Positions 1 through 64,000 of a DNA stretch of 64,000 bases are shown piece by piece. The translations under genes and the position numbers were made by a program. This DNA is from an uncultured archaeon. Lineage in GTDB: Archaea; Iainarchaeota; Iainarchaeia; Iainarchaeales; 1-14-0-10-31-34. The notes below the pieces were generated by a model. It had not been told where the DNA came from. It searched no databases and was given only the letters and a program-made list of their open reading frames with translations. The DNA lies in NCBI GenBank assembly GCA_964442255.1, contig CAYTYC010000003.1, positions 1-64,000 of the forward strand. The letters run 5' to 3'. Numbering within the stretch: position 1 is the stretch's first letter; the number at the start of each line of letters is the position of its first letter.

Positions 1-202
1 TGGGAAGAAATCCGCAGACCGCTGCCTGAAGGCAGCGGATTTCTTTGGGTTGTTAGTGTTGTCTTCTTTGAGGGTTTGGGACCGCATTTCATGCGGATCC
101 AAAAGCCTTTTGGGGGGCCTGCCTGGTTATTTGAAGGAAGCCCACAATCCAGTGTTCCCTTGGAAAAGTGTGTTTTGCTTTGTGGCTCTTATGGGCATAA
201 AT

Positions 203-994
203 TCACTTCCTTTTTTTTCCGCCTTTTTTCGCGGCTAACGTTATTTCCCTTATTTTTGCGCCGGCTTTTTTTAGGTTTCCGCCCGCTTTTTCAAAGGCGG
301 TCCCAACCTGAATTATGTCGGCGCCGGCTGAAACGGTTTCAAACGCGTCCTTTGGGGAGCGGATTCCGCCGGCAACAAGCAAGGGAACTTCAATTGTTTT
401 TTTGGTTAACGCAACCATTTCCTTTGGCGCCGGCTTGGGCGCTCCGCCGCCGGATTCAAGAATAATCAAATGCGAGCCCATGTACTGGCCCGCAAGCGCG
501 GTAATGGCTGCAAGGTAAGGCATGTTTCGGGGGATTAACTGCGCTTTTCCCACCCATCCGGCAGCCCTTCCGGGCTCCACTATAATGTAGGATGCTGGAA
601 TTGCTTCAACCTTCATCTGCTTCAGGGGAAAACTGGCGGCAATCTGCGCGCCGGAAATAAAGTAAGGGTCATTGCTGTTCAAAAGCGACATGAAGTAGGC
701 TGCGTCAGCGTAACGGGAAAGGGTCGCGATGTTTCCGGGAAACAGTATCACGGGAAGGGAAGAAGATTTTTTGATTTCTTTAATGGTTTCATCCAACAGC
801 TGGCCTTGCGCTCCAACCGAGCCGCCCACGGCAACCGCGTCCAATCCGTTTTTTTCGGCTTCGGCAATTATTTTTCCGCTAAATTCCGGAGAATAATTTG
901 GGGGGTCAAGCTGCATGAAGGTGAGCGCCTTTTTTTCGTTAAGCAGGCGCAGAATTTTTTTGTACGTTTTTCCGAATTTTGGGGACAAATCCAT
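203..994 (-). CDS. geranylgeranylglyceryl phosphate synthase (PcrB/GGGP synthase family)
   Basis: 263 aa; QLDPP, VGGS, PVILFPG, LESGGGA and GGIRS motifs of GGGPS. Confidence 0.9.
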   Translation of the reverse strand: MDLSPKFGKTYKKILRLLNEKKALTFMQLDPPNYSPEFSGKIIAEAEKNGLDAVAVGGSVGAQGQLLDETIKEIKKSSSLPVILFPGNIATLSRYADAAYFMSLLNSNDPYFISGAQIAASFPLKQMKVEAIPASYIIVEPGRAAGWVGKAQLIPRNMPYLAAITALAGQYMGSHLIILESGGGAPKPAPKEMVALTKKTIEVPLLVAGGIRSPKDAFETVSAGADIIQVGTAFEKAGGNLKKAGAKIREITLAAKKGGKKRK

Positions 995-1068
995 TTTTTT
1001 TCCTCTTTGGCTTTCCTTTCCGGCGTTAGTATATTCTTGAAGGAAAAGAATATAAAAAGCCGTGGTGC

Positions 1069-1944
1069 TTAACGCTTTTTTTCAAAGGAAACCAGGAGAG
1101 AGGCAAAAACAACCAATAATGCGCCGAAGCCCTGCACAAAGGAAAGGGTGTTGCCGAGCCAGAAAAAGGAAAGCGCTGCGCCCGAAACAAGGGAAACAGC
1201 CAGCAACACGCTCACCGTCCAGGGGGAAAAGCCCTTGATTGCCTTATAAAAAAAAGACATTCCGAAAACAAAAAACAAAAGGATTGAAAGAAGGAGTAAC
1301 AGGGAAATCTGCGGGTCAAGCAGGGGGAAGAAAGAGGGGGAAGCAATCAATGCAATTGCGAGAAAAAAAGGGATGGAAAGGAGGTTTGAAAATGCGAGAA
1401 GGGAAACATGCGAAAGTTTTTCCAGCAGTTTTTTTGCGGGAAAATAACTGTAGGCGGTGAAAGCCATCGCAGCCAAAACCAATAAGTCGCCTAACTGGAA
1501 AGATGTTAAGGCGGAAAAATTTCCGGAAGCGCTTAAAAGGAGTGCCCCGAAAAAAACCAGGAAAAGGGCTGAAAGCCTTTTTGCGTCAATTTTTTCTTTC
1601 AGAAAAAAAAAGGAAAAAACGAGAATGAACGCGGTTTCGGTTCTAAGCAAAATTATCACGTTAATTGCGGGGGCAAGGGAAAAGCCGTAAACCAGGATAA
1701 GCGCCCCAAAAACGTTTCTTGAAAGCACGACTTCCATGATTTTTTTTTTGTTTTCAATGAGCCGGGCAAAGTTTAGTTCGTTTCTGGCTTTCAGCCAAAC
1801 CAGCAGGACGGCGGATGAAACAAGGTATGAAAGCAGCAGCATGGCAACCGGGTTCAGGCTTTTTGCCACCTCCGTTGAAACCACTGTGGCAAAGCCGATT
1901 AAGGTTGCGGCAAAAATTCCTGAAAGCAATAGTTTTTCTTTCAC
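1069..1944 (-). CDS. DMT/EamA-family transporter
   Basis: 291 aa, about 10 hydrophobic helices, FFLKEKI and GDLLVL motifs. Confidence 0.85.
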   Translation of the reverse strand: MKEKLLLSGIFAATLIGFATVVSTEVAKSLNPVAMLLLSYLVSSAVLLVWLKARNELNFARLIENKKKIMEVVLSRNVFGALILVYGFSLAPAINVIILLRTETAFILVFSFFFLKEKIDAKRLSALFLVFFGALLLSASGNFSALTSFQLGDLLVLAAMAFTAYSYFPAKKLLEKLSHVSLLAFSNLLSIPFFLAIALIASPSFFPLLDPQISLLLLLSILLFFVFGMSFFYKAIKGFSPWTVSVLLAVSLVSGAALSFFWLGNTLSFVQGFGALLVVFASLLVSFEKKR

Positions 1945-1986
1945 TGGTTTTTTTTTCTCCTTTTCATTGCAAAAAAAAAATTTTTT

Positions 1987-2634
1987 TCATTTCAAAAGGC
2001 TTAACGCTTTTTCAATGTTTGGCTTCTGGTTTCCCTTCAGTGTTTCCCCGTGGCCGGGAAAAAGAAAATTGAAGTCCAGGGAAGAAAGCTTTTCAATTGA
2101 TTTTTGAAGCTGAAGGCGGTTTCCGGATGCAAGGTCTGTTCTTCCCACCGCTCCCTTGAAAAGCGTGTCGCCGGAGAAAAGGAGGCGGTTCTCTTTTTCC
2201 AGGAAGCAGACTCCGCCCGCGGTGTGCCCCGGAGTGAAAATAACCTTAAGCTTGAACTGAAACAAATTGAATGGCTGGTTTTCCTGGAAAAAGTTTTGGA
2301 TGGATGGAAAATCGTTTGCCCCAAGCATGGAAGAGGCGGCATAATCAGTGTTCTTGGCGTTTAGTGCCTTTGCATCAGCTGAATGCATCCAGAGCTCCGC
2401 GTGAGGAAAAAACTTGTCTCCCCCGAAATGGTCCGCGTGGCCGTGGGTGTGAAGGATTAAGTGAATGTCCCTGAAGTCAAGGCCTGCTTTTGAAAGGAAG
2501 TCCCCGAAAGAGCGCATGCTTTGCCCCAAGCCTGAGTCAATGAGAACATTTTTTGCGCCTTTTAAGAGATAGACATTTGAGCCGTAGTCACGGGAAATGA
2601 ACGCGTAAAGCCCTGGAAGGATTTCCCGGAACAC
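1987..2634 (-). CDS. MBL-fold metallo-hydrolase (glyoxalase II-like)
   Basis: THGHADH, TPGHT, FSGDTLF and PGHG motifs. Confidence 0.9.
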   Translation of the reverse strand: MFREILPGLYAFISRDYGSNVYLLKGAKNVLIDSGLGQSMRSFGDFLSKAGLDFRDIHLILHTHGHADHFGGDKFFPHAELWMHSADAKALNAKNTDYAASSMLGANDFPSIQNFFQENQPFNLFQFKLKVIFTPGHTAGGVCFLEKENRLLFSGDTLFKGAVGRTDLASGNRLQLQKSIEKLSSLDFNFLFPGHGETLKGNQKPNIEKALSLLK

Positions 2635-2687
2635 AGAGAAAGAATGGTTGGAAGCGGTTTAAAACCCTTTTCTTACAGGTTTTTGTT

Positions 2688-4016
2688 ATGGCTTCACTGC
2701 TTGAAGACAAGGAAAAAATTTTGGGCCTGATCTGCTCCAAAACAGGCAAAACAAGGGAAGAAGTGGAGGGCCTGATTGCAAAGAAGAAAGAAAAATTTGC
2801 CGGGCTTTTGACTGACGAGGGGGCGGCGTTCATGATAGCCAAGGAATTGGGGATAGCGGTTGACGCGGAAGAGCAGGTGCAGGAAACAGCGAAAATTTCG
2901 GAACTGGAGGACGGAATGAATGGCGTGGATTTGAAAGCAAGGGTTTTGAGGGTTTACGCCCCAAAAAGCTTTGAATCCGGGGGAAAAAAAGGAAAGCTGG
3001 TTAAAATTTTGCTTGGGGACGAAAGCGGGGAAATTCCTTTAACGCTCTGGCACAAGGACGTGGAATGGATGGACAAGCAAAAAATAGGGAGAAACTCTGT
3101 TCTGCAATTGAGGAATTCGTTTGTTTCAAGCTTTAAGGGAGAAAAACAGCTTGGATTGGGTTTCAACGGGGGAATAGATGTTTTGGATGAAGAAATGGCG
3201 GGAAGCCTGCCAAAAGCCAAAAGCCATGCATTGAAGGTGAAGGACCTGGAGGAAAAAATGGATCAGGTGGACATAATTGCCAGGCTTTTAAGGGTGCAGC
3301 CCATAAAGGAATTTGAGAAAGACGGAAGGAAAGGAAAGGTTACGGGGTTTGAGGTCGGGGACGAAACCGGCACAGTGCGGGGAAGCGCATGGAATGAATT
3401 GGCTGAACAGGTAAACAAATTGGCCGTGGGAAAAATCGTGAAGATTGAGGGCGCGTACACGAAAAAAGGATTGCAGGGCACGGAACTGCAGTTAAGCTGG
3501 AGGGGCAGAATAATTGTTGAGCCGCCGATTTCCTTTTCACTCCCGGAATTAAACGAACTGTTAAAGGACGCAAAAATTGAGGCAAAAGAGAAAAAAATCG
3601 GGGAACTCAGGGAAGGAGAAAACCGGGTGGAGGTAAAGGGAAAAATTGTGAAGCTGTTTGACAGGAACCCGTACTATTTTTCGTGCGGAAAATGCCGGGG
3701 AACACTGGAAAAGGCGGGTGAAAATTTTGTGTGCCCTTCCTGTGGGGAAGTGACAGAACCGGTAATGAACGCGGTTGCTTCAGTTGAACTGGATGACGGA
3801 AGCGGCTCAATACGTGCAGTAGGGTTTAAGGAAAACGCGGAAAAAATGCTTGGGGTAAGCGAAGGGGAATTAAAAAAGCTTGTGGATGAAAAGCCGGAGG
3901 ACGTGGTGGCGGAATTAAAGAAAAAAATTGAAGGAAAAGAACTGAAAGTTCAGGGATACGTGAAAAAGAGTTCATTTAACCAGGAACTCGAGCTGATTGC
4001 AAGGGAAGTAAAGTAA
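2688..4016 (+). CDS. rpa: replication protein A (multiple OB folds plus C4 zinc finger)
   Basis: three OB folds (GDESG, GDETG, DDGSG), CxxC...CxxC, N-terminal GLLTDEGA domain. Confidence 0.85.
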   Translation: MASLLEDKEKILGLICSKTGKTREEVEGLIAKKKEKFAGLLTDEGAAFMIAKELGIAVDAEEQVQETAKISELEDGMNGVDLKARVLRVYAPKSFESGGKKGKLVKILLGDESGEIPLTLWHKDVEWMDKQKIGRNSVLQLRNSFVSSFKGEKQLGLGFNGGIDVLDEEMAGSLPKAKSHALKVKDLEEKMDQVDIIARLLRVQPIKEFEKDGRKGKVTGFEVGDETGTVRGSAWNELAEQVNKLAVGKIVKIEGAYTKKGLQGTELQLSWRGRIIVEPPISFSLPELNELLKDAKIEAKEKKIGELREGENRVEVKGKIVKLFDRNPYYFSCGKCRGTLEKAGENFVCPSCGEVTEPVMNAVASVELDDGSGSIRAVGFKENAEKMLGVSEGELKKLVDEKPEDVVAELKKKIEGKELKVQGYVKKSSFNQELELIAREVK

Positions 4017-4068
4017 AGCATTAAATACAGTTAGCAAGGGAAGTAAAGTAAAGCATTAAATACAGTTA
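3999..4068 (+). repeat. perfect 35-bp tandem duplication covering the rpa stop codon and a TATA-like TTAAATA
   Basis: GCAAGGGAAGTAAAGTAAAGCATTAAATACAGTTA at 3999-4033 and 4034-4068. Confidence 0.95.
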
Positions 4069-4085
4069 TATTCACTAATTTAAAA

Positions 4086-5819
4086 ATGAACAACTTTAAA
4101 CTCCTTGGAGTTTTGTTGCTGAGTGTTGTTTTGTTCGGATGCACGGAAGACATTGGGCCGGTAACTCCAGATACGCCGGCAGTTAAGGAGACAGGGACAC
4201 TTATTCTGCACATTACGGACCAGCCTTTGGAAGGTCTTAAGGCCTTGAATGTGACCATTTCAAAGATTGAAATCCGCCTGGTTCCCGAAAAAGGGGAAAA
4301 TGAATGGGTTGTGTTCAGTGAAGAAGAGAAGGCCTTTGACCTGATGCAGTTAAGCGGAGTAACCGGGCTGCTGGGGGAAAAAGAGAGGCCGGTCGGAAAG
4401 TACACCCAAATCAGGCTTACCGTGAAGTCTGCGGAGGTTGTGCTGGAAGACGACAGCGTCCACGCCACGGAAATACCAGGCGGAACAGTGAAACTGGTGA
4501 AGGCGTTCGAAATCAGGGAAGGAAAAACAACTGAACTGGTTTTGGACTTCAGGCCGGAGTCAGTGAAAAAAGCCGGACCCAACTATGTCATGACTCCGGT
4601 CATTAAAGTCCTTACAATGAAAGAATTCCGGGAAATGAAGCAGGAACATGAAATGTTCTGCGGGGACGGCGAATGCGGTGAAGGCGAAAACCACGCAAAC
4701 TGCAAACCAGACTGCTCCTTTTGTGGAGGGGAAGACGCGGCGGAATGCCCGGAAGGATTCAACTGCGTGCTTGAAAACCCCGAAGAAGAGGATTCAACAG
4801 GGGTGTGCGTTGCAGAGGGAAAGCCTGAACCGGTCTGCGGAAACGGCGAAAAAGAGGCAGGCGAAAATTGTATTACCTGCGCAGAGGACATGCCTGAAGG
4901 CGCATGCGAAAGGGCAAAAGGAAAACTGGAGCTTAAAATAACCGACAAGCCATTTGGCGGAGAGTACACCGCAATCAATGTGACCATTTCAGCGATTGAA
5001 GTGCACAAGGCAGAGGAAAAATGGTTTACCTTCAGTGAAGAGAAGCAGGGCTTTGATTTGCTGCAGTTGTCCAATGTCTCGGAGTTGCTCGGCGAAAAAG
5101 AGCTTGAAGTCGGGCACTACACGCAGATAAGGCTGGTTGTTTCAGAAGCGGCGGTGACAGTTGACGCAAACACAGGAGACACAAACAACGATAACGGCGT
5201 TCCGGATGTGAACACCGGAAACGGGGACGGCAAAGGAAACGGGAATGGGGTTCCTGACGTTAACATTCCCGACAACAATGCAGAAAACAAAAACGACAAC
5301 AACGCCGGGAATGGGGTTCCTGACGTTAACATTCCCGACAACAATGCAGGAAACAAAAACGACAACAACGCATTCCTTGCTGGCAAACCCCAGGCGGAAA
5401 GCGGAACATTTGACGTCAGGGTGCCAAGCGAAAAAATCAGGCTCGTGAGGCAGTTTGAAATCAGGGAAGGCGAAACAACGACTTTGGTTCTGGACTTCAG
5501 GCCGGAGTCAGTGCACTTCGCAGGCGGACAATACATCCTAACGCCGACAATAAAGGTCCTTACGCAGGAACAATTCGAGGACATTGAATTGTGCGGAAAC
5601 GGGCAATTGGATGAAGAGGAAACCTGCTACAGTTGCCCGGAGGACGTGCAGTGCGCGGAAGGGGAATTGTGCTGTGAAGACAGCTGCATTGTTCCCGAAT
5701 GCACGGAAGACGGCGACTGCGACGACGGCCTGGAGACAACGACAGACCACTGCATAAACGCGGGGGAATGCAGCGCAGCCTGCAAATACACGGAAAACCC
5801 GATTCCATCAGAACAATAA
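4086..5819 (+). CDS. surface lipoprotein with two DUF4382-like domains, Cys-rich modules and an Asn-rich linker
   Basis: lipobox VLFGC; twice ITDxP...VTISxIE...FDL...GxYTQIRL...LVLDF; CGDG/CGNG modules; 66-bp repeat at 5241-5372. Confidence 0.75.
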   Translation: MNNFKLLGVLLLSVVLFGCTEDIGPVTPDTPAVKETGTLILHITDQPLEGLKALNVTISKIEIRLVPEKGENEWVVFSEEEKAFDLMQLSGVTGLLGEKERPVGKYTQIRLTVKSAEVVLEDDSVHATEIPGGTVKLVKAFEIREGKTTELVLDFRPESVKKAGPNYVMTPVIKVLTMKEFREMKQEHEMFCGDGECGEGENHANCKPDCSFCGGEDAAECPEGFNCVLENPEEEDSTGVCVAEGKPEPVCGNGEKEAGENCITCAEDMPEGACERAKGKLELKITDKPFGGEYTAINVTISAIEVHKAEEKWFTFSEEKQGFDLLQLSNVSELLGEKELEVGHYTQIRLVVSEAAVTVDANTGDTNNDNGVPDVNTGNGDGKGNGNGVPDVNIPDNNAENKNDNNAGNGVPDVNIPDNNAGNKNDNNAFLAGKPQAESGTFDVRVPSEKIRLVRQFEIREGETTTLVLDFRPESVHFAGGQYILTPTIKVLTQEQFEDIELCGNGQLDEEETCYSCPEDVQCAEGELCCEDSCIVPECTEDGDCDDGLETTTDHCINAGECSAACKYTENPIPSEQ

Positions 5820-5913
5820 AGCAACAAAACAAGGCGGCAAAAAAGGGGGAATTTTTCCCCTCTTTACTTATTTTTAAATATTTCTGTAGCCAATTATATG
5901 AAAAGAGGTTTTT

Positions 5914-7371
5914 TTGGGCATGAGCAAAACTGTTTCTGAGGGAATTACTTTTGACGACGTTTTTTTGAGGCCCGGGAAAAGCGAAATCCTTCCCGGGGAA
6001 GTTGGGCTGAAAACAAGGTTCAGCAAAAAAGTTTCAATGAATGTCCCGATTTCAAGCGCGGCAATGGACACCGTCACCGAAAGCGCAACCGCAATCGCGA
6101 TTGCAAGGCAGGGCGGAATAGGAATAATTCACAAAAACCTTTCTGTTGAAAGGCAGGCGGAAGAAGTTGACAGGGTTAAAAGGGTTGAATACTGGATTAT
6201 AACAGAGCCTGTAACCGTTTCCCCGGAAGACTCTCTTCAGTCCATAATAGGGTTGAGCAAAAAAATTGGAATTTCAAGTTTTCCCGTTGTTGAGCGAGGA
6301 AAGCTTGTCGGAATTGTCACAAGAAGGGACTGGCAGTTTGAAAAAGGGGGCGGAAAAAAAGTAAAGGAAATAATGACCAAAAAAGTGATAACCACCGGCA
6401 GGCTTTTGAGCGCGGACGAGGCCACAAAAATAATGCACAAGCACAGGGTAGAAAAGCTGCCAATAGTTGACAAGGCGGGAAAACTCAAGGGGCTTATAAC
6501 TTCCAGGGATATTTTAAGCAAAAGGCGCTACCCGAACGCAAACAAGGACAAGGACGGACGGCTGATTGTCGGGGGAGCCGCGGGAGTAAAGGACGACGCA
6601 AGAGTTAAGGCGTTGGTGGAAGAGGAAGTGGACGTCATTGTGGTGGACACCGCGCACGGGCACTCAAAAAACGTCATTGACGCAATAAAAAGAATTAAAA
6701 AAAATTATTCTGTTGACGTTGTAGGCGGAAACATTGGAACCAAAGAAGGCGCGGAGGCAATCATTTCCGCGGGCGCGGACGCCGTTAAGGCCGGAGTCGG
6801 GCCCGGGGCAATATGCACAACCCGGGTGGTTTCCGGAGTTGGAGTGCCCCAGATAACCGCCATAATGGATTCGGCTGAACCCTGCGAAAAGGCGGGCATT
6901 CCTCTTATATCGGACGGCGGAATCAAATACAGCGGGGACATCACTAAAGCGCTTGCGGCGGGCGCTGACTCGGTTATGGCGGGAGCGCTGTTTGCGGGAT
7001 GCGAAGAAACCCCTGGAAAAATTGTTTTCATGCAGAACAGGAAATTCAAGCAGTACCGGGGCATGGGTTCAATCAGCGCAATGATGGCGGGCTCAAGCGA
7101 CCGCTACTTTCAAATGGGCGTTGAGGACAGGAAGCTTGTGCCGGAAGGAATTGAAGGCGTTGTTCCCTACAAGGGCGCGGTTGAAGAGGTTGTGCTGCAG
7201 CTTGCCGGGGGATTGAGAAGCGGAATGGGTTATGTGGGCGCAAAAAACATCCCGGAATTAAAGAAAAAAGCGAGGTTCATCCGCGTCAGTGCCGCAGGAT
7301 TAAAGGAAAGCCATCCCCACGACATAAGGATAACGGAAGAGTCCCCCAATTATTCCCCCCTTTACGGCTAG
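5914..7371 (+). CDS. guaB: IMP dehydrogenase
   Basis: TFDDV, AMDTVT, CBS pair, [15 protein letters not shown]. Confidence 0.97.
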
Positions 7372-7380
7372 CTGTTTTCC

Positions 7381-7623
7381 ATGGACAAAGAGTTTGTTGA
7401 GGATTTAGGGGAAGCGGAAAAAACCGATTCCCTTGTGCGGGGAATAATCAAAAACAAAACAGCCCATGTGGCGCAGTTTGCGCTGGGTTTGGCGCTGATT
7501 GCATTCGGGCTAATTCTGCTGGCTGAAATAAAGGCGTGGAGCCGGTTAGCGGGAAGCGTGCTTTTTCTGGCGGGAATTGGCTTGGCCTATTATTCCTTCA
7601 GTTTTGGGGCGAAAAGGAAATGA
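7381..7623 (+). CDS. small two-TM membrane protein
   Basis: 80 aa ORF directly after guaB, two hydrophobic segments. Confidence 0.6.
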   Translation: MDKEFVEDLGEAEKTDSLVRGIIKNKTAHVAQFALGLALIAFGLILLAEIKAWSRLAGSVLFLAGIGLAYYSFSFGAKRK

Positions 7624-8054
7624 AAATGAGGAAATCCGTGCAGGCGGTTGTTTTGGCCGGAAAAGGCGGGGCGCTGCTGACCTTCAAAAAACACCCGCAC
7701 AAGAGTTTCTGGGAACTCCCGGGAGGGGGGGTAAAGGAAGGGGAAAAAGAAAGTGACGCGATTTTAAGGGAATTGGGGGAAGAACTGGGAACCCGCAGCT
7801 TCCGGATTTTAAAAGAACTGGATTTGGTGCACGAATACGAGTGGCCCGAAGGGGTGAAAAGGCTGCGGGGTTTTGACGGGCAAAAGAAAAAAATGTTTAT
7901 AGTGGAGTTTTACGGGAAAAAAGAAGAAATCAAAATTGACAAAAGAGAGCTGGACGGCTACGGAATTTTTGGGTTTAAAGAGGCAAAGGAAAAACTGGAT
8001 TTTGAGTCGGCAAAAAAGGTTTTTGAAGCAGCCTTGAAAGAGCTGGGTTCTTAG
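7620..8054 (+). CDS. NUDIX hydrolase
   Basis: Nudix box PGGGVKEGE...AILRELGEELG; ATG at 7620 overlaps the upstream stop. Confidence 0.9.
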   Translation: MKMRKSVQAVVLAGKGGALLTFKKHPHKSFWELPGGGVKEGEKESDAILRELGEELGTRSFRILKELDLVHEYEWPEGVKRLRGFDGQKKKMFIVEFYGKKEEIKIDKRELDGYGIFGFKEAKEKLDFESAKKVFEAALKELGS

Positions 8055-8109
8055 GTTTTAGGCTAAGGATTTGGCAAGGGATTTAAAAAGCAGGCAACAG
8101 GCTTTCTTT

Positions 8110-8241
8110 ATGGAAAAGAAATGGTTGGCGCTGGTTTTGCTTTTTGGGGTTACTGCAATAGTTTTTTTCTTTGGTTACCTTTTCTATGCGCCGGAAAGCG
8201 CTTCAGCGGAGGGAATAGCGTCCGCCTTCAAGGCAGTTTAA
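8110..8241 (+). CDS. 43-aa single-TM microprotein (MEKKWLALVLLFGVTAIVFFFGYLFYAPESASAEGIASAFKAV)
   Basis: below the ORF-track size cut-off; TTTAAAAA TATA about 25 nt upstream; basic N-terminus followed by a hydrophobic helix. Confidence 0.55.
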   Translation: MEKKWLALVLLFGVTAIVFFFGYLFYAPESASAEGIASAFKAV

Positions 8242-8820
8242 ATCCATTTTCTTCAGGGCTTCACTTGAAAGGTGTCTTGGTTTGGGAAAAACCTTTCCTG
8301 TCTTCAAATCGTAAAACCATGCGAAAACTTTTGCATTGCTTTCCTTTACCAAAAGGATTTCAAGAAGCTTTTTGCATTGAAGAAGCGCGTTTGCTTCGGA
8401 AACAGCGTCAAGGTTTTCCCCTCCTGCAACTTCTTTTGCGTTAATTGATTGTTTCAGCCATTCCTGAAGGCCGGATTCAAGTTCTTCAAGAGCAGTTAAT
8501 CCTTTTATCCCGCCGCAGGAGTAGTGGCCGAGGACAAGAATGTTTTTTATTTTCAAGTGCTTTAACGCATACCCCAGGAAAGATTTGGCGGAAGGGCTTT
8601 CAGGGGAAAAAATGTTCGCAATGTTTCGGTGCACAAACAGTTCGCCGGGCGGAGAGGAAAAAATTTTTTCCGGAATTACCCTTGAATCAGAGCAGCTGAA
8701 AACCGCTGCTTTTGGATTCTGGGAAAAGGAAAGCTTTTCAAAGAGTTCCCTGTTCCGGGAAACGTGTTCCCTCCATTCATGGTTTCCTTTAAGCAGTTCA
8801 TCCATTTTTTTCTTCCCCAA
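8203..8820 (-). CDS. beta-class carbonic anhydrase
   Basis: CSDSRV, GELFVHRNIAN and GHYSCGG zinc motifs. Confidence 0.93.
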   Translation of the reverse strand: MGKKKMDELLKGNHEWREHVSRNRELFEKLSFSQNPKAAVFSCSDSRVIPEKIFSSPPGELFVHRNIANIFSPESPSAKSFLGYALKHLKIKNILVLGHYSCGGIKGLTALEELESGLQEWLKQSINAKEVAGGENLDAVSEANALLQCKKLLEILLVKESNAKVFAWFYDLKTGKVFPKPRHLSSEALKKMDLNCLEGGRYSLR

Positions 8821-8825
8821 AAAAA

Positions 8826-9923
8826 TCAGCCCCTTCTTACGGTGAATTTCTTGTCCAGCCCGGAGAGCTTTTTCCTTATTCCGCCGTATTCAAGCTCGTT
8901 CATTCCAAGCATTGCGTTCCCGAAGAATCCCTGCCTTCGGATATGCAACGCCTTTTCTGAAGCCGTGTTCCGGACATGACCCCAAAAATGGTGGTCAAAT
9001 AAATCCACAGGCGCGGTGAGCTTTCCTTTCTGAACGCAGAAACCCAAAGCAGACACAATCGGGGGGCCGTCAAAAAAGGAAATTGTGGAATGCATTCTCA
9101 CAGGCATCAGGGGCCCGGTGTGCGAGCCGCGCATAAAGCCGGCGACATAATGGCAGATTGAATAGGGTGAAAGCAGTTCGCCTGTTGCCGGAAACTCGTT
9201 CTGGGTTCTTGCAAGGCACACGGGATCGTCTTTTCCTGTGTAAGTTCCTGCAATATTGTGGAGGCGTGTTGTGGAAACCGCGGCTGCCTGCTGTCCGGTG
9301 TTCCGGGAATGGATTGACTCTACCACGTATCTGTCGGTTTCGCGGAGAAGGCAGGCAACGTCATACAATTCCTCCGGCGTTTTTAATTCAATTACCCTGT
9401 CGCCTTCGGTGTGGCAGACATCCATAATTTGGTAAGTGAAGCCTTTGTCCATTTTTGGGCTTAACATTAAGCCAGAGTTGTGCATTGGGTCGGAGAAGCC
9501 GAGGTAAAGGGGAAGATTGTAGCATCCCGGGTCGGTTTTGTCTGCCGCAAAAACAACAAAAGGTTCATTGGGGCGCTCCCCGAATTCCAGTTCGGCTGCG
9601 GCAGGGCCCATTCCCTTCACATTGCCTGAAAAGGAGTCCTTGAGGAGGTCCTGGCCCGCGCCATACAATCCCTGGGATTTCGCGACATCGGTTCCCGCAA
9701 GGAACGCTTCCCATGCAATTTTGTGCACTTCCTCCGAGTCCTTTCCTTTCGTGTGCGTCATCAGGATTTCAATGTCGTCCCCTGTGTGGAAAACGAAAGA
9801 GTCAATTAGCTGGCTTTGGTTTGAAACATGTTTTTTGACTGCTTCAATCACTTCATCGCTGGGCTTTATGTGCCCGCCGATTGAGCCAACATCTGCCTTG
9901 ATTAGGCTTAAGGTAACCTTCAA
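8826..9923 (-). CDS. fbp: fructose-1,6-bisphosphate aldolase/phosphatase (class V FBPase)
   Basis: IKADVGSIGGH, GDD, LYGAGQDLL, YTGKDDP, MRGSH. Confidence 0.96.
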   Translation of the reverse strand: MKVTLSLIKADVGSIGGHIKPSDEVIEAVKKHVSNQSQLIDSFVFHTGDDIEILMTHTKGKDSEEVHKIAWEAFLAGTDVAKSQGLYGAGQDLLKDSFSGNVKGMGPAAAELEFGERPNEPFVVFAADKTDPGCYNLPLYLGFSDPMHNSGLMLSPKMDKGFTYQIMDVCHTEGDRVIELKTPEELYDVACLLRETDRYVVESIHSRNTGQQAAAVSTTRLHNIAGTYTGKDDPVCLARTQNEFPATGELLSPYSICHYVAGFMRGSHTGPLMPVRMHSTISFFDGPPIVSALGFCVQKGKLTAPVDLFDHHFWGHVRNTASEKALHIRRQGFFGNAMLGMNELEYGGIRKKLSGLDKKFTVRRG

Positions 9924-10316
9924 GTCAAACCACCGTTAAAAGCTAGGTGGAGAAAGGTTAAAAGGTTTTTGAGGCGCCTCAAGAATGCCCGCGAATTCTT
10001 CAATGAGAGTCAAGAATTAACAGGGATATCCTCACGGGGGGTTTTAAACTATGGCGGTTTAAAAATTCGCCGAATTTTTGTTCCCGTAAACGGCTTGACG
10101 GAAACGATTCATCCGCACATTGAAACAGGCGGGATTCCCGGAAGGGTTTATGGCGACGCTTGAGCCAAAGGACAGGGGGCTTTCAAAAGGCACAGGCGGA
10201 TTACAAAAGAAAACTGGAGAGACGGGTTAAAATGAATAAAAGGCAAATAATTCCCCAAAAAATGGGGCCGTATTTGCAGTGGGTTTTAAATTATTTAAAG
10301 ACTAAAATTTACTGCA

Positions 10317-10856
10317 ATGGCTGCACCGGCAAGAGCAAGGAAACCGAAGATTCTGCGGAATTTGGGCTCGCCCGTGGACCCTGAAGCGGCAAGGCGAAGA
10401 GAAGCCAGGGTCAATTCAGGGAAACCCCCAAGAAATGCTAAAATTAGGGAACCACAAAGAAAACAATTAAAAGTCGGCGGAAGGAAAAGGAACCAAAGGG
10501 GCGGAAAAAAAGTTCCTTTGCTGAGGAACAGGCGGCGGCCGACAAAACAGAGTTACTCAAATTTTTTGGTGAAAGCCGCAAAAGTGAAGGCATATTTTTT
10601 GAGGGGGATGGAGAAACGCCAACTGATTATATTCTTCAGCGATGCTGTTTTATGCGAGGAGCTCACTAAAGCCTCAATGAGACGGAGCGGGCTTTACAGT
10701 GAAAAAGAAATAAAAGAAAGAAAAAACCTTACGGGGAAAAAAACAGGGTGGCCCTCTGAAGTTATCGGAGAAATTCTCAGGGAACGGGGGCTTGACATCA
10801 AAAAAATAAGCGCAAAGGCAGAGGTCCTGGCGGAAAAAGCCCTCCACGAATGGTAA
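10317..10856 (+). CDS. hypothetical basic protein
   Basis: 179 aa ORF with an Arg/Lys-rich N-terminus and TTTAAATA upstream. Confidence 0.55.
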   Translation: MAAPARARKPKILRNLGSPVDPEAARRREARVNSGKPPRNAKIREPQRKQLKVGGRKRNQRGGKKVPLLRNRRRPTKQSYSNFLVKAAKVKAYFLRGMEKRQLIIFFSDAVLCEELTKASMRRSGLYSEKEIKERKNLTGKKTGWPSEVIGEILRERGLDIKKISAKAEVLAEKALHEW

Positions 10857-10954
10857 CTTCTACATAACTGGTTTGTGTTTTGCGTTTTTTGGGCGAATTT
10901 TCCCGCGCCCCGGGAATGAAAGAATTAAAAAGGATGTTTTTGTTTTAATTTTCT

Positions 10955-11149
10955 ATGCAGGAAAAAAAAATTAAGTTCTGCAAAAAGTGTTTTTCCGGGG
11001 ATGTTGAATGGATGGGGGAAGACGGGCTGGACATTGGGTTGATGCCCTACAAATGCGGAAAATGCGGGCACATTGGTGCGACCGGAAAAGCAACGGAAAA
11101 AAAATTAAGGGAATTGAAAAGAAAAGGAAAGGTGAAAAAAAATGATTAA
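10955..11149 (+). CDS. small CxxC...CxxC zinc-ribbon protein
   Basis: CKKC...CGKCGH; overlaps the start of the HAD gene. Confidence 0.7.
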   Translation: MQEKKIKFCKKCFSGDVEWMGEDGLDIGLMPYKCGKCGHIGATGKATEKKLRELKRKGKVKKND

Positions 11150-11807
11150 GGTTGTTTTATTTGACTTGGACAATACTTTGATTGACTTCATGAAAATGAA
11201 GAAAATGAGCGCCTCCGCCGCACTCAGTGCGATGATCGATTCCGGGCTGAACATGGATTACGGGAAAGCGGAAAAAATTTTGTTCAAATTGTATGACAAG
11301 CATGGAATAGAGTACCAGCACATTTTCCAGGAATTTTTGAAGAAAACCTCGGGAAAAGTGGATTACAAGGTTTTAAGCAACGCGATTACGGCTTACAGGC
11401 GCGTTCAAATGGGTTTTTTGAGCCCCTACCCCCACGTGCGGAGCACGCTAATTAAATTAAGGGAAAAAGGAATCAAATTAGGGATTGTTTCCGATGCACC
11501 GAAACTGAAGGCATGGCTCAGGCTGAGTGAAATGAATTTAACGGAATTCTTTGACATTGTTGTCACGTTTGATGACACCGGGAAAAAAAAGCCGCATCAC
11601 CTCCCTTACAAAGCGGCGTTAAGGAAATTCAGGGTGAAGCCGGAGGAAGTGCTGTTTGTGGGCGACTGGCCGGAAAGAGACATCAAGGGCGCGCAAAAGG
11701 CGGGAATGAAAACAGCCTTGGCTGAATATGGGACACTTTTCCCGAAAGGCAAAATCAAGCCGGATTTTGAGTTAAAGGAATTCAGGCAGCTGCTTGAACT
11801 GGTTTGA
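11142..11807 (+). CDS. HAD-superfamily hydrolase
   Basis: FDLDNTL, KKP and VGDWPERDI motifs. Confidence 0.92.
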   Translation: MIKVVLFDLDNTLIDFMKMKKMSASAALSAMIDSGLNMDYGKAEKILFKLYDKHGIEYQHIFQEFLKKTSGKVDYKVLSNAITAYRRVQMGFLSPYPHVRSTLIKLREKGIKLGIVSDAPKLKAWLRLSEMNLTEFFDIVVTFDDTGKKKPHHLPYKAALRKFRVKPEEVLFVGDWPERDIKGAQKAGMKTALAEYGTLFPKGKIKPDFELKEFRQLLELV

Positions 11808-12335
11808 ATGAAAGGCGCAAGAAAAATCAAGGGCTTTGTGAGAAGGGCGCGGGCAAAAATTGAAAGGCCTGAAGCCGCTTTAAGGGGGTTTAAGAGAACC
11901 TCCAATTCCCTTCAGCAGATTCCCTCAAGCACAATTCAGAGGCTAAAGAGCCTGGGCATTAAATTTGAAATTAAAACCACGCAGTCGGAAGACAAAAGGC
12001 ATTTATTTCTTGAAATCCGCAGGGCCAAGCTTGCCCCTGAAATCAGCGAAGAACGAGCAAAAAAAGAGATTGGAGTGGCCCGAAAAAGGCAGAAACAGTT
12101 TTCAAAGGCGCTTGCCCGCCGCAACGAAATCAGGGAAATGGCGCGGGAAGCCGCAGCCAGGGGCTCCAAAAAATGGGTTGCAGTTGAAGCGGAAATCGAA
12201 GAAAGGGGCCCGCCTGCATTCACAAACTTTGGGGAACTTGCAGAGCTCTTAGAGCGCGCCCTGATGGAGAAAAAGCAAAAAAAAGGACTGGGCACAGGGG
12301 CAAGCCCGCAAATAACGCCCCAAAAAAACACTTGA
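11808..12335 (+). CDS. hypothetical basic protein
   Basis: 175 aa ORF abutting the HAD gene. Confidence 0.55.
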   Translation: MKGARKIKGFVRRARAKIERPEAALRGFKRTSNSLQQIPSSTIQRLKSLGIKFEIKTTQSEDKRHLFLEIRRAKLAPEISEERAKKEIGVARKRQKQFSKALARRNEIREMAREAAARGSKKWVAVEAEIEERGPPAFTNFGELAELLERALMEKKQKKGLGTGASPQITPQKNT

Positions 12336-12391
12336 ACCTGTTCTTTGCCCTAAAATTCCCCTTAAAACGGTTTCTTTGCACCTATTTTTGT

Positions 12392-13162
12392 ATGCTTTTG
12401 ATTGGAACATCCGGATACAGCTACAACGACTGGGTGGGAAGGTTTTACCCCACGGACATAAGGAAAAACGCGATGTTCGATTACTACAGCAAACACTTTG
12501 ACGTGGTTGAGCTGAATTTCTCCTATTTTCGGGTTCCCTCGCCTTACCAGTATTTGGGTGTTTTAAGGAAAGCCGGAAACACTGAATTTGTTGTTAAAGC
12601 GCATAAAAGCATGACCCATGAAAGGAAACGGGATCCAAGAATTTTCGATGAATTCAATATGAGTCTGACTCCGTTAAAGCAGAAAGACAAACTGTTGTGT
12701 GTTTTGGCACAGTTTCCTTCATCCTTCCATTACTCGGAGGAAGGAATGAATTACTTAGAGTATTTGGTTAAAAAGCTGGAGTCGCCGATTGCAATGGAAT
12801 TCAGGAACAAGGACTGGAACAGGAAAAATGTTTACGATTTTTTAAGTAAAAACAATGTAAGCTACTGCACGGTTGATTCGCCGAATATCGGTGACCTGAT
12901 GCCGACGGTAGCCAAAGCAACAAGCGACTTGGGTTATGTGAGGCTGCATGGAAGGAACGGGGAAAAATGGTTTAACGCAAGGCAGGGATTTGAAAGATAC
13001 GATTACTCCTATAACGAAAAGGAATTAAGGGAATTAATCCCGAAAATAAGGAAAATCGAGAAAAAAACCGAGAAAACCCTTGTATTGTTCAACAACCATT
13101 TCCAGGCAAAGGCCGCGCAAAACGCGAAACAATTCAAGGAAATGGTTAAAGAAAAAAAATAG
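12392..13162 (+). CDS. DUF72 family protein
   Basis: IGTSGYSY...W, VELNFSYF, QFPSSF, EFRN, YVRLHGR, YDYSY, FNNH. Confidence 0.92.
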   Translation: MLLIGTSGYSYNDWVGRFYPTDIRKNAMFDYYSKHFDVVELNFSYFRVPSPYQYLGVLRKAGNTEFVVKAHKSMTHERKRDPRIFDEFNMSLTPLKQKDKLLCVLAQFPSSFHYSEEGMNYLEYLVKKLESPIAMEFRNKDWNRKNVYDFLSKNNVSYCTVDSPNIGDLMPTVAKATSDLGYVRLHGRNGEKWFNARQGFERYDYSYNEKELRELIPKIRKIEKKTEKTLVLFNNHFQAKAAQNAKQFKEMVKEKK

Positions 13163-13377
13163 CCCATGGTTTCCCCGCGGAAACCGAATTGGTTTGTGAA
13201 AAAGGAGACAATTAAAATAAGCAGGAAAATGCCTGGGGAAAACCATTTGGCGACCAAAATGGCTAAAAGCCTGCATGAATTCCTTCCCTTCCTGGTTTAC
13301 GGAAACAATTTGCTTCCCTTTCACGGGGAAATCGGGCTGGTTTCAGGGTTTGATAAAGGAAACTTAAGGCATGTAAG

Positions 13378-14182
13378 TTAAATTGATTCCCCTTTTCTGA
13401 TTCTGTCAACAGTGCCTTTAAAATCCTTCTCCAAAGCCCGGCCCAGCTTTTCAGGATCACGCATGGCATTCAAAGCCCGGCCCAGCTTTTCAGGACGCAC
13501 CATGACATTCAAAGCCCGGCCCAGCTTTTCAGGACGCACCATGGCATTCAAAGCCCGGCCCAGCTTTTCAGGATGCACCATGACATCCAAAACCAAACCC
13601 AGCTTTTCAGGACGCACCATGACATCCAAAACCAAACCCAGCTTTTCAGGATCACGCATGGCATTCAAAGCCAAACCCAGGCTTCCAGGATNNNNNNNNN
13701 NNNNNNNNNNNNNNNNNNNNNNNNNNNNNNNNNNNNNNNNNNNNNNNNNNNNNNNNNNNNNNNNNNNNNNNNNNNNNNNNNNNNNNNNNNNCATTCAAAG
13801 CCCGGCCCAGCTTTTCAGGACGCACCATGACATTCAAAGCCCGGCCCAGCTTTTCAGGATCACGCATGGCATTCAATACTGTGCCAGTCTTTTTGTCGCC
13901 AGTTGCTTCAAGGAACTTCAGAAAGGCGCTGCCAACACGCTTTTGTTTTACAACTTTTTCCACTTGCTGCAACATTCCTTTTTCCGAGAGAAGCCTTTGC
14001 ATGGGCTGACCCAAATCCTTTTTTTCTGCTAAATAAACCAGTGCTCGCACTCGCGGTGGAAGCTCTGTCCGGTCATAAGCTTTAGTCCGATTCGCCAAGC
14101 GCCGTTTACTCTCTTGCTGTAATCTCTCCGCTACCCTCTTAAACCCTCTTTTGGAAGGTTTTTGGCGTTTTGCAGGCGACAT
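13378..14182 (-). CDS. orphan protein with 13-aa tandem repeats (LNAMRDPEKLGRA type), interrupted by an N gap at 13692-13791
   Basis: the same repeat is read on both sides of the gap; basic N-terminus. Confidence 0.7.
13432..13876 (-). repeat. 39-bp coding tandem repeat array (at least 8 units visible, true number unknown)
   Basis: repeated CATTCAAAGCCCGGCCCAGCTTTTCAGGA...CAT units with variants. Confidence 0.9.
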
Positions 14183-14241
14183 TCAAACCAAAAGACAATT
14201 GCCGGAAAAAGCATAAAAACCTTTTGCCTTAAAAAAAGCAG

Positions 14242-15204
14242 CGCATTATCCCGAATTAATGTCTTTCGTGAAAATAGGCTTTTCTGGCCTATTGAAGTCA
14301 CAAAGAAGCTGAACCAGAAGAAGATGCAATGGATCGTGAAAGAAGCCAAAATAAGGGAATTAAGTACGGGGCAGATAGCAAAGCCGCAGGGCATAACAGC
14401 AAGGCATGCAAGGCGTGTCTTTGCAAAATACCGGATGAAAAAAAGCCAAGGCTGCTGCGCTGCGGAAGAAAGCCAAAGCCAATGACGCAGCAGGAGACTG
14501 ATGCCGTGCCCGGCATCAGAAATAAGCATCCCTTTGGAGCGGTAAACCTGCAGCTTATGCTTGCAGAAAAAGATATTCATATTCCGCATAATCACGTCCA
14601 CAAAATACTGAAGCAGCACTGCACTGCAAAAGACGAGCCAAAAAAGCAGAAGCGCAGGAAATGAATAAGGTGTGAGCGCAAGCATTCAAACAGCCTTTGG
14701 CACATTGATTACAGCGAGCGTGACGGAAAATGTGTTCTAGGGCCCCTGGATGACGCTTCACGCATGATTGCAGGACATGGATTATTTGACAATGCGACAG
14801 CCGGGAATGCCGTTGCAGTTCTGGATGAAGCGGTGAAGCAGCGCGGAACTCCCGGACAGCCCTTATCTGACAATGGATCGCAGTTTGCATCCATCACCAG
14901 GAAAGACTGCCCTGACCACAATCTTTTCCGGAAAAAGCCTGATGCGCCTGGCATTGGGCACATCAAGGCACGCGTCAACCACCCGCAGACAAACGGCAAA
15001 CCCGAATGCTGGTTTCTCACAATGAAAAGACTCGTTGATCACTTCGGCGACCTGCAGCAGGCAGTAGATTATTGCAACAACAGGCGCCCCCACATGAGCC
15101 TCAACAACGGCTCATTATGCACGCCTGCACAGGCTTTTTCAGAAAAACTTAAAGGGTGAATTGCACGGAAATAACTAAAGCGGACAATAAATCGGGACAA
15201 CACA
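14242..15204 (+). mobile_element. decayed IS481-family insertion sequence (about 960 bp) with a fragmented DDE transposase
   Basis: transposase pieces over several frames (HPFGAVNL, SLWHIDY, DDASR, LSDNGSQF, HPQTNGK, RPHMSL); imperfect 22-bp inverted ends 14242-14263 / 15183-15204 (16/22 match, right end reads TGT). Confidence 0.85.
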
Positions 15205-15283
15205 GGAACAAAAAAAGAAGAAAAAAAATAAAAATCAGTTTTTCAGCATCCTCCGCATCCCGGCCCCATGGTTTTTCACCTCC

Positions 15284-15874
15284 TCAGGTCCTGATAACAA
15301 TATCCGAATACTTTTTTGTTGGGGCAATGTGCTTTAAATACATTGGCTGGACTGAAGATTTCCACATTTCCTGCACTGTTTCCTTTTTGTAATCCCTTTC
15401 CTTTATGTCGCGTTTTATTCTTCGCTGCAGGCGCTTTTTTTCGCTGCACTCCAAAAAAACCTTTAAGCCATACAGGGGAACAAGTTTTTTGTTCAGCGCA
15501 TGAATTCCTTCCACGACAAGAATTTTTGCGGGCGCAAAGTCCTCTGCGCCAATGCGAGCGCATTTCCTGAAGCTGTAAACCGGCTTCAAAACTTTTTTCC
15601 CTTTTTTCAGCGCCCGGAGATGGAATTTTGCGAGGGAAATGTCCATTATCCCCGGCGCGTCCCAATTGTTGTTTTTCACGAACTTTTTGCCCTTAAAGTA
15701 GTCGTCCAATGGAATGGTTTTTTCGCCAAGTTTTTTTGCAAGAAAAGTTTTTCCCGCACCAGAGCCTCCGTCTATTCCAACCAAAAAAAAGCCCTCCTTT
15801 TTTTTGAAGGCTGAAATTCTTTTCTTCAGCTCCGCAAGCCCCTCTTTTTCGTCGAATGACTTCATCCAAAGCAT
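15284..15874 (-). CDS. udk: uridine kinase-like P-loop kinase
   Basis: GIDGGSGAGKT, LDDY, VEGIHAL, RRIKRD, YLKHIAPTK. Confidence 0.85.
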   Translation of the reverse strand: MLWMKSFDEKEGLAELKKRISAFKKKEGFFLVGIDGGSGAGKTFLAKKLGEKTIPLDDYFKGKKFVKNNNWDAPGIMDISLAKFHLRALKKGKKVLKPVYSFRKCARIGAEDFAPAKILVVEGIHALNKKLVPLYGLKVFLECSEKKRLQRRIKRDIKERDYKKETVQEMWKSSVQPMYLKHIAPTKKYSDIVIRT

Positions 15875-15927
15875 TTAAACTGAAAGGCTATTTAATTAAA
15901 TTGCTGTAAAAAAAATCTTAGATAACC

Positions 15928-16934
15928 ATGAAAAAAGCCAAATTCCGGGGGGAATTCACGAGATCCGGACGTAAAGCATATGAAAGGCCGGGGGTCAGGA
16001 AAGCGGAAACGACTTCGCGCTGGAACCGGGAAGCTGACACCCTTCTTGTCCAAAAAGTCGGGGAACTGCTGAGTCAGGGAAAGCCTACTCCAATGGAAAC
16101 AAAGGTTTATTTAAGCGGAAAACTTTCAAAAAGCATTGCTGCAATTGAAAGAAGGCTGGCTTGTTCAGAAATTGCGGGAGTGTCTTTGAAATGCTTGCGC
16201 TGGTGGATAATATTCATCCGGGGGGCGGAAAAAAAGGGATAACAATCATGAAACTTCAAAACAGGCCTCCACAACAAAGGTCTTTGGCAGCCCCAGGAAA
16301 ACACTGGACACACGCAATGGGGTTAAAGCTTGCAAAAACTGTCTGGAACAGGCATTGGAGCAAAGGGAAAAAAACCTCTTCAGAAACAGTCATGGGCCTG
16401 GCCAGAACTTTTTCTAAAACTCCAGGGGCTATTCGCATGCAACTTAGAAAATTCCAGGACTGCGGAAGCTTGGCGGCCATGATTTCAAGGGCGGACAAAC
16501 TTTATCCAAAAGAAGTTCCCCCACGGGCTGCAGGAAAAGGCGCCGAAATAGAAGGCAGGCCCAAGGCAAAAAAACAAAAACAGGTTACCGGCGTGGTGAC
16601 CGGAAAGGGGCTGGTTGTTAGTTTCAGGTTTAAAGGCAGTTTGGTGGCAGTTAAAAGGCGCTGGAAAGGCGGGAAAGCATCAAAAATTGAAGTTGATGGA
16701 AAACCAATGATAAATGTTGCATGGCTGATAAAAGCCGGCGGAAAAAAACAACAAGGACTTGGAAACAAAGTGACCGACGTGATGGCCGCCAACGGAATTC
16801 ACAGCAAAGCAATTCCTTTTCCCGGCGAACCCCCTAAAAACGCGAAAAAGTTTGTCGCAGAAGCAGATGCCAAAAAAATTACCCGCATAATAGAAATGCA
16901 AAGGGAAAAATATGGTGGAAGGGGCCGAAAGTGA
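15928..16934 (+). pseudogene. orphan with two Myb/HTH-like repeats, split by an apparent 1-nt deletion near 16160 (ORFs 15928-16242 and 16161/16248-16934)
   Basis: internal homology AIERRL-x-LFRNCGS vs AIRMQLRKFQDCGS continues only across a frame change. Confidence 0.55.
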
Positions 16935-18472
16935 AGCAAAAAGAAAAATTTGATTTGGTGGTGACAGGGTCGGGGCTGGCTGGGCTGACCGCGGCATATT
17001 ACGCAAGCAAGAACAGGAACAAAAGCATTGCTGTTTTAACCAAACTGGAGAAGCCGAATTTCAGCTCCTATTTTGCGCAGGGCGGAATAGCTGTATCGCT
17101 GGGAAAAAAGGATTCGGCTGAAAAGCATTTCCGGGACACGGTGAAGGCTGGCTGCGGATTAAACAACAGGCAGGCAGTAAGTGTTTTGGTCAGGGAGGGA
17201 AGGAAAAGGGTTAAGGAGTTAATGGGGCTGGGGCTGGAGTTTGATTCCAACGGGAAAGGAAAGCCTGTTTTCGGAAGGGAAGGCGCGCACTCGCTGAACA
17301 GGGTTCTCCACATTGGCGGGGACTCAACCGGGAGAGGGCTGAGCAAGTTTGTTGCGGGGCTTGTGAAAGAAAGGAAAAACGTGCACTTTTTCCGTAAACA
17401 CTTTTTATTGGAATTGGCTGTGAAAGGAAACCGCTGTCACGGTGCTTTCGCGCAAAGCCCCATGGGAGTGAAGTTTTTTGAATCAAATGCTGTTGTTCTT
17501 GCGGCAGGGGGCTTTGCTTCCCTTTACTCGAAAACAACCAACCCCGCGGGAACCGTGGGTCAGGGCATTACCGCGGCACACAGGGCCGGCGCTGAACTCA
17601 TGGACCTGGAGTTCGTGCAGTTCCATCCCACGACCTACCCGACAAAGGGCGAAAGGAATTTTCTGCTTTCCGAGGCAATGCGGGGGGAAGGCGCAAAAAT
17701 CGTGAACGGAAAAGGGGAAAGGTTTTTGGGCAGAATTGATTCCCGGGAGGAACTGGCGCCAAGGGATATTGTAAGCAAAGCAATTCATTTGGAGATTCAA
17801 AAAGGGGAAAAAGTTTTTTTGGACTGCACGCATTTGGGAAAAGAGTTTTTGAGGAAAAGGTTTCCCACAATCTACCGGAGAACAAAAGAGCACGGAACGG
17901 ATTTAAGCAAAAAGCCCGTGGAAATAGGGCCCGCCGCGCACTTCACAATGGGGGGAGTGAAAACGGGTTTGGATTCCTTAAGCAGCGTAAGCAGGCTTTA
18001 CGCGTGCGGGGAATGCTCGTGCAACGGCGTGCACGGCGCGAACCGCTTAGCCTCCAATTCACTGCTTGACGCGGTTGTGTTCGGCGCAAGGGCAGGGGAA
18101 AATGCGGTGAAAGAAAGGAAAGCCAACGGCCTTTCGCCGGAAAAAGTCCCCGAAGCAGGGGAAAGCGAAAAAAACGAGGAAAAAAAAGAGGTAAAAGAAA
18201 TTTTATGGAGCTGTTGCGGGATTGTGAGAAACAGGGGAGGGCTGCTGAAGGGACTGAATGAATTGAAGAAAATGGAGTTAAAGGCGGGAAAGAAAAGGCT
18301 TTCCTTTTTCCCGAGGCTGAAAAGCGAAATCGAATTGGGGAAGCTGGTGCTGGGCTCCGCGCTTGCACGGGAGGAAAGCAGGGGCGCGCATTTCAGGGAA
18401 GATTTCCCGAAAAAACGCGCGGAATGGAGAAATCACTCGGTTTTAAAAGGGAGTTTGGGGGCAAAATCTTAA
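16931..18472 (+). CDS. nadB: L-aspartate oxidase
   Basis: GSGLAGL, AQGGIA, EFVQFHPT, SEAMRGEG, GVHGANRLASNSL, ESRGAH. Confidence 0.95.
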   Translation: MKQKEKFDLVVTGSGLAGLTAAYYASKNRNKSIAVLTKLEKPNFSSYFAQGGIAVSLGKKDSAEKHFRDTVKAGCGLNNRQAVSVLVREGRKRVKELMGLGLEFDSNGKGKPVFGREGAHSLNRVLHIGGDSTGRGLSKFVAGLVKERKNVHFFRKHFLLELAVKGNRCHGAFAQSPMGVKFFESNAVVLAAGGFASLYSKTTNPAGTVGQGITAAHRAGAELMDLEFVQFHPTTYPTKGERNFLLSEAMRGEGAKIVNGKGERFLGRIDSREELAPRDIVSKAIHLEIQKGEKVFLDCTHLGKEFLRKRFPTIYRRTKEHGTDLSKKPVEIGPAAHFTMGGVKTGLDSLSSVSRLYACGECSCNGVHGANRLASNSLLDAVVFGARAGENAVKERKANGLSPEKVPEAGESEKNEEKKEVKEILWSCCGIVRNRGGLLKGLNELKKMELKAGKKRLSFFPRLKSEIELGKLVLGSALAREESRGAHFREDFPKKRAEWRNHSVLKGSLGAKS

Positions 18473-18473
18473 A

Positions 18474-19391
18474 ATGCCTTTAAGCGAAGTGCAGGAAAAA
18501 ATCCTGCGGCTGAAAAAGGAAAAAAACGCGTTAATCCTTGCGCACAACTACCAGGGCAGGGAAGTGCAGGAAATCGCGGACTTTGCCGGGGACAGCCTGG
18601 AGCTGGCGAAAAAGGCGCGGGATTTTAAGGAAAAAATTGTGGTGTTCTGCGGGGTTGACTTCATGGCGGAAACCACGAAAATTTTGAGCCCGGAAAAAAA
18701 GGTTTTAATGCCTTCCCCGGGCGCAAAATGCCCGCTCGCAAAGCAGTTGAGCGCAGAGCAGCTGAAGGAAGCGCAGGAAAGGTTTCCGGAAGCGAAAACC
18801 GTTTTATACGTTAATTCAGGCGCGGAAACAAAGGCGCTTGCGGATTCCTGTTGCACTTCCGCAAACGCGGAAAAAATAGTTAACGCAATGGATTCTGAAA
18901 CAGTTTTGTTCGGCCCGGACCACAACCTCGCTTATTACGTGCAGAAAAGGAGCGGAAAAAAAATTGTTCCTGTTCCGGAGGACGGAATCTGCCCCACGCA
19001 CCACTTCATTTCCGAAGACGAGGTTTTAGAGCAGAAACGGCTGCATCCCAAAGCAAAGATAATTGCGCACCCTGAATGCGTTCCGGAAGTGCAGGCGGAA
19101 GCGGACTTCATTGCCTCAACCTCGGGAATGGTTAAAATTGCGAAGGAAAACCCTGCAGCGGAATTCATTGTCGCGACAGAGAAAAACATGCTCATAAGGC
19201 TGGAGAGGGAAGCTCCTGGAAAAACTTTTTATCCCGCTTCAGGGCATGCAATTTGCCCCACCATGCGGATGATCACAATTGAAAAGGTTTTGGAGTCGCT
19301 GGAAGAAGAGAAGTTTGAAGTGGAAGTGGACGGAAAGATTTCAGGGAAAGCAAGAAAAGCAATTGAGAAAATGTTTGAATTGACCGTTTGA
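18474..19391 (+). CDS. nadA: quinolinate synthase
   Basis: ILAHNYQ, GDSLEL, FCGVDFMAE, YVNS, AHPEC, CPTM. Confidence 0.96.
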   Translation: MPLSEVQEKILRLKKEKNALILAHNYQGREVQEIADFAGDSLELAKKARDFKEKIVVFCGVDFMAETTKILSPEKKVLMPSPGAKCPLAKQLSAEQLKEAQERFPEAKTVLYVNSGAETKALADSCCTSANAEKIVNAMDSETVLFGPDHNLAYYVQKRSGKKIVPVPEDGICPTHHFISEDEVLEQKRLHPKAKIIAHPECVPEVQAEADFIASTSGMVKIAKENPAAEFIVATEKNMLIRLEREAPGKTFYPASGHAICPTMRMITIEKVLESLEEEKFEVEVDGKISGKARKAIEKMFELTV

Positions 19392-19425
19392 TTTAAAGCC
19401 CTTTCCGAACCTGAATCCTTTTTTA

Positions 19426-20499
19426 ATGAAAAAAGGTTTTCCTGCTCGGCTGATTCTTGAGGACGGCACTGTTTTTTCCGGCAAAAGCTTTGGGTTTAAT
19501 TCCTCCAGCGCAGGGGAAGCAGTATTCAACACAGGGATGGTCGGCTACCCTGAAAGTTTAACTGACCCTTCCTACTGCGGGCAGATTCTTGTTTTCACGT
19601 ATCCGCTGATTGGAAACTACGGGGTTCCGGGAAAGAAAAAAGAGTTTGGGTTAAGCAAGTTTTTTGAATCGGAAAGAATTCAGGTGAAAGGGCTTGTGGT
19701 TGCGGATTATTCACAGGAATGGAGCCACTGGAATTCGGAAAAAAGTTTGGGGGACTGGCTGAAGGAAGAAAAAGTTCCCGCAATAAGCGGAGTGGACACA
19801 CGGGCTCTGACCAAAAGGCTGCGGGAAAAAGGCACAATGCTTGGAAAAATTGTTTTGGGAAAAGATGTGGAATTTTTTGACCCGAATAAAGTTAATTTGG
19901 TGCAGGAAGTAAGCGGAAAAAAAGTTTTGGAGCATGGAAAGGGAAGGAAAAAAATTGCCGTGGTGGACTGCGGTGTTAAGAACAATATCATCAGGAGTTT
20001 GGTGAACCGGAAAGTGAAGGTTTACAGGGTTCCATGGAACTGTGATTTGGTGAAAAGCGGGCTGGATTTTGACGGGGTTGTTTTAAGCAACGGCCCGGGA
20101 AACCCAAAGCAATGCAGGGAAACGATTGAGAACGTAAAGAAACTGCTTAAGGAAGAAATTCCAATTTTTGGAATCTGCTTGGGAAACCAGATTCTTGCAT
20201 TGGCTGCAGGCGCGAACACATTTAAATTGAAATACGGGCACCGCGGGCAGAACCAGCCATGCGAAGAGCTGGACAGCGGAAAGTGCTTTATTACAGCGCA
20301 AAACCATGGTTACGCGATTAAAGGAAGCTCCATGGGGAGGGGCTGGGGGGAATGGTTCAAAAACCTGAATGACGGCACAAACGAAGGCATAAAGCACAGG
20401 GTAAAGCCCTTTTACTCCGTGCAATTCCACCCTGAATTTAATCCAGGGCCTACAGATACGGGTTTCCTGTTTGATAAGTTTTTGAGGGAGGTGAAATAG
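19426..20499 (+). CDS. carA: carbamoyl-phosphate synthase small subunit
   Basis: FNTGMVGYPESLTDPSY, SNGPGNP, GICLG, QNHG, QFHPE. Confidence 0.97.
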   Translation: MKKGFPARLILEDGTVFSGKSFGFNSSSAGEAVFNTGMVGYPESLTDPSYCGQILVFTYPLIGNYGVPGKKKEFGLSKFFESERIQVKGLVVADYSQEWSHWNSEKSLGDWLKEEKVPAISGVDTRALTKRLREKGTMLGKIVLGKDVEFFDPNKVNLVQEVSGKKVLEHGKGRKKIAVVDCGVKNNIIRSLVNRKVKVYRVPWNCDLVKSGLDFDGVVLSNGPGNPKQCRETIENVKKLLKEEIPIFGICLGNQILALAAGANTFKLKYGHRGQNQPCEELDSGKCFITAQNHGYAIKGSSMGRGWGEWFKNLNDGTNEGIKHRVKPFYSVQFHPEFNPGPTDTGFLFDKFLREVK

Positions 20500-20502
20500 C
20501 TT

Positions 20503-23500
20503 GTGGCAAGGAAAGTACTGCTTTTAGGAAGCTCTGCCCTGAAAATCGGGGAAGCAGGTGAAAGTTCTTTAAAGTCCTGAAAAGGGCTTAAGGGCCGCCT
20601 ATTCGACTACTCCGGTTCCCAGGCAATCAAAGCGCTCAAGGAAGAGGGAATTAAAGTTGTGGTGGTGAACCCGAACATTGCGACAGTGCAGACATCCAAA
20701 GGCCTTGCGGACAAGGTGTACTTTCTTCCAGTGAACGGTTTCTTTGTTGAAAAGGTCATCAAAAAAGAAAAGCCAAACGGAATTCTCCTCGGTTTTGGGG
20801 GGCAGACCGCATTGAACTGCGGGCTGGAGTTATGGAAAAAAGGAATACTAAAGAAATACAAGGTAAGGGTTTACGGAACACCGGTTGAGTCAATCAAAAA
20901 AACAGAGGACCGGGAACTGTTCAAAAAAGAGCTGGAAAAAATCGGGGTAAAGGTTCCGAGTAGTGTTGCGGCCAAGAGCGTTGGAAAGGCGCTGGGCGCA
21001 GGAAGGAAATTGGGGTTTCCCTTAATTTTAAGGAGCGGCTTTTCTTTGGGCGGGCAGGGCTCGGGAATTGTGTGGAATGAACCGCAGCTTAAAGAAAAGG
21101 CAAGGCTTGCGTTAAGTTCTGCTCACCAGATTTTGATTGAAGAGTATCTGAAGGGCTGGAAGGAAATAGAGTACGAGGTTGTAAGGGACAAAAAAGGAAA
21201 TTGTGTAACCGTCTGCAACATGGAAAACGTTGACCCCATGGGCGTCCACACCGGCGAAAGCATTGTGGTTGCGCCCTCGCAAACCCTGAGCAATGCGGAG
21301 TATCACCTGCTCAGGGAAATTTCCATTAAGGTTGTGAAGCATCTGCGCATAGTCGGGGAATGCAATGTGCAGTTTGCGTTAAACCCAAAGTCATTGGAGT
21401 ACCGGGTAATTGAGGTAAACGCGAGGCTTAGCCGGAGCTCGGCGCTTGCATCCAAGGCAACAGGCTATCCTTTGGCGTTCATTGCAGCAAAGCTTGCGCT
21501 CGGGAAAACCCTGAATGAATTAAGGAATTCCATCACCAAAAAAACTTCCGCGTTCTTTGAGCCCTCGCTTGATTACGTTGTGGTAAAGATTCCAAAATGG
21601 GATTTGCAGAAATTCAGGAAGGTTTCATTCGAGATTGGAAGCGAAATGAAAAGCGTTGGGGAAGTGATGGCAATCGGCAGAAGCTTTGAGGAAGCACTGC
21701 AAAAAGGAATCCGGATGCTTGGAAACGGCTTGAATGGATTGACAGGAAACAGGCTTGAGCTGGAAAACGGGCCGGAGAAAGGGATCAAAACCCCGAACGA
21801 CAAAAGGCTTTTTTACATCGGGAAGGCGCTGGAAAAGGGGAAAAGCGTGGAAAAAATCCATAAAATGAGTTTCATTGACAAATGGTTTTTGTTCAAAATG
21901 AAAAACATTGTGGAAACAGCGAAAAAGTTAAGAAAGGAAAAAATTGAGAGAAGTTTGTTAAGGAAAGCAAAAGAACAGGGGTTCAGCGACAAACAAATTG
22001 GGGCATTGGCCGGATGGGAAGAGGAAAGGGTAAGGGAAAAAAGGAAAAAGCTTGGAATTGTTCCGGTTGTGAAGCAGATTGACACCCTGTCGGCAGAATT
22101 TCCGGCTAAAACAAATTACCTTTATTCAACTTACAATGGCTCAGAAGATGATGTAGGGAGGGTGGGAAAGAAAACGGCAATGGTTCTCGGCTCCGGGGCG
22201 TACAGCATTGGCTCAAGCGTGGAATTTGACTGGTGCTGCGTTAATGCAGTGAAAACAGCCAGGCGTTTAGGGTATAAGACAGTGATGGTGAACTTCAACC
22301 CTGAAACAGTTTCCACTGATTTCGATGAATGCGATTCCCTGTACTTTGAGGAATTAAGCATGGAAAGGGTCAGGGACATTTACGGGAAAGAGCGGCCCAT
22401 CGGAATAATCCTTTCGGTTGGCGGGCAGATTCCGAACACTTTGGCGGTTGAATGCAAAAAGCACGGGCTAAGGGTTTTGGGGACTTCCGCGGAAGACATT
22501 GACAGGGCTGAGGACAGGCACAAATTCAGCGCGCTTCTGGATAAGCTGGGGGTTGACCAGCCGGAATGGGTTGAGGCACGGAATCTGAAGGAGGCGCTGG
22601 AATTCAGTGAAAAAGTCGGCTACCCTGTTTTGGTGCGGCCATCCTATGTGCTGAGCGGAAGCGCAATGAACATTGCATTCAATTCACGGAACCTTAAAAG
22701 CTATCTGAAAAAAGCGACTTCACTGAGCAGGGAGCGCCCTGTTGTTGTGTCAAAATTCATTGAAGGCGCAAAGGAAATAGAGATTGACGCGGTGGCTGAA
22801 AAAGGAAAAATGCTTTTGTGGGCAATCACTGAGCACGTGGAAAATGCGGGCGTGCATTCGGGGGACGCGACAATGGTTTTGCCTGCGCAAAAGCTTTACA
22901 TTGAAACAATGCGAAGGGTGAAGGAGATTTCAAGGGAAGTCTCAGCAGCACTGCACATAAACGGCCCCTTCAACATCCAGTTCATTGCGAAAAGCAATGA
23001 AATCAAGGTAATTGAATGCAATTTGCGTTCTTCCAGAAGCTTTCCTTTTGTTTCAAAGGTTTTTGGGGTTAACTTCATTGAATTTGCAACAAAGGCAATG
23101 CTCGGGGAAAAAGTGAAGGAGCCAGGCAAAAGCGTTTTGGAGCATGACTGTGTGGGGGTGAAGGCGCCGCAGTTCTCCTTCTCAAGGCTGAAGGGAGCGG
23201 ACCCGGTGCTTGGGGTGGAAATGGCGTCAACCGGGGAAGTTGGGTGCCTTGGTTCTGGCTTGAATGACGCTTTCCTGAAATCCATTATTTCAACGGGGTT
23301 CTCGCTTCCGAAAAAAAAAGTGCTTTTAAGCATCGGGGGCGAGGAAAACAGGTACGAACTTCTCCCCGCAATACGGAAACTAAAAGAAAAGGGCTTTGAA
23401 TTGTTTGCCACACAGCACACCTCGCTTTTCCTAAAGGAACAGGGAATTGAAAACACCCTGGTTTTCAAGCTGCATGAACTGAAAAAGCCGAACGCAAGGG

Positions 23501-23718
23501 AACTGATTGAAAAACGGGGGGCGGAGCTTGTGGTGTGCGTGCAGGACAAGTTTTACCAGGAAGCCATTGAAGACGAGTACCTGCTCAGGAGGCTTGCCGT
23601 GGATTACGGGATTCCGTTAATTACGAACAGGCAGCTCGCTAAGCTGTTCATCAACGCGGTTTTGGAGAAAAAGCAGGGGCAGCTGGAAATCAAAAGCTGG
23701 AATGAATACATAAGCTGA
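20503..23718 (+). CDS. carB: carbamoyl-phosphate synthase large subunit, spliced: exon 1 20503-20562, exon 2 20602-23718 (1058 aa)
   Basis: SD GGAGGTGA (20487-20494), then GTG; exon 1 VARKVLLLGSSALKIGEAGE joins in frame to FDYSGSQAIKALKEEG; two ATP-grasp halves and an MGS domain. Confidence 0.93.
20563..20601 (+). other. 39-nt BHB-type intron in carB mRNA
   Basis: central helix GGUG/CGCC, bulges AA|A and UA|U, 13-bp inner stem capped by GAAA, in-frame TGA at 20578. Confidence 0.9.
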
Positions 23719-23773
23719 GGCAAGATAATCCTTTTTTAAATCTTTCATGTTTTAATCCTAAAAAGGTGCGAAA

Positions 23774-25768
23774 ATGGAAATGCTTTTTTACGGAATGATT
23801 GCCGCGTTGGTGGCGCTGGTTTTCGCGTTCCTTCTGAAATGGGGCATTGACAGGAAGCCGGCGGGAAACGAAAAAATGCGGGAGATAGCGAAAAACATTT
23901 CAGACGGGGCAATGGTTTTCCTTATGCGGGAATACAAGTACCTGTTTGTGTATGTCGTGGTTGTAGCAATTGTATTGTATTTGATTAATTTCGCGGTTCC
24001 ATTGAACGCGATTCTCACCGCTGTTTCATTCATCCTTGGGGCGGTTGTTTCCGCGCTTGCCGGACTGATTGGAATGAAGACCGCAACCAAGGCGAATGTA
24101 AGGACAGCGGAGGCCGCAAGGAAAGGCATTACGGAAGCGTTAAAGGTTGCGTTCAGTTCCGGCGCAGTAATGGGCTTAAGCGTCGTGGGGTTGGGGCTTT
24201 TTGGAATCAGTTTGCTTTCATATGTTTTCATTTATTCTTTTGGGTTTGCCGACCCCACTTCCCTTATTTTTGGCTTCAGTTTCGGGGCTTCCAGCATTGC
24301 ATTGTTTGCGAGGGTTGGGGGCGGAATTTACACAAAGGCTGCGGACGTTGGCGCTGACTTGGTTGGAAAGGTTGAGGCAGGCATTCCTGAAGATGACCCA
24401 AGAAATCCTGCAGTTATTGCGGACAATGTCGGGGACAATGTGGGGGACGTTGCGGGAATGGGCGCTGACCTGTTTGAAAGCTATGTTGGAAGCATTATTG
24501 CGGCAATGGCTTTGGGCTTCATTGCGTTAGGCGCAATTGGGCTTAACATTCCAATCCTTATTGCGGGGGTTGGAATAATTTCTTCCCTGATTGGAATCGC
24601 ATTTGTGAATCTGGGAAAAGGCGAAAACGCGAGGGTTGCAATGCGGAACGGAACCATTCTTGCGGCGGCGTTAATGGTTATTGGGGCATATTTTTTGGTT
24701 GTGGACTTTTTGGGCGCTTCGCTGGGAATTTTTCTGGCCGTATTGGTTGGGGTGGTTTCCGGAATCCTTATCGGCTATCTCACTGAATACTTCACTTCAT
24801 ACGATTATTATCCCACAAAACAGGTCGCAAAAGCGTCTGAAACAGGGTCAGCAACAAACATTCTTGCGGGAATCAGCCTCGGAAACCAAAGCACTGCCTT
24901 GCCTATTTTCGTGATTGCTGTCGCGATTTTCCTTGCATACCATTTCGGGGGATTGTTTGGGATTGCGCTTGCGGGGGTTGGAATGCTGAGCACTCTGGGA
25001 ATTACTTTGGCTGTTGACGCTTACGGCCCGGTTGCGGATAACGCAGGCGGAATAACTGAAATGTCAAAACTTGGGAAAGAGGTGAGGGAAAGGACAGACG
25101 CACTGGATTCGGTTGGAAACACTACCGCTGCAATGGGAAAAGGCTTTGCGATTGGCTCGGCCGCCTTAACCGCGCTTGCATTGTTTGCCACTTACACAGT
25201 TATTGCCGGGATTGAAATAGTCAATTTAATTGAGCCAAAAGTTATTGCGGGACTGCTTTTAGGCGCAATGCTCCCATTCTTATTCAGTTCATTCGCAATC
25301 CAGGCCGTTGGAAAGGCGGCAGGTGAAATGATTGAAGAAGTGAGAAGGCAGTGGAAGGAAATCCCGGGGTTAATGCAGGGAAAAGCCGAAGCAGACTATA
25401 AAAGGTGCGTGGACATCAGCACCAATGCCGCGATCAAAAGGATGATTGCGCCCGCATTGCTTGCGATTCTTTCGCCTATTGCCCTTGGCCTGGTTTTGGG
25501 CCCGGAAGCGGTTGCCGGGCTTTTGGCAGGTGCGCTGGTTAGCGGGGTGGCGCTGGCGATAATGATGGCAAATTCGGGGGGAGCGTGGGACAACGCAAAA
25601 AAGTATATTGAAAAAGGTTTTTTGGGCGGAAAAGGTTCCCCGGCGCACAAGGCGGCGGTTGTTGGAGATACTGTAGGGGATCCCATGAAGGACACTTCAG
25701 GGCCCTCAATCAACATCCTGATAAAATTGATGTCAATTGTGGCAGTGATCTTTGCAGCATTATTTTAG
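23774..25768 (+). CDS. hppA: membrane-integral Na+/H+-translocating pyrophosphatase (K+-dependent type)
   Basis: DVGADLVGKVE, DNVGDNVGD; GNTTAA (Ala at the K+-dependence position). Confidence 0.96.
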   Translation: MEMLFYGMIAALVALVFAFLLKWGIDRKPAGNEKMREIAKNISDGAMVFLMREYKYLFVYVVVVAIVLYLINFAVPLNAILTAVSFILGAVVSALAGLIGMKTATKANVRTAEAARKGITEALKVAFSSGAVMGLSVVGLGLFGISLLSYVFIYSFGFADPTSLIFGFSFGASSIALFARVGGGIYTKAADVGADLVGKVEAGIPEDDPRNPAVIADNVGDNVGDVAGMGADLFESYVGSIIAAMALGFIALGAIGLNIPILIAGVGIISSLIGIAFVNLGKGENARVAMRNGTILAAALMVIGAYFLVVDFLGASLGIFLAVLVGVVSGILIGYLTEYFTSYDYYPTKQVAKASETGSATNILAGISLGNQSTALPIFVIAVAIFLAYHFGGLFGIALAGVGMLSTLGITLAVDAYGPVADNAGGITEMSKLGKEVRERTDALDSVGNTTAAMGKGFAIGSAALTALALFATYTVIAGIEIVNLIEPKVIAGLLLGAMLPFLFSSFAIQAVGKAAGEMIEEVRRQWKEIPGLMQGKAEADYKRCVDISTNAAIKRMIAPALLAILSPIALGLVLGPEAVAGLLAGALVSGVALAIMMANSGGAWDNAKKYIEKGFLGGKGSPAHKAAVVGDTVGDPMKDTSGPSINILIKLMSIVAVIFAALF

Positions 25769-25823
25769 GGGCGTTGGTTCTTAGGCAATCCGCCTTTGAA
25801 AGCAAAATAAATAAAAACTTAAT

Positions 25824-25907
25824 TTGAAAGATTCATTAGGGCTAAGGTTTAATATCCCGATTAAGTTGATGAGCATTGTTGCGCTGGTTTTTGCGGCGCT
25901 GTTTTAA
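25824..25907 (+). pseudogene. fossil 3' end of a second, diverged hppA allele
   Basis: translates LKDSLGLRFNIPIKLMSIVALVFAALF* vs the hppA end MKDTSGPSINILIKLMSIVAVIFAALF*. Confidence 0.8.
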
Positions 25908-26345
25908 TTATTCTTTCACTGAAGAAAAAGACGCGCAGGAAAGGGTTGCGGAAACGCCTTCAATTGCGCGGATTTTTTCAATGACAAGCTCCCCAATTTC
26001 CTTCAGGTCTTTTGCGCGAACCTTCACAAGGATGTCCCATTCGCCGGAAATCATGTGAACTTCAAAAACAGGGGAAAGCTTTGCGATTTTTTGCGCAACC
26101 GTTTTCTGCGGAATTTCTTTTAGCGGGGCATACTTTACCAAAATAAATGCTGTGGCGGGTTTTCCAAGTTTTGCGTAATCCGGCTGGACAGTGTATTTTT
26201 GTATTAACTTTTCTTTCTCCATTTTCTTTAACCTGTCGAAAACCGTTGTGCGCGGAAGCCTGGTTTTGCGGGCAATTTCCTTTATAGAGGCGCGGGAGTT
26301 TTTTTCCAGCTCCTCCAAAATCTGAAAGTCCTTTGAATCAGCCAT
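25908..26345 (-). CDS. Lrp/AsnC family transcriptional regulator
   Basis: D.QIL..L..NSR HTH; ISGEWDILVKV RAM domain. Confidence 0.93.
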   Translation of the reverse strand: MADSKDFQILEELEKNSRASIKEIARKTRLPRTTVFDRLKKMEKEKLIQKYTVQPDYAKLGKPATAFILVKYAPLKEIPQKTVAQKIAKLSPVFEVHMISGEWDILVKVRAKDLKEIGELVIEKIRAIEGVSATLSCASFSSVKE

Positions 26346-26380
26346 GCATTAATTATCCGGAAAAACTATTAAAAACCATC

Positions 26381-26417
26381 ACTTTTACGGATTTTATCCG
26401 GATTATCCGTCAAAAGT
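26381..26417. promoter_or_regulatory. inverted repeat between the divergent lrp and tRNA promoters (putative operator)
   Basis: ACTTTT-ACGGAT ... ATCCGT-C-AAAAGT; TTATCCG occurs three times in 26353-26409. Confidence 0.4.
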
Positions 26418-26448
26418 ATTAAATTTCAAGGAAGGGGAAGTATTTGAG

Positions 26449-26780
26449 AGGCGGGTAGTCCAATTGGCCAGGATGCCGGGCTGTTGAAATCAGAACCTGC
26501 GGTTCCGTAGAAGGCGGGGGATTTTTTGCTCAAGCTTTTTTTGAAAANNNNNNNNNNTTGCATGCGGTCCGGTAGACTTTGCCCGCCAGGCCGATTTCCT
26601 CCACCCGGCCGATTCGGACGCCGCGAAACTTAAAGGATGAACCCACTTCCAGACCTTGAACGGAATCTTCAAAATAGGTTTCGATCATGGCTGTTTTTTG
26701 AAAAAGCTTGCCCGATGCCTCCCTTAAGTTTCAGGGAATACAGTAACCCGGTGATGGGAGTTCGAGTCTCTCCCCGCCAG
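26449..26780 (+). tRNA. tRNA-Asn(GTT) with an approximately 259-nt intron at 37/38 (26487-26745, contains a 10-N gap)
   Basis: D arm GTCC/GGAT, anticodon stem CCGGG/CCCGG, T arm GGGAG-TTCGAGT-CTCTC; BHB CUGU/ACAG with UG|A and UA|A bulges. Confidence 0.75.
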
Positions 26781-26781
26781 T

Positions 26782-27387
26782 TTAGTGACCACTGCCGGAT
26801 TCTTTCCTGAATCCGGCAACAACCCACTTCAATTTTTTTCGGTGTTTTACGCCCAAATATATCCCGTAATAAGGAACTGTCATAAGGGCTGCCTGCCCTT
26901 GCGCCAGTTTTTTGATTGCCCACCGGCCATATTTTTTTCTCAAAGCCAGGGCGCCGGTTGCCCCAAGCACTGCGCCAATTGCAATTTCAGGGTTATCGGC
27001 AATCCTTGCAGCCATCCTGTCCAGGGTGGGGTTATTAAGATTTACAATCCACGTATTAACGTGTTGCACGCCGGCTCCAAGAGTTTTACCGATAATCTTT
27101 CCTTCAAGCGGCAGTAATGCGTATTTGTTCCACATCTCCACAGGCCAAGCGGCTACTTTCACTCCTACTTGGGCTGCTTCGGGAAGCTTAGCCATCCCTT
27201 TAGTAAGCCCGGCTTCTGCAAGCTCAGCCAGACGAACGGCTTTAAATCCTGCCATTGACCCGGCCAGTGCCCCAACAGAACCAGCTGTAACCTTACCAGT
27301 CAGGCGTTTTTTGAGGTCAGTTCCAACTCCCCCCGCCTTTTTAGGTGATTTATGCCCCGCCATGAAGTATCCCTCCTGAGAAAACAT
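26782..27387 (-). CDS. hypothetical Gly/Ala-rich, possibly membrane-associated protein (probable start MAGHKSPKK)
   Basis: about 200 aa ORF; GxxxG-rich hydrophobic stretches. Confidence 0.55.
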
Positions 27388-27543
27388 GGCACTAAGTCCT
27401 TAATATGCTTTTTTCTTGACAGGAAATGTGCCCCTCCAAAAGGATTTAAAAACATCCAGCCTTCTATCTTTTTGGCTTTAGGGAAAAAGGCTTCAGTCTG
27501 CCCGGATTGGGGCCTGAATGCCCTTGAAAGCGGAGGTGAAAGA

Positions 27544-28500
27544 GTGGGCGAAAAAACGCTTAAAATCAAGACAATTGAGGATTTGCCTGGAATTGGCAGC
27601 GGGGCAGCCGAAAAGCTTCGCGCGGCAGGCTACAGGGAACTGGAAAACATTGCGACTGCTTCTCCCATGGAATTAAATGAAATAGCCGGTTTGGGCGACG
27701 GCACGGCCGCAAAAGCCGTGAAAGCCGCAAGGGAAGCAATGGACATGGGATTTGAACCCGCGGACCTGCTTGCGGAAAGAAGAAAAACACTGGGAAGGCT
27801 TACAACAGGCTCAAAGGAACTCGATGAATTGCTTGGCGGGGGAATTGAAACGCAAAGCATAACCGAATGCTACGGAAAATTTGCCTCGGGAAAAACCCAG
27901 GTGTGCTTTCAGGTTGCGGTCACAAGCCAGCTTCCGCCAGATAAGGGGGGTTTGGGGGGAAACGTGATGTACATTGACTCCGAAAACTCGTTCAGGCCGG
28001 AAAGGATTACGGCAATAGCGGAGCACCACGGTCTGGACCCCTCAAAGGTTTTGAAGAACATTTTTGTTGCGCGCGCATACAACGCCGACCACCAGATGCT
28101 TTTGGCGGAGAAAGCGGCAGAAATGCTTAAAGAAAAGAAAATAAAACTGGTCATAGTGGATTCCCTTACCTCCCTTTTCAGGACAGAGTACCTGGGAAGG
28201 GGAAAGCTTGCGGACAGGCAGCAGCAGCTGGGAAAGCACATGAGGGTTTTAATGAAGATGGCTGAAATGAATAATATCGCAGTATTGGTGACAAACCAGG
28301 TGATGCAGAGGCCCGACATTTTGTTCGGAGACCCCACTGCACCCATTGGGGGAGAAATTGTGGCGCACAGCAGCAAAACCCGGCTATACTTGAGGAAAAG
28401 CAAAGAAGACAAGAGGGTTGCAAAGCTTGTGGACTCGCCTTCCCTTCCGGACGGGGAAGCATTGTTCAGGGTGACAACAAACGGGCTGGAGGACGTTTGA
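27544..28500 (+). CDS. radA: DNA repair and recombination protein RadA
   Basis: SD GGAGGTGA then GTG at 27544; EDLPGIG Hh[35 protein letters not shown]. Confidence 0.96.
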
Positions 28501-28509
28501 ATGCGTCCT

Positions 28510-30108
28510 TTAGCCTAACAGGAACCGGGAGGCAAGAATGAAAACAGCTATAAGCACACCCACAAAACCTTCCCCCCCAATAAGGCCTGCCGCCATCAGC
28601 CTGCCTTTCTCCGTGAATTTTCTCCGGTCAGCAAACAAACGGATTAACCCCCCAAGGAACAGGGGAAAAGAGAGCTCAACCGGAACGTAAACGCCTATCC
28701 CAAACGCAACAGGAAGGATTCCAAGGCGGAGAAAGGTTGTGATAAGGGTCAGGGTAAACCCAAGGACCGCGCCGACTGCAAGCATGGTTTCAAGCGTTTC
28801 CGCCCCCGCGATTTCGCCTATCGCAACCGCCTGAGGGGCAGGCAGCTCAATCCCACCGATTCCGTAAACCGTGTTAAGGGAAACAAGCACAAGGCCCAAA
28901 ACAAGGGAGGCGGCAATTACTCCCGTGAACTGCGCAATTAACTGGTGGCGGGGATTTGTGCGGAGCAAAAAGCCTGCTTTCAGGTCCTGCATGAAGTCCC
29001 CCGCAATTCCCGCGGCAATGCAAACAACGGCTGCAAGGATTATCAGGAAAATTGCGTTGAATCCCAGGAAAATTTTAGCCGCGATAAGGACAATCATCGC
29101 AAAGATTTCCATCGGGTCAACGTTCATTTCACCGGTTACACGGGCGCCAACATAAGCCATCAGGAACGCGCCGAGTATTGCGATAACTGAAAGGGCAAGG
29201 TTCATTTCAGTTATTATTGTGAGGAGGGCGACAAGGACTATTACGGCCAGGCCAAAAAAACGGTTGAAGCCGGCCTTTTCTTTCCTGAAGCCACGGAACA
29301 TTTTCGCGAAAGCCGGGATTCCCTTCAGCAAAAAGTATGCGATTGCCGCCCCTATAACAATTCCAATCCCCAATGGTTTGGTGAATTGCACCATTGCGAG
29401 GGCCTTTTCCCCAAAAATGCCTGCGGAAACAAGGTAAGGAATCAGGAGAAAATAGCTTGCGATTGCGCCCAAAAACCATGCGCCGGTAAAGCGCGGGCCA
29501 ATAAGGTAGCCTCCCGCCAGAGAAACCAAGGAAATGCCTGCGCCAAAGGAAAAAAGCTTTGCGGCCTGCAGTTTTAGGAGGTCAATGTTCCAGAAATGGG
29601 GGATAAGCTCGAGGTAGTCACGGAGGAAGCTGAAAACCGCCCCGACCCCAAACATCGCCATTACGGTTTTTATTTTTTTCCCGCCTTCATCGCCTGCCAT
29701 GATTATTGCCGCTGCGGCTGTTCCATCCGGGTAAGGGAGCTGTTCCCTTTCAATCATCTCTTTGCGCAAAGGAACGCTGAAAATTATTCCCGCAATTCCG
29801 CCAACCAAGGAAATAAACATTATTTCCGGCACTGAAATGTCAAATCCCAGCACCCAGATTGCAGGAATAGTGAAAATTATTCCCGCCGCAAGAAGTCCGC
29901 CCGCACTGGCGGCGGTTTGGGCGACATTTATTTCGTTGTTGTTAGTGTTCCGCAAAAGGGTAAGCAAAGCCATTGCAAGAATTGAGGTAGTTATGATGGG
30001 CCAGTAAACTCCCCCAATCTTCAGGCCCAAAAAAGCGGAATACATTGAAACGATTATGGAAAGCATTGCGCCGACAAAAAGCGCGCGGAAAGTAAGGGAT
30101 GAAGGCAT
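28510..30108 (-). CDS. OPT/YSL family oligopeptide transporter
   Basis: LTFRA, LKIG, QTAASAG, LPYPDG, MQDLKAG, PAPQA. Confidence 0.92.
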   Translation of the reverse strand: MPSSLTFRALFVGAMLSIIVSMYSAFLGLKIGGVYWPIITTSILAMALLTLLRNTNNNEINVAQTAASAGGLLAAGIIFTIPAIWVLGFDISVPEIMFISLVGGIAGIIFSVPLRKEMIEREQLPYPDGTAAAAIIMAGDEGGKKIKTVMAMFGVGAVFSFLRDYLELIPHFWNIDLLKLQAAKLFSFGAGISLVSLAGGYLIGPRFTGAWFLGAIASYFLLIPYLVSAGIFGEKALAMVQFTKPLGIGIVIGAAIAYFLLKGIPAFAKMFRGFRKEKAGFNRFFGLAVIVLVALLTIITEMNLALSVIAILGAFLMAYVGARVTGEMNVDPMEIFAMIVLIAAKIFLGFNAIFLIILAAVVCIAAGIAGDFMQDLKAGFLLRTNPRHQLIAQFTGVIAASLVLGLVLVSLNTVYGIGGIELPAPQAVAIGEIAGAETLETMLAVGAVLGFTLTLITTFLRLGILPVAFGIGVYVPVELSFPLFLGGLIRLFADRRKFTEKGRLMAAGLIGGEGFVGVLIAVFILASRFLLG

Positions 30109-30178
30109 TTCAGGGAACTATGCGGAAAAGGTAATAAAAAGCTAAAGGTAAAAAAAAAAGTGTGGCAACATTTTTTTT

Positions 30179-30724
30179 TTAGATTGTCTTCAAAAGGTCG
30201 GATTTTGTTATTAAGCCCACAAGCCTTCCTTTTTCCTGCACAAGGAGGAGGGAATAATATGAAAGCATGTCCGCCATAACCTTTAGGGGGGTTTCCTTTG
30301 AGATTAAAGGAAAGGCTTCGCCCATTACTTTCCTGGTTTCTATGGCTTTAAGCAAAACATCCTCGGAAAGCTTTTGGCTCAAAATCCTGTCAGAAATGCT
30401 TCCCACACAAATCCCTGAGTCAATCACCGGAAGCTGGGAAATGTTTTTTCGGTTCATGAGCTGGACTGCTTTCCTTACTTTTTCATTGCTTGAAACCGAA
30501 AAAATTTTTTTGGCCATAATGTCTGCCGCCTTCACCGATTCCTTCTGATCAAGGGAGGAAAGGACGGAAAAGACTTCCTTCACCTTGCTGTAGGAAACAT
30601 CCACCTTGCCTGACTCAAGCTTTGCGAGAAGGGACTGGGACAATCCCGACTGGCGGGCAAGCTGGGACTGGGTCAGGCCGAACTGCTTCCTTTTCTGGCG
30701 GATTTCCTTTGCTTCCGGAAACAT
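30179..30724 (-). CDS. XRE-HTH plus CBS-pair transcriptional regulator
   Basis: GLTQSQLA..SGLSQS..AKLESGKVD; two CBS domains. Confidence 0.92.
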   Translation of the reverse strand: MFPEAKEIRQKRKQFGLTQSQLARQSGLSQSLLAKLESGKVDVSYSKVKEVFSVLSSLDQKESVKAADIMAKKIFSVSSNEKVRKAVQLMNRKNISQLPVIDSGICVGSISDRILSQKLSEDVLLKAIETRKVMGEAFPLISKETPLKVMADMLSYYSLLLVQEKGRLVGLITKSDLLKTI

Positions 30725-30810
30725 AAGAAAAATGCGCGGGAAAAGGCTTTTATTCTTATTTGAATAATTCTTTCAAAAAATATTATTATTGCGCTGGATT
30801 GACTGAATTT

Positions 30811-33171
30811 ATGGGTGAAGGGTTTTTTGAGGAAATTGAAAGAAGGGCCCTGGTGGTGGACGGGGCAATGGGCTCCCTTCTCCAGAGGATTGGGGTTAAA
30901 AAAGGGGTTTGCGCCGAGCAGCTGAACCTTTCCTCCCCAAACATCGTTAAGTCAATCCATCTCCAGTACGTTGAGCAGGGCGCGGACATTGTGACAACCA
31001 ACACCTTCCGCGGGAACGGGCTCAGCCTCAGGGAATTCGGCCTGGAAAAGAGTGTTGGAAAAATAAACTCACGGGCGGTTGAAATCGCAAGGGAAGCCGC
31101 GGGGAAAGAAAGGTTTGTTTTCGGGGATGTGGGGCCGCTGGATGATTTCGTGGAGCCGTGGGGAAAAATAGGGTTTGAGGACGCGGTAAGCGCCTTCAGG
31201 GGGCAGATTAAGGCGCTGGGGAAGGCTGACGCAATACTGATTGAAACAATGGCTGACATTAAAATGGCGAAAGCCGCGGTTATCGGGGCAAAGGAGTCAA
31301 CGCAAAAGCCGGTTGTTTGCTCAATGGCTTTTGATGGGGAAAGGACTTCAACAGGGACTGATGCTGTCGGGGCTGCAACAATTTTGGGGGGGCTGGGGGC
31401 AGAGGTTTTGGGCCTGAACTGCGGATGCCCCCCAAAAGAGCTTATGCCTGCGGCAAAAAAGCTTTCGGAGTCAACAAACCTTCCTTTATGGGTTTGCCCT
31501 AATGCGGGGGTTCCGGAATACAGGGGAAACGGTTTTTTGAAGGAATACTACGCAAACGAATTCACTTACTTCAGCCAAAAATTCCTTAAGCTTGGGTTTA
31601 ATTTTATTGGAAGCTGCTGCGGCTCCACTCCACTTTACACCAGGACAATAAAGTCTGCCGTGGCGGGGCTTGTTCCGGTTAAAAGATCACACCCTATTTC
31701 TTTGAGGGCCAGCTCCCGGGCAAAAACCGTTTCCTTCACCAGGCCTGTTGCAATTGGGGAATGCATTAACCCTGCAAACAGGAAAAAACTGGCTTCAGAG
31801 ATAAGGGAAAAGAAAACGGATTTCATTAAGGGGCTTGCCATAAAACAGCAGGCAGCGGGGGCGGAAGTTTTGGATGTGTGCGTAAGCGCAGCCCAAACCG
31901 GGGGGCTTTCCCTGGCGGAAGCTGTGGAGGCCGTGGAAAAGGTTTCAAGCCTTCCGGTTTCACTGGATGAAGTGGATGCGGAAGAATTGGAGAAGGCACT
32001 GAGAAACTGCGCGGGAAGGCCCATAATTAATTCAGTTAACGGGTCCAGGGAAAGCATGGAAAAAATTTTGCCCCTTGCGAAAAAATACGGAGCCGCGGTG
32101 GTGGGTCTTACGCTGGATGAAAAAGGGATACCGGAGACAGCGGAGGGGCGGAAAAAAATAGCCGAAAAAATAATTGAAAGGGCGGAAAGGGAAGGAATAA
32201 GGAAAGATGACCTGCTGATTGACTGCATTGTTTCAACCGCGGCCGCAGAAAAAGGAAAGGCAAAGGTGACGCTTGAGGCCGTGGAAAAGGTCAAAGAAAT
32301 GGGGGCTAAAACAATTCTTGGAATAAGCAACATTTCACTCGGGCTTCCGGGAAGGAAAGAATTGAATGTAAGCTTTTTGTGCCAGGCTTTGGGGAAAGGG
32401 CTTGATGCCGCAATAATAAACCCGCTGGAGGAAAGCAATATCCAGGCTTTGCAGGGGTTTGAAGAATTTGAAACGCAGGATTTGGATGGCCTTGTCAAGC
32501 AGCTTACTTCAGTTGAAAAACGGGAGATTTCAAAAAGCCTTCCATTGGGGGAGCAACTCAAAGAGGCCGTTGTTTTCGGGCTGGAGGAAGGCATTCTTCC
32601 GATTGTGGAAAATGCACTGGAAAAGGAGGCCCCGCTTAAGGTCAACGGCTTCCTTGTGGAGGGAATGAAAGAAGTCGGGAAAAAGTTCGAAAAAAAGGAG
32701 TTTTTTCTCCCCAACGTTCTGCTTAGTGCGGGGACAATGAAAATCGCCTTCACCAAGGTAAAGGAAAAAATCGCGAAAGAAAGCGGCGAAAAGGGCTTCA
32801 CCATCGTTTTCGCGACAGTGAAGCATGATGTGCACGATCTGGGAAAAAACATTGTGATTGCGTTGCTGGAAAGCTTTGGATACTGGGTGGTTGACCTTGG
32901 AAAAAACGTGGACGAAAAAAGGATTGCCGGGGAGGCAAAAAGGCATTCAGCGGACTTGGTTTGCTTGTCTGCATTAATGACGACAACAATGGAGGAAATG
33001 CGGGAAGTGAAAAAGGAACTGGCGGAACAAGGGGTGAAGGCGCCGCTGATGGTCGGGGGCGCGGTTGTGAACAGTGAATTCGCGGAAGAAATAGGGGCAA
33101 TATACGGGAAAGACGCGCTGGAGGCGGTGAAAAAAGTAAAGGAATGCATTAACGCTGCGGGAGGAAAATAG
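30811..33171 (+). CDS. metH: cobalamin-dependent methionine synthase lacking the C-terminal reactivation domain
   Basis: DGAMGS, ETMAD, GLNCG, PNAG, GSCCG; pterin domain GECINP; B12 motif DVHDLGKNIV...SALMTT...GGA. Confidence 0.9.
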   Translation: MGEGFFEEIERRALVVDGAMGSLLQRIGVKKGVCAEQLNLSSPNIVKSIHLQYVEQGADIVTTNTFRGNGLSLREFGLEKSVGKINSRAVEIAREAAGKERFVFGDVGPLDDFVEPWGKIGFEDAVSAFRGQIKALGKADAILIETMADIKMAKAAVIGAKESTQKPVVCSMAFDGERTSTGTDAVGAATILGGLGAEVLGLNCGCPPKELMPAAKKLSESTNLPLWVCPNAGVPEYRGNGFLKEYYANEFTYFSQKFLKLGFNFIGSCCGSTPLYTRTIKSAVAGLVPVKRSHPISLRASSRAKTVSFTRPVAIGECINPANRKKLASEIREKKTDFIKGLAIKQQAAGAEVLDVCVSAAQTGGLSLAEAVEAVEKVSSLPVSLDEVDAEELEKALRNCAGRPIINSVNGSRESMEKILPLAKKYGAAVVGLTLDEKGIPETAEGRKKIAEKIIERAEREGIRKDDLLIDCIVSTAAAEKGKAKVTLEAVEKVKEMGAKTILGISNISLGLPGRKELNVSFLCQALGKGLDAAIINPLEESNIQALQGFEEFETQDLDGLVKQLTSVEKREISKSLPLGEQLKEAVVFGLEEGILPIVENALEKEAPLKVNGFLVEGMKEVGKKFEKKEFFLPNVLLSAGTMKIAFTKVKEKIAKESGEKGFTIVFATVKHDVHDLGKNIVIALLESFGYWVVDLGKNVDEKRIAGEAKRHSADLVCLSALMTTTMEEMREVKKELAEQGVKAPLMVGGAVVNSEFAEEIGAIYGKDALEAVKKVKECINAAGGK

Positions 33172-33172
33172 A

Positions 33173-34021
33173 ATGGTTCTTAGGGAAAAACTGGGAAAAG
33201 GAAAATTTGTTTTCACCTCGGAAATAGGGGTGCACAAGGGATCTGACTTAAGGGAAACAGTGGAGGAAGCCAAAAGGCTCTCTGAATTCTGCGACGCCGT
33301 GAATGTCCCGGACAATCCGAGGGCAGTGGGAAAGATTTCCCCAGGCGGCGTGTGCCATTTTCTGGAAAGCAAAGGAATAGAGACAATAATGCACCTCACC
33401 TGCAGGGACAGGAACTCCCTTGCCCTGCAGTCCGAGCTGCTTTCCGCGCACGCCCTCGGCGTAAGGAACGTGCTTGCCCTTACAGGGGATAAGGTGAAGG
33501 AAGGCGACAGCCCGTTTTCAAGGGAGGTTTTTGAACTGGATTCCCTGAAACTTGTGGAATTAATTGCCGGGCTGAATTCCGGAAAGGATTTCAACGGAAA
33601 CGGGCTGGAAGGAAACACCGAATTTTTCATTGGAAGCGGAATGAATGCCGTTGCTGCAGCCAAGGACATTCACTCCGCGGTAAAAAAAATAGTTTCAGGG
33701 GCAGACTTTTTCCAGACACAAATTTTTTACGGGGCGGAGGAGTTTTTTGCATTAACCGGGGAATTCAAGCCCTTCAATGCAAAAATTCTTGCAGGAATAA
33801 TGCCTTTAAAGTCCGCGAAAATGGCGAGGTTTTTGAATGAAAAGGTTCCCGGGGTGAACGTGCCGGAAGAAATAATCAAAAGGATGGGTTCCTCTGCAAA
33901 CCCTGAAAAAGAGGGGATTGAAATCGCAGGGGAATTGATTGAAGAGATTAAGAAAAACTGCGCAGGAATCCATTTGATGCCTTTGGGAAATTCTGAAGCG
34001 GCAAAGGAACTGGTTTTTTAG
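33173..34021 (+). CDS. metF: methylenetetrahydrofolate reductase
   Basis: HLTCRDRN, NVLALTGD, GADFFQTQ, GIMPL, GIHLM. Confidence 0.92.
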   Translation: MVLREKLGKGKFVFTSEIGVHKGSDLRETVEEAKRLSEFCDAVNVPDNPRAVGKISPGGVCHFLESKGIETIMHLTCRDRNSLALQSELLSAHALGVRNVLALTGDKVKEGDSPFSREVFELDSLKLVELIAGLNSGKDFNGNGLEGNTEFFIGSGMNAVAAAKDIHSAVKKIVSGADFFQTQIFYGAEEFFALTGEFKPFNAKILAGIMPLKSAKMARFLNEKVPGVNVPEEIIKRMGSSANPEKEGIEIAGELIEEIKKNCAGIHLMPLGNSEAAKELVF

Positions 34022-35172
34022 GGAAAGGATTTGCAGAATTCTTCAAAAAGATTCATTCCTTCCTCCAAATCCCGCATTGACGAGGCATAGCTTATCCTCA
34101 AGAAGCCTTCTGCCCCAAAAGCAGGGCCGGGAACAGCCAAAACCTTTTTCTCTTCCACGAGTTTCCTGCAGAATTCCGCCGAATCAACGCTTAAGGCGGA
34201 AATGTCGGGAAAAGCGTAGAAGGCCCCTTTTGGCTCGGCGCATTTTATTCCCGGAATTCCGTTAAGTTTTTTTACCACAAATTTTCTTCTCTTTGCGAAT
34301 TCTTTCACCATTTTTTTCACCGAATCCTGCGGGCCTGTTAGCGCCTCCAAAGCCGCAACCTGCGCAACCGCGCACGGGCAGGAAGTGGTTTGGCCCTGAA
34401 TATTGGAAAGCGCCTTTGCTATCTCCTGGCTTGCCCCAATATATCCCACCCGGTAGCCGGTCATTGCGTAAGTTTTTGAAACCGCGTTAACCGTGATTGT
34501 GAGTTCACGGGTTTCTTTTCCGAGGGACGCGATGCTGCAGTGCTCAAAACCGTCAAAAACCATTTTCTCGTAAACCTCATCTGAAATAATTAAATAATTT
34601 TTTTCCGCCGCGTCCTCCGCAATTTTCCCGAGCTCTTCCTTTGAATAAACCATTCCTGTCGGGTTGGAAGGGGAGTTAAGCAGCAGGGCCTTGGTTTTAT
34701 CAGAGGTTTTTGATGCAATTTCATTCGGGGAGGGCTTAATGCTTTCCCCGCGGACCAACACAGGCTTTGCGGAAACAAGCTTAACCATTTCCCCGTAACT
34801 CACCCAGTAAGGCACAGGAATTGCGACTTCTTCACCCGGATTGCACAATGCAGTGAGTGTGTTGAAAATTGAGTGCTTTGCGCCGTTGGAAACAACGATT
34901 TCTTCCGGCGCGTAATCCAAACCATTTTCTTTCCTGAATTTTTCCGAAACCGCTTTCCTTAACCCGGGCATTCCAGCGCAGGCTGTGTAACGGGAAAAAT
35001 TTTCTTTCACTGCGCGAATTGCGGCTTTTTTTATGTTTTCAGGAGTGTTAAAGTCTGGCTCTCCTGCTGAAAAGTTGTAGACCTTCTCGCCCCTTGCCTT
35101 AAGCTCTTTAGCCATCGCGTTTATCGAGAGGGTTGCGGAAGGCGCAATATTTCTGGCTTTATCTGAAAGCAT
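34018..35172 (-). CDS. PLP-dependent aspartate aminotransferase (class I)
   Basis: AGEPDF, NSPSNPTG, SDEVY, SKTYAMTGYRVG. Confidence 0.92.
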   Translation of the reverse strand: MLSDKARNIAPSATLSINAMAKELKARGEKVYNFSAGEPDFNTPENIKKAAIRAVKENFSRYTACAGMPGLRKAVSEKFRKENGLDYAPEEIVVSNGAKHSIFNTLTALCNPGEEVAIPVPYWVSYGEMVKLVSAKPVLVRGESIKPSPNEIASKTSDKTKALLLNSPSNPTGMVYSKEELGKIAEDAAEKNYLIISDEVYEKMVFDGFEHCSIASLGKETRELTITVNAVSKTYAMTGYRVGYIGASQEIAKALSNIQGQTTSCPCAVAQVAALEALTGPQDSVKKMVKEFAKRRKFVVKKLNGIPGIKCAEPKGAFYAFPDISALSVDSAEFCRKLVEEKKVLAVPGPAFGAEGFLRISYASSMRDLEEGMNLFEEFCKSFP

Positions 35173-35232
35173 AAAAAAATAGGAAAAAGAAAAGGGTTAA
35201 AATTGGTTGCCTTTCAGGGATAAAAGCCCGCA

Positions 35233-36264
35233 TCAGGGGAACATGACTATTTTTCCGCATTCCCCTGAGGCCATCAACTCAAAGCCTTTCTCGAACTCCT
35301 CAAGCTTTATTTTGTGGGTGATAATGGGGTCAACATTCACTTTTCCTGACTTCAGGAGCTCGGCTGTCTTCTCCCATGAACCCCAGATTTTTCTTCCGTT
35401 TATTCCGCGGATTGTGGCATACTTGAAAACCACGTCATTGGACACGTCTATTTTCACGGGCCCGGGAAAAACCCCTAAAATTGATGCCCTTCCGCCGTCC
35501 CTCAAAAGCCTTAAGCCCTGGGTTAAGGCTTTCGCTTTTCCGCTCATTTCCAGCAAAACATCAACGCCTTTTCCGCGGGTTTCACTTAAAATTGCCTTGC
35601 TTGTTGGTTTTTCCTTAAGGGGGTCAAAGACAAAGTCAGCGCCGGCCTTTTCCGCGAGTTTTTGCCTGTATTCAACCGGCTCTTTAACAAAAATTTTTGA
35701 TGCACCTTCAGCCCGGCATATTGCGATTGCAAAAAGGCCTATTGCCCCTGCCCCGGTTATAAGAACGTTTTTTCCTTTTATTTCCCCCGAAAAAACCGTG
35801 TGCACCGCGTTTCCAAACGGCTCCTGGATTGAGGCAATCTCCGGCGCAAGGCTTTTGTCGTTTTTCCACGCATTTTGCTTTGGTATAACAACATAATCCG
35901 CAAAGCCGCCGTCAATGTCCACGCCCAAAATCTTCCTTTTTTCGCAGATGTGCGCGTTTCCTGTCCTGCACTGAAAGCATTTCCCGCAGTAAATGTGGGT
36001 TTCCGCGGAAATGAAGTCCCCTATCTCAAGGTTTTCAACCTTTTCCCCTTTTTCCACAACGTCCCCGCACAATTCGTGGCCGAAAATCATGGGCGGCTTT
36101 ATCCTTGATTCCGCCCATTTATTCCACTGGAATATGTGGTCGTCTGTTCCGCAGATGGATGTGGCCTTGACTTTAACCAAAACATCGTTTGGCCCTGCCG
36201 CGGGTTTTTCAGCTTCGGAAAGTTCCGCCCCTGGGGCGGGCTTTTTTTTCATTAATGCCTTCAT
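35233..36264 (-). CDS. tdh: L-threonine 3-dehydrogenase
   Basis: SICGTD, GHE, ETHIYCGKCFQC, EPFGNAVHT, GINGR. Confidence 0.94.
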   Translation of the reverse strand: MKALMKKKPAPGAELSEAEKPAAGPNDVLVKVKATSICGTDDHIFQWNKWAESRIKPPMIFGHELCGDVVEKGEKVENLEIGDFISAETHIYCGKCFQCRTGNAHICEKRKILGVDIDGGFADYVVIPKQNAWKNDKSLAPEIASIQEPFGNAVHTVFSGEIKGKNVLITGAGAIGLFAIAICRAEGASKIFVKEPVEYRQKLAEKAGADFVFDPLKEKPTSKAILSETRGKGVDVLLEMSGKAKALTQGLRLLRDGGRASILGVFPGPVKIDVSNDVVFKYATIRGINGRKIWGSWEKTAELLKSGKVNVDPIITHKIKLEEFEKGFELMASGECGKIVMFP

Positions 36265-36366
36265 TTTAACCGCAAAAAAATGAGTGTGAAAACAAAAACC
36301 GCTTAAATTTTGGACTGACTTCTTTATTTAAACATTTTCCCCGCCAATGTTTTAAAAGGTGATGAG

Positions 36367-37548
36367 ATGGGAAAACTGGATTACATGGCTGGGGCTGTGC
36401 AGGAATTACGGGAAAAAGGGCTTGACTGGAGGCATTACACCCTTGAAACGGCTTCTGTGCCCCATTGCAGGGTGAACGGAAAGGATGTGCTGATGCTGTG
36501 CTCAAACAATTACTTGGGTTTGGCGAACAACCCTAAACTAAAGGAAGCCGCAATAAGGGCGGTCGAGAAATACGGTGCGGGCTCGGGGTCTGTGCCGGCG
36601 ATTGCGGGCTCAATGGACGTTCATCTGGAACTGGAAAAAAGGCTTGCGAAATTCAAGGGAACCGAATCCGCGCTTGCCACACAGACAGGCTTTGCGGCAA
36701 ACGCCGGGCTGATTCCACAGCTCGCGGTTAAAGGCGACCTGATTATTTCCGATGAATTGAACCACGGAAGCATTATTGACGGGGTACGGCTTTCAAAGGC
36801 GGAAAAGGCAATATACAAGCACCTGGATATGGGGGATTTGGAAAGGGTTCTAAAGGAGGCGTCCGGGAAAGGCTATGAAAAAATAATTATTGCAACCGAC
36901 GGTGTTTTCAGCATGGACGGGGACATGGCGCCGCTGAAGGAAATCCACGGGCTTGCGGAGGAATCCAACGCAATTACGTTTGTTGATGACGCGCACGGAG
37001 ACGGGGTGATGGGCGAAAGGGGAGAGGGAACAATCCACCACTTTGGGCTTCAGGGAAAAATTGATGCGGATATAGGGACTTTTTCAAAGGCTTTCGGGGT
37101 TTTTGGGGGATACGTTGCGGGAAGAAAGGCGCTGACGGACTTTGCTTTGAACAAGTCCCGCACCTGGCTGCTTTCAGCCTCGCATCCGCCAAGCATTCCT
37201 GCCGCATGCATTGCCTCAATTGACATTCTGGAAAACGAGCCGCAGCATTTGAAAAATTTGTGGGACAACACAAAGTACTTCAAGAAAAGCCTGAAGGATT
37301 TGGGCTTTGACACCGGAATCAGTGAAACCCCGATTACCCCCGTAATTGTGGGGGAAAGCACTATCGCACAAAAGCTGAGTGAAAGGCTGTTTGAGGACGG
37401 CGTTTTTGCTTTGCCGATTGTTTACCCGATGGTTGCAAAGGAAAAGGCCCGCATCCGCACAATGATGAACGCCGCTTTAAGCAAAGAGGATTTGGATTTC
37501 GCGGTTGGAAAATTCGAAAAGCTCGGAAAAGAGCTGAAAATCATTTAA
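36367..37548 (+). CDS. kbl: glycine C-acetyltransferase (2-amino-3-ketobutyrate CoA ligase)
   Basis: CSNNYLGL, DELNHGSIIDG, DGVFSMDG, DDAHG, GTFSKA; divergent from tdh. Confidence 0.9.
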   Translation: MGKLDYMAGAVQELREKGLDWRHYTLETASVPHCRVNGKDVLMLCSNNYLGLANNPKLKEAAIRAVEKYGAGSGSVPAIAGSMDVHLELEKRLAKFKGTESALATQTGFAANAGLIPQLAVKGDLIISDELNHGSIIDGVRLSKAEKAIYKHLDMGDLERVLKEASGKGYEKIIIATDGVFSMDGDMAPLKEIHGLAEESNAITFVDDAHGDGVMGERGEGTIHHFGLQGKIDADIGTFSKAFGVFGGYVAGRKALTDFALNKSRTWLLSASHPPSIPAACIASIDILENEPQHLKNLWDNTKYFKKSLKDLGFDTGISETPITPVIVGESTIAQKLSERLFEDGVFALPIVYPMVAKEKARIRTMMNAALSKEDLDFAVGKFEKLGKELKII

Positions 37549-37554
37549 TTTTTT

Positions 37555-38619
37555 TCAACCGGTTTTTCTTTTTTTTGCGTCATCATTTTCCACGGGTTTT
37601 TCTGCTTCCTTTGCCTTTTCTTTTTTAACGGGTTTTGCCCGGGGCTTGCGCTTCATAATTTTTGGAAGGAAAAGTGAAACCGCAACAAGGATTATTCCTG
37701 CGGCCAAAGCGATGAATGAGTAAAAGGAAACCAAGGAAAGCATTTCCGCAAGCATTCCCTCAAAAAAGGAAGCCATCGCATCCGCAAGCAAGAAAGAGGC
37801 GCCCGGGGAAATTTTTTCAGTTGCATTCATGAAAACCATCCCGGCTGCCTGGGAGGAAAGAAGTCCGGCAAGGCCTGCTGCAAGCGGCGCCAGGCCAAGC
37901 CAAAAAAAGGCCAAATTAAGGGGTGCCCTGTTAAGGAAAAAAAGGAGTGCGATTGAAGCAATCAAAAGAACGGAGAACAGTATTACCGCCTGATTAAGCA
38001 TTGAGACCGCCTGCCGGAGTTCAGAGAAAATTTCGGCCTCTGGACCAAGTTTTTCCCTCAAGTCAATTGAATCCGGAACCATTGAATCAATGTCAAACTG
38101 GGTTAAAAGCACTGAATAAAGCGAGTCTACAAACTGGTTTCTTTCCGTTTCATCACCAGGAACGCAGGTGAATGTGGATTCCATTGAAATGCCTGGAATC
38201 TCGCCTTCCTTGCATCTCGGCGCTTTCTCTGCTTCCTCTTCCAGGCAGGTTTTCAGCAGTCCGGGAACTTTTTCCTTTATTTGGATTAAGGAAACAGTGA
38301 GTTCAGGCTCTTCCTTTTCCCCTTTCACATAACCCAAAATATTGGATGCAAGCTCTTTTGCTTTGGCTTTGGCAAAATCCCGGGTAAAGAGCGAGGAAAA
38401 GATTTCCTCTTTCCTGTTTTCCGGCAATCCCGCAAAAGAAAGGCTTCCGCTCAATTCACCAAATAATTTCGAGCTTATGGCGGGGTCATCAGGAACTGCG
38501 GCGTATTTTTCCTCATCCAGAAAGACCGCGGGAAAGCTTGCGCCGTAAACAACAACAAGGAAAGAGATAATGAAAAGAATGACGACAAAAATTGAAAGGA
38601 TTTTTTTTCCTGCACGCAT
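37555..38619 (-). CDS. hypothetical membrane protein
   Basis: N-terminal TM, soluble loop, three C-terminal TMs. Confidence 0.7.
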   Translation of the reverse strand: MRAGKKILSIFVVILFIISFLVVVYGASFPAVFLDEEKYAAVPDDPAISSKLFGELSGSLSFAGLPENRKEEIFSSLFTRDFAKAKAKELASNILGYVKGEKEEPELTVSLIQIKEKVPGLLKTCLEEEAEKAPRCKEGEIPGISMESTFTCVPGDETERNQFVDSLYSVLLTQFDIDSMVPDSIDLREKLGPEAEIFSELRQAVSMLNQAVILFSVLLIASIALLFFLNRAPLNLAFFWLGLAPLAAGLAGLLSSQAAGMVFMNATEKISPGASFLLADAMASFFEGMLAEMLSLVSFYSFIALAAGIILVAVSLFLPKIMKRKPRAKPVKKEKAKEAEKPVENDDAKKRKTG

Positions 38620-38627
38620 ATTGAAAC

Positions 38628-39530
38628 CTATTTCTGCTTTGACAAGTATTCAAAGGCGGAGAGCGCTGCCTTGCATCCTTCTCCGGCCGCTACAATGGTC
38701 TGCTTAAAGGGAACGCCTGTGACATCGCCTGCGGCAAACAGCCCGGGAATGTTTGTCTCCATTTTTTCGTCCACGATTATTTCATTCCACTTGTTTTTTT
38801 TCACTCCCCCCGCAAAATCAACGGAAGGAAGCCAGCCGATTTCAACAAAAACCCCTTGCACGGCAAGGGAACGCTTTTTTCCGTCCTGCTCGAATTCAAT
38901 TCCCTCCACAAAATTTGAGCCCAGAATTTTGGTGGTTTTTGCGTTGGCGTAAAGCTCCACCTTCTTGTTCCCCAAAACCTTTTCCATGATTATTTTTTCC
39001 CCGCGTATTTCCGGGTTTATTGTCAGCAAAAAAATTTTTTCCGCATAGTTTGAGAGCTGAAGCGCGGAATCCAACGCGGAATCCCCTCCGCCCACCACTA
39101 CAACGGTTTTTCCCGCAAAAACGGGCGCATCGCAGGTTGCGCAATAGGTTACGCCCTTTTTTTCAAGCTCTTTTTCCCCGGGAACATTCAGCCTTCGCGG
39201 GTTTTTTCCGGAGGCAATTATAACCGCCCTGGAGGAGAATTCGCCCGGGGGGGAGGTTATCTTGAATTCCTGCCCTTTCTTTTTGATTGATGAAACCTTT
39301 TCCCCTTCCTTCAGCTCAACGCCGTATTCAAGCATGTGTTCCCTCATTTTCCGGGCAAGCCCTACTCCTGAAATGGACTTTATTCCCGGGTAGTTTTGGG
39401 TTTCTCCGCTTAAGGCTGCCTGCCCCCCAACGTCCCTGCTTAAAACCAGGGTTTTCAGCTTTCGCCTTCCCGAGTATATTCCAGCGGTTAACCCCGCGGG
39501 GCCTGCGCCAATTATTATAATGTCAAACAT
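38628..39530 (-). CDS. trxB: thioredoxin-disulfide reductase
   Basis: GAGPAG, CATCD, GGGDSA, AAGDVT. Confidence 0.93.
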   Translation of the reverse strand: MFDIIIIGAGPAGLTAGIYSGRRKLKTLVLSRDVGGQAALSGETQNYPGIKSISGVGLARKMREHMLEYGVELKEGEKVSSIKKKGQEFKITSPPGEFSSRAVIIASGKNPRRLNVPGEKELEKKGVTYCATCDAPVFAGKTVVVVGGGDSALDSALQLSNYAEKIFLLTINPEIRGEKIIMEKVLGNKKVELYANAKTTKILGSNFVEGIEFEQDGKKRSLAVQGVFVEIGWLPSVDFAGGVKKNKWNEIIVDEKMETNIPGLFAAGDVTGVPFKQTIVAAGEGCKAALSAFEYLSKQK

Positions 39531-39784
39531 TTGGAACCCTTCCCGCCATTAAACGACAATTTAAAGTCCTTCACTTGGAACCCTTNNNNNNNNNNNNNNN
39601 NNNNNNNNNNNNNNNNNNNNNNNNNNNNNNNNNNNNNNNNNNNNNNNNNNNNNNNNNNNNNNNNNNNNNNNNNNNNNNNNNNNNNCCCTTCCCGCCATTA
39701 AACGACAATTTAAAGTCCTTCACTTGGAACCCTTCCCGCCATTAAACGACAATTTAAAGTCCTTCACTTGGAACCCTTCCCGCC
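39531..39784 (-). repeat. 44-bp tandem repeat (at least 3 units, N gap 39586-39685) directly upstream of the trxB ATG
   Basis: unit TTGGAACCCTTCCCGCCATTAAACGACAATTTAAAGTCCTTCAC. Confidence 0.9.
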
Positions 39785-39785
39785 G

Positions 39786-40025
39786 TTATTTGGAGCCTTT
39801 GAGTGCTTCCATTATTTTTTCCTTGTCAAAGCCGACAATTATTGTCCCGTTCACGTCAATTACTGGAACCCCCATTTGCCCGCTTTTCTGGACCATTTCC
39901 TTTCCTGCTTCCTGGTCCTTTGCCACGTCAATGTCCTCAAATTCAACCTTATTTTCCTTGAGGAAATCCTTTGCCATATGGCAATACGGGCAGGCAGGAG
40001 TTGAATAAACCTTTACAGCCATCAT
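39786..40025 (-). CDS. glutaredoxin/NrdH-redoxin
   Basis: YSTPACPYC, SGQMGVPVI, VGFD. Confidence 0.93.
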   Translation of the reverse strand: MMAVKVYSTPACPYCHMAKDFLKENKVEFEDIDVAKDQEAGKEMVQKSGQMGVPVIDVNGTIIVGFDKEKIMEALKGSK

Positions 40026-40147
40026 TACACCTCCGTATGCAAGGATTAAAAGGGGTAAAAAATAAGAATTAAACCCTTTAAAATACGGTAAACTTTTTGG
40101 GCAGGGAAGCGGGTTTTTTAAAGGTAAAAGCCCAAAAGAATATAAGC

Positions 40148-41113
40148 ATGGACACTGAAAAAAGGCTGGAGCTGGCGAAAAAGAATGCGGCAGAGCTTGT
40201 GACAGAAGAAGAGGTAAGGGGAATTCTTGAGGAAAAACGGGTTCCTGTCACTTACTGCGGATACGAGCCCAGCGGAGAATTCCATTTGGGGCACATGGTA
40301 ACCGGAAACAAGCTCATTGACCTGGAGAAGGCCGGATTCAATGTAAAAGTGCTGCTAGCGGACTGGCATGCATGGCTTAACAGGAAAGGGGACTGGGAAT
40401 TCATTCACGGAACAGCAAAGGAATGGGAAAAGCAGTTCAAGGCATTCGGGCTGAAGGACGCGGAATATGTTTTGGGTTCAAGCTTCCAGAAAAAAGCGGA
40501 ATACATGGAGGATTTGCTTAAGCTTTCGCATTCCAGCACAATCAACAGGGCGTTGAGGTCAATGCAGGAGATTGCAAGGGAAATTGAAACCGCAAGGGTT
40601 TCCCAGATCCTTTACCCCCTGATGCAAATAACAGACATAAAGCATTTGAAAGTGGATTTGACTGAAGCGGGAATGGAGCAAAGAAAGATTCACATGCTTG
40701 GAAGGGAAATAATGCAGGAAATAGGGTGCAAAAAACCTTCCTTCGTGCACACTCCCCTGCTTTCTTCCTTAAGCGGAGGAAAAGGAAAAATGTCCTCCTC
40801 GCTGCCTGATTCGGTTGTCAGCTCAAAGGATTCCGAAAAGGAAGTGGAAAAAAAAGTCGGAAAAGCGTTTTGCCCGGAAAAGCGGGCTGAAGGAAATCCT
40901 GTTCTGGAGATAGCAAAACTCGTGGTTTTTCCCAAAACAAAGGAAATTGAGGTAAAAAGGGACAAAAAATTCGGGGGAAACATTTCCTTCCTTTCTTTTC
41001 CGGAACTGGAAAATGAATTCAGGAAAGGCTCGCTTCACCCAATGGATTTGAAGAAAGCCATCGCAGGGCATTTGAATGAAATCCTGCAGCCTTTAAGGAA
41101 GGCGCGCAGGTAA
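40148..41113 (+). CDS. tyrS: tyrosyl-tRNA synthetase (archaeal type)
   Basis: YCGYEPSG..HLGH, YPLMQ, KMSSS, LHPMDLK. Confidence 0.95.
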   Translation: MDTEKRLELAKKNAAELVTEEEVRGILEEKRVPVTYCGYEPSGEFHLGHMVTGNKLIDLEKAGFNVKVLLADWHAWLNRKGDWEFIHGTAKEWEKQFKAFGLKDAEYVLGSSFQKKAEYMEDLLKLSHSSTINRALRSMQEIAREIETARVSQILYPLMQITDIKHLKVDLTEAGMEQRKIHMLGREIMQEIGCKKPSFVHTPLLSSLSGGKGKMSSSLPDSVVSSKDSEKEVEKKVGKAFCPEKRAEGNPVLEIAKLVVFPKTKEIEVKRDKKFGGNISFLSFPELENEFRKGSLHPMDLKKAIAGHLNEILQPLRKARR

Positions 41114-41149
41114 GGCTATTTTAATCTTTCTGGAGTAAATGGTATTAAA

Positions 41150-42238
41150 ATGGGAAAAATCAAGGTTGGAATAATGGGGGTTGGAAACTGCGCAAGCAGT
41201 TTGGTGCAGGGATTAGAGTACTATAAAGATGCAAAGGGCACGGATTTTATTCCTGGCTTAATGCACACGGAATTGGGGGGCCACAAAATAGGTGAGGCAG
41301 AGGTTGTGGCCGCATTTGACATTGATGAGAGAAAAGTTGGAAAAGACGTAAGTGAAGCAGTTTTTGCCCCCCCAAACTGCACAACAAAGTTTTCCGGGGT
41401 TCCAAAAAAAGGCGTGGAAGTGAAGATGGCGCCCGTAATGGACGGATTCAACCCGGAGTTAATGGAAAAGTATCCTGAGAACCGGCGGTTTGTTGTCTCA
41501 AAGGAAACGCCAGTGGATGTTGCAAAGGAATTGCAGGAAAAAGGAGTGGAGGTGCTGGTGAACTATGTTCCGGTGGGCTCGGAAAAGGCGGCAAAGTTTT
41601 ACGCTGAAGAAGCGTTAAAAGCCGGGTGCGCGTTCATCAACTGCATGCCTGTTTTCATTGCCTCCGACAATAAATGGAGGAAAAGGTTTGAGGAAAAAAG
41701 GATTCCCGTATTGGGGGACGACATTAAGTCACAGGTCGGCGCGACAATAGTGCACCGCACGCTGGCAAGGCTGTTTGCGGACCGCGGCACGAAACTGAAC
41801 CACACTTACCAGTTGAATGTGGGGGGAAACACGGATTTTTTGAATATGCTGGACATTGAAAGGCTTAAATCAAAAAAGAAAAGCAAGACAGAATCAGTGC
41901 AAAGCCAGCTCCCTGAAAAAATGGAGGACGAAGACATTCACATTGGTCCGAGTGATTATGTTCCGTGGCTGAAGGACAACAAGCTGTGCTTCATCAGAAT
42001 GGAGGCAAAAAATTTTGGCGGAGTTCCGTTCAACATTGAGCTGAGGCTGAGCGTGGAAGACAGCCCGAATTCCGCGGGGGTCGTGATTGACGCGATAAGG
42101 TGCGCAAAGCTTGCCTTGGAAAGAAGGCAGGGCGGCGCAATAATCGGCCCAAGCTCTTACTTCTTCAAGCACCCCCCTGAACAGTTCCCTGACAGCAGGG
42201 CCCGCGAGTTAGTGGAAGAATTCATTAAAGGAAAATGA
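41150..42238 (+). CDS. ino1: myo-inositol-1-phosphate synthase
   Basis: GVGNCASSLVQG, GDDIKSQ, QLNVGGNTDF, DSPNSAG. Confidence 0.95.
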   Translation: MGKIKVGIMGVGNCASSLVQGLEYYKDAKGTDFIPGLMHTELGGHKIGEAEVVAAFDIDERKVGKDVSEAVFAPPNCTTKFSGVPKKGVEVKMAPVMDGFNPELMEKYPENRRFVVSKETPVDVAKELQEKGVEVLVNYVPVGSEKAAKFYAEEALKAGCAFINCMPVFIASDNKWRKRFEEKRIPVLGDDIKSQVGATIVHRTLARLFADRGTKLNHTYQLNVGGNTDFLNMLDIERLKSKKKSKTESVQSQLPEKMEDEDIHIGPSDYVPWLKDNKLCFIRMEAKNFGGVPFNIELRLSVEDSPNSAGVVIDAIRCAKLALERRQGGAIIGPSSYFFKHPPEQFPDSRARELVEEFIKGK

Positions 42239-42288
42239 ATTTTTCCGGAAATGTTACCTTTAAAAACCGCTTTGGACACAATTTTTTT

Positions 42289-42560
42289 GTGGGCTAGGCC
42301 GGGGAGTCAGCGGTTCCCTGTAACCGGAAATCCGCTTCATGCCGGGGCTGAAGCTTCAGGGGCAGGCGCAGATGCCAGGGCAAATCCCTGTCCGGGCAAT
42401 GAACCCCTGTCCTCTAAGATTAACTGGTATAGTGAACCCCGCCAGGTCCGGAAGGAAGCAACGGTGGCTTTAGCAGTTAATGCTTTTGAGGGTTACGGGG
42501 GCAAGCGAGGCCGGGGACTGTTTGCCCGAACATTTGCGTTTCACTTTGAAGCGTGCCCGC
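42289..42560 (+). ncRNA. ffs: archaeal SRP (7S) RNA
   Basis: 5' GGGCTAGGCCGGGG...CCTGTAACC Alu domain; helix 8 CCGCCAGGTCCGGAAGGAAGCAACGG (42439-42464); terminal GTGGGC/GCCCGC pairing; TTTAAAAA upstream. Confidence 0.9.
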
Positions 42561-42581
42561 GCTTTTGTTCAGGGGGATTAA

Positions 42582-42917
42582 ATGGAAAAAACCATGGAAA
42601 TAGAGTTAGAGGAAGGCGAGGAAATAAAAGCGTCCATAAGAAAGGCTATGCACGAAAACAAGGTCAAAAAATGCGGGATAAAGAAAATGGATGGAATAAT
42701 AAGGAAAGGGGCGGTCAGGGAAGAAGGGTCTGGTGAAGAAAAGGAATTCAATGAAGCAGAGGCAATAAGCGCAACCGGAATTTTAAGCCTGACTGAAGGC
42801 GGACTGATAGGGGAAATCAGGGTAGGCGCAAAGAAAGGGTTTTCGTTTTACAGCGGAACATTGACCAAGGGAATTGCCGCGCAAGGCTTTAAGGTGGAAG
42901 CCGCTTTTTCGGCGTGA
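42582..42917 (+). CDS. PPC/DUF296-like protein
   Basis: LEEGEEI...ISATGIL...GTL pattern. Confidence 0.55.
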   Translation: MEKTMEIELEEGEEIKASIRKAMHENKVKKCGIKKMDGIIRKGAVREEGSGEEKEFNEAEAISATGILSLTEGGLIGEIRVGAKKGFSFYSGTLTKGIAAQGFKVEAAFSA

Positions 42918-42951
42918 AATTTCTTCTTTGGATTTTGGTGTGCCGTGTAGT

Positions 42952-43305
42952 TTAAGGCTTTTTCTTTCCTTTGGGAAGGTTCAGGCTTCCGGCTCCCTCG
43001 TAAAGGACTATCGCGGATTTGATGAACGAAATCGCCGCAAAAAATGCGAACACAAAGCCTATGGGCAAAAGGAATTCAATCCACTTGCTTCCAAAAAGAA
43101 AGGAAAGCGCAAAGGTGTGAACTATCACATAGCACACGAAAAAAAAGTTTCCGGCAACAATCCATTGGAAAAGGTAGCGGGAGGGGGCGTCAGGCATTCT
43201 TTTTCTTGCCGCAGCAAACCACATCAGCGCAAAAAAGGCTATCAGGCCTGCAACCAGCCCCAGGGAAAGGTTAAATAAATCCGTTCCAGGCATGTTAAGT
43301 CTCAA
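42952..43305 (-). CDS. small three-TM membrane protein
   Basis: three hydrophobic helices. Confidence 0.6.
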   Translation of the reverse strand: MRLNMPGTDLFNLSLGLVAGLIAFFALMWFAAARKRMPDAPSRYLFQWIVAGNFFFVCYVIVHTFALSFLFGSKWIEFLLPIGFVFAFFAAISFIKSAIVLYEGAGSLNLPKGKKKP

Positions 43306-43344
43306 TTAAATAAGGCGCAGGGTGTATAAAAATCTTTCTCTGGT

Positions 43345-44016
43345 TCAAAGGGAAGAAGAAAGCTCTTCAATCCGCTTTTCAGGTGAAGAATCCTTAACAA
43401 TTCCGGAGGCAACAAAAACCCCTTTGGCGCCCAATTCAAGAGATTTTTTCACATCCCGGGAGTTTTTTATCCCCGCGCCCACAATCAGGGGAATTCCTTT
43501 TTCAGAAAGGGCTTTGGCGCAACCGGAAATTATTTCCGGGCTGGAGGAAGAAACGCTCACATCCCCGCCGATTAGTTCCGCGGGCTCAAATGCGATGAAA
43601 GACGGCGCGAATTCGGCTAATTCTTTTGCGCGCTCAAGGGACTCCGCGCAAAGCATTGTTTTCAGCCCAATTGAGGAGGCGCGTTCAACGGCTTTTTGGA
43701 TGAATGAATTGCCGCGCCTGTTTTCCGCGTGATTTAAGGCTGTTCCGGATGCGCCCGCCTCTTTCACTGCCTCCGGAAGAATGCTTCCCGTGAATGCCCC
43801 GCATTCCACGGGGTCAATGTGCTGGGAAAAGATTTTCAGGGAAACCGCCTTGGAGAGAAGGCGGATGTCAGTGGGCTGAACAACCAAAACAATTTCTTTC
43901 CCTGTTTTGTTTGCAGCGGCTTCAGCTTTTTTCGCCAACTCCAGCGCGTTTTTTCCGGTTCCCTCCGCATATGTTTTGAAGTTGATGAACAGCCTGTTCA
44001 TTTTTTTTCCCTTCAT
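43345..44016 (-). CDS. tpiA: triosephosphate isomerase (archaeal type)
   Basis: INFKTY, SQHID, NHAE, EPAELIG, GAGI, VASG. Confidence 0.95.
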   Translation of the reverse strand: MKGKKMNRLFINFKTYAEGTGKNALELAKKAEAAANKTGKEIVLVVQPTDIRLLSKAVSLKIFSQHIDPVECGAFTGSILPEAVKEAGASGTALNHAENRRGNSFIQKAVERASSIGLKTMLCAESLERAKELAEFAPSFIAFEPAELIGGDVSVSSSSPEIISGCAKALSEKGIPLIVGAGIKNSRDVKKSLELGAKGVFVASGIVKDSSPEKRIEELSSSL

Positions 44017-45326
44017 TTCAGGATTTTCTCAAGGGAACTGCTTAAGCCAAAGACCTTTTCCGCCTCTTCGCTTAACGCATAAAGCGAATCCTTTTTTCCC
44101 TTGAGTTCGGAAACACTTTTTGCTCGCTGGGTTGCGCAAATCATGCGCATTTCCTCGGCCATTGCCTCGCAGTATTTTTCCACCCCTTGCTTCTTGTCCG
44201 TGTTTGCGGCTATCAGGAAAGGCCTGGACATTGCGCTTCCGGATGCGCCGAGAAGCATTGCCTTGCAGACGTCAATCCCTGAAGTGTAGCCGCCGGCAAG
44301 AAGGATGTCAAATGAAACCTTTTTATTTAAGGCAGAGAAAACCGCGCCAGAAGGAAGGCCTATTTCATTCATCACCAGCCACGGACTCATTCCAGTCCCT
44401 CCGCCAAACCCGTCAATAGTAAGGCAGCGAATGTCGGCTTTTTCCTCTTTTTTTAGTTTTTCAATCCATTCAATCAGGGAAAGAAGGCCGCGGCCGAAGC
44501 CTGTTTTTATCCAAAAAGGAAGCCCAAAAGAAGAGTATTTTTCAATTAACTGCCTTAATTCCCCAAAAAAAAGGCTTCCGGGAGCGGAATGGCGCTGGAA
44601 TTTTCCGCCAGGCATTTTCACCACATGGTAACCGAGTTTCCTGAACCTTTCGGCATCAGCCTCTGAATCAAATTTTATTTCCCCCCCCAGCCCTTGTTTT
44701 GCCCCCTGCCCTATTTTAAGCTCAATTCCCATTGCGCCGTAGGAAACGGCTTTCTCAAAAATTTCCTGCCTCTGGTCTTCAACATTTCCCTGCACCACAA
44801 TTGCGCCGTGCTTTCCGTCAAAGGAGTCAATAAATGGCCTGATTCTTTCCTTCAGGCCTTTTTCCCCGTGTGTTGCAAGCACGTTTTCCCCGATGCTTAC
44901 CCCAATCCCTGCCCTGGCCGCGCCTTCCGCAAGGGCCTTTCCCCTTGAATGCGCGACAATGGTTGAACCCATTCCCGCGATTGAAACCGGCACCCTGAAA
45001 TCAAATCCGCCTATTTTGGTTGAAGTGTCAACCTCGTGGAAAAAAATCCCTTGCCCTTTAAGCCGGGGAATTATCTGCAGGTCTTCAAGATTGGGGCACA
45101 CTTTTTCCGCGCCAAACTGGGCCGTGCCAAAGGGCTCCGGAAAAATGGTTTTGCCTTCCTTCGCCTTTTTGCCTATTTCGCAAATCCCGCACATTATGCA
45201 TGTTGAACATATTCCGCTTTGGGTTGCATGATCAGGAAATGCAAGCCTTGTGCGGGAGCAAATGTCCTCATTTGAATGCCTTCTGAAGCCCATTGTGCTG
45301 TGGGAACGGTACTTTTCTTCAGCCAT
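44013..45326 (-). CDS. FMN-binding glutamate synthase family protein
   Basis: GMGST, GEN, ELKIGQGAK..GGE, TIDGFGGGTGMSP; N-terminal Cys cluster. Confidence 0.85.
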   Translation of the reverse strand: MAEEKYRSHSTMGFRRHSNEDICSRTRLAFPDHATQSGICSTCIMCGICEIGKKAKEGKTIFPEPFGTAQFGAEKVCPNLEDLQIIPRLKGQGIFFHEVDTSTKIGGFDFRVPVSIAGMGSTIVAHSRGKALAEGAARAGIGVSIGENVLATHGEKGLKERIRPFIDSFDGKHGAIVVQGNVEDQRQEIFEKAVSYGAMGIELKIGQGAKQGLGGEIKFDSEADAERFRKLGYHVVKMPGGKFQRHSAPGSLFFGELRQLIEKYSSFGLPFWIKTGFGRGLLSLIEWIEKLKKEEKADIRCLTIDGFGGGTGMSPWLVMNEIGLPSGAVFSALNKKVSFDILLAGGYTSGIDVCKAMLLGASGSAMSRPFLIAANTDKKQGVEKYCEAMAEEMRMICATQRAKSVSELKGKKDSLYALSEEAEKVFGLSSSLEKILK

Positions 45327-45428
45327 ATAACGGAATAACAGCGTTAAAAATAAAAAGGAAAAACAAACAGCCCTGTTTTCGGAAAAAAGGGAAAATAAAA
45401 AAACTTTGCGTCAGGAATATTTGGGAAA

Positions 45429-47333
45429 ATGCTTTACAAGAAAGCGGATTTCAGGCAGCTGCTGGGGCAGTTCAGGCTGGCAAATCCCGGGGCGGAGGAA
45501 AAGGAGTTGGTTAAGGCGGAGAAGATGATAAGGAAAAGCCTTATGGAAAGGGAAAGGCGGGACGGAGAAACCGCTTACCAGCATTCCCTGAACACCGCAT
45601 CGCTTGCCGCCCAAATAGGGTTTGACCCTGAAACAATACTTTCTGCACTGCTTCACAACGCCCTGGACCACGGGGAAATTGAAGGCCGGGAAATCGCCTC
45701 AAAATTCAGCCCGGAAATAGCTGCGCTGGTTGAAGAGGTGACAAAAACCAACCAAATTATTTCAAGGAACCGGGAAAATGTTTCCCCGGGAACGTTAAGC
45801 AAGGTTGTTTTAAGCGCGTCCAGGGACATCCGCGCATTGCTTATTCTCCTGTGCGACAAGGTGGAAAACATGCGGTCGCTTGAGGGGCTTTCCGGGGAAG
45901 AACAAGTGAAAAAGGCTTCGCTTGTGTTAAGCCTTTTTGTCCCCATAAGCCACAAGCTGGGGCTAAATGAAATAAAGTGGGAGCTCCAGGATTTGGCGAT
46001 GAAGGTTTTGAATCCTGAAGCATACTTTGAGTTAAAGGAAATGCTCGGGAAAAAAAGGGAGGACCGGGAAAAATGGCTTGCGGAGCTGATAAACGAAATC
46101 AGGGGAATGCTGGAGAAAAAAAAAATCAAGGCAACAATTTACGGGAGAATAAAAAATTTTTACGGAACCCACCAAAAGATGCTGAAAAAAAACAAGCCCA
46201 TTGAAGAGATAAATGACTTGACTGCAGTGAGAATAATCTGCGACACGGAAAAAGACTGCTACTCTGTTCTGGGGGCCCTAAACCAGCACTACACTCCTTT
46301 AAAGGGCGGGTTTGACGACTATATCGTCCGCCCAAAACCCAACGGCTACCGCTCAATCCACTCAGACTTCCGGAAAAAAAACGGGGACGTGTTTGAGGCG
46401 CAGATAAGGACCTGGAAAATGCATGCCGAAGCGGAAGGGGGCGCTGCCGCGCACTGGGCATACAAGGAATACGAAAAGGACAAGGACTTCGACAAAAAGC
46501 TCAGCTGGGCGAAACAGCTGGTCGAATGGGGGAGAAGCTCATTGGAATCAAAGGAATTCCTGAATTCAATCAAACTTGATTTCGGCAGGAAAAAAATCTT
46601 TGTTTTCACCCCAAAGGGAGAGGTTGTGGAGCTTGAGGAATTTTCCACTCCCGTGGATTTTGCTTACTCAATACACAGCGAAATCGGCAACAGGGCACTG
46701 AAAGCGAAAGTGAACGGAATGCTTGTTTCCCTGGACGCCGTGCTGAAAGACGGCGACACCGTTGAAATAATTACATCACAAAAGCAGTCTCCCAGGCGGA
46801 GCTGGCTGCATTTCGTGAAAACAAGCAAGGCAAGGCAAAAGATAAAGTCAAGCCTTGAATTCAGGGGAATAAAAAGAAAAATAAAGGAAAAACTGCCCTC
46901 CACGAAAAGGCAGATAAAAAAAAGGAGGCAGGAATCCATTAAGCTAAGCAAGTGCTGCAACCCTGTCCCGGGGGACGAAATAATCGCATATCACACGACA
47001 AAAAGAAAAATAACAGTGCACAAGAAGGGCTGCCAGAACGTGAAAAAAATCGCCATTAAAAACAGGTTTTTTGAGCTTGACTGGGGGATAGTCGGCAAAA
47101 AGGATTTCAGGGTAGCGGTAAAAGTCAAAGCCCGGGACAGGCCCAGCCTTCTCACCGATTTGCTGAAAGCCATTTCCAAGGGAAACGCCGGGCTTGTTTC
47201 CACGAACGCGAAAGTTGAAAACAATGTTGCGATGTGCGAATTTCTTGTGGAAATAAAGGACCAGCTGCAGCTTGAGTTGCTGCTGAAAAGCCTGGGAAAG
47301 GTAAAAGGCACAATGGAAGTCAAAAAAGCGTAA
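45429..47333 (+). CDS. long RelA/SpoT homologue (HD-like, SYNTH, TGS, ZFD, ACT)
   Basis: GRIK, DLTAVR, DYIVRPKPNGYRSIH, EAQIRT, AAHWAYK, FVFTPKG, DFAYSIHS, KCCNPVPGD, DRPSLL. Confidence 0.93.
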   Translation: MLYKKADFRQLLGQFRLANPGAEEKELVKAEKMIRKSLMERERRDGETAYQHSLNTASLAAQIGFDPETILSALLHNALDHGEIEGREIASKFSPEIAALVEEVTKTNQIISRNRENVSPGTLSKVVLSASRDIRALLILLCDKVENMRSLEGLSGEEQVKKASLVLSLFVPISHKLGLNEIKWELQDLAMKVLNPEAYFELKEMLGKKREDREKWLAELINEIRGMLEKKKIKATIYGRIKNFYGTHQKMLKKNKPIEEINDLTAVRIICDTEKDCYSVLGALNQHYTPLKGGFDDYIVRPKPNGYRSIHSDFRKKNGDVFEAQIRTWKMHAEAEGGAAAHWAYKEYEKDKDFDKKLSWAKQLVEWGRSSLESKEFLNSIKLDFGRKKIFVFTPKGEVVELEEFSTPVDFAYSIHSEIGNRALKAKVNGMLVSLDAVLKDGDTVEIITSQKQSPRRSWLHFVKTSKARQKIKSSLEFRGIKRKIKEKLPSTKRQIKKRRQESIKLSKCCNPVPGDEIIAYHTTKRKITVHKKGCQNVKKIAIKNRFFELDWGIVGKKDFRVAVKVKARDRPSLLTDLLKAISKGNAGLVSTNAKVENNVAMCEFLVEIKDQLQLELLLKSLGKVKGTMEVKKA

Positions 47334-47465
47334 AAACCCGTTTGCTAACTGTCCTTTATAAAAGGGCCAACGACCGCTGTTTTAGGGCGTGATATGGCTC
47401 TTTTCCGGTTGTTTCCCTGTGGCAAGTAAAAACAAAAGGTTTAAATCCTTGAACTGCGATTTATT

Positions 47466-48224
47466 GTGGGGAAAAATAAAATGGACAGGGTTAAGACAGG
47501 GATAGCCGGTTTGGACAACCTGATGGAAGGCGGTTTCCCTAAGGGAAGGACTATTTTGGTCAGCGGAGCCTGCGGGACAGGCAAAACCATTTTTTCAATG
47601 CAGTACGTCTACAACGGCGCGGTAAAATACAATGAGCCCGGGGTTTACGTTACTTTGGATGAACGGCCTGACCTCATAAGGCAGGATGTAATGAACTTTG
47701 GCTGGGACGTCAAAAAGCTTGAGGCAAAAAATCAGGTGAACATCATTGACGGAAGCGTTGCAAGGCTCGGCTTTCCCTCCGAAGAAGAATTTGCCATGCC
47801 TGTTACAGGATTTGACTTGGACAAGCTCCTTTTGGAGGTAATGCGGGTCTCCAAAAGAATTGGGGCAAAACGGGTTGTGATTGACTCAATTCCCGCGCTT
47901 GGGTTCAACTTTGAGGACGAAAACGAGGTCAGGAAAGCGGTGCTGAAGCTCAGCTATATGCTAATGAAAAGCGGGGTTACCGCGGTCCTCACCTCCGAGA
48001 TGAGGGAAGAAGAAAACCGTTTTGGAAAATATGATGTGGAGGAATACATCGTGGACGGGGTTATTGTCCTGCATTACAGCGGAGTCGGGGGAGGGGGAAC
48101 GAACAGGACAATGCACATCAGGAAAATGCGCGCAACAAAGCATTCCGAAGACTTGCATCCCATTTCAATCGGAAAAGGCGGAATGACCATACATAAGCTG
48201 GATGAAGTGTACACAGAAGAATAA
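47466..48224 (+). CDS. KaiC/RAD55-like RecA-superfamily ATPase
   Basis: TGIAGLD..GGFP, GACGTGKT, RVVIDS, RKMRAT. Confidence 0.9.
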   Translation: MGKNKMDRVKTGIAGLDNLMEGGFPKGRTILVSGACGTGKTIFSMQYVYNGAVKYNEPGVYVTLDERPDLIRQDVMNFGWDVKKLEAKNQVNIIDGSVARLGFPSEEEFAMPVTGFDLDKLLLEVMRVSKRIGAKRVVIDSIPALGFNFEDENEVRKAVLKLSYMLMKSGVTAVLTSEMREEENRFGKYDVEEYIVDGVIVLHYSGVGGGGTNRTMHIRKMRATKHSEDLHPISIGKGGMTIHKLDEVYTEE

Positions 48225-48226
48225 GT

Positions 48227-49831
48227 TCACCTGATTTTTTTGAGTATTTCTGCTGCCTTTTCCTTTCCCAACGCAAAAATAAGCGGCCCCGCTTTCGGGC
48301 CAAATGACTTTCCGGTTAAAGCAGTGTACAGGGCCTCATAAAATTTTTTGGGGGGCAAAGACTTTTTCTTTGCAATCCCCATGAAAGATTTCTGCAGTTC
48401 TTCAGGGCTTTCCGCTGATTCAATTACCTTTGCAGATTCCCTTAAGGCGTCCTTGAGTTCCATGGGCCAGTCTTTTGCTTCATGGGCTTCCCTCTCCTTC
48501 AGGCTGAACCGCGCCTCCTCCGGCGCAAACCCCTTCACCCAATTCCTTGCAAGGGAAACCCTTTCCCTCAAAAGTTCAAGCTGTTCCCCGGATTCCTTTC
48601 CCGTGAGAAAGCCGGCGTCAAGCATTCTCTGCATTGCGTTCTCATCGGAGCCGGAAAGCTGGACGACCATTGCGGCAGTTGAATAGTCAACAGGAACCGG
48701 AAGCAACGGCCGTTTTGTGCGGGAGAAGTCGGTAAGCTTTCCTGAATGGGAGGATTTTTTTTCCACGGCCTCCGCCAGGGCTCTGTCAAGCTCAAGCTCC
48801 ATTCCCGGCACATCATTCCAGGAAAAGCTTCTTGCCCGGTTTATGCGCTTCATGAAAAGCATTTTAAGGGTCTCAGGCCTTGAAACGGAAAGCCATTGCT
48901 GTGGGTAGACAACATTACCCAATGATGCGCTCATTTTGACCCCGTCAACCATGAGGTGCTCGTAAAAAATCGGTTCAGGGGAGGGAAAGGAAAGGATTTT
49001 TTCGCATATCCCGGCATTAACCCAAAAAGCCGAGTTTTTGGCTTCGTATTCTTTTCCCGCGCCCTCGCTGCACACCCCCCATTTTTTCCACTGCGCAGCC
49101 CACTCGCTTTTCCACACAAGCTTTCCGTCTGGATTTGAAAGCGATGACTTTCCTTCGTGCCCGCAGCCCTTTGCCGTGAATTTCTCAAAGGAGTAATCCC
49201 TGCACGAATAATGAATGGTTTTTCCGTCAACCTCCTCAACCACTGTTGTCTGCATGTTTCCGCAGGAATCGCAGATAGGCTTCCAGGGGCTCCAGTTTTC
49301 CCCCATCCTTGCCCCGGTTGTTTCCTCAATTATTTTCTTTACCTTCCCCGTGTTTTCAATTATTTCTTTTATCAGGGAATTGAAAGAGCCTTTCCGGTAT
49401 TCTTCCCTCATTGAAAATTTTTTAGGAAAAAACTCAAGGAATTTTTCAGCCGAAGAAAAAAAGCCGTCAAGGAAATGCTCGGCATAGCTTTTGTGGCACC
49501 CTTCGGGGTCGGGGACATCCGATACCGGGAACCCAATGAATTGCGAGAATTTTTTCGGCACTCCTTTAGGGATTTTCCTTAAGGGATCCATGTCTTCGGT
49601 TACGTAAATGAATTCTGCGGGAAATCCTTTTTCTTTGAGCGCACGGTAAACAGCCTCACCCCGGAGAATGTCGCTCAGCCTGCCAATGTGCAGGACCCCG
49701 GAAAGCGAAGAACTTGATTTCACTGACCAGCTTTTTTGTTCCGGAATTTTTTTTTTGAGGAAACGGAATCTTTTTCTTGAGCGCACATTTCCGGCAATTT
49801 TTTGCGCCCAAAAGGAGTTTTTTTCACCCAT
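48227..49831 (-). CDS. lysS: class I lysyl-tRNA synthetase
   Basis: SGVLHIG, DMDPLRKIP, KLVWKSEW, GKE, KMSASLGN, GPK. Confidence 0.93.
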   Translation of the reverse strand: MGEKNSFWAQKIAGNVRSRKRFRFLKKKIPEQKSWSVKSSSSLSGVLHIGRLSDILRGEAVYRALKEKGFPAEFIYVTEDMDPLRKIPKGVPKKFSQFIGFPVSDVPDPEGCHKSYAEHFLDGFFSSAEKFLEFFPKKFSMREEYRKGSFNSLIKEIIENTGKVKKIIEETTGARMGENWSPWKPICDSCGNMQTTVVEEVDGKTIHYSCRDYSFEKFTAKGCGHEGKSSLSNPDGKLVWKSEWAAQWKKWGVCSEGAGKEYEAKNSAFWVNAGICEKILSFPSPEPIFYEHLMVDGVKMSASLGNVVYPQQWLSVSRPETLKMLFMKRINRARSFSWNDVPGMELELDRALAEAVEKKSSHSGKLTDFSRTKRPLLPVPVDYSTAAMVVQLSGSDENAMQRMLDAGFLTGKESGEQLELLRERVSLARNWVKGFAPEEARFSLKEREAHEAKDWPMELKDALRESAKVIESAESPEELQKSFMGIAKKKSLPPKKFYEALYTALTGKSFGPKAGPLIFALGKEKAAEILKKIR

Positions 49832-49839
49832 TTAAGCCC

Positions 49840-51384
49840 CTACTCGTATTCAATTGTCGCGGGGGGCTTTTGGGAGATGTCGTACAAAACCCTGTTAACC
49901 CCCCTGACCTCGTTTATTATCCTGCTTGAAACCCTTTCAAGGAATCCGTGGGGAAGCTTTGCCCAATCCGCTGTCATCGCGTCCCTGGAGGTTACTGCGC
50001 GAAGGGAAACAATGTATTCGTATGTCCTGGAGTCGCCCATTACCCCCACGCTTTTTGCGGGGAGGAGCGCGGCAAGCGCCTGCCAAACGCAGTCATAGTA
50101 AGCGGATTTTTCAAGCTCCTCAATGAATATGGAGTCCGCTTCCCTTAAAATCTCAATTTTTTTCCTGTCCACCGGGCCCAAAACCCTCACCCCCAAGCCC
50201 GGGCCAGGGAAAGGGTGGCGGGAAAGGGCTTTACGCGGAAGACCGAGAAGTTTTCCTATTTCCCTTACCTCGTCCTTGTAGAAGTCTTTCAGGGGCTCAA
50301 CCAGCTCAAAGCGCATTCCCTTTGGAAGGACAACGTTGTGGTGGGATTTAATGCGGGAAGCCTTTGGGTTTGGGGACGCCGACTCAATCCTGTCCGGATA
50401 AATTGTGCCCTGCCCGAGGAGAGGGATTTTTTCCCCTGCTTTTTCAAGTTGTTTTGCCTTGGACTCAAATTCCTCAATAAAAGTGCGGCCGATTATTTTT
50501 CTCTTTTTTTCGGGGTCGAAAACCCTCTTCAGCCTGCGGAGGAAATTCTTTTCCGCATCAACCACATAAAGCCTGAAGCCAAGTTTTTTGTACAATGCTT
50601 TTATGTAAATGGCCTCGTTTTTTCTCATCAGGCCGTTGTCCACGAAAACGCAGAACAACTTTTTGGGCCTGGCTTTCTTGAGCATGGCCGCGGCAACAAG
50701 CGAATCAACCCCGCCTGAAACCCCGAGCAAAACTTTTTTGCCTTTGACTTCCTCGCTTAATTTGGACTGGAGGATGGAAAATTGTTCCCTGAGGCGCCAG
50801 TTTTTTTTCGCCCCGCACACCCCGAACACAAAGTTTTTCAGCATCCTGTTCCCCCCTAAAGTGTGCTGAACCTCTGGATGGAATTGAATTGAAAAAATTT
50901 TTTTTCTCCTGACTTCAAACCCCGCATTCCTGCAGTTGTCTGTGGAGGCAACGCGTTTTGAGTTAGGGGGAAGCCTGTTCACTGTGTCGCGGTGGGAAAG
51001 CCAAACCATGGTTTCTTTCTTAAGCCCCTTAAAAAGGGGGGAAAATGAAAGTGAGGCAATTTTTTTTCCGTACTGCCCTTTTTTTCCCTTTGAAACCTTT
51101 CCGCCAAGCATTTTGGCAAGCAGCTGATGCCCGTAGCAGATTCCCAAAACAGGGACTCCAAAAGAAAGCGCTTTCCTGCGGAGTTTGGGCGCGCCTTTTT
51201 CGTAAATGCTTTTCGGCCCCCCTGAAAGAACCATCCCAACGGGCTTCTCTTTTTTCAGCCTGCCCAAAACCTTTTCCGGCTCAATTATTTCCGCCTTAAC
51301 CCCGGATTCCCGTATTCTCCGGGCAATTAAGTGGCAGTACTGCCCGCCAAAATTCACTACCAAAATCATGGAAAAACCTCTCAT
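49840..51384 (-). CDS. guaA: GMP synthase (fused GATase plus ATPPase)
   Basis: [40 protein letters not shown]. Confidence 0.96.
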
Positions 51385-51764
51385 TTGCAGAGTTCAAGCA
51401 CCCTAATCGCGAGCCATGCCGCGTTCTGCCCGTTGTCTATTCCGACCGTTGCGACGGGCACACCCTTCGGCATCTGCATCATTGAAAGCAGTGCGTCCAA
51501 CCCCTCAAGCCTTACATTAACCGGAACCCCTATGACGGGCTTTTTGGTTTGCGAAGCGATTGCCCCGGGAAGGGCAGCGGAAAGCCCTGCAATTGCTATG
51601 AAAACCGCAAAATTCTTTCCCGCGATCTTCTTCACTTCCTCCGGGTTTCTGTGGGCGGAGGCAACAAATGTTTCAAATTCCACATTGTTTTCCTTCAAAA
51701 CCGCCTCCGCTTTTTCGGCTATGCGCCTGTCTGATTCCGAGCCAAGGACTATTGCAACCTTCAT
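51381..51764 (-). CDS. purE: AIR carboxylase / N5-CAIR mutase
   Basis: [34 protein letters not shown]. Confidence 0.95.
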
Positions 51765-52732
51765 TTTTTCACCCCAAAGCCTTTCCGGACTTTCCTGAAT
51801 TCTTCAACCATTTCCTTCAACGGCCTCACATCCCAGGTTTTTTCACCGGTCCACGAAACCGCAAAGCTTTTGTACAACTCCGAAACAAGGCTAATGAGCT
51901 CTTTCGGGGCGTTTGGAGGGGAAGGCCAATCCGGTTTTTCACTGCCTTCAGAAATCGCCTGCTTAAGCTCCTTGTGCCAGGGGGTTGTTTTGTAGTAGTC
52001 GCGGAGAATCTGCTTGCTTACGTGCACGCCGTCGGAGAGAAAACGATTTTCGTCCATTGTGCCGAACACGTCCACAACAATCATTTTCCTTTCAGGGGAA
52101 AAGGCAAGCTCAATTTTTCCGTCAGCCTGGAACAAGCCGATTGAATCGGCTTTCCCTGAAAGAAAAGAGTTCACCTTCAGCGCGGTCTGCCTTAATTTAT
52201 CGAGCTCGTCATCTTTCAGCGCGGCCATTTCCTGCGCCTCCCCCCAGGAAAGATATCTGTCAGTGGGCTCAAGCTTTGTGCTGACCTCAATTATCGGCGG
52301 AGAAAGGGTTTCGCCTGGTTTCGGGGAAGAAGAAAGCCCGAGGCCCTGAAGCGTTGTCAAGCCTTCCTCCAGCCGGGAGAAAACAGACGAACCAGCGGGC
52401 AGGGAATTCCTGAAAACAACCTCCAATGGAATCAGGTAATTGCCTTTCTCTCCGGAAAGGCTTTTTTCCGCCGGATTAATTACGCGGACAAGCCTTATTT
52501 TAAGCCGGACGGGGGAAGCCATTTCAATGAAATGGCTTTCAACGCCTTCCTTTTCCAGCCCCATAAAATTGTGTGCTGAAATCCTGCAAAGGGATTCGCC
52601 TTTTCCGGGGATTTCGTCAGGCATTTTTCCGTAGTCAAACACAGAGTAATCGTCGGTGAATTCAAAGAAGCCCTCCCCAAAAGTGTTTTCATCCGGTTTT
52701 TTTTCAATCACAAGGTTTTTAACCGACCCCAT
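51761..52732 (-). CDS. purC: SAICAR synthetase (archaeal long type)
   Basis: [32 protein letters not shown]. Confidence 0.93.
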
Positions 52733-52812
52733 GCAAGTCCCCCCAAAAAGTCTAGAAAATTGTATTGTTAAGTTATTTTAATTGTTTTCTCCCTAAAAAT
52801 TAATTGATTGGA

Positions 52813-54183
52813 ATGGGGCTGAAAGAAATTTCCCCGGTTGACGGAAGGTATGAAAACGAGACAAAAGAGCTGCGGGACGTTTTCTCCGAATACGGCCTCC
52901 AAAAAGCCAGGCTCGGGGTTGAAGTAAAGTACCTGCTTTTCCTTTCAAAGAAAAAAGTCTGCAGGAACATAAACCCAAAGGAAAGGCGCTTTTTGCTGGG
53001 GGTGCACAAAAGGTTCAGCGAAAAGGAAATGGAAAAACTGAAGGGAATGGAAAAAAAAATAAACCACGACGTGAAGGCAGTGGAATACTATTTGCGGAAA
53101 AAAATGGAAAAAAATTCCCTAAAGGAGTTGACCCCAATGGTGCACTTCGGCCTCACCTCTGAAGATGCAAGCAACCTCGCCTATTCGCTGATGCTGGGGG
53201 AAGGGCTGAAACTATATCTTGAAGAACTGGGGAAAGTGAAAAAAACGCTGGCCGGGCTTGCCCGCAGCAATCTCTCAACGCCAATGCTTTCCCATACGCA
53301 CGGCCAGCCCTCCTCGCCCACAACCCTGGGAAAAGAAGCCCTGGTTTTCGGGCTTAGGATGCGGGAAGCGGAAAAGCGTCTGGATAAGTTTGTGTTTCCG
53401 GGAAAAATGAATTCCGCGGTGGGAAACTTCAACGCGCAGCGAGTGGCGGTTCCCGGCAAAAACTGGCCAGCCCTCTCCAAAGAATTTGTTTCCTCTCTCG
53501 GGCTAAGGCATGTCGCGGTTTCCACCCAGATAATCCCGCACGAGGAAATCTCTTTTGCTTTAAGGCAGATTGTTTCAATAAACAATGTTTTGGTTGATTT
53601 GGACAGGGACTTCTGGATGTATGTGGGAATGAACTACCTCACGCAAAAGGTGAAGAAAGGGGAGGTCGGCTCATCAATAATGCCGCAAAAGGTCAACCCC
53701 ATTTTCTTTGAAAACAGCGAGGGCAATTTATTGTTTGCAAACGCTGTGCTGGAATTCCTTGCCTCACAGCTGCAGGTTTCAAGGCTTCAGAGGGATTTGA
53801 CTGACTCAACAATAAAAAGAAACTACGGGCTTGGTTTTGCGCACTCGCTTTTGGGGCTGAAAAGCGTTTCAAAGGGGTTAAGCAGGGTGAGCGCAAACAA
53901 GGAAAAGATGCTGAAAGACCTGGAAAAGCATCCGGAAGTTTTGGCTGAGGCAATCCAGACAGTCTTGAGGAAACACGGGGACAAAAAGGCCTACGAAAAG
54001 GTGAAAAAATTTTTCCGCGGAAAAGAGGTTTCGCTGGAAAACATCCACGGGTTTGTGAAGTCTTTAGGCCTGGACAAAAGGACGGAAAAAAGGCTCCTTG
54101 GGATGAGGGCAAAGGATTATACGGGCTATGCTGAAGAAACGGCAAAGCTTTGCTTAAAGGAACTGAATTCAAAAGTGAAGTAA
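52813..54183 (+). CDS. purB: adenylosuccinate lyase
   Basis: ISPVDGRY, NHDVKAVEY, HFGLTSED, THGQP, GSSIMPQKVNP. Confidence 0.95.
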   Translation: MGLKEISPVDGRYENETKELRDVFSEYGLQKARLGVEVKYLLFLSKKKVCRNINPKERRFLLGVHKRFSEKEMEKLKGMEKKINHDVKAVEYYLRKKMEKNSLKELTPMVHFGLTSEDASNLAYSLMLGEGLKLYLEELGKVKKTLAGLARSNLSTPMLSHTHGQPSSPTTLGKEALVFGLRMREAEKRLDKFVFPGKMNSAVGNFNAQRVAVPGKNWPALSKEFVSSLGLRHVAVSTQIIPHEEISFALRQIVSINNVLVDLDRDFWMYVGMNYLTQKVKKGEVGSSIMPQKVNPIFFENSEGNLLFANAVLEFLASQLQVSRLQRDLTDSTIKRNYGLGFAHSLLGLKSVSKGLSRVSANKEKMLKDLEKHPEVLAEAIQTVLRKHGDKKAYEKVKKFFRGKEVSLENIHGFVKSLGLDKRTEKRLLGMRAKDYTGYAEETAKLCLKELNSKVK

Positions 54184-55488
54184 TTATTTCACAACTGTTT
54201 CTTTCCTGTCCGGGCCGAATGAAACGAATTTTACCGGCACCCCGAGGAATTCTTCTACATAACCAAGGTATTTTTTCGCGTTTTCCGGAAGCGCGGGGTA
54301 TCCGCTCCGCATCAGTTCCCTTTTCTCTTTTTCCTCAAGCGTAAACCCCGGGAATTCCCCGTAAACGGGGTTTACTTTTGCAAGCTCTTCAGTAGTGAAC
54401 GGGAAAAACCCAATCCTTTTTCCTTCAAGCCGGTATCCTGTGCATGCCTTTATTTTTTCCTGCCCGCTTAAAACGTCAATTTTTGTGACGGCAATCTCAT
54501 CAAAGCCGTTAACCATGTTGCTGTACTTCAGCATCACTAAATCAAGCCACCCTATTCTCCTCGGCCTCCCTGTTGTTGTGCCGTATTCCCCGCCTTTTTC
54601 GCGGATGGAATCGGCCTGCCTTCCTTTTAGCTCCGTGGGAAGAGGGCCGGAGCCCACACGGGTTGAGTACGCCTTCACTACCCCGATTATTTTCCCGATT
54701 TTCTTCGGGCTTAACCCGATTCCCGTGCACGCGCCCCCGGAAACAGGGTGTGAAGAGGTAACATACGGATAGGTTCCGAAGTCCAGGTCAAGCCACATTC
54801 CCTGTGCGCCTTCAAGAAGGACTTCCTTTTTTTCCTTCAGCGCGTTGTTTACCAAAAGTGAAACGTCGCCGGCACATTTTCTGAGTTTTTCCGCGGCGGC
54901 CGCGTATTCCTTCAAAACACTTTTTTCAGTGTAAGGGGGTTTTTTCCCGTAAACCCCCCTAAAAAGTTTTTCAAAAAACCGGAAATTTTCTTCCGCCTTT
55001 TTCTCAAAGTTTCCCGAAAAAAAGTCGGAAAATCGGATTCCGGTCCGAAGCGCCCTCTCCGCATAGCCTGGCCCAATTCCCCGGCGCGTTGTGCCGATGC
55101 AGTTGCCTTTTAGCGCGCCTTCACCGCACTCCTCGAAAAAGCAGTGGTAAGGCATTATTATCTGTGTGCGCGTGTCTATTGTTAGCTGTACCTTAATTCC
55201 TTCTTTTTCCATTTCCCCTATTTCCTTTAAAAGTACTAATGGATTTAATGCGACCCCCGCGCCTATGAGGATTTTTTTTCCCCGGATTCCGCCCGAGGGA
55301 AGGAGGTGAAACTTGTGTTTATTTCCGTTCACCACAACCGTGTGCCCGGCGTTGTTTCCTCCCTGGAAGCGGGCAACCATTTCCGCCTTTTCCGCGAGGA
55401 TGTCAACGATTTTGCCTTTTCCTTCGTCCCCAAACTGTGAACCTACAATCAGAGTTGCTGGAATTCCGAATCCCTCAAAAAATAGCAT
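54184..55488 (-). CDS. purA: adenylosuccinate synthetase (true start possibly ATT at 55464)
   Basis: QFGDEGKGK, GGNNAGHT, IGTT, EGAQG, GTYPYVTSS, TTGRPRR. Confidence 0.96.
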   Translation of the reverse strand: MLFFEGFGIPATLIVGSQFGDEGKGKIVDILAEKAEMVARFQGGNNAGHTVVVNGNKHKFHLLPSGGIRGKKILIGAGVALNPLVLLKEIGEMEKEGIKVQLTIDTRTQIIMPYHCFFEECGEGALKGNCIGTTRRGIGPGYAERALRTGIRFSDFFSGNFEKKAEENFRFFEKLFRGVYGKKPPYTEKSVLKEYAAAAEKLRKCAGDVSLLVNNALKEKKEVLLEGAQGMWLDLDFGTYPYVTSSHPVSGGACTGIGLSPKKIGKIIGVVKAYSTRVGSGPLPTELKGRQADSIREKGGEYGTTTGRPRRIGWLDLVMLKYSNMVNGFDEIAVTKIDVLSGQEKIKACTGYRLEGKRIGFFPFTTEELAKVNPVYGEFPGFTLEEKEKRELMRSGYPALPENAKKYLGYVEEFLGVPVKFVSFGPDRKETVVK

Positions 55489-55511
55489 TCAAAGAGTTTA
55501 AAAAAACTCCT

Positions 55512-55920
55512 TTAAGGCAAACGGGAAGCCATATTGGCTTCATCCAAAACCCTGTATATTTCTCTTCGCATTTTCTCTGTTTCAGGGAGGCTAAGGTTAT
55601 GCCGCTCGGCATAATATGTAACCATTACCCCGGCTGCTCCCTTTGTATACCGCAGCTTAAGGCCCCCTTTTGCAAACTTCTCTTTTAATGCCCGTTCAAC
55701 AGAACCCAATCCCCTTTTCATGCTGAAATTGTCTAATGCAGCCCCCCATAATTTGGGGAATGGCCAACGGCGCATTGCATCTGACACAAGTTGTCTTCCC
55801 CCCGCCCCCCCGTATATTGAGTTCTTGTGATATTCTCTTAAGTTCCGCGCTGTATTCTGCCCCCCTTAGTTTTTCAAGCCTTGCAATTCTTTTCTTCATT
55901 GGTCTGGGCGCTTTAGGCAT
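55512..55920 (-). pseudogene. basic orphan protein frameshifted in a G7-C-G6 tract (55798-55811)
   Basis: overlapping ORFs 55696-55920 and 55512-55787 fuse into 135 aa if one G is removed. Confidence 0.5.
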
Positions 55921-55939
55921 TAAAGTCCCCCAAAATAAA

Positions 55940-56050
55940 TGGTGTCCCCCGTATTTAACACTTGCGGAGCGAGCAACCTAAACTTCTTCCTGAAAGAGAG
56001 GTGCTACGGCATTGGTGTCACCTGTATTTAACACTTGCGGAGCGAGCAAC
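55940..56050. repeat. 38-bp direct repeat pair (36/38 identical) separated by 35 bp
   Basis: TGGTGTC(C/A)CC(C/T)GTATTTAACACTTGCGGAGCGAGCAAC at 55940-55977 and 56013-56050. Confidence 0.9.
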
Positions 56051-56193
56051 AGCCATACAAAGTATGGCGCACTGTATTCCCCCCGAAAAAGGAAAACGGA
56101 AAGCCCGAAAGGGTTTCCCATATTTAAAAGCAGTCTCACGCAAGGCGAGAGATGGGTTGACGCATTTCGACACTTCCGCCCGAAAGCGGGGAA

Positions 56194-56307
56194 TGGGGCG
56201 GGGGGGATTTGAACCCTCGACACCATGGTCTTCAGCCATGTGCTCTCCTAAGCCTGCAAAAAGAAACCTTTGGATTTCTTGAATGCATCAGGCTGAGCTA
56301 CCGCCCC
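56194..56307 (-). tRNA. tRNA-Phe(GAA) with a 40-nt D-loop intron (18/19; 56249-56288)
   Basis: cloverleaf after removal; BHB AGCC/GGCU with UG|A and UA|G bulges. Confidence 0.92.
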
Positions 56308-56373
56308 AACGCTGAAATGCCTAACGCAATAACAATTCTTTGGGCAAGGGCTTTAAATGTTTTCTGCCGGGGC

Positions 56374-57017
56374 TCAACCCCCTGGATGCCTTTTGAGCGA
56401 TTCTTCCAGATTACGGACCAGAGAAGAGGTAACGCTCACGCTTAGAAGTCCTTTCAAGATGTCCCTTCTTTTATTTATTGCTTCAACTTCTACTCGTTCT
56501 TTCTTTATTTGCTCACGCACAGTTTCATCCCCTAAAAAATCAGCCATATCCAATCTGTGTTCAATGCTGCCTTCAATAGTTTCCCTGGTTTCCCTGTCCC
56601 CAACAATTTCCCTGTGAAGCTCTCTCAACCCGCCTGAATAACATTCATTCTCGCAAGACCCTGTTGTGCCTGTCCCCTGCTTCCCATGAATCTTGCCTGC
56701 CCGCAGGTTATCCACCGGTGCCCGATAGAAAACAAATTGGTTCTCTTATAATTGCATCCCTATTTTTCTCCAGAGTAAATCCCCAAGCATCCAGCCCTTC
56801 CCCGTGCCAGCTACCCACGCCTCCCCAAATAAGTGTTCCATTTGATGCCCTTCCGCTTCGGTTACATAAAGCTTGATGTCCCTGACATTTTCCCTAACAA
56901 GCTTCTGCATTTCCTTTATTTTTTTAAGGTACGGTTCAGGCAAAGGCGCTATTCTTGGATTATATTTTGGGCCCTGCCTGCAGAATCGGGTTTTGGTACC
57001 TTTCCTTCCCCGGCATT
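56374..57017 (-). pseudogene. fragmented orphan ORF(s) between tRNA genes
   Basis: short consecutive ORFs (56746-56943, 56374-56715) with stops or frameshifts; no recognisable family. Confidence 0.3.
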
Positions 57018-57147
57018 TAAGTTAGATCTTCCTGCTTTCCCTGGAATTCCAATTCCCTTTTTTAAGCGAGCCCGATGGGCGAGCAGATCTGCCTCGGAGC
57101 AAAGCGGAGGAGGCAGTGCCCGGACCTGCCCTACGGAACGGGCAAAG

Positions 57148-57255
57148 TGAGCCCAGAGGGATTCGAACCCTCGACCCCCTGGTTAAGAGCTGCACCGTAA
57201 AGCGCTTTAACGAGCGCTTCACTCAGGTGCTCTGGCCAGACTGAGCTATGGGCCC
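57148..57255 (-). tRNA. tRNA-Lys(CTT) with a 33-nt intron at 30/31 (57191-57223)
   Basis: strict BHB: GAG-CACC-UG|A / GGUG-CA|G-CUC; mature stem CCTGG/CCAGG. Confidence 0.93.
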
Positions 57256-57339
57256 ACAAGTGCACGACGGTAAGCGCACTAGCGCGAGCTAGTTCCATGC
57301 GTTAGCATGGGACGTTCCCTGGCGGGAACATCCGCCAAA

Positions 57340-57512
57340 TGAGCCCGCTGGGATTTGAACCCAGGACACCTTGGTTAAAAGCCAAGTGCTTATGGCGAAA
57401 ACGAGCAACGGAAATCAAATCCCGCAGCTTACGCCGCGGTTTTTCGGAAGCCCTTTCCCGGACCAATAAAAACCATGACTCTGTTTTCTCTGCCAGGCTG
57501 AGCTACGGGCCC
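57340..57512 (-). tRNA. tRNA-Lys(TTT) with a 99-nt intron at 22/23 (57391-57489)
   Basis: BHB UGGC/GCCA, bulges AG|A and UA|A, inner stem GAAAAC/GUUUUC. Confidence 0.9.
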
Positions 57513-57543
57513 ATTCTCAAAAAAAAGGGTTAAGAAAAGAATT

Positions 57544-57657
57544 TAAAGGGAATCAAAAGGTTATTTTATTTCCTTTAAGCCGTTCATGTATGGGCGAAGG
57601 TAAAGGGAATCAAAAGGTTATTTTATTTCCTTTAAGCCGTTCATGTATGGGCGAAGG
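57544..57657. repeat. perfect 57-bp tandem duplication of the serS 3' end
   Basis: 57544-57600 is identical to 57601-57657. Confidence 0.93.
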
Positions 57658-58907
57658 GGTTTTGGGATTAAAATGGTTCCTTCCTTGGTTTGGAAGTTTT
57701 CCGCAATCGCGCGAAGCATTCTGGATGCTGCGACCATCGTGCTGTTCAGCGTGTGGACGAACTCCTTTTCATGGGTGTGCCGCTTCCGGTATTTTAGGTT
57801 TAGGCGCACGGACTGGTAGGACGTGCAGTTGGAGCAGGACATTACTTCAAAATAAGCGTTTTCCCGCGGGCTCCATGCCTCGATGTCATATTTTTTTGCC
57901 GCAACAATCCCTATGTCCCCTGTGCACACATTAACCACCCGGTAGGGGATTTCAAGCGCCTTAACAAATTCCTCCGCGTTTTTCAATAGTTCTTCATGGA
58001 ATTTCCATGATTCTTCAGGCCCGCAAATTATTGTCTGCTCAACCTTGCTGAAGTGGTGGACGCGGAACAGCCCGCGCTCGTCAATTTTGTGCCTTCCGAT
58101 TTCTTTTCTGAAGCAGGGCGAAACACCGGCATACTTTAAGGGAAGTTCTTTCCCGGAAAATATTTCCCCGGAATGCATCGCCATCAGGGGGTGTTCGGAG
58201 GTTGCAATAAGGTAAAGGTCTTCGCCCTCCAGCTTGTACATTACGTTCTCAAAATCCTCCAAAGAGGTAACCCCCTCATACGGCTTGCGTTTCATCATAA
58301 GCGGGGGGGAAAGAAAGATGAACCCTTTTTGCAAAAGCAAATCCAGCCCAAAACGGATCAAGGCCATTTCGAGAAGCGCGGCATGGTTTTTGAGGAAATA
58401 AAAACCTGTTCCGGAGATTTTAGCCGCGCGACCAAAATCCGCCTGGCCCATGGAAGAAAGTATTTCCCCGTGGTGCCTGAGCTGAAATGCCGGGGACGGG
58501 ATTTTACCCCATTTGCGTATTTCCTTGTTGTCCTTTTCATCCCTCCCGACAGGAACCGATTCATGCAAAATGTTCGGCAGGCGCATGCGGTAAAATTCTG
58601 TTTTCTTCTTCAAGCCTTCCGCCTTTTTTTCGGCGTCGGATATTTCACCGGGAAGCTTTTTTGCCTTCCGCAGCAGGGCGTCCGCGTTTTTCTTTTCTTT
58701 CTTGAGTCCCCTGATTTTTTGAGACAACTCATTTCTTTTCCTTTTAAGTTCCTCTGCCTTCTGCAGTGCATTCCGGTATGCGGAATCCTTTTCCAGCAAG
58801 TCTTTCAGCCACGCGAGCTTTTCTTTTTCGCCCCTTTTTTCAAGGTCTGCGCGGATTTTTTCCGGAAATTCCCTGACCGCCCTTATGTCAAGCATTTTTT
58901 CACCCAA
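57618..58907 (-). CDS. serS: seryl-tRNA synthetase
   Basis: MLDI, LIATSEHP, PCFRKE, GLFRVHHF, EVMSCSNC, HTLNST. Confidence 0.96.
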   Translation of the reverse strand: MGEKMLDIRAVREFPEKIRADLEKRGEKEKLAWLKDLLEKDSAYRNALQKAEELKRKRNELSQKIRGLKKEKKNADALLRKAKKLPGEISDAEKKAEGLKKKTEFYRMRLPNILHESVPVGRDEKDNKEIRKWGKIPSPAFQLRHHGEILSSMGQADFGRAAKISGTGFYFLKNHAALLEMALIRFGLDLLLQKGFIFLSPPLMMKRKPYEGVTSLEDFENVMYKLEGEDLYLIATSEHPLMAMHSGEIFSGKELPLKYAGVSPCFRKEIGRHKIDERGLFRVHHFSKVEQTIICGPEESWKFHEELLKNAEEFVKALEIPYRVVNVCTGDIGIVAAKKYDIEAWSPRENAYFEVMSCSNCTSYQSVRLNLKYRKRHTHEKEFVHTLNSTMVAASRMLRAIAENFQTKEGTILIPKPLRPYMNGLKEIK

Positions 58908-58942
58908 CGAATAAAAATACTTGCAACAAATAATTAAATAAT

Positions 58943-59473
58943 ATGGCGGAAACTGAGGTATTCGTTCTCAGGCTCGGGCACCGCCCGGCAAGGGACCCGC
59001 GGCTCACAACACACTGCTGCCTGGTGGCAAGGGCGTTTGGGGCGAAAGAAATAATTATTGCAGGAGAAAAGGATAAATCGGTTGAGGAAAGCGTTAAGTC
59101 GGCGGTAAGGGTGTGGGGGGGAAAATTCAGGACACGGTTTGTGGAAAACTGGAAAAATGAGCTCAAAAAATTCGGAAAAAAAGGCACGATAGTGCATCTG
59201 ACAATGTACGGGGAGCCCTTGGAAAAAGTCAAGGGGCTTGGGGAAGAGAAGAAAATTATGCTGGTGGTCGGCGCAGGAAAGGTTCCCCGGGAAGTGTACG
59301 GCTTAAGCGACCTTAATGTCGCTGTAACGCACCAACCCCATTCAGAGGCGGCCGCGCTGGCTGTTTTTTTGCACGAGCTTTTCCGCGGAAAGGGACTGAA
59401 AAAACGGTTTTTGGGGGCAAAGAGAAGGATTGTTCCGCAGAAAAAAGGGAAAAAATCAACCAAAAAAGGGTGA
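58943..59473 (+). CDS. tRNA (cytidine-56-2'-O)-methyltransferase aTrm56
   Basis: VLRLGHR..RD.R.TTH, VHLTMYG, KVP, QPHSE. Confidence 0.94.
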
Positions 59474-59507
59474 CTGGTTTAAATTAGCTTTACTGGAGAA
59501 AAATATT

Positions 59508-60044
59508 ATGCCCGCAAAAAACATGGTTGAATATGGGGTAGTGAGAAAGTTTGTTGAAAAGGTTGGCGGGGAATACGCGGTTGACTTGGTGAAAATCTGC
59601 TCAAAGAAAAAAAGCGAGGTCACTGACGAGGAAATTGGCAAAGGGCTGCCCCTTAAAATAACGGAGATACGCGCCATATTGAACCGTCTGCATTACCGGG
59701 GGATAGCATTCTACCAAAAGGCAAGAAACAACAAAACCGGCTGGTATTCCTATACCTGGGGGGTAAACAACGGCAGGATTGTGGAGCTGATTCTTGAGGA
59801 GCAAAAAGAGGAAGTAAAAAAGCTGGAGAAAAAGCTTGAATACGAGCAAAATTACAATTTTTTTGCCTGCACGGACGGCTGCGAAAGCTTTCCTTTTGAG
59901 ATTGCCGCAGAATATGAATTCAAATGCCCCAAATGCGGAAACATCATGAACGCCCAAGACAATGAGAAAAACGTCAAGAGAATAAAAAAGGAAATATCTT
60001 CACTAAAAAACCAGCTCTGTGAAATAGAGAAATACGGGAGATAG
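59508..60044 (+). CDS. tfe: transcription factor E alpha
   Basis: wHTH (TDEEI...R..L..L...GWYSYTW) plus zinc ribbon C...F.CPKCG. Confidence 0.9.
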   Translation: MPAKNMVEYGVVRKFVEKVGGEYAVDLVKICSKKKSEVTDEEIGKGLPLKITEIRAILNRLHYRGIAFYQKARNNKTGWYSYTWGVNNGRIVELILEEQKEEVKKLEKKLEYEQNYNFFACTDGCESFPFEIAAEYEFKCPKCGNIMNAQDNEKNVKRIKKEISSLKNQLCEIEKYGR

Positions 60045-60269
60045 CCTAAAAAACACAAAAACATGGACACATCTGAAAATGCCTTTATGCCCTAAAAAAA
60101 GCATTTAACGAGCATTATTTTAAATAATAAAAAATTAAAGGGCAGAATCACTAAAAAAAAGGGTTAAATCCACTTTAATTTAAGATTAAAGAAGGTTTTT
60201 TATTTCCTTTGATTTAAAATATGATGAAAAGAAGGCTGTTTACAGGAAAAAAAACCTGTTTTTTCGCAT

Positions 60270-60362
60270 AGCGGGATGGGGCAGCCTGGAGTGCCCGCCG
60301 GGCTCATAGATTTCCAAAATTGGGAAACCCGGAGGTCGAAGGTTCAAATCCTTCTCCCGCTA
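60270..60362 (+). tRNA. initiator tRNA-Met(CAT) with an 18-nt intron at 37/38 (60309-60326)
   Basis: A1-U72, three G-C pairs in the anticodon stem; BHB CUCA/UGGG with UA|G and AA|A bulges. Confidence 0.93.
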
Positions 60363-60634
60363 TTTCCTGTTTTTAAGCATTTACTTTTGATGCAAACCCC
60401 TTTAATTTTCTCCTGATTAATAGTTTTTCCCTCACTTCTTATGGCTAACTATGATTTTTTTTCCGTTTTTGCCTGCTTTCCAATTTACAGGTATTTCTCA
60501 CTTTTTGCATAAAACCCCCAATAACCCCAAAATTCAGGGTTATTTCGGCTAAAAAATTAGGAAATATTGGTAATTACAATACTAAAATAAGATTACCGCA
60601 ACATTTAAAAGTAATTATAGTAATATTAATAAGT

Positions 60635-61057
60635 ATGAACCTGGGTTTTATAAAAAAAATAAGCCGGTTGTTTGGCAGAACTGCGCCAAAACAGGCCTCC
60701 GCTGAAAAATCAATATATGAAGCAGAAGAAAGTGAAGAAACCGAAGAAATCCACTCGCTTTGGGATTACCTGAAATTCCTTGAAAACACCCAGGCCTTCC
60801 ACCTCCGGGCGGTTATCGGCTTTAATGAATGGGCGGACATGGATGAAATAAAGAGGCGGATAAAGGAGATATTTGGGGTTGAATACAAAAATGAAAAATC
60901 CCTCTACCCTTATGTCAAAACAATGGTTGACATAGGCCTTATTGAATCAATAAATATTGGGGGCAGACGGAAGTGGAGGAAAAAAGAGCTGCTGATCAAG
61001 CTGAAAAAAAGGAAAAAACCGGAAGAAGAAAAAGAAAAGGAATTAATCAGGGCTTAA
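60635..61057 (+). CDS. hypothetical protein, possible winged-helix DNA-binding protein
   Basis: SLYPYVKTMVDIGLIES...GGRRKW resembles a wHTH recognition helix and wing. Confidence 0.6.
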   Translation: MNLGFIKKISRLFGRTAPKQASAEKSIYEAEESEETEEIHSLWDYLKFLENTQAFHLRAVIGFNEWADMDEIKRRIKEIFGVEYKNEKSLYPYVKTMVDIGLIESINIGGRRKWRKKELLIKLKKRKKPEEEKEKELIRA

Positions 61058-61645
61058 ACCCGCGTAATCCAAATAAAACTTTTTAAGTTTGGGGGATTCT
61101 TTGTATACTGCCTTAAACCAGTCGCTTTCCACAATCGGCTTTGCCCGGGATATTATTTCCGTTTTTTGGGGTTTGGTGTTTTCGGGGCCCGGGGCTTTGG
61201 AAATCCGATCCAGTTCATCAAACAGGGGGGCGTGCTCATTAAATTCATTTAAAACATAGGTTCTGTCAAGCAGTTTTTCAATTGACGCGGCAATATCTGA
61301 TTCTTTTAGGTCCTTTTCATCCATGTAATACACTGCCTTCCAGTCCCCCTTGGATGACCAGTTATGGCAGGGGTTTTTTCCTGTCTTGAAGAAATTAACC
61401 AGGGTCTGGAAAGCATTTGGCGGAATCACCACACAATTTTTTCCGGGCCTCAGGTAAGGCCCTTTTGAAAGAACCCCGTGGCGCCAATATTTATAGGTTT
61501 TTCCGCTTGATTTGGAAACCGTCTGGGAATAACCGTAAAGTGCCCGAAAAAGCTTTTGGTAAGTATAAGAAGAGTGCCCCATTTTTTCAGGGATAATAAA
61601 TTTGTATTGGATGAAAAAGCCTTTTTGAGCCAAAGGACCCCCCAC
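61043..61645 (-). CDS. hypothetical protein
   Basis: 200 aa ORF with no recognised family. Confidence 0.65.
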   Translation of the reverse strand: MGGPLAQKGFFIQYKFIIPEKMGHSSYTYQKLFRALYGYSQTVSKSSGKTYKYWRHGVLSKGPYLRPGKNCVVIPPNAFQTLVNFFKTGKNPCHNWSSKGDWKAVYYMDEKDLKESDIAASIEKLLDRTYVLNEFNEHAPLFDELDRISKAPGPENTKPQKTEIISRAKPIVESDWFKAVYKESPKLKKFYLDYAGLSPD

Positions 61646-61765
61646 ACTTCCATTAATAGTTATTGTAAAGCAAAAACTTCTTTATGTATAAAACGTAAAC
61701 ATAAATTAATAAAAGGCTAACATTGCCGCATCTGCACTGCGACAATATTGTTTCCGCAAACTAAA

Positions 61766-62047
61766 CTATCTTCTTCGGGCGTGTGGGCGCTCTTCCTGGG
61801 ATGATGTGCCTTTTGCAGAAGAAACAAGGACAATGTCTTTTGTTGATTTGACGTTTTTGTATGGAATGCTTTTTTCGCTGATTATTTTCTTTGCTTCCTG
61901 CTTGGTTTTTGCCTTCAATGGTTCAGTGGTAATGGTTTCAATTTTTCCTTTCTCAAGATTTATCACAAGGTCGTAAACCTTGCCTTTGTGTTCAGCGGTT
62001 TCCGTGTATATGTCCATCCCAAAAAGTTTAGACAATCTCGTCGTCAT
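61766..62047 (-). CDS. PRC-barrel protein (CdpB-like)
   Basis: LSKLFGMDIYT...GKVYDLVIN...G...IPY..V...DIVLV. Confidence 0.85.
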   Translation of the reverse strand: MTTRLSKLFGMDIYTETAEHKGKVYDLVINLEKGKIETITTEPLKAKTKQEAKKIISEKSIPYKNVKSTKDIVLVSSAKGTSSQEERPHARRR

Positions 62048-62266
62048 GAATAGGCCTCCATTTAATTGTATTAAGTAAGTCTAATCTCATATTTAAGGGT
62101 TTGCCCCTTTTAAGGCTAAAACCGGTTTTTTTCAACAAGGAAAGGGAGTTATACATAAATAATATCCCAAAACCGGGAGAGTTCCCCTGGAGACGGGGGC
62201 AGGGGAGGGGAGTATACATAACATTTTTAATAAATTTGAGCCCAACGCAAAAGAAGAGAACCCCTG

Positions 62267-63133
62267 TTAATTAGTGGAACTGCGGGGGCGGGTCAGGCCG
62301 TCTAAAGGGCTGCGCACTTTTTTTAATTCATCGGTTGAAACTTTGGTGTAAATTTGAGTTGTGTTTAATGCGGCATGCCCGAGAAGCTCCTGTATTTTTC
62401 GTATATTTTCCCCGGCTTCCAGCAGGTGGGTTGCGTAAGAGTGGCGGAGGGAATGGGGGGTGACGTGCTTGTGTATGCCTGCTTTTAGGGAGGCGCGCTT
62501 CACAATCCGTTGGATTGTGTCAGGGGTAATGGGCTTGCCGTTTTTTTTGGTGAACACGAGTTCCCCCTGAACCTTCCTTCTTTTCAGGTATTTTTTGAAT
62601 CCTGAAATCCAGCGTTTTGCCAGAATTATTACCCTGTCTTTTTTTCCTTTCCCGCCCCTTACCATTGCAATTCCCTCACCCAATTCTAAGTCGTCAAGGC
62701 GTATTTTTGCGCACTCGCTTACCCGAACCCCTGAAGAGTAAAGAAACTCAATAATAAGGCGGTCGCGGCCCCGTTTTGCCGATTTTATCAGCGCCTTTAT
62801 TTCAGCCCTGGAAAGCACGGTGGGGAGCTTTTTTTCTTTTCGCGGAATCTTCACTTCATCCGCAATCTTCATTTTAAGGAATGAATGGAAAAAGAATTTG
62901 AGTGCGGAGTGGATTAAGGCAAGGGACGCGTTTGAAAGGCCGTCTTTTTCTTTTTTTTTGGCAAGGTATGCGATAATGTCATCCCTTGAGGCTGTTTCGG
63001 CAGGCGTTTTGATAAATTCCAGGAAATCCCTCAAATAGGTTTCATACATTTTAATTGTTTTGTCCGAATAGCCCCCGATAAGGAGCTCCTGCCTGAATTT
63101 ATTGATTTTCCGGGCGTTTTCAGGAAAAACCAT
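62267..63133 (-). CDS. xerA: XerA-type tyrosine recombinase
   Basis: LYSSGVRVSE, GKGKKDR, TPHSLRHSYATHLL, LLGH, TTQIY. Confidence 0.92.
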   Translation of the reverse strand: MVFPENARKINKFRQELLIGGYSDKTIKMYETYLRDFLEFIKTPAETASRDDIIAYLAKKKEKDGLSNASLALIHSALKFFFHSFLKMKIADEVKIPRKEKKLPTVLSRAEIKALIKSAKRGRDRLIIEFLYSSGVRVSECAKIRLDDLELGEGIAMVRGGKGKKDRVIILAKRWISGFKKYLKRRKVQGELVFTKKNGKPITPDTIQRIVKRASLKAGIHKHVTPHSLRHSYATHLLEAGENIRKIQELLGHAALNTTQIYTKVSTDELKKVRSPLDGLTRPRSSTN

Positions 63134-63181
63134 ATATTATTTAACGCTCTCCGCCTTATTAAATTGTTTTGGGGGATTTGA

Positions 63182-63997
63182 ATGGAAGCAATTGGGGCGG
63201 ATTTTGGGGCATCCACCGTGGACATAGTGCATTTGAAGGAAGGGCGGGTTTTGAAGGCAAAAAGCTGGCGGGCTGAAAAATTTCCGGGGCTGGAGAAAGC
63301 GCTTAATCAGTTCAAGCCCCCTGAAGGGGCAATTTTGGGGGTTACAGGGGGAAAAGCCTGGAAAATAAATAAAAAAAGGATACATGGCCTAAAAGTTAAG
63401 AAAATTCCGGAACTCAGGGCGATTGCGGTTGGCGGGCTGCATGGCACGGGAAAAAATAAAGGGGTTGTTGCGAGCTGCGGAACAGGCACCTGCGTGGTGC
63501 AGTACTCAGGCGGAAGGGCAGTTCACCTCGGCGGAACAGGGATAGGCGGAGGGACTGTTGAAGGGCTTTCAAGAAGGCTTTTCGGCGCGAAAAGCCCTGA
63601 AGTAATCGGCAGGCTTGCCAAAGGATGCAAGGCGGGAAAAGTTGACCTTACGGTTGGCGAAGTAATTGGAAAAGGCATTGGAAAGCTTTCGGGCAGGGCA
63701 ACGGCCGCCAATTTAGCGAAACTGGATTCAAAAAGCCGGAAAAAAGACGCGGCAGCAGGGATTATTTCAATGGCTTCGGAAGCCGCGGGGGTTGTGGCGT
63801 GCCTGGCGGCTTTCGGGGCAAGGGAAAAAGAGGCAATTTTCACGGGAAAACTGATTCACTACCCCGGAGTAAAGACCACCATCCGGGAGACCGGGAAAAT
63901 TTTTGGCGTCAGGGCCAACTTTTCAGCTCACGCGGGCTATGCAACGGCATTGGGTGCGGCGCGGATTGCCGGGGCGGGCAAAAAGCGAAACCCTTAA
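63182..63997 (+). CDS. type II (Fumble-like) pantothenate kinase
   Basis: GADFGAS, TGG, E..A...G, GTGT, GGTGIGGGT, DLTVG. Confidence 0.8.
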   Translation: MEAIGADFGASTVDIVHLKEGRVLKAKSWRAEKFPGLEKALNQFKPPEGAILGVTGGKAWKINKKRIHGLKVKKIPELRAIAVGGLHGTGKNKGVVASCGTGTCVVQYSGGRAVHLGGTGIGGGTVEGLSRRLFGAKSPEVIGRLAKGCKAGKVDLTVGEVIGKGIGKLSGRATAANLAKLDSKSRKKDAAAGIISMASEAAGVVACLAAFGAREKEAIFTGKLIHYPGVKTTIRETGKIFGVRANFSAHAGYATALGAARIAGAGKKRNP

Positions 63998-64000
63998 ATT

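Follow-up and report, generated by a model that had tools for sequence, protein, structure and literature searches.

A tRNA-Asn gene whose two exons lie on either side of an assembly gap raises the question of what really separates them in the genome. An earlier note on this DNA had taken all of 26487-26745, at least 249 called bases plus a run of 10 N, for a very large and structured intron that might be a functional noncoding RNA or hide a mobile element. Every string cited in that note was checked against the window, by which we mean the whole analyzed stretch of 64,000 nt, and is present. The window is contig C3 of an archaeal (DPANN) assembly of 1.28 Mb in 51 contigs, 93.8% complete, and encodes an archaeal SRP RNA. 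A RadA-like recombinase ORF was also recognized in it, its translation being judged by eye.

A tRNA-Asn(GUU) Gene Interrupted at Position 37/38

The gene occupies 26449-26780 on the plus strand and carries its intron at the canonical position 37/38. It was missed by default ARAGORN and by Rfam, a gathering-threshold scan of the window giving nothing at the locus, and was recovered by ARAGORN with introns allowed. No second copy was found, and the locus is the sole tRNA-Asn(GUU) gene detected in the genome.

The 5' exon (26449-26486, plus strand) supplies tRNA positions 1-37, with A1 facing A72, the anticodon GTT at 26483-26485, and G37. The 3' exon (26746-26780, plus strand), placed by ARAGORN calls and by alignment to a relative's tRNA-Asn, runs from A38 to the discriminator base G73. 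Removal of 26487-26745 leaves a 73-nt tRNA with the 7-nt anticodon loop CTGTTGA. This product and the intron-less tRNA-Asn of G002, a genome of the same family, agree in 66 of 78 aligned columns, and both have the unusual A1 opposite A72 and G73 as discriminator. The tRNA-Asn genes of the relatives G002 and G011 (locus L010) are both intron-less, and their loop, CTGTTGA, is the one predicted here after splicing; it supports the Asn(GUU) identity, the intron position, and the bulge-helix-bulge (BHB) reading that had been proposed. ARAGORN also offered a tRNA-Thr(AGT) with an intron at 34/35. This alternative was rejected in favor of Asn, which agrees with the intron-less orthologues, with G73 as discriminator, and with the BHB geometry.

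Length of the Intron

Logan contigs of three runs from one microbial-mat study (X1, X2, and X3) were aligned to positions 26100-27300 of the window. A short X2 contig (243 nt, 40 nt of it on the right side) of low depth (3.7) joins 26334-26536 directly to 26694-26733 with 0 mismatches and skips 157 nt; at the joint, 11 letters can be assigned to either side. Run X1 has a 5.7-kb contig with its end at 26536 and another, of 193 nt, that covers 26695-26887 with 0 mismatches. This second contig shares 39 nt with the X2 bridging contig and continues past the 3' exon into the DNA downstream. Once 26537-26693 is left out, 26334-26887 is covered by overlapping contigs without a break. The run that gave the bridging contig possibly comes from the same sample as the metagenome-assembled genome or from a sister sample, and the contig is to be read as an independent assembly, not as independent biology.

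The make-up of the skipped segment can be read from the scaffold itself. Positions 26537-26547 are identical to 26694-26704 and represent the end of the left-hand contig, an unmerged 11-nt overlap that the scaffold counts twice. They are followed by the gap at 26548-26557, which is one of three 10-N gaps in the assembly, the remaining gaps all being 100 N. The skipped 157 nt are this duplicated overlap, the N10 gap, and a 136-nt foreign fragment (26558-26693, minus strand). Rejoining 26487-26536, the left half of the true intron (50 nt, plus strand), to 26694-26745, its right half (52 nt, plus strand), gives an intron of 102 nt. The left half is covered by the X2 contig with 0 mismatches and aligns with paralogous copies on contigs C9, C10, C11, C14, and C27; the right half is covered by the X2 contig over 26694-26733 and by the X1 contig over 26695-26887.

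The gene and its 37/38 intron are real, and the length of 259 nt is an assembly artefact. Several features attributed to the intron change with its length. The pairing of CAAGCTTTTT (26531-26540) with AAAAAGCTTG (26701-26710), which had been taken for a long-range stem spanning the gap, becomes a local 10-bp hairpin with a 3-nt loop after rejoining, as in the paralogous copy on C9. The supposed inner helices, GCGGTCCG (26564-26571) with CGGACGCCGC (26615-26624) and GGCCG with CGGCC (26589-26593 and 26606-26611), lie inside the skipped foreign piece, and so does CCCGCCAG (26582), one of two strings that had been called copies of the acceptor strands. The other, AGGCGGG (26512), belongs to the decayed GC mini-hairpin of a repeat module and is present also in the intergenic C9 copy.

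Taken alone, the contig data may be compatible with a strain variant bearing the insert. No contig of X1, X2, or X3 lies over 26551-26673, a hole that by itself proves nothing. An exact 36-mer of the intron left half had 0 matches in a scan of metagenome contigs.

Repeat Modules in the Intron and across the Genome

With introns allowed, ARAGORN predicted 42 tRNA genes, 23 of them with introns and 17 with introns of at least 76 nt; these are unverified predictions, and some of the anticodon calls are plainly wrong. The description "very large" does not suit an intron of 102 nt in such a genome. The long introns have three modules in common. Module A consists of a hairpin, ATCAGAACC-loop-GGTTCCGAT, with (A/G)CCTCCCTT after it and, in many cases, a CCCT/AGGG hairpin beyond that. 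Module B is a hairpin of about 40 nt followed by an AT-rich box, and module C runs from an AT hairpin through an A-rich linker to a GC hairpin with a UUCG-like loop.

The tRNA-Asn intron is built from two of these. Its module A reads ATCAGAACC-loop-GGTTCCG, then the CCGATGCCTCCCTT box, then the CCCT/AGGG hairpin, and it is split after GGTTCCG by an inverted module C consisting of a GC mini-hairpin, an A/T linker, and the 10-bp AT hairpin. The left half accordingly holds the module-A hairpin (26489-26507, including GAACC-TGC-GGTTC at 26493-26505), the decayed GC mini-hairpin with AGGCGGG (26508-26521), a T-rich linker, and the AT hairpin from 26531. The right half holds the loop and 3' arm of the AT hairpin (AAAAAGCTTG), the module-A tail CCGATGCCTCCCTT, CCCT...AGGG (26721-26736), ACAG (26740-26743), and the TA of the 3' bulge. 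Of the six composite copies (C3, C9, C10, C11, C14, and C27), five have CCG on both sides of the nested module, as judged by eye; the one on C11 has CCGG.

The closest of these copies is intergenic (C9:19085-19215, minus strand). It matches in 98 of 120 aligned columns, and its hairpin is intact and without the inserted segment. More diverged intergenic copies on C10, C11, C14, and C27 bring the near-full paralogous copies to five, none of which has the insert. In these four the AT hairpin is GAAAC...GTTTC as against CAAGC...GCTTG. Because this amounts to two compensatory pair changes, the hairpin is a conserved feature of the composite element. The C9 copy and the tRNA-Asn 5' exon also have TGCCGGGC in common, just outside the element.

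A BLAST search of the genome with the 17 long introns returned 70 merged regions, the 17 query introns counted in. A contig end is no more than 100 nt away from at least 17 of the 70, which accounts for the assembly breaks at these places. The modules were found in other long tRNA introns, in tRNA flanks, in rRNA spacers, and at contig ends. Hairpins of module C stand between the 16S 3' end and its processing stem; the processing stem itself is unique sequence.

The 102-nt intron is not unusually stable: its predicted fold has an energy of -30.1 kcal/mol (z = -1.29), equaled or bettered by 36 of 300 dinucleotide shuffles. It contains no C box (RUGAUGA) on either strand and no D box (CUGA) on the sense strand, and an Rfam scan of the locus and of the C9 copy at E <= 1 gave 0 matches. 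Its longest open stretch is 33 codons, with no homing-endonuclease ORF, and the sole ORF in the scaffold version is the foreign fragment discussed below. Of the idea that a mobile element hides in the intron, the part that holds is that the intron, which contains no gene, itself consists of dispersed repeat modules present also between genes and in further tRNA introns. At these repeats no terminal inverted repeats were seen, and no transposase is tied to them. A link to IS200/IS605 or RAYT elements was considered, Y1-transposase genes being present on C21 and C9, and was rejected, the hairpins that flank the C9 gene being unrelated to the modules.

Splice-site Geometry and Splicing Machinery

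The borders of the intron, 26487 and 26745, fit a canonical 37/38 intron, with the 5' cut at TG|A and the 3' bulge TA|A followed by the anticodon-stem strand CCCGG. When the rejoined pre-tRNA is folded, the minimum-energy structure is a cloverleaf in which CUGU (CTGT at 26481-26484, plus strand, tRNA positions 32-35) pairs with ACAG (26740-26743) as the 4-bp central helix of the BHB motif, and in which the 3-nt bulge UA|A lies against the anticodon stem. The 5' cut UG|A is predicted to fall in a multiloop beside the module-A hairpin and not in a clean 3-nt bulge, which corresponds to a relaxed BHB form. The module-A hairpin of the tRNA-Asn copy has lost its last two pairs, with GGTTCCGTA in place of GGTTCCGAT.

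Inspection by eye showed a like layout in three other genes of the genome, on C1, on C4 (Glu), and on C22 (Asp). Their introns begin with (A/G)AATCAGAACC right after position 37 and end in four nucleotides complementary to positions 32-35, followed by two more bases. The C1 gene was labeled "Stop" by ARAGORN and is read here as Gln(UUG).

The one EndA encoded in the genome (PF01974, 96.7 bits; a 170-aa frame on C19) has a single catalytic domain, and an RtcB is encoded on C5 (528.8 bits). A plausible route, modeled on this geometry and gene content, would have the tRNA-Asn gene transcribed as a single precursor, which the single-subunit EndA would cut at the relaxed BHB motif. The 3' site would be set by the anticodon stem, the 3-nt bulge UA|A, and the CUGU/ACAG helix, and the 5' site UG|A would lie in the loop beside the module-A hairpin; RtcB would then join the exons. 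Kaneta et al. (PMC5829648) associate alpha4-type EndAs bearing an L3 loop with increased tRNA gene disruption in DPANN. The notion that the hairpins replace RNase P was rejected, RNase P RNA being present in the genome (97.9 bits).

Distribution of the Module-A Core in DPANN Archaea

The core of module A is found well outside this genome. When up to one mismatch is allowed, the pattern CAGAACC-N3-GGTTCCGRTRCCTCC has 49 matches, in 13 of the 196 genomes and 9 of about 32 families of the order; the reversed control has 0. In a species-level genome collection the exact core pattern occurs at 99 loci in 105 instances. Almost all of the 80 record titles listed for these loci are DPANN, from many phyla. 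A few titles carry odd labels (Bathyarchaeia, Methanosarcinales, Dehalococcoidia, Mucilaginibacter, and "bacterium").

The core often stands beside tRNA exon junctions. Four of the 105 abut a tRNA 3' end on the same strand, seven abut a tRNA 5' end in antisense, and seven lie in anticodon-loop introns. At three loci (L072, L099, and L115) the motif fills a T-loop intron at 59/60, with a TTCA/TGAA helix, a 3-nt bulge, and the hairpin directly by the bulge. Antisense copies lie against tRNA 3' fragments at seven loci (L066, L068, L078, L098, L110, L121, and L137). The ATCAG end of the motif always points toward the exon. In G002 the motif follows the 16S 3' end. The module-A tail, ACCTCC(C)TT, resembles the 16S rRNA 3' end, GATCACCTCCTT.

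This distribution raises the possibility that the modules are functional RNA: the module-A hairpin with its ACCUCC(C)UU tail might act as a conserved DPANN processing or decay signal or as a splice-site helix, the excised intron then being a stable noncoding RNA. Such a function would be compatible with the 102-nt structure and would compete only with the view of the repeats as selfish. The recurrence of the core in the order and across DPANN phyla speaks for it, as do its positions against tRNA ends, in anticodon-loop introns, by the bulge of 59/60 introns, and after the G002 16S gene. Set against this, 70 of the 105 instances have no tRNA within 200 nt by ARAGORN, a count to be read with the caution that T-loop introns are invisible to ARAGORN and that several of the 70 are in fact tRNAs with T-loop introns, others being the antisense copies by tRNA 3' fragments. 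The inner stem, which the search pattern left free, is AACC/GGTT in 43 of 45 matches, with 0 compensatory changes and a loop that varies in sequence and length. A stem so invariant yields no covariation evidence and is uninformative as to structure. The core is a case of sequence conservation, from which structural conservation does not follow, and it would fit an element that has spread recently or a site recognized by some sequence-specific factor. Further points against a function are that module C of the tRNA-Asn intron is opposite in orientation to module C of the other introns and, as weak evidence, that the relatives' tRNA-Asn genes lack the intron and that Rfam matches and C/D boxes are absent. 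Pairing of sense and antisense motif copies in leader and trailer into a processing stem was seen in none of the seven tRNAs examined. On balance we regard a functional RNA as possible, though the less probable account of the repeats.

A related and more speculative idea is that the core, here the hairpin ATCAGAACC-N3-7-GGTTCCGAT with its ACCTCC(C)TT tail, is a portable junction cassette spread across DPANN, one that would supply a BHB-adjacent helix so that EndA removes the insert. We consider this doubtful, and mention it for what it would imply. If it were true, a cassette with nested cargo, landing beside a short complementary stretch, could seed new tRNA introns, leaders, and trailers, and the tRNA-Asn intron would be a freshly caught intron gain with donor-like copies still at intergenic sites. 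The core 15-mer is absent from a searched literature of about 8.4 million texts (a search that covers neither figures nor supplements), in which matches to 9- and 11-mers were unrelated primers.

Origin of the Skipped Segment

The foreign piece at 26558-26693, which forms the start of the right-hand contig and lies outside the intron, comes from the interior of an MlaD/Mce-family gene. Read on the minus strand, 26688-26560 give 43 codons that match Pfam MlaD with 29.6 bits (cut-off, 25.1 bits). The match covers only positions 7-40 of the 81 in the profile, and the full MCE domain is absent. No other MlaD match was found in the whole genome. The best database relatives are MlaD-domain proteins of 321-352 aa, with identities of 76, 73, and 60%. 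The fragment aligns with residues 34-79 of the 321-aa homologue P0001, past its hydrophobic N terminus, and in the window intron sequence stands where that N terminus should be.

The similarity to MlaD proteins does not stop at the apparent ATG. It extends upstream to about 26710, where the window translation GKLFQKTAMIETYF can be compared with GKLFQKRVMIETYF of the homologue P0002. The codons for KLFQK are AAGCTTTTTCAAAAA, which is an arm of the intron hairpin, and the word common to both is up to about 19 nt long. A foreign coding sequence with such a word in common with an AT-rich palindrome is what is expected at a de Bruijn-graph chimera. These features suggest that the MlaD piece is chimeric in origin. 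The assembler would have broken at the AT-rich palindromic hairpin; the right-hand contig would have been extended into a foreign MlaD-family gene through the chance word; and the scaffolder would then have linked the two contigs by 10 N, the minimum gap. The source gene was not found among database proteins, where the closest homologues are 76 and 73% identical, and an exact 41-mer had 0 matches in the scan of metagenome contigs.

Should the scaffold nevertheless be correct, the intron would have at least 249 nt and contain a piece of an MlaD-like gene, for example a captured pseudogene fragment in the binned strain. The deposited right-hand contig is indeed continuous from the MlaD piece into the 3' exon, and a scaffolder did link the two contigs. 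Against this stand the mismatch-free contig that joins 26536 to 26694, the hairpin left intact in five paralogous copies of a genome with no other MlaD sequence, and the homology running from an internal gene fragment into the common word, the signature of a k-mer chimera. We consider a correct scaffold very improbable. A gap hiding much more DNA, within a split or element-disrupted tRNA gene whose CAAGCTTTTT/AAAAAGCTTG pairing served trans-splicing, would account for the gap between the halves and for 10 nt of complementarity such as split tRNAs of Nanoarchaeum have, but is hardly tenable given one contig that runs from unique sequence upstream of the gene through the 5' exon and the hairpin into the right half of the intron, and a second that overlaps it by 39 nt, in sequence specific to the tRNA-Asn copy, and reaches downstream DNA. 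The earlier note had itself allowed that the gap might be a join of unrelated loci. This was right insofar as a foreign MlaD-like fragment has been joined in; the tRNA halves are truly adjacent, and the locus is neither a split tRNA nor an integration site.

Probable Recent Gain of the Intron

The finding with which we started is, as originally written, mostly an assembly artefact, and what remains of it is an intron, apparently gained in recent times, that closely copies repeats lying between genes. Our preferred reading, to which we assign a probability of about 85%, is that the locus is a tRNA-Asn(GUU) gene with a 102-nt intron at 37/38, that the extra 157 nt are artefactual, and that the intron is a nested composite of two dispersed repeat families which was recently inserted at the DNA level and is removed by relaxed-BHB splicing. 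Because the tRNA-Asn genes of G002 and G011 are intron-less, the intron looks like a lineage-specific gain. It probably arose through insertion of a repeat into the gene and has no demonstrated function of its own.

Two consequences follow from this locus. The scaffold contains a chimeric junction, as other scaffolds from repeat-rich DPANN bins probably do, and is liable to be annotated wrongly, with an intron of record size or with a fragment of an archaeal MlaD gene. The other consequence concerns how tRNA introns arise. A review of archaeal tRNA introns (PMC4090602) calls the mechanism of their arrival unknown, and a 2026 preprint on Asgard archaea speaks of "no general route". An intron that close relatives lack, and whose sequence is nearly that of intergenic repeats in the same genome, provides a concrete, testable case of intron gain from dispersed repeats, and the conserved hairpin beside the exon junctions offers a handle for experiments on EndA substrates.

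Comparison with Known Systems

The gene is an ordinary archaeal BHB-intron tRNA gene with a longish, relaxed intron, and is not of the C/D-box, endonuclease-bearing, or split type. The tRNA-Trp intron of Euryarchaeota hosts a C/D box guide RNA. The tRNA-Asn intron resembles it in being long (about 100 nt) and in its position at 37/38, but lacks a C box, a sense-strand D box, and an Rfam match. The split tRNA genes of Nanoarchaeum equitans have a complementary stretch after the 5' half and before the 3' half. Here a complementary stretch is likewise present, but the two halves are on one DNA molecule, and the complementarity is that of a local hairpin. The Nanoarchaeum genes are mentioned in PMC3218864.

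With canonical 37/38 BHB introns (PMC4090602; EndA types, PMC5829648) the locus shares the position, a predicted 4-bp central helix and 3-nt 3' bulge, and a genome that encodes EndA and RtcB. It differs from them in that the intron is 102 nt long and multi-branched, has its 5' cut in a predicted open loop, and is a copy of dispersed repeats and not unique sequence.

The modules themselves recall REP/BIME- or MITE-like repeats, being short imperfect palindromes in many copies, in either orientation, that form nested or tandem mosaics and break assemblies. They occur, as such elements do, as many dispersed copies, and the tRNA-Asn site is empty in G002 and G011. They differ in that no associated transposase and no terminal inverted repeats were found and in their strong link to the discarded parts of stable-RNA genes.

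In Thermoproteales, near-identical introns occur across tRNA specificities within one genome, as reported for the transposed introns of Fujishima et al. (2010) in the review PMC4090602. In contrast to those introns, as they are described there, the modules studied here lie also between genes, in the leaders and trailers of tRNAs, and in the 16S spacer, their core extends across DPANN phyla, and both the lineage and the EndA type are different. With an intron sequence common to several tRNA genes and a recent gain at the DNA level, these transposed introns nevertheless provide the nearest published parallel to the tRNA-Asn intron.

Features of the tRNA-Asn Gene and Its Surroundings

The tRNA-Asn(GUU) gene (26449-26780, + strand) begins with an A (position 26449) that is mismatched to A72 (position 26779), and its discriminator is G73. 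The same A1/A72 mismatch and G73 are found in the tRNA-Asn of the same-family relative G002 (locus L009), and the tRNA-Asn of G011, a further relative, has G1-C72 instead of A1/A72. By eye, TATTAAAT was observed at 26417-26424, approximately 25-32 nt upstream of the 5' end of the tRNA, a candidate by its position, the one expected of an archaeal TATA box. Inspection by eye of the region ahead of the tRNA's 3' half revealed no box comparable to TATTAAAT.

A bacterial-type MlaD/Mce gene fragment lies on the minus strand at 26558-26710, inside the archaeal bin. Taken at face value, the fragment would suggest that a DPANN archaeon possesses a transporter of outer-membrane lipids, but the end of a chimeric contig is the better reading.

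Four further tRNA matches in the window, at 56202-57411 and 60270-60362, come from Rfam. ARAGORN assigned short introns to two of these, Lys CTT (33 nt) and Ser CGA (18 nt). Two others, at 57345-57411 and 56202-56254, are only partial and may be disrupted tRNA genes.

Hairpin Modules at Other tRNA Genes and Intergenic Sites

The intergenic copy of the composite element on contig C9 of the same genome (G000) is preceded by TGCCGGGC (C9:19200-19215), and the same 8 nt precede the element in the anticodon stem of the tRNA-Asn 5' exon (window 26474-26486). This common string could be a matter of chance or of microhomology, or it could show which way the element was copied.

On contig C38, an array of hairpin modules of ∼245 nt is enclosed by two copies of TCCCGCCTTAGCATAG, a 16-nt string that is a tRNA start (C38:3330-3610), and the whole sits just upstream of an intron-containing tRNA. 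This arrangement resembles a target duplication, or else a remnant of a tRNA. In the scan of genome contigs, the DPANN MAG record L066 carries three tandem units immediately before the complete tRNA. Each unit begins with an antisense tRNA 3' fragment, made up of acceptor and T-stem with the break in the T-loop, after which comes the module-A core. Single units akin to these occur at L068, L078, L098, L110, L121, and L137.

The genome encodes two IS200/IS605-type Y1 transposases (C21:4219-4587 and C9:47136-47477). The GC-rich hairpins flanking the C9 gene are unrelated to the intron modules.

Repeats in the rRNA Precursor

The 16S processing stem on contig C17 is formed by CTGGAGTTGAATT.../...AATTCAACTCCAG. 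AT/GC hairpins of module C are present between the 3' end of the 16S and this stem, with more copies upstream of the 5' strand of the stem (C17:1250-1485 and 3155-3268), and so the repeats are also found in those portions of the rRNA precursor that are discarded.

The tail of module A, GAT(A/G)CCTCCCTT (e.g. window 26714-26725), is similar to the 16S rRNA 3' end, GATCACCTCCTT (C17:∼3133-3160), with which it was compared, and the module-A hairpin with loop TGC has GAACCTGCGG in common with helix 45. This likeness could be due to chance or to mimicry of an rRNA 3'-end processing site.
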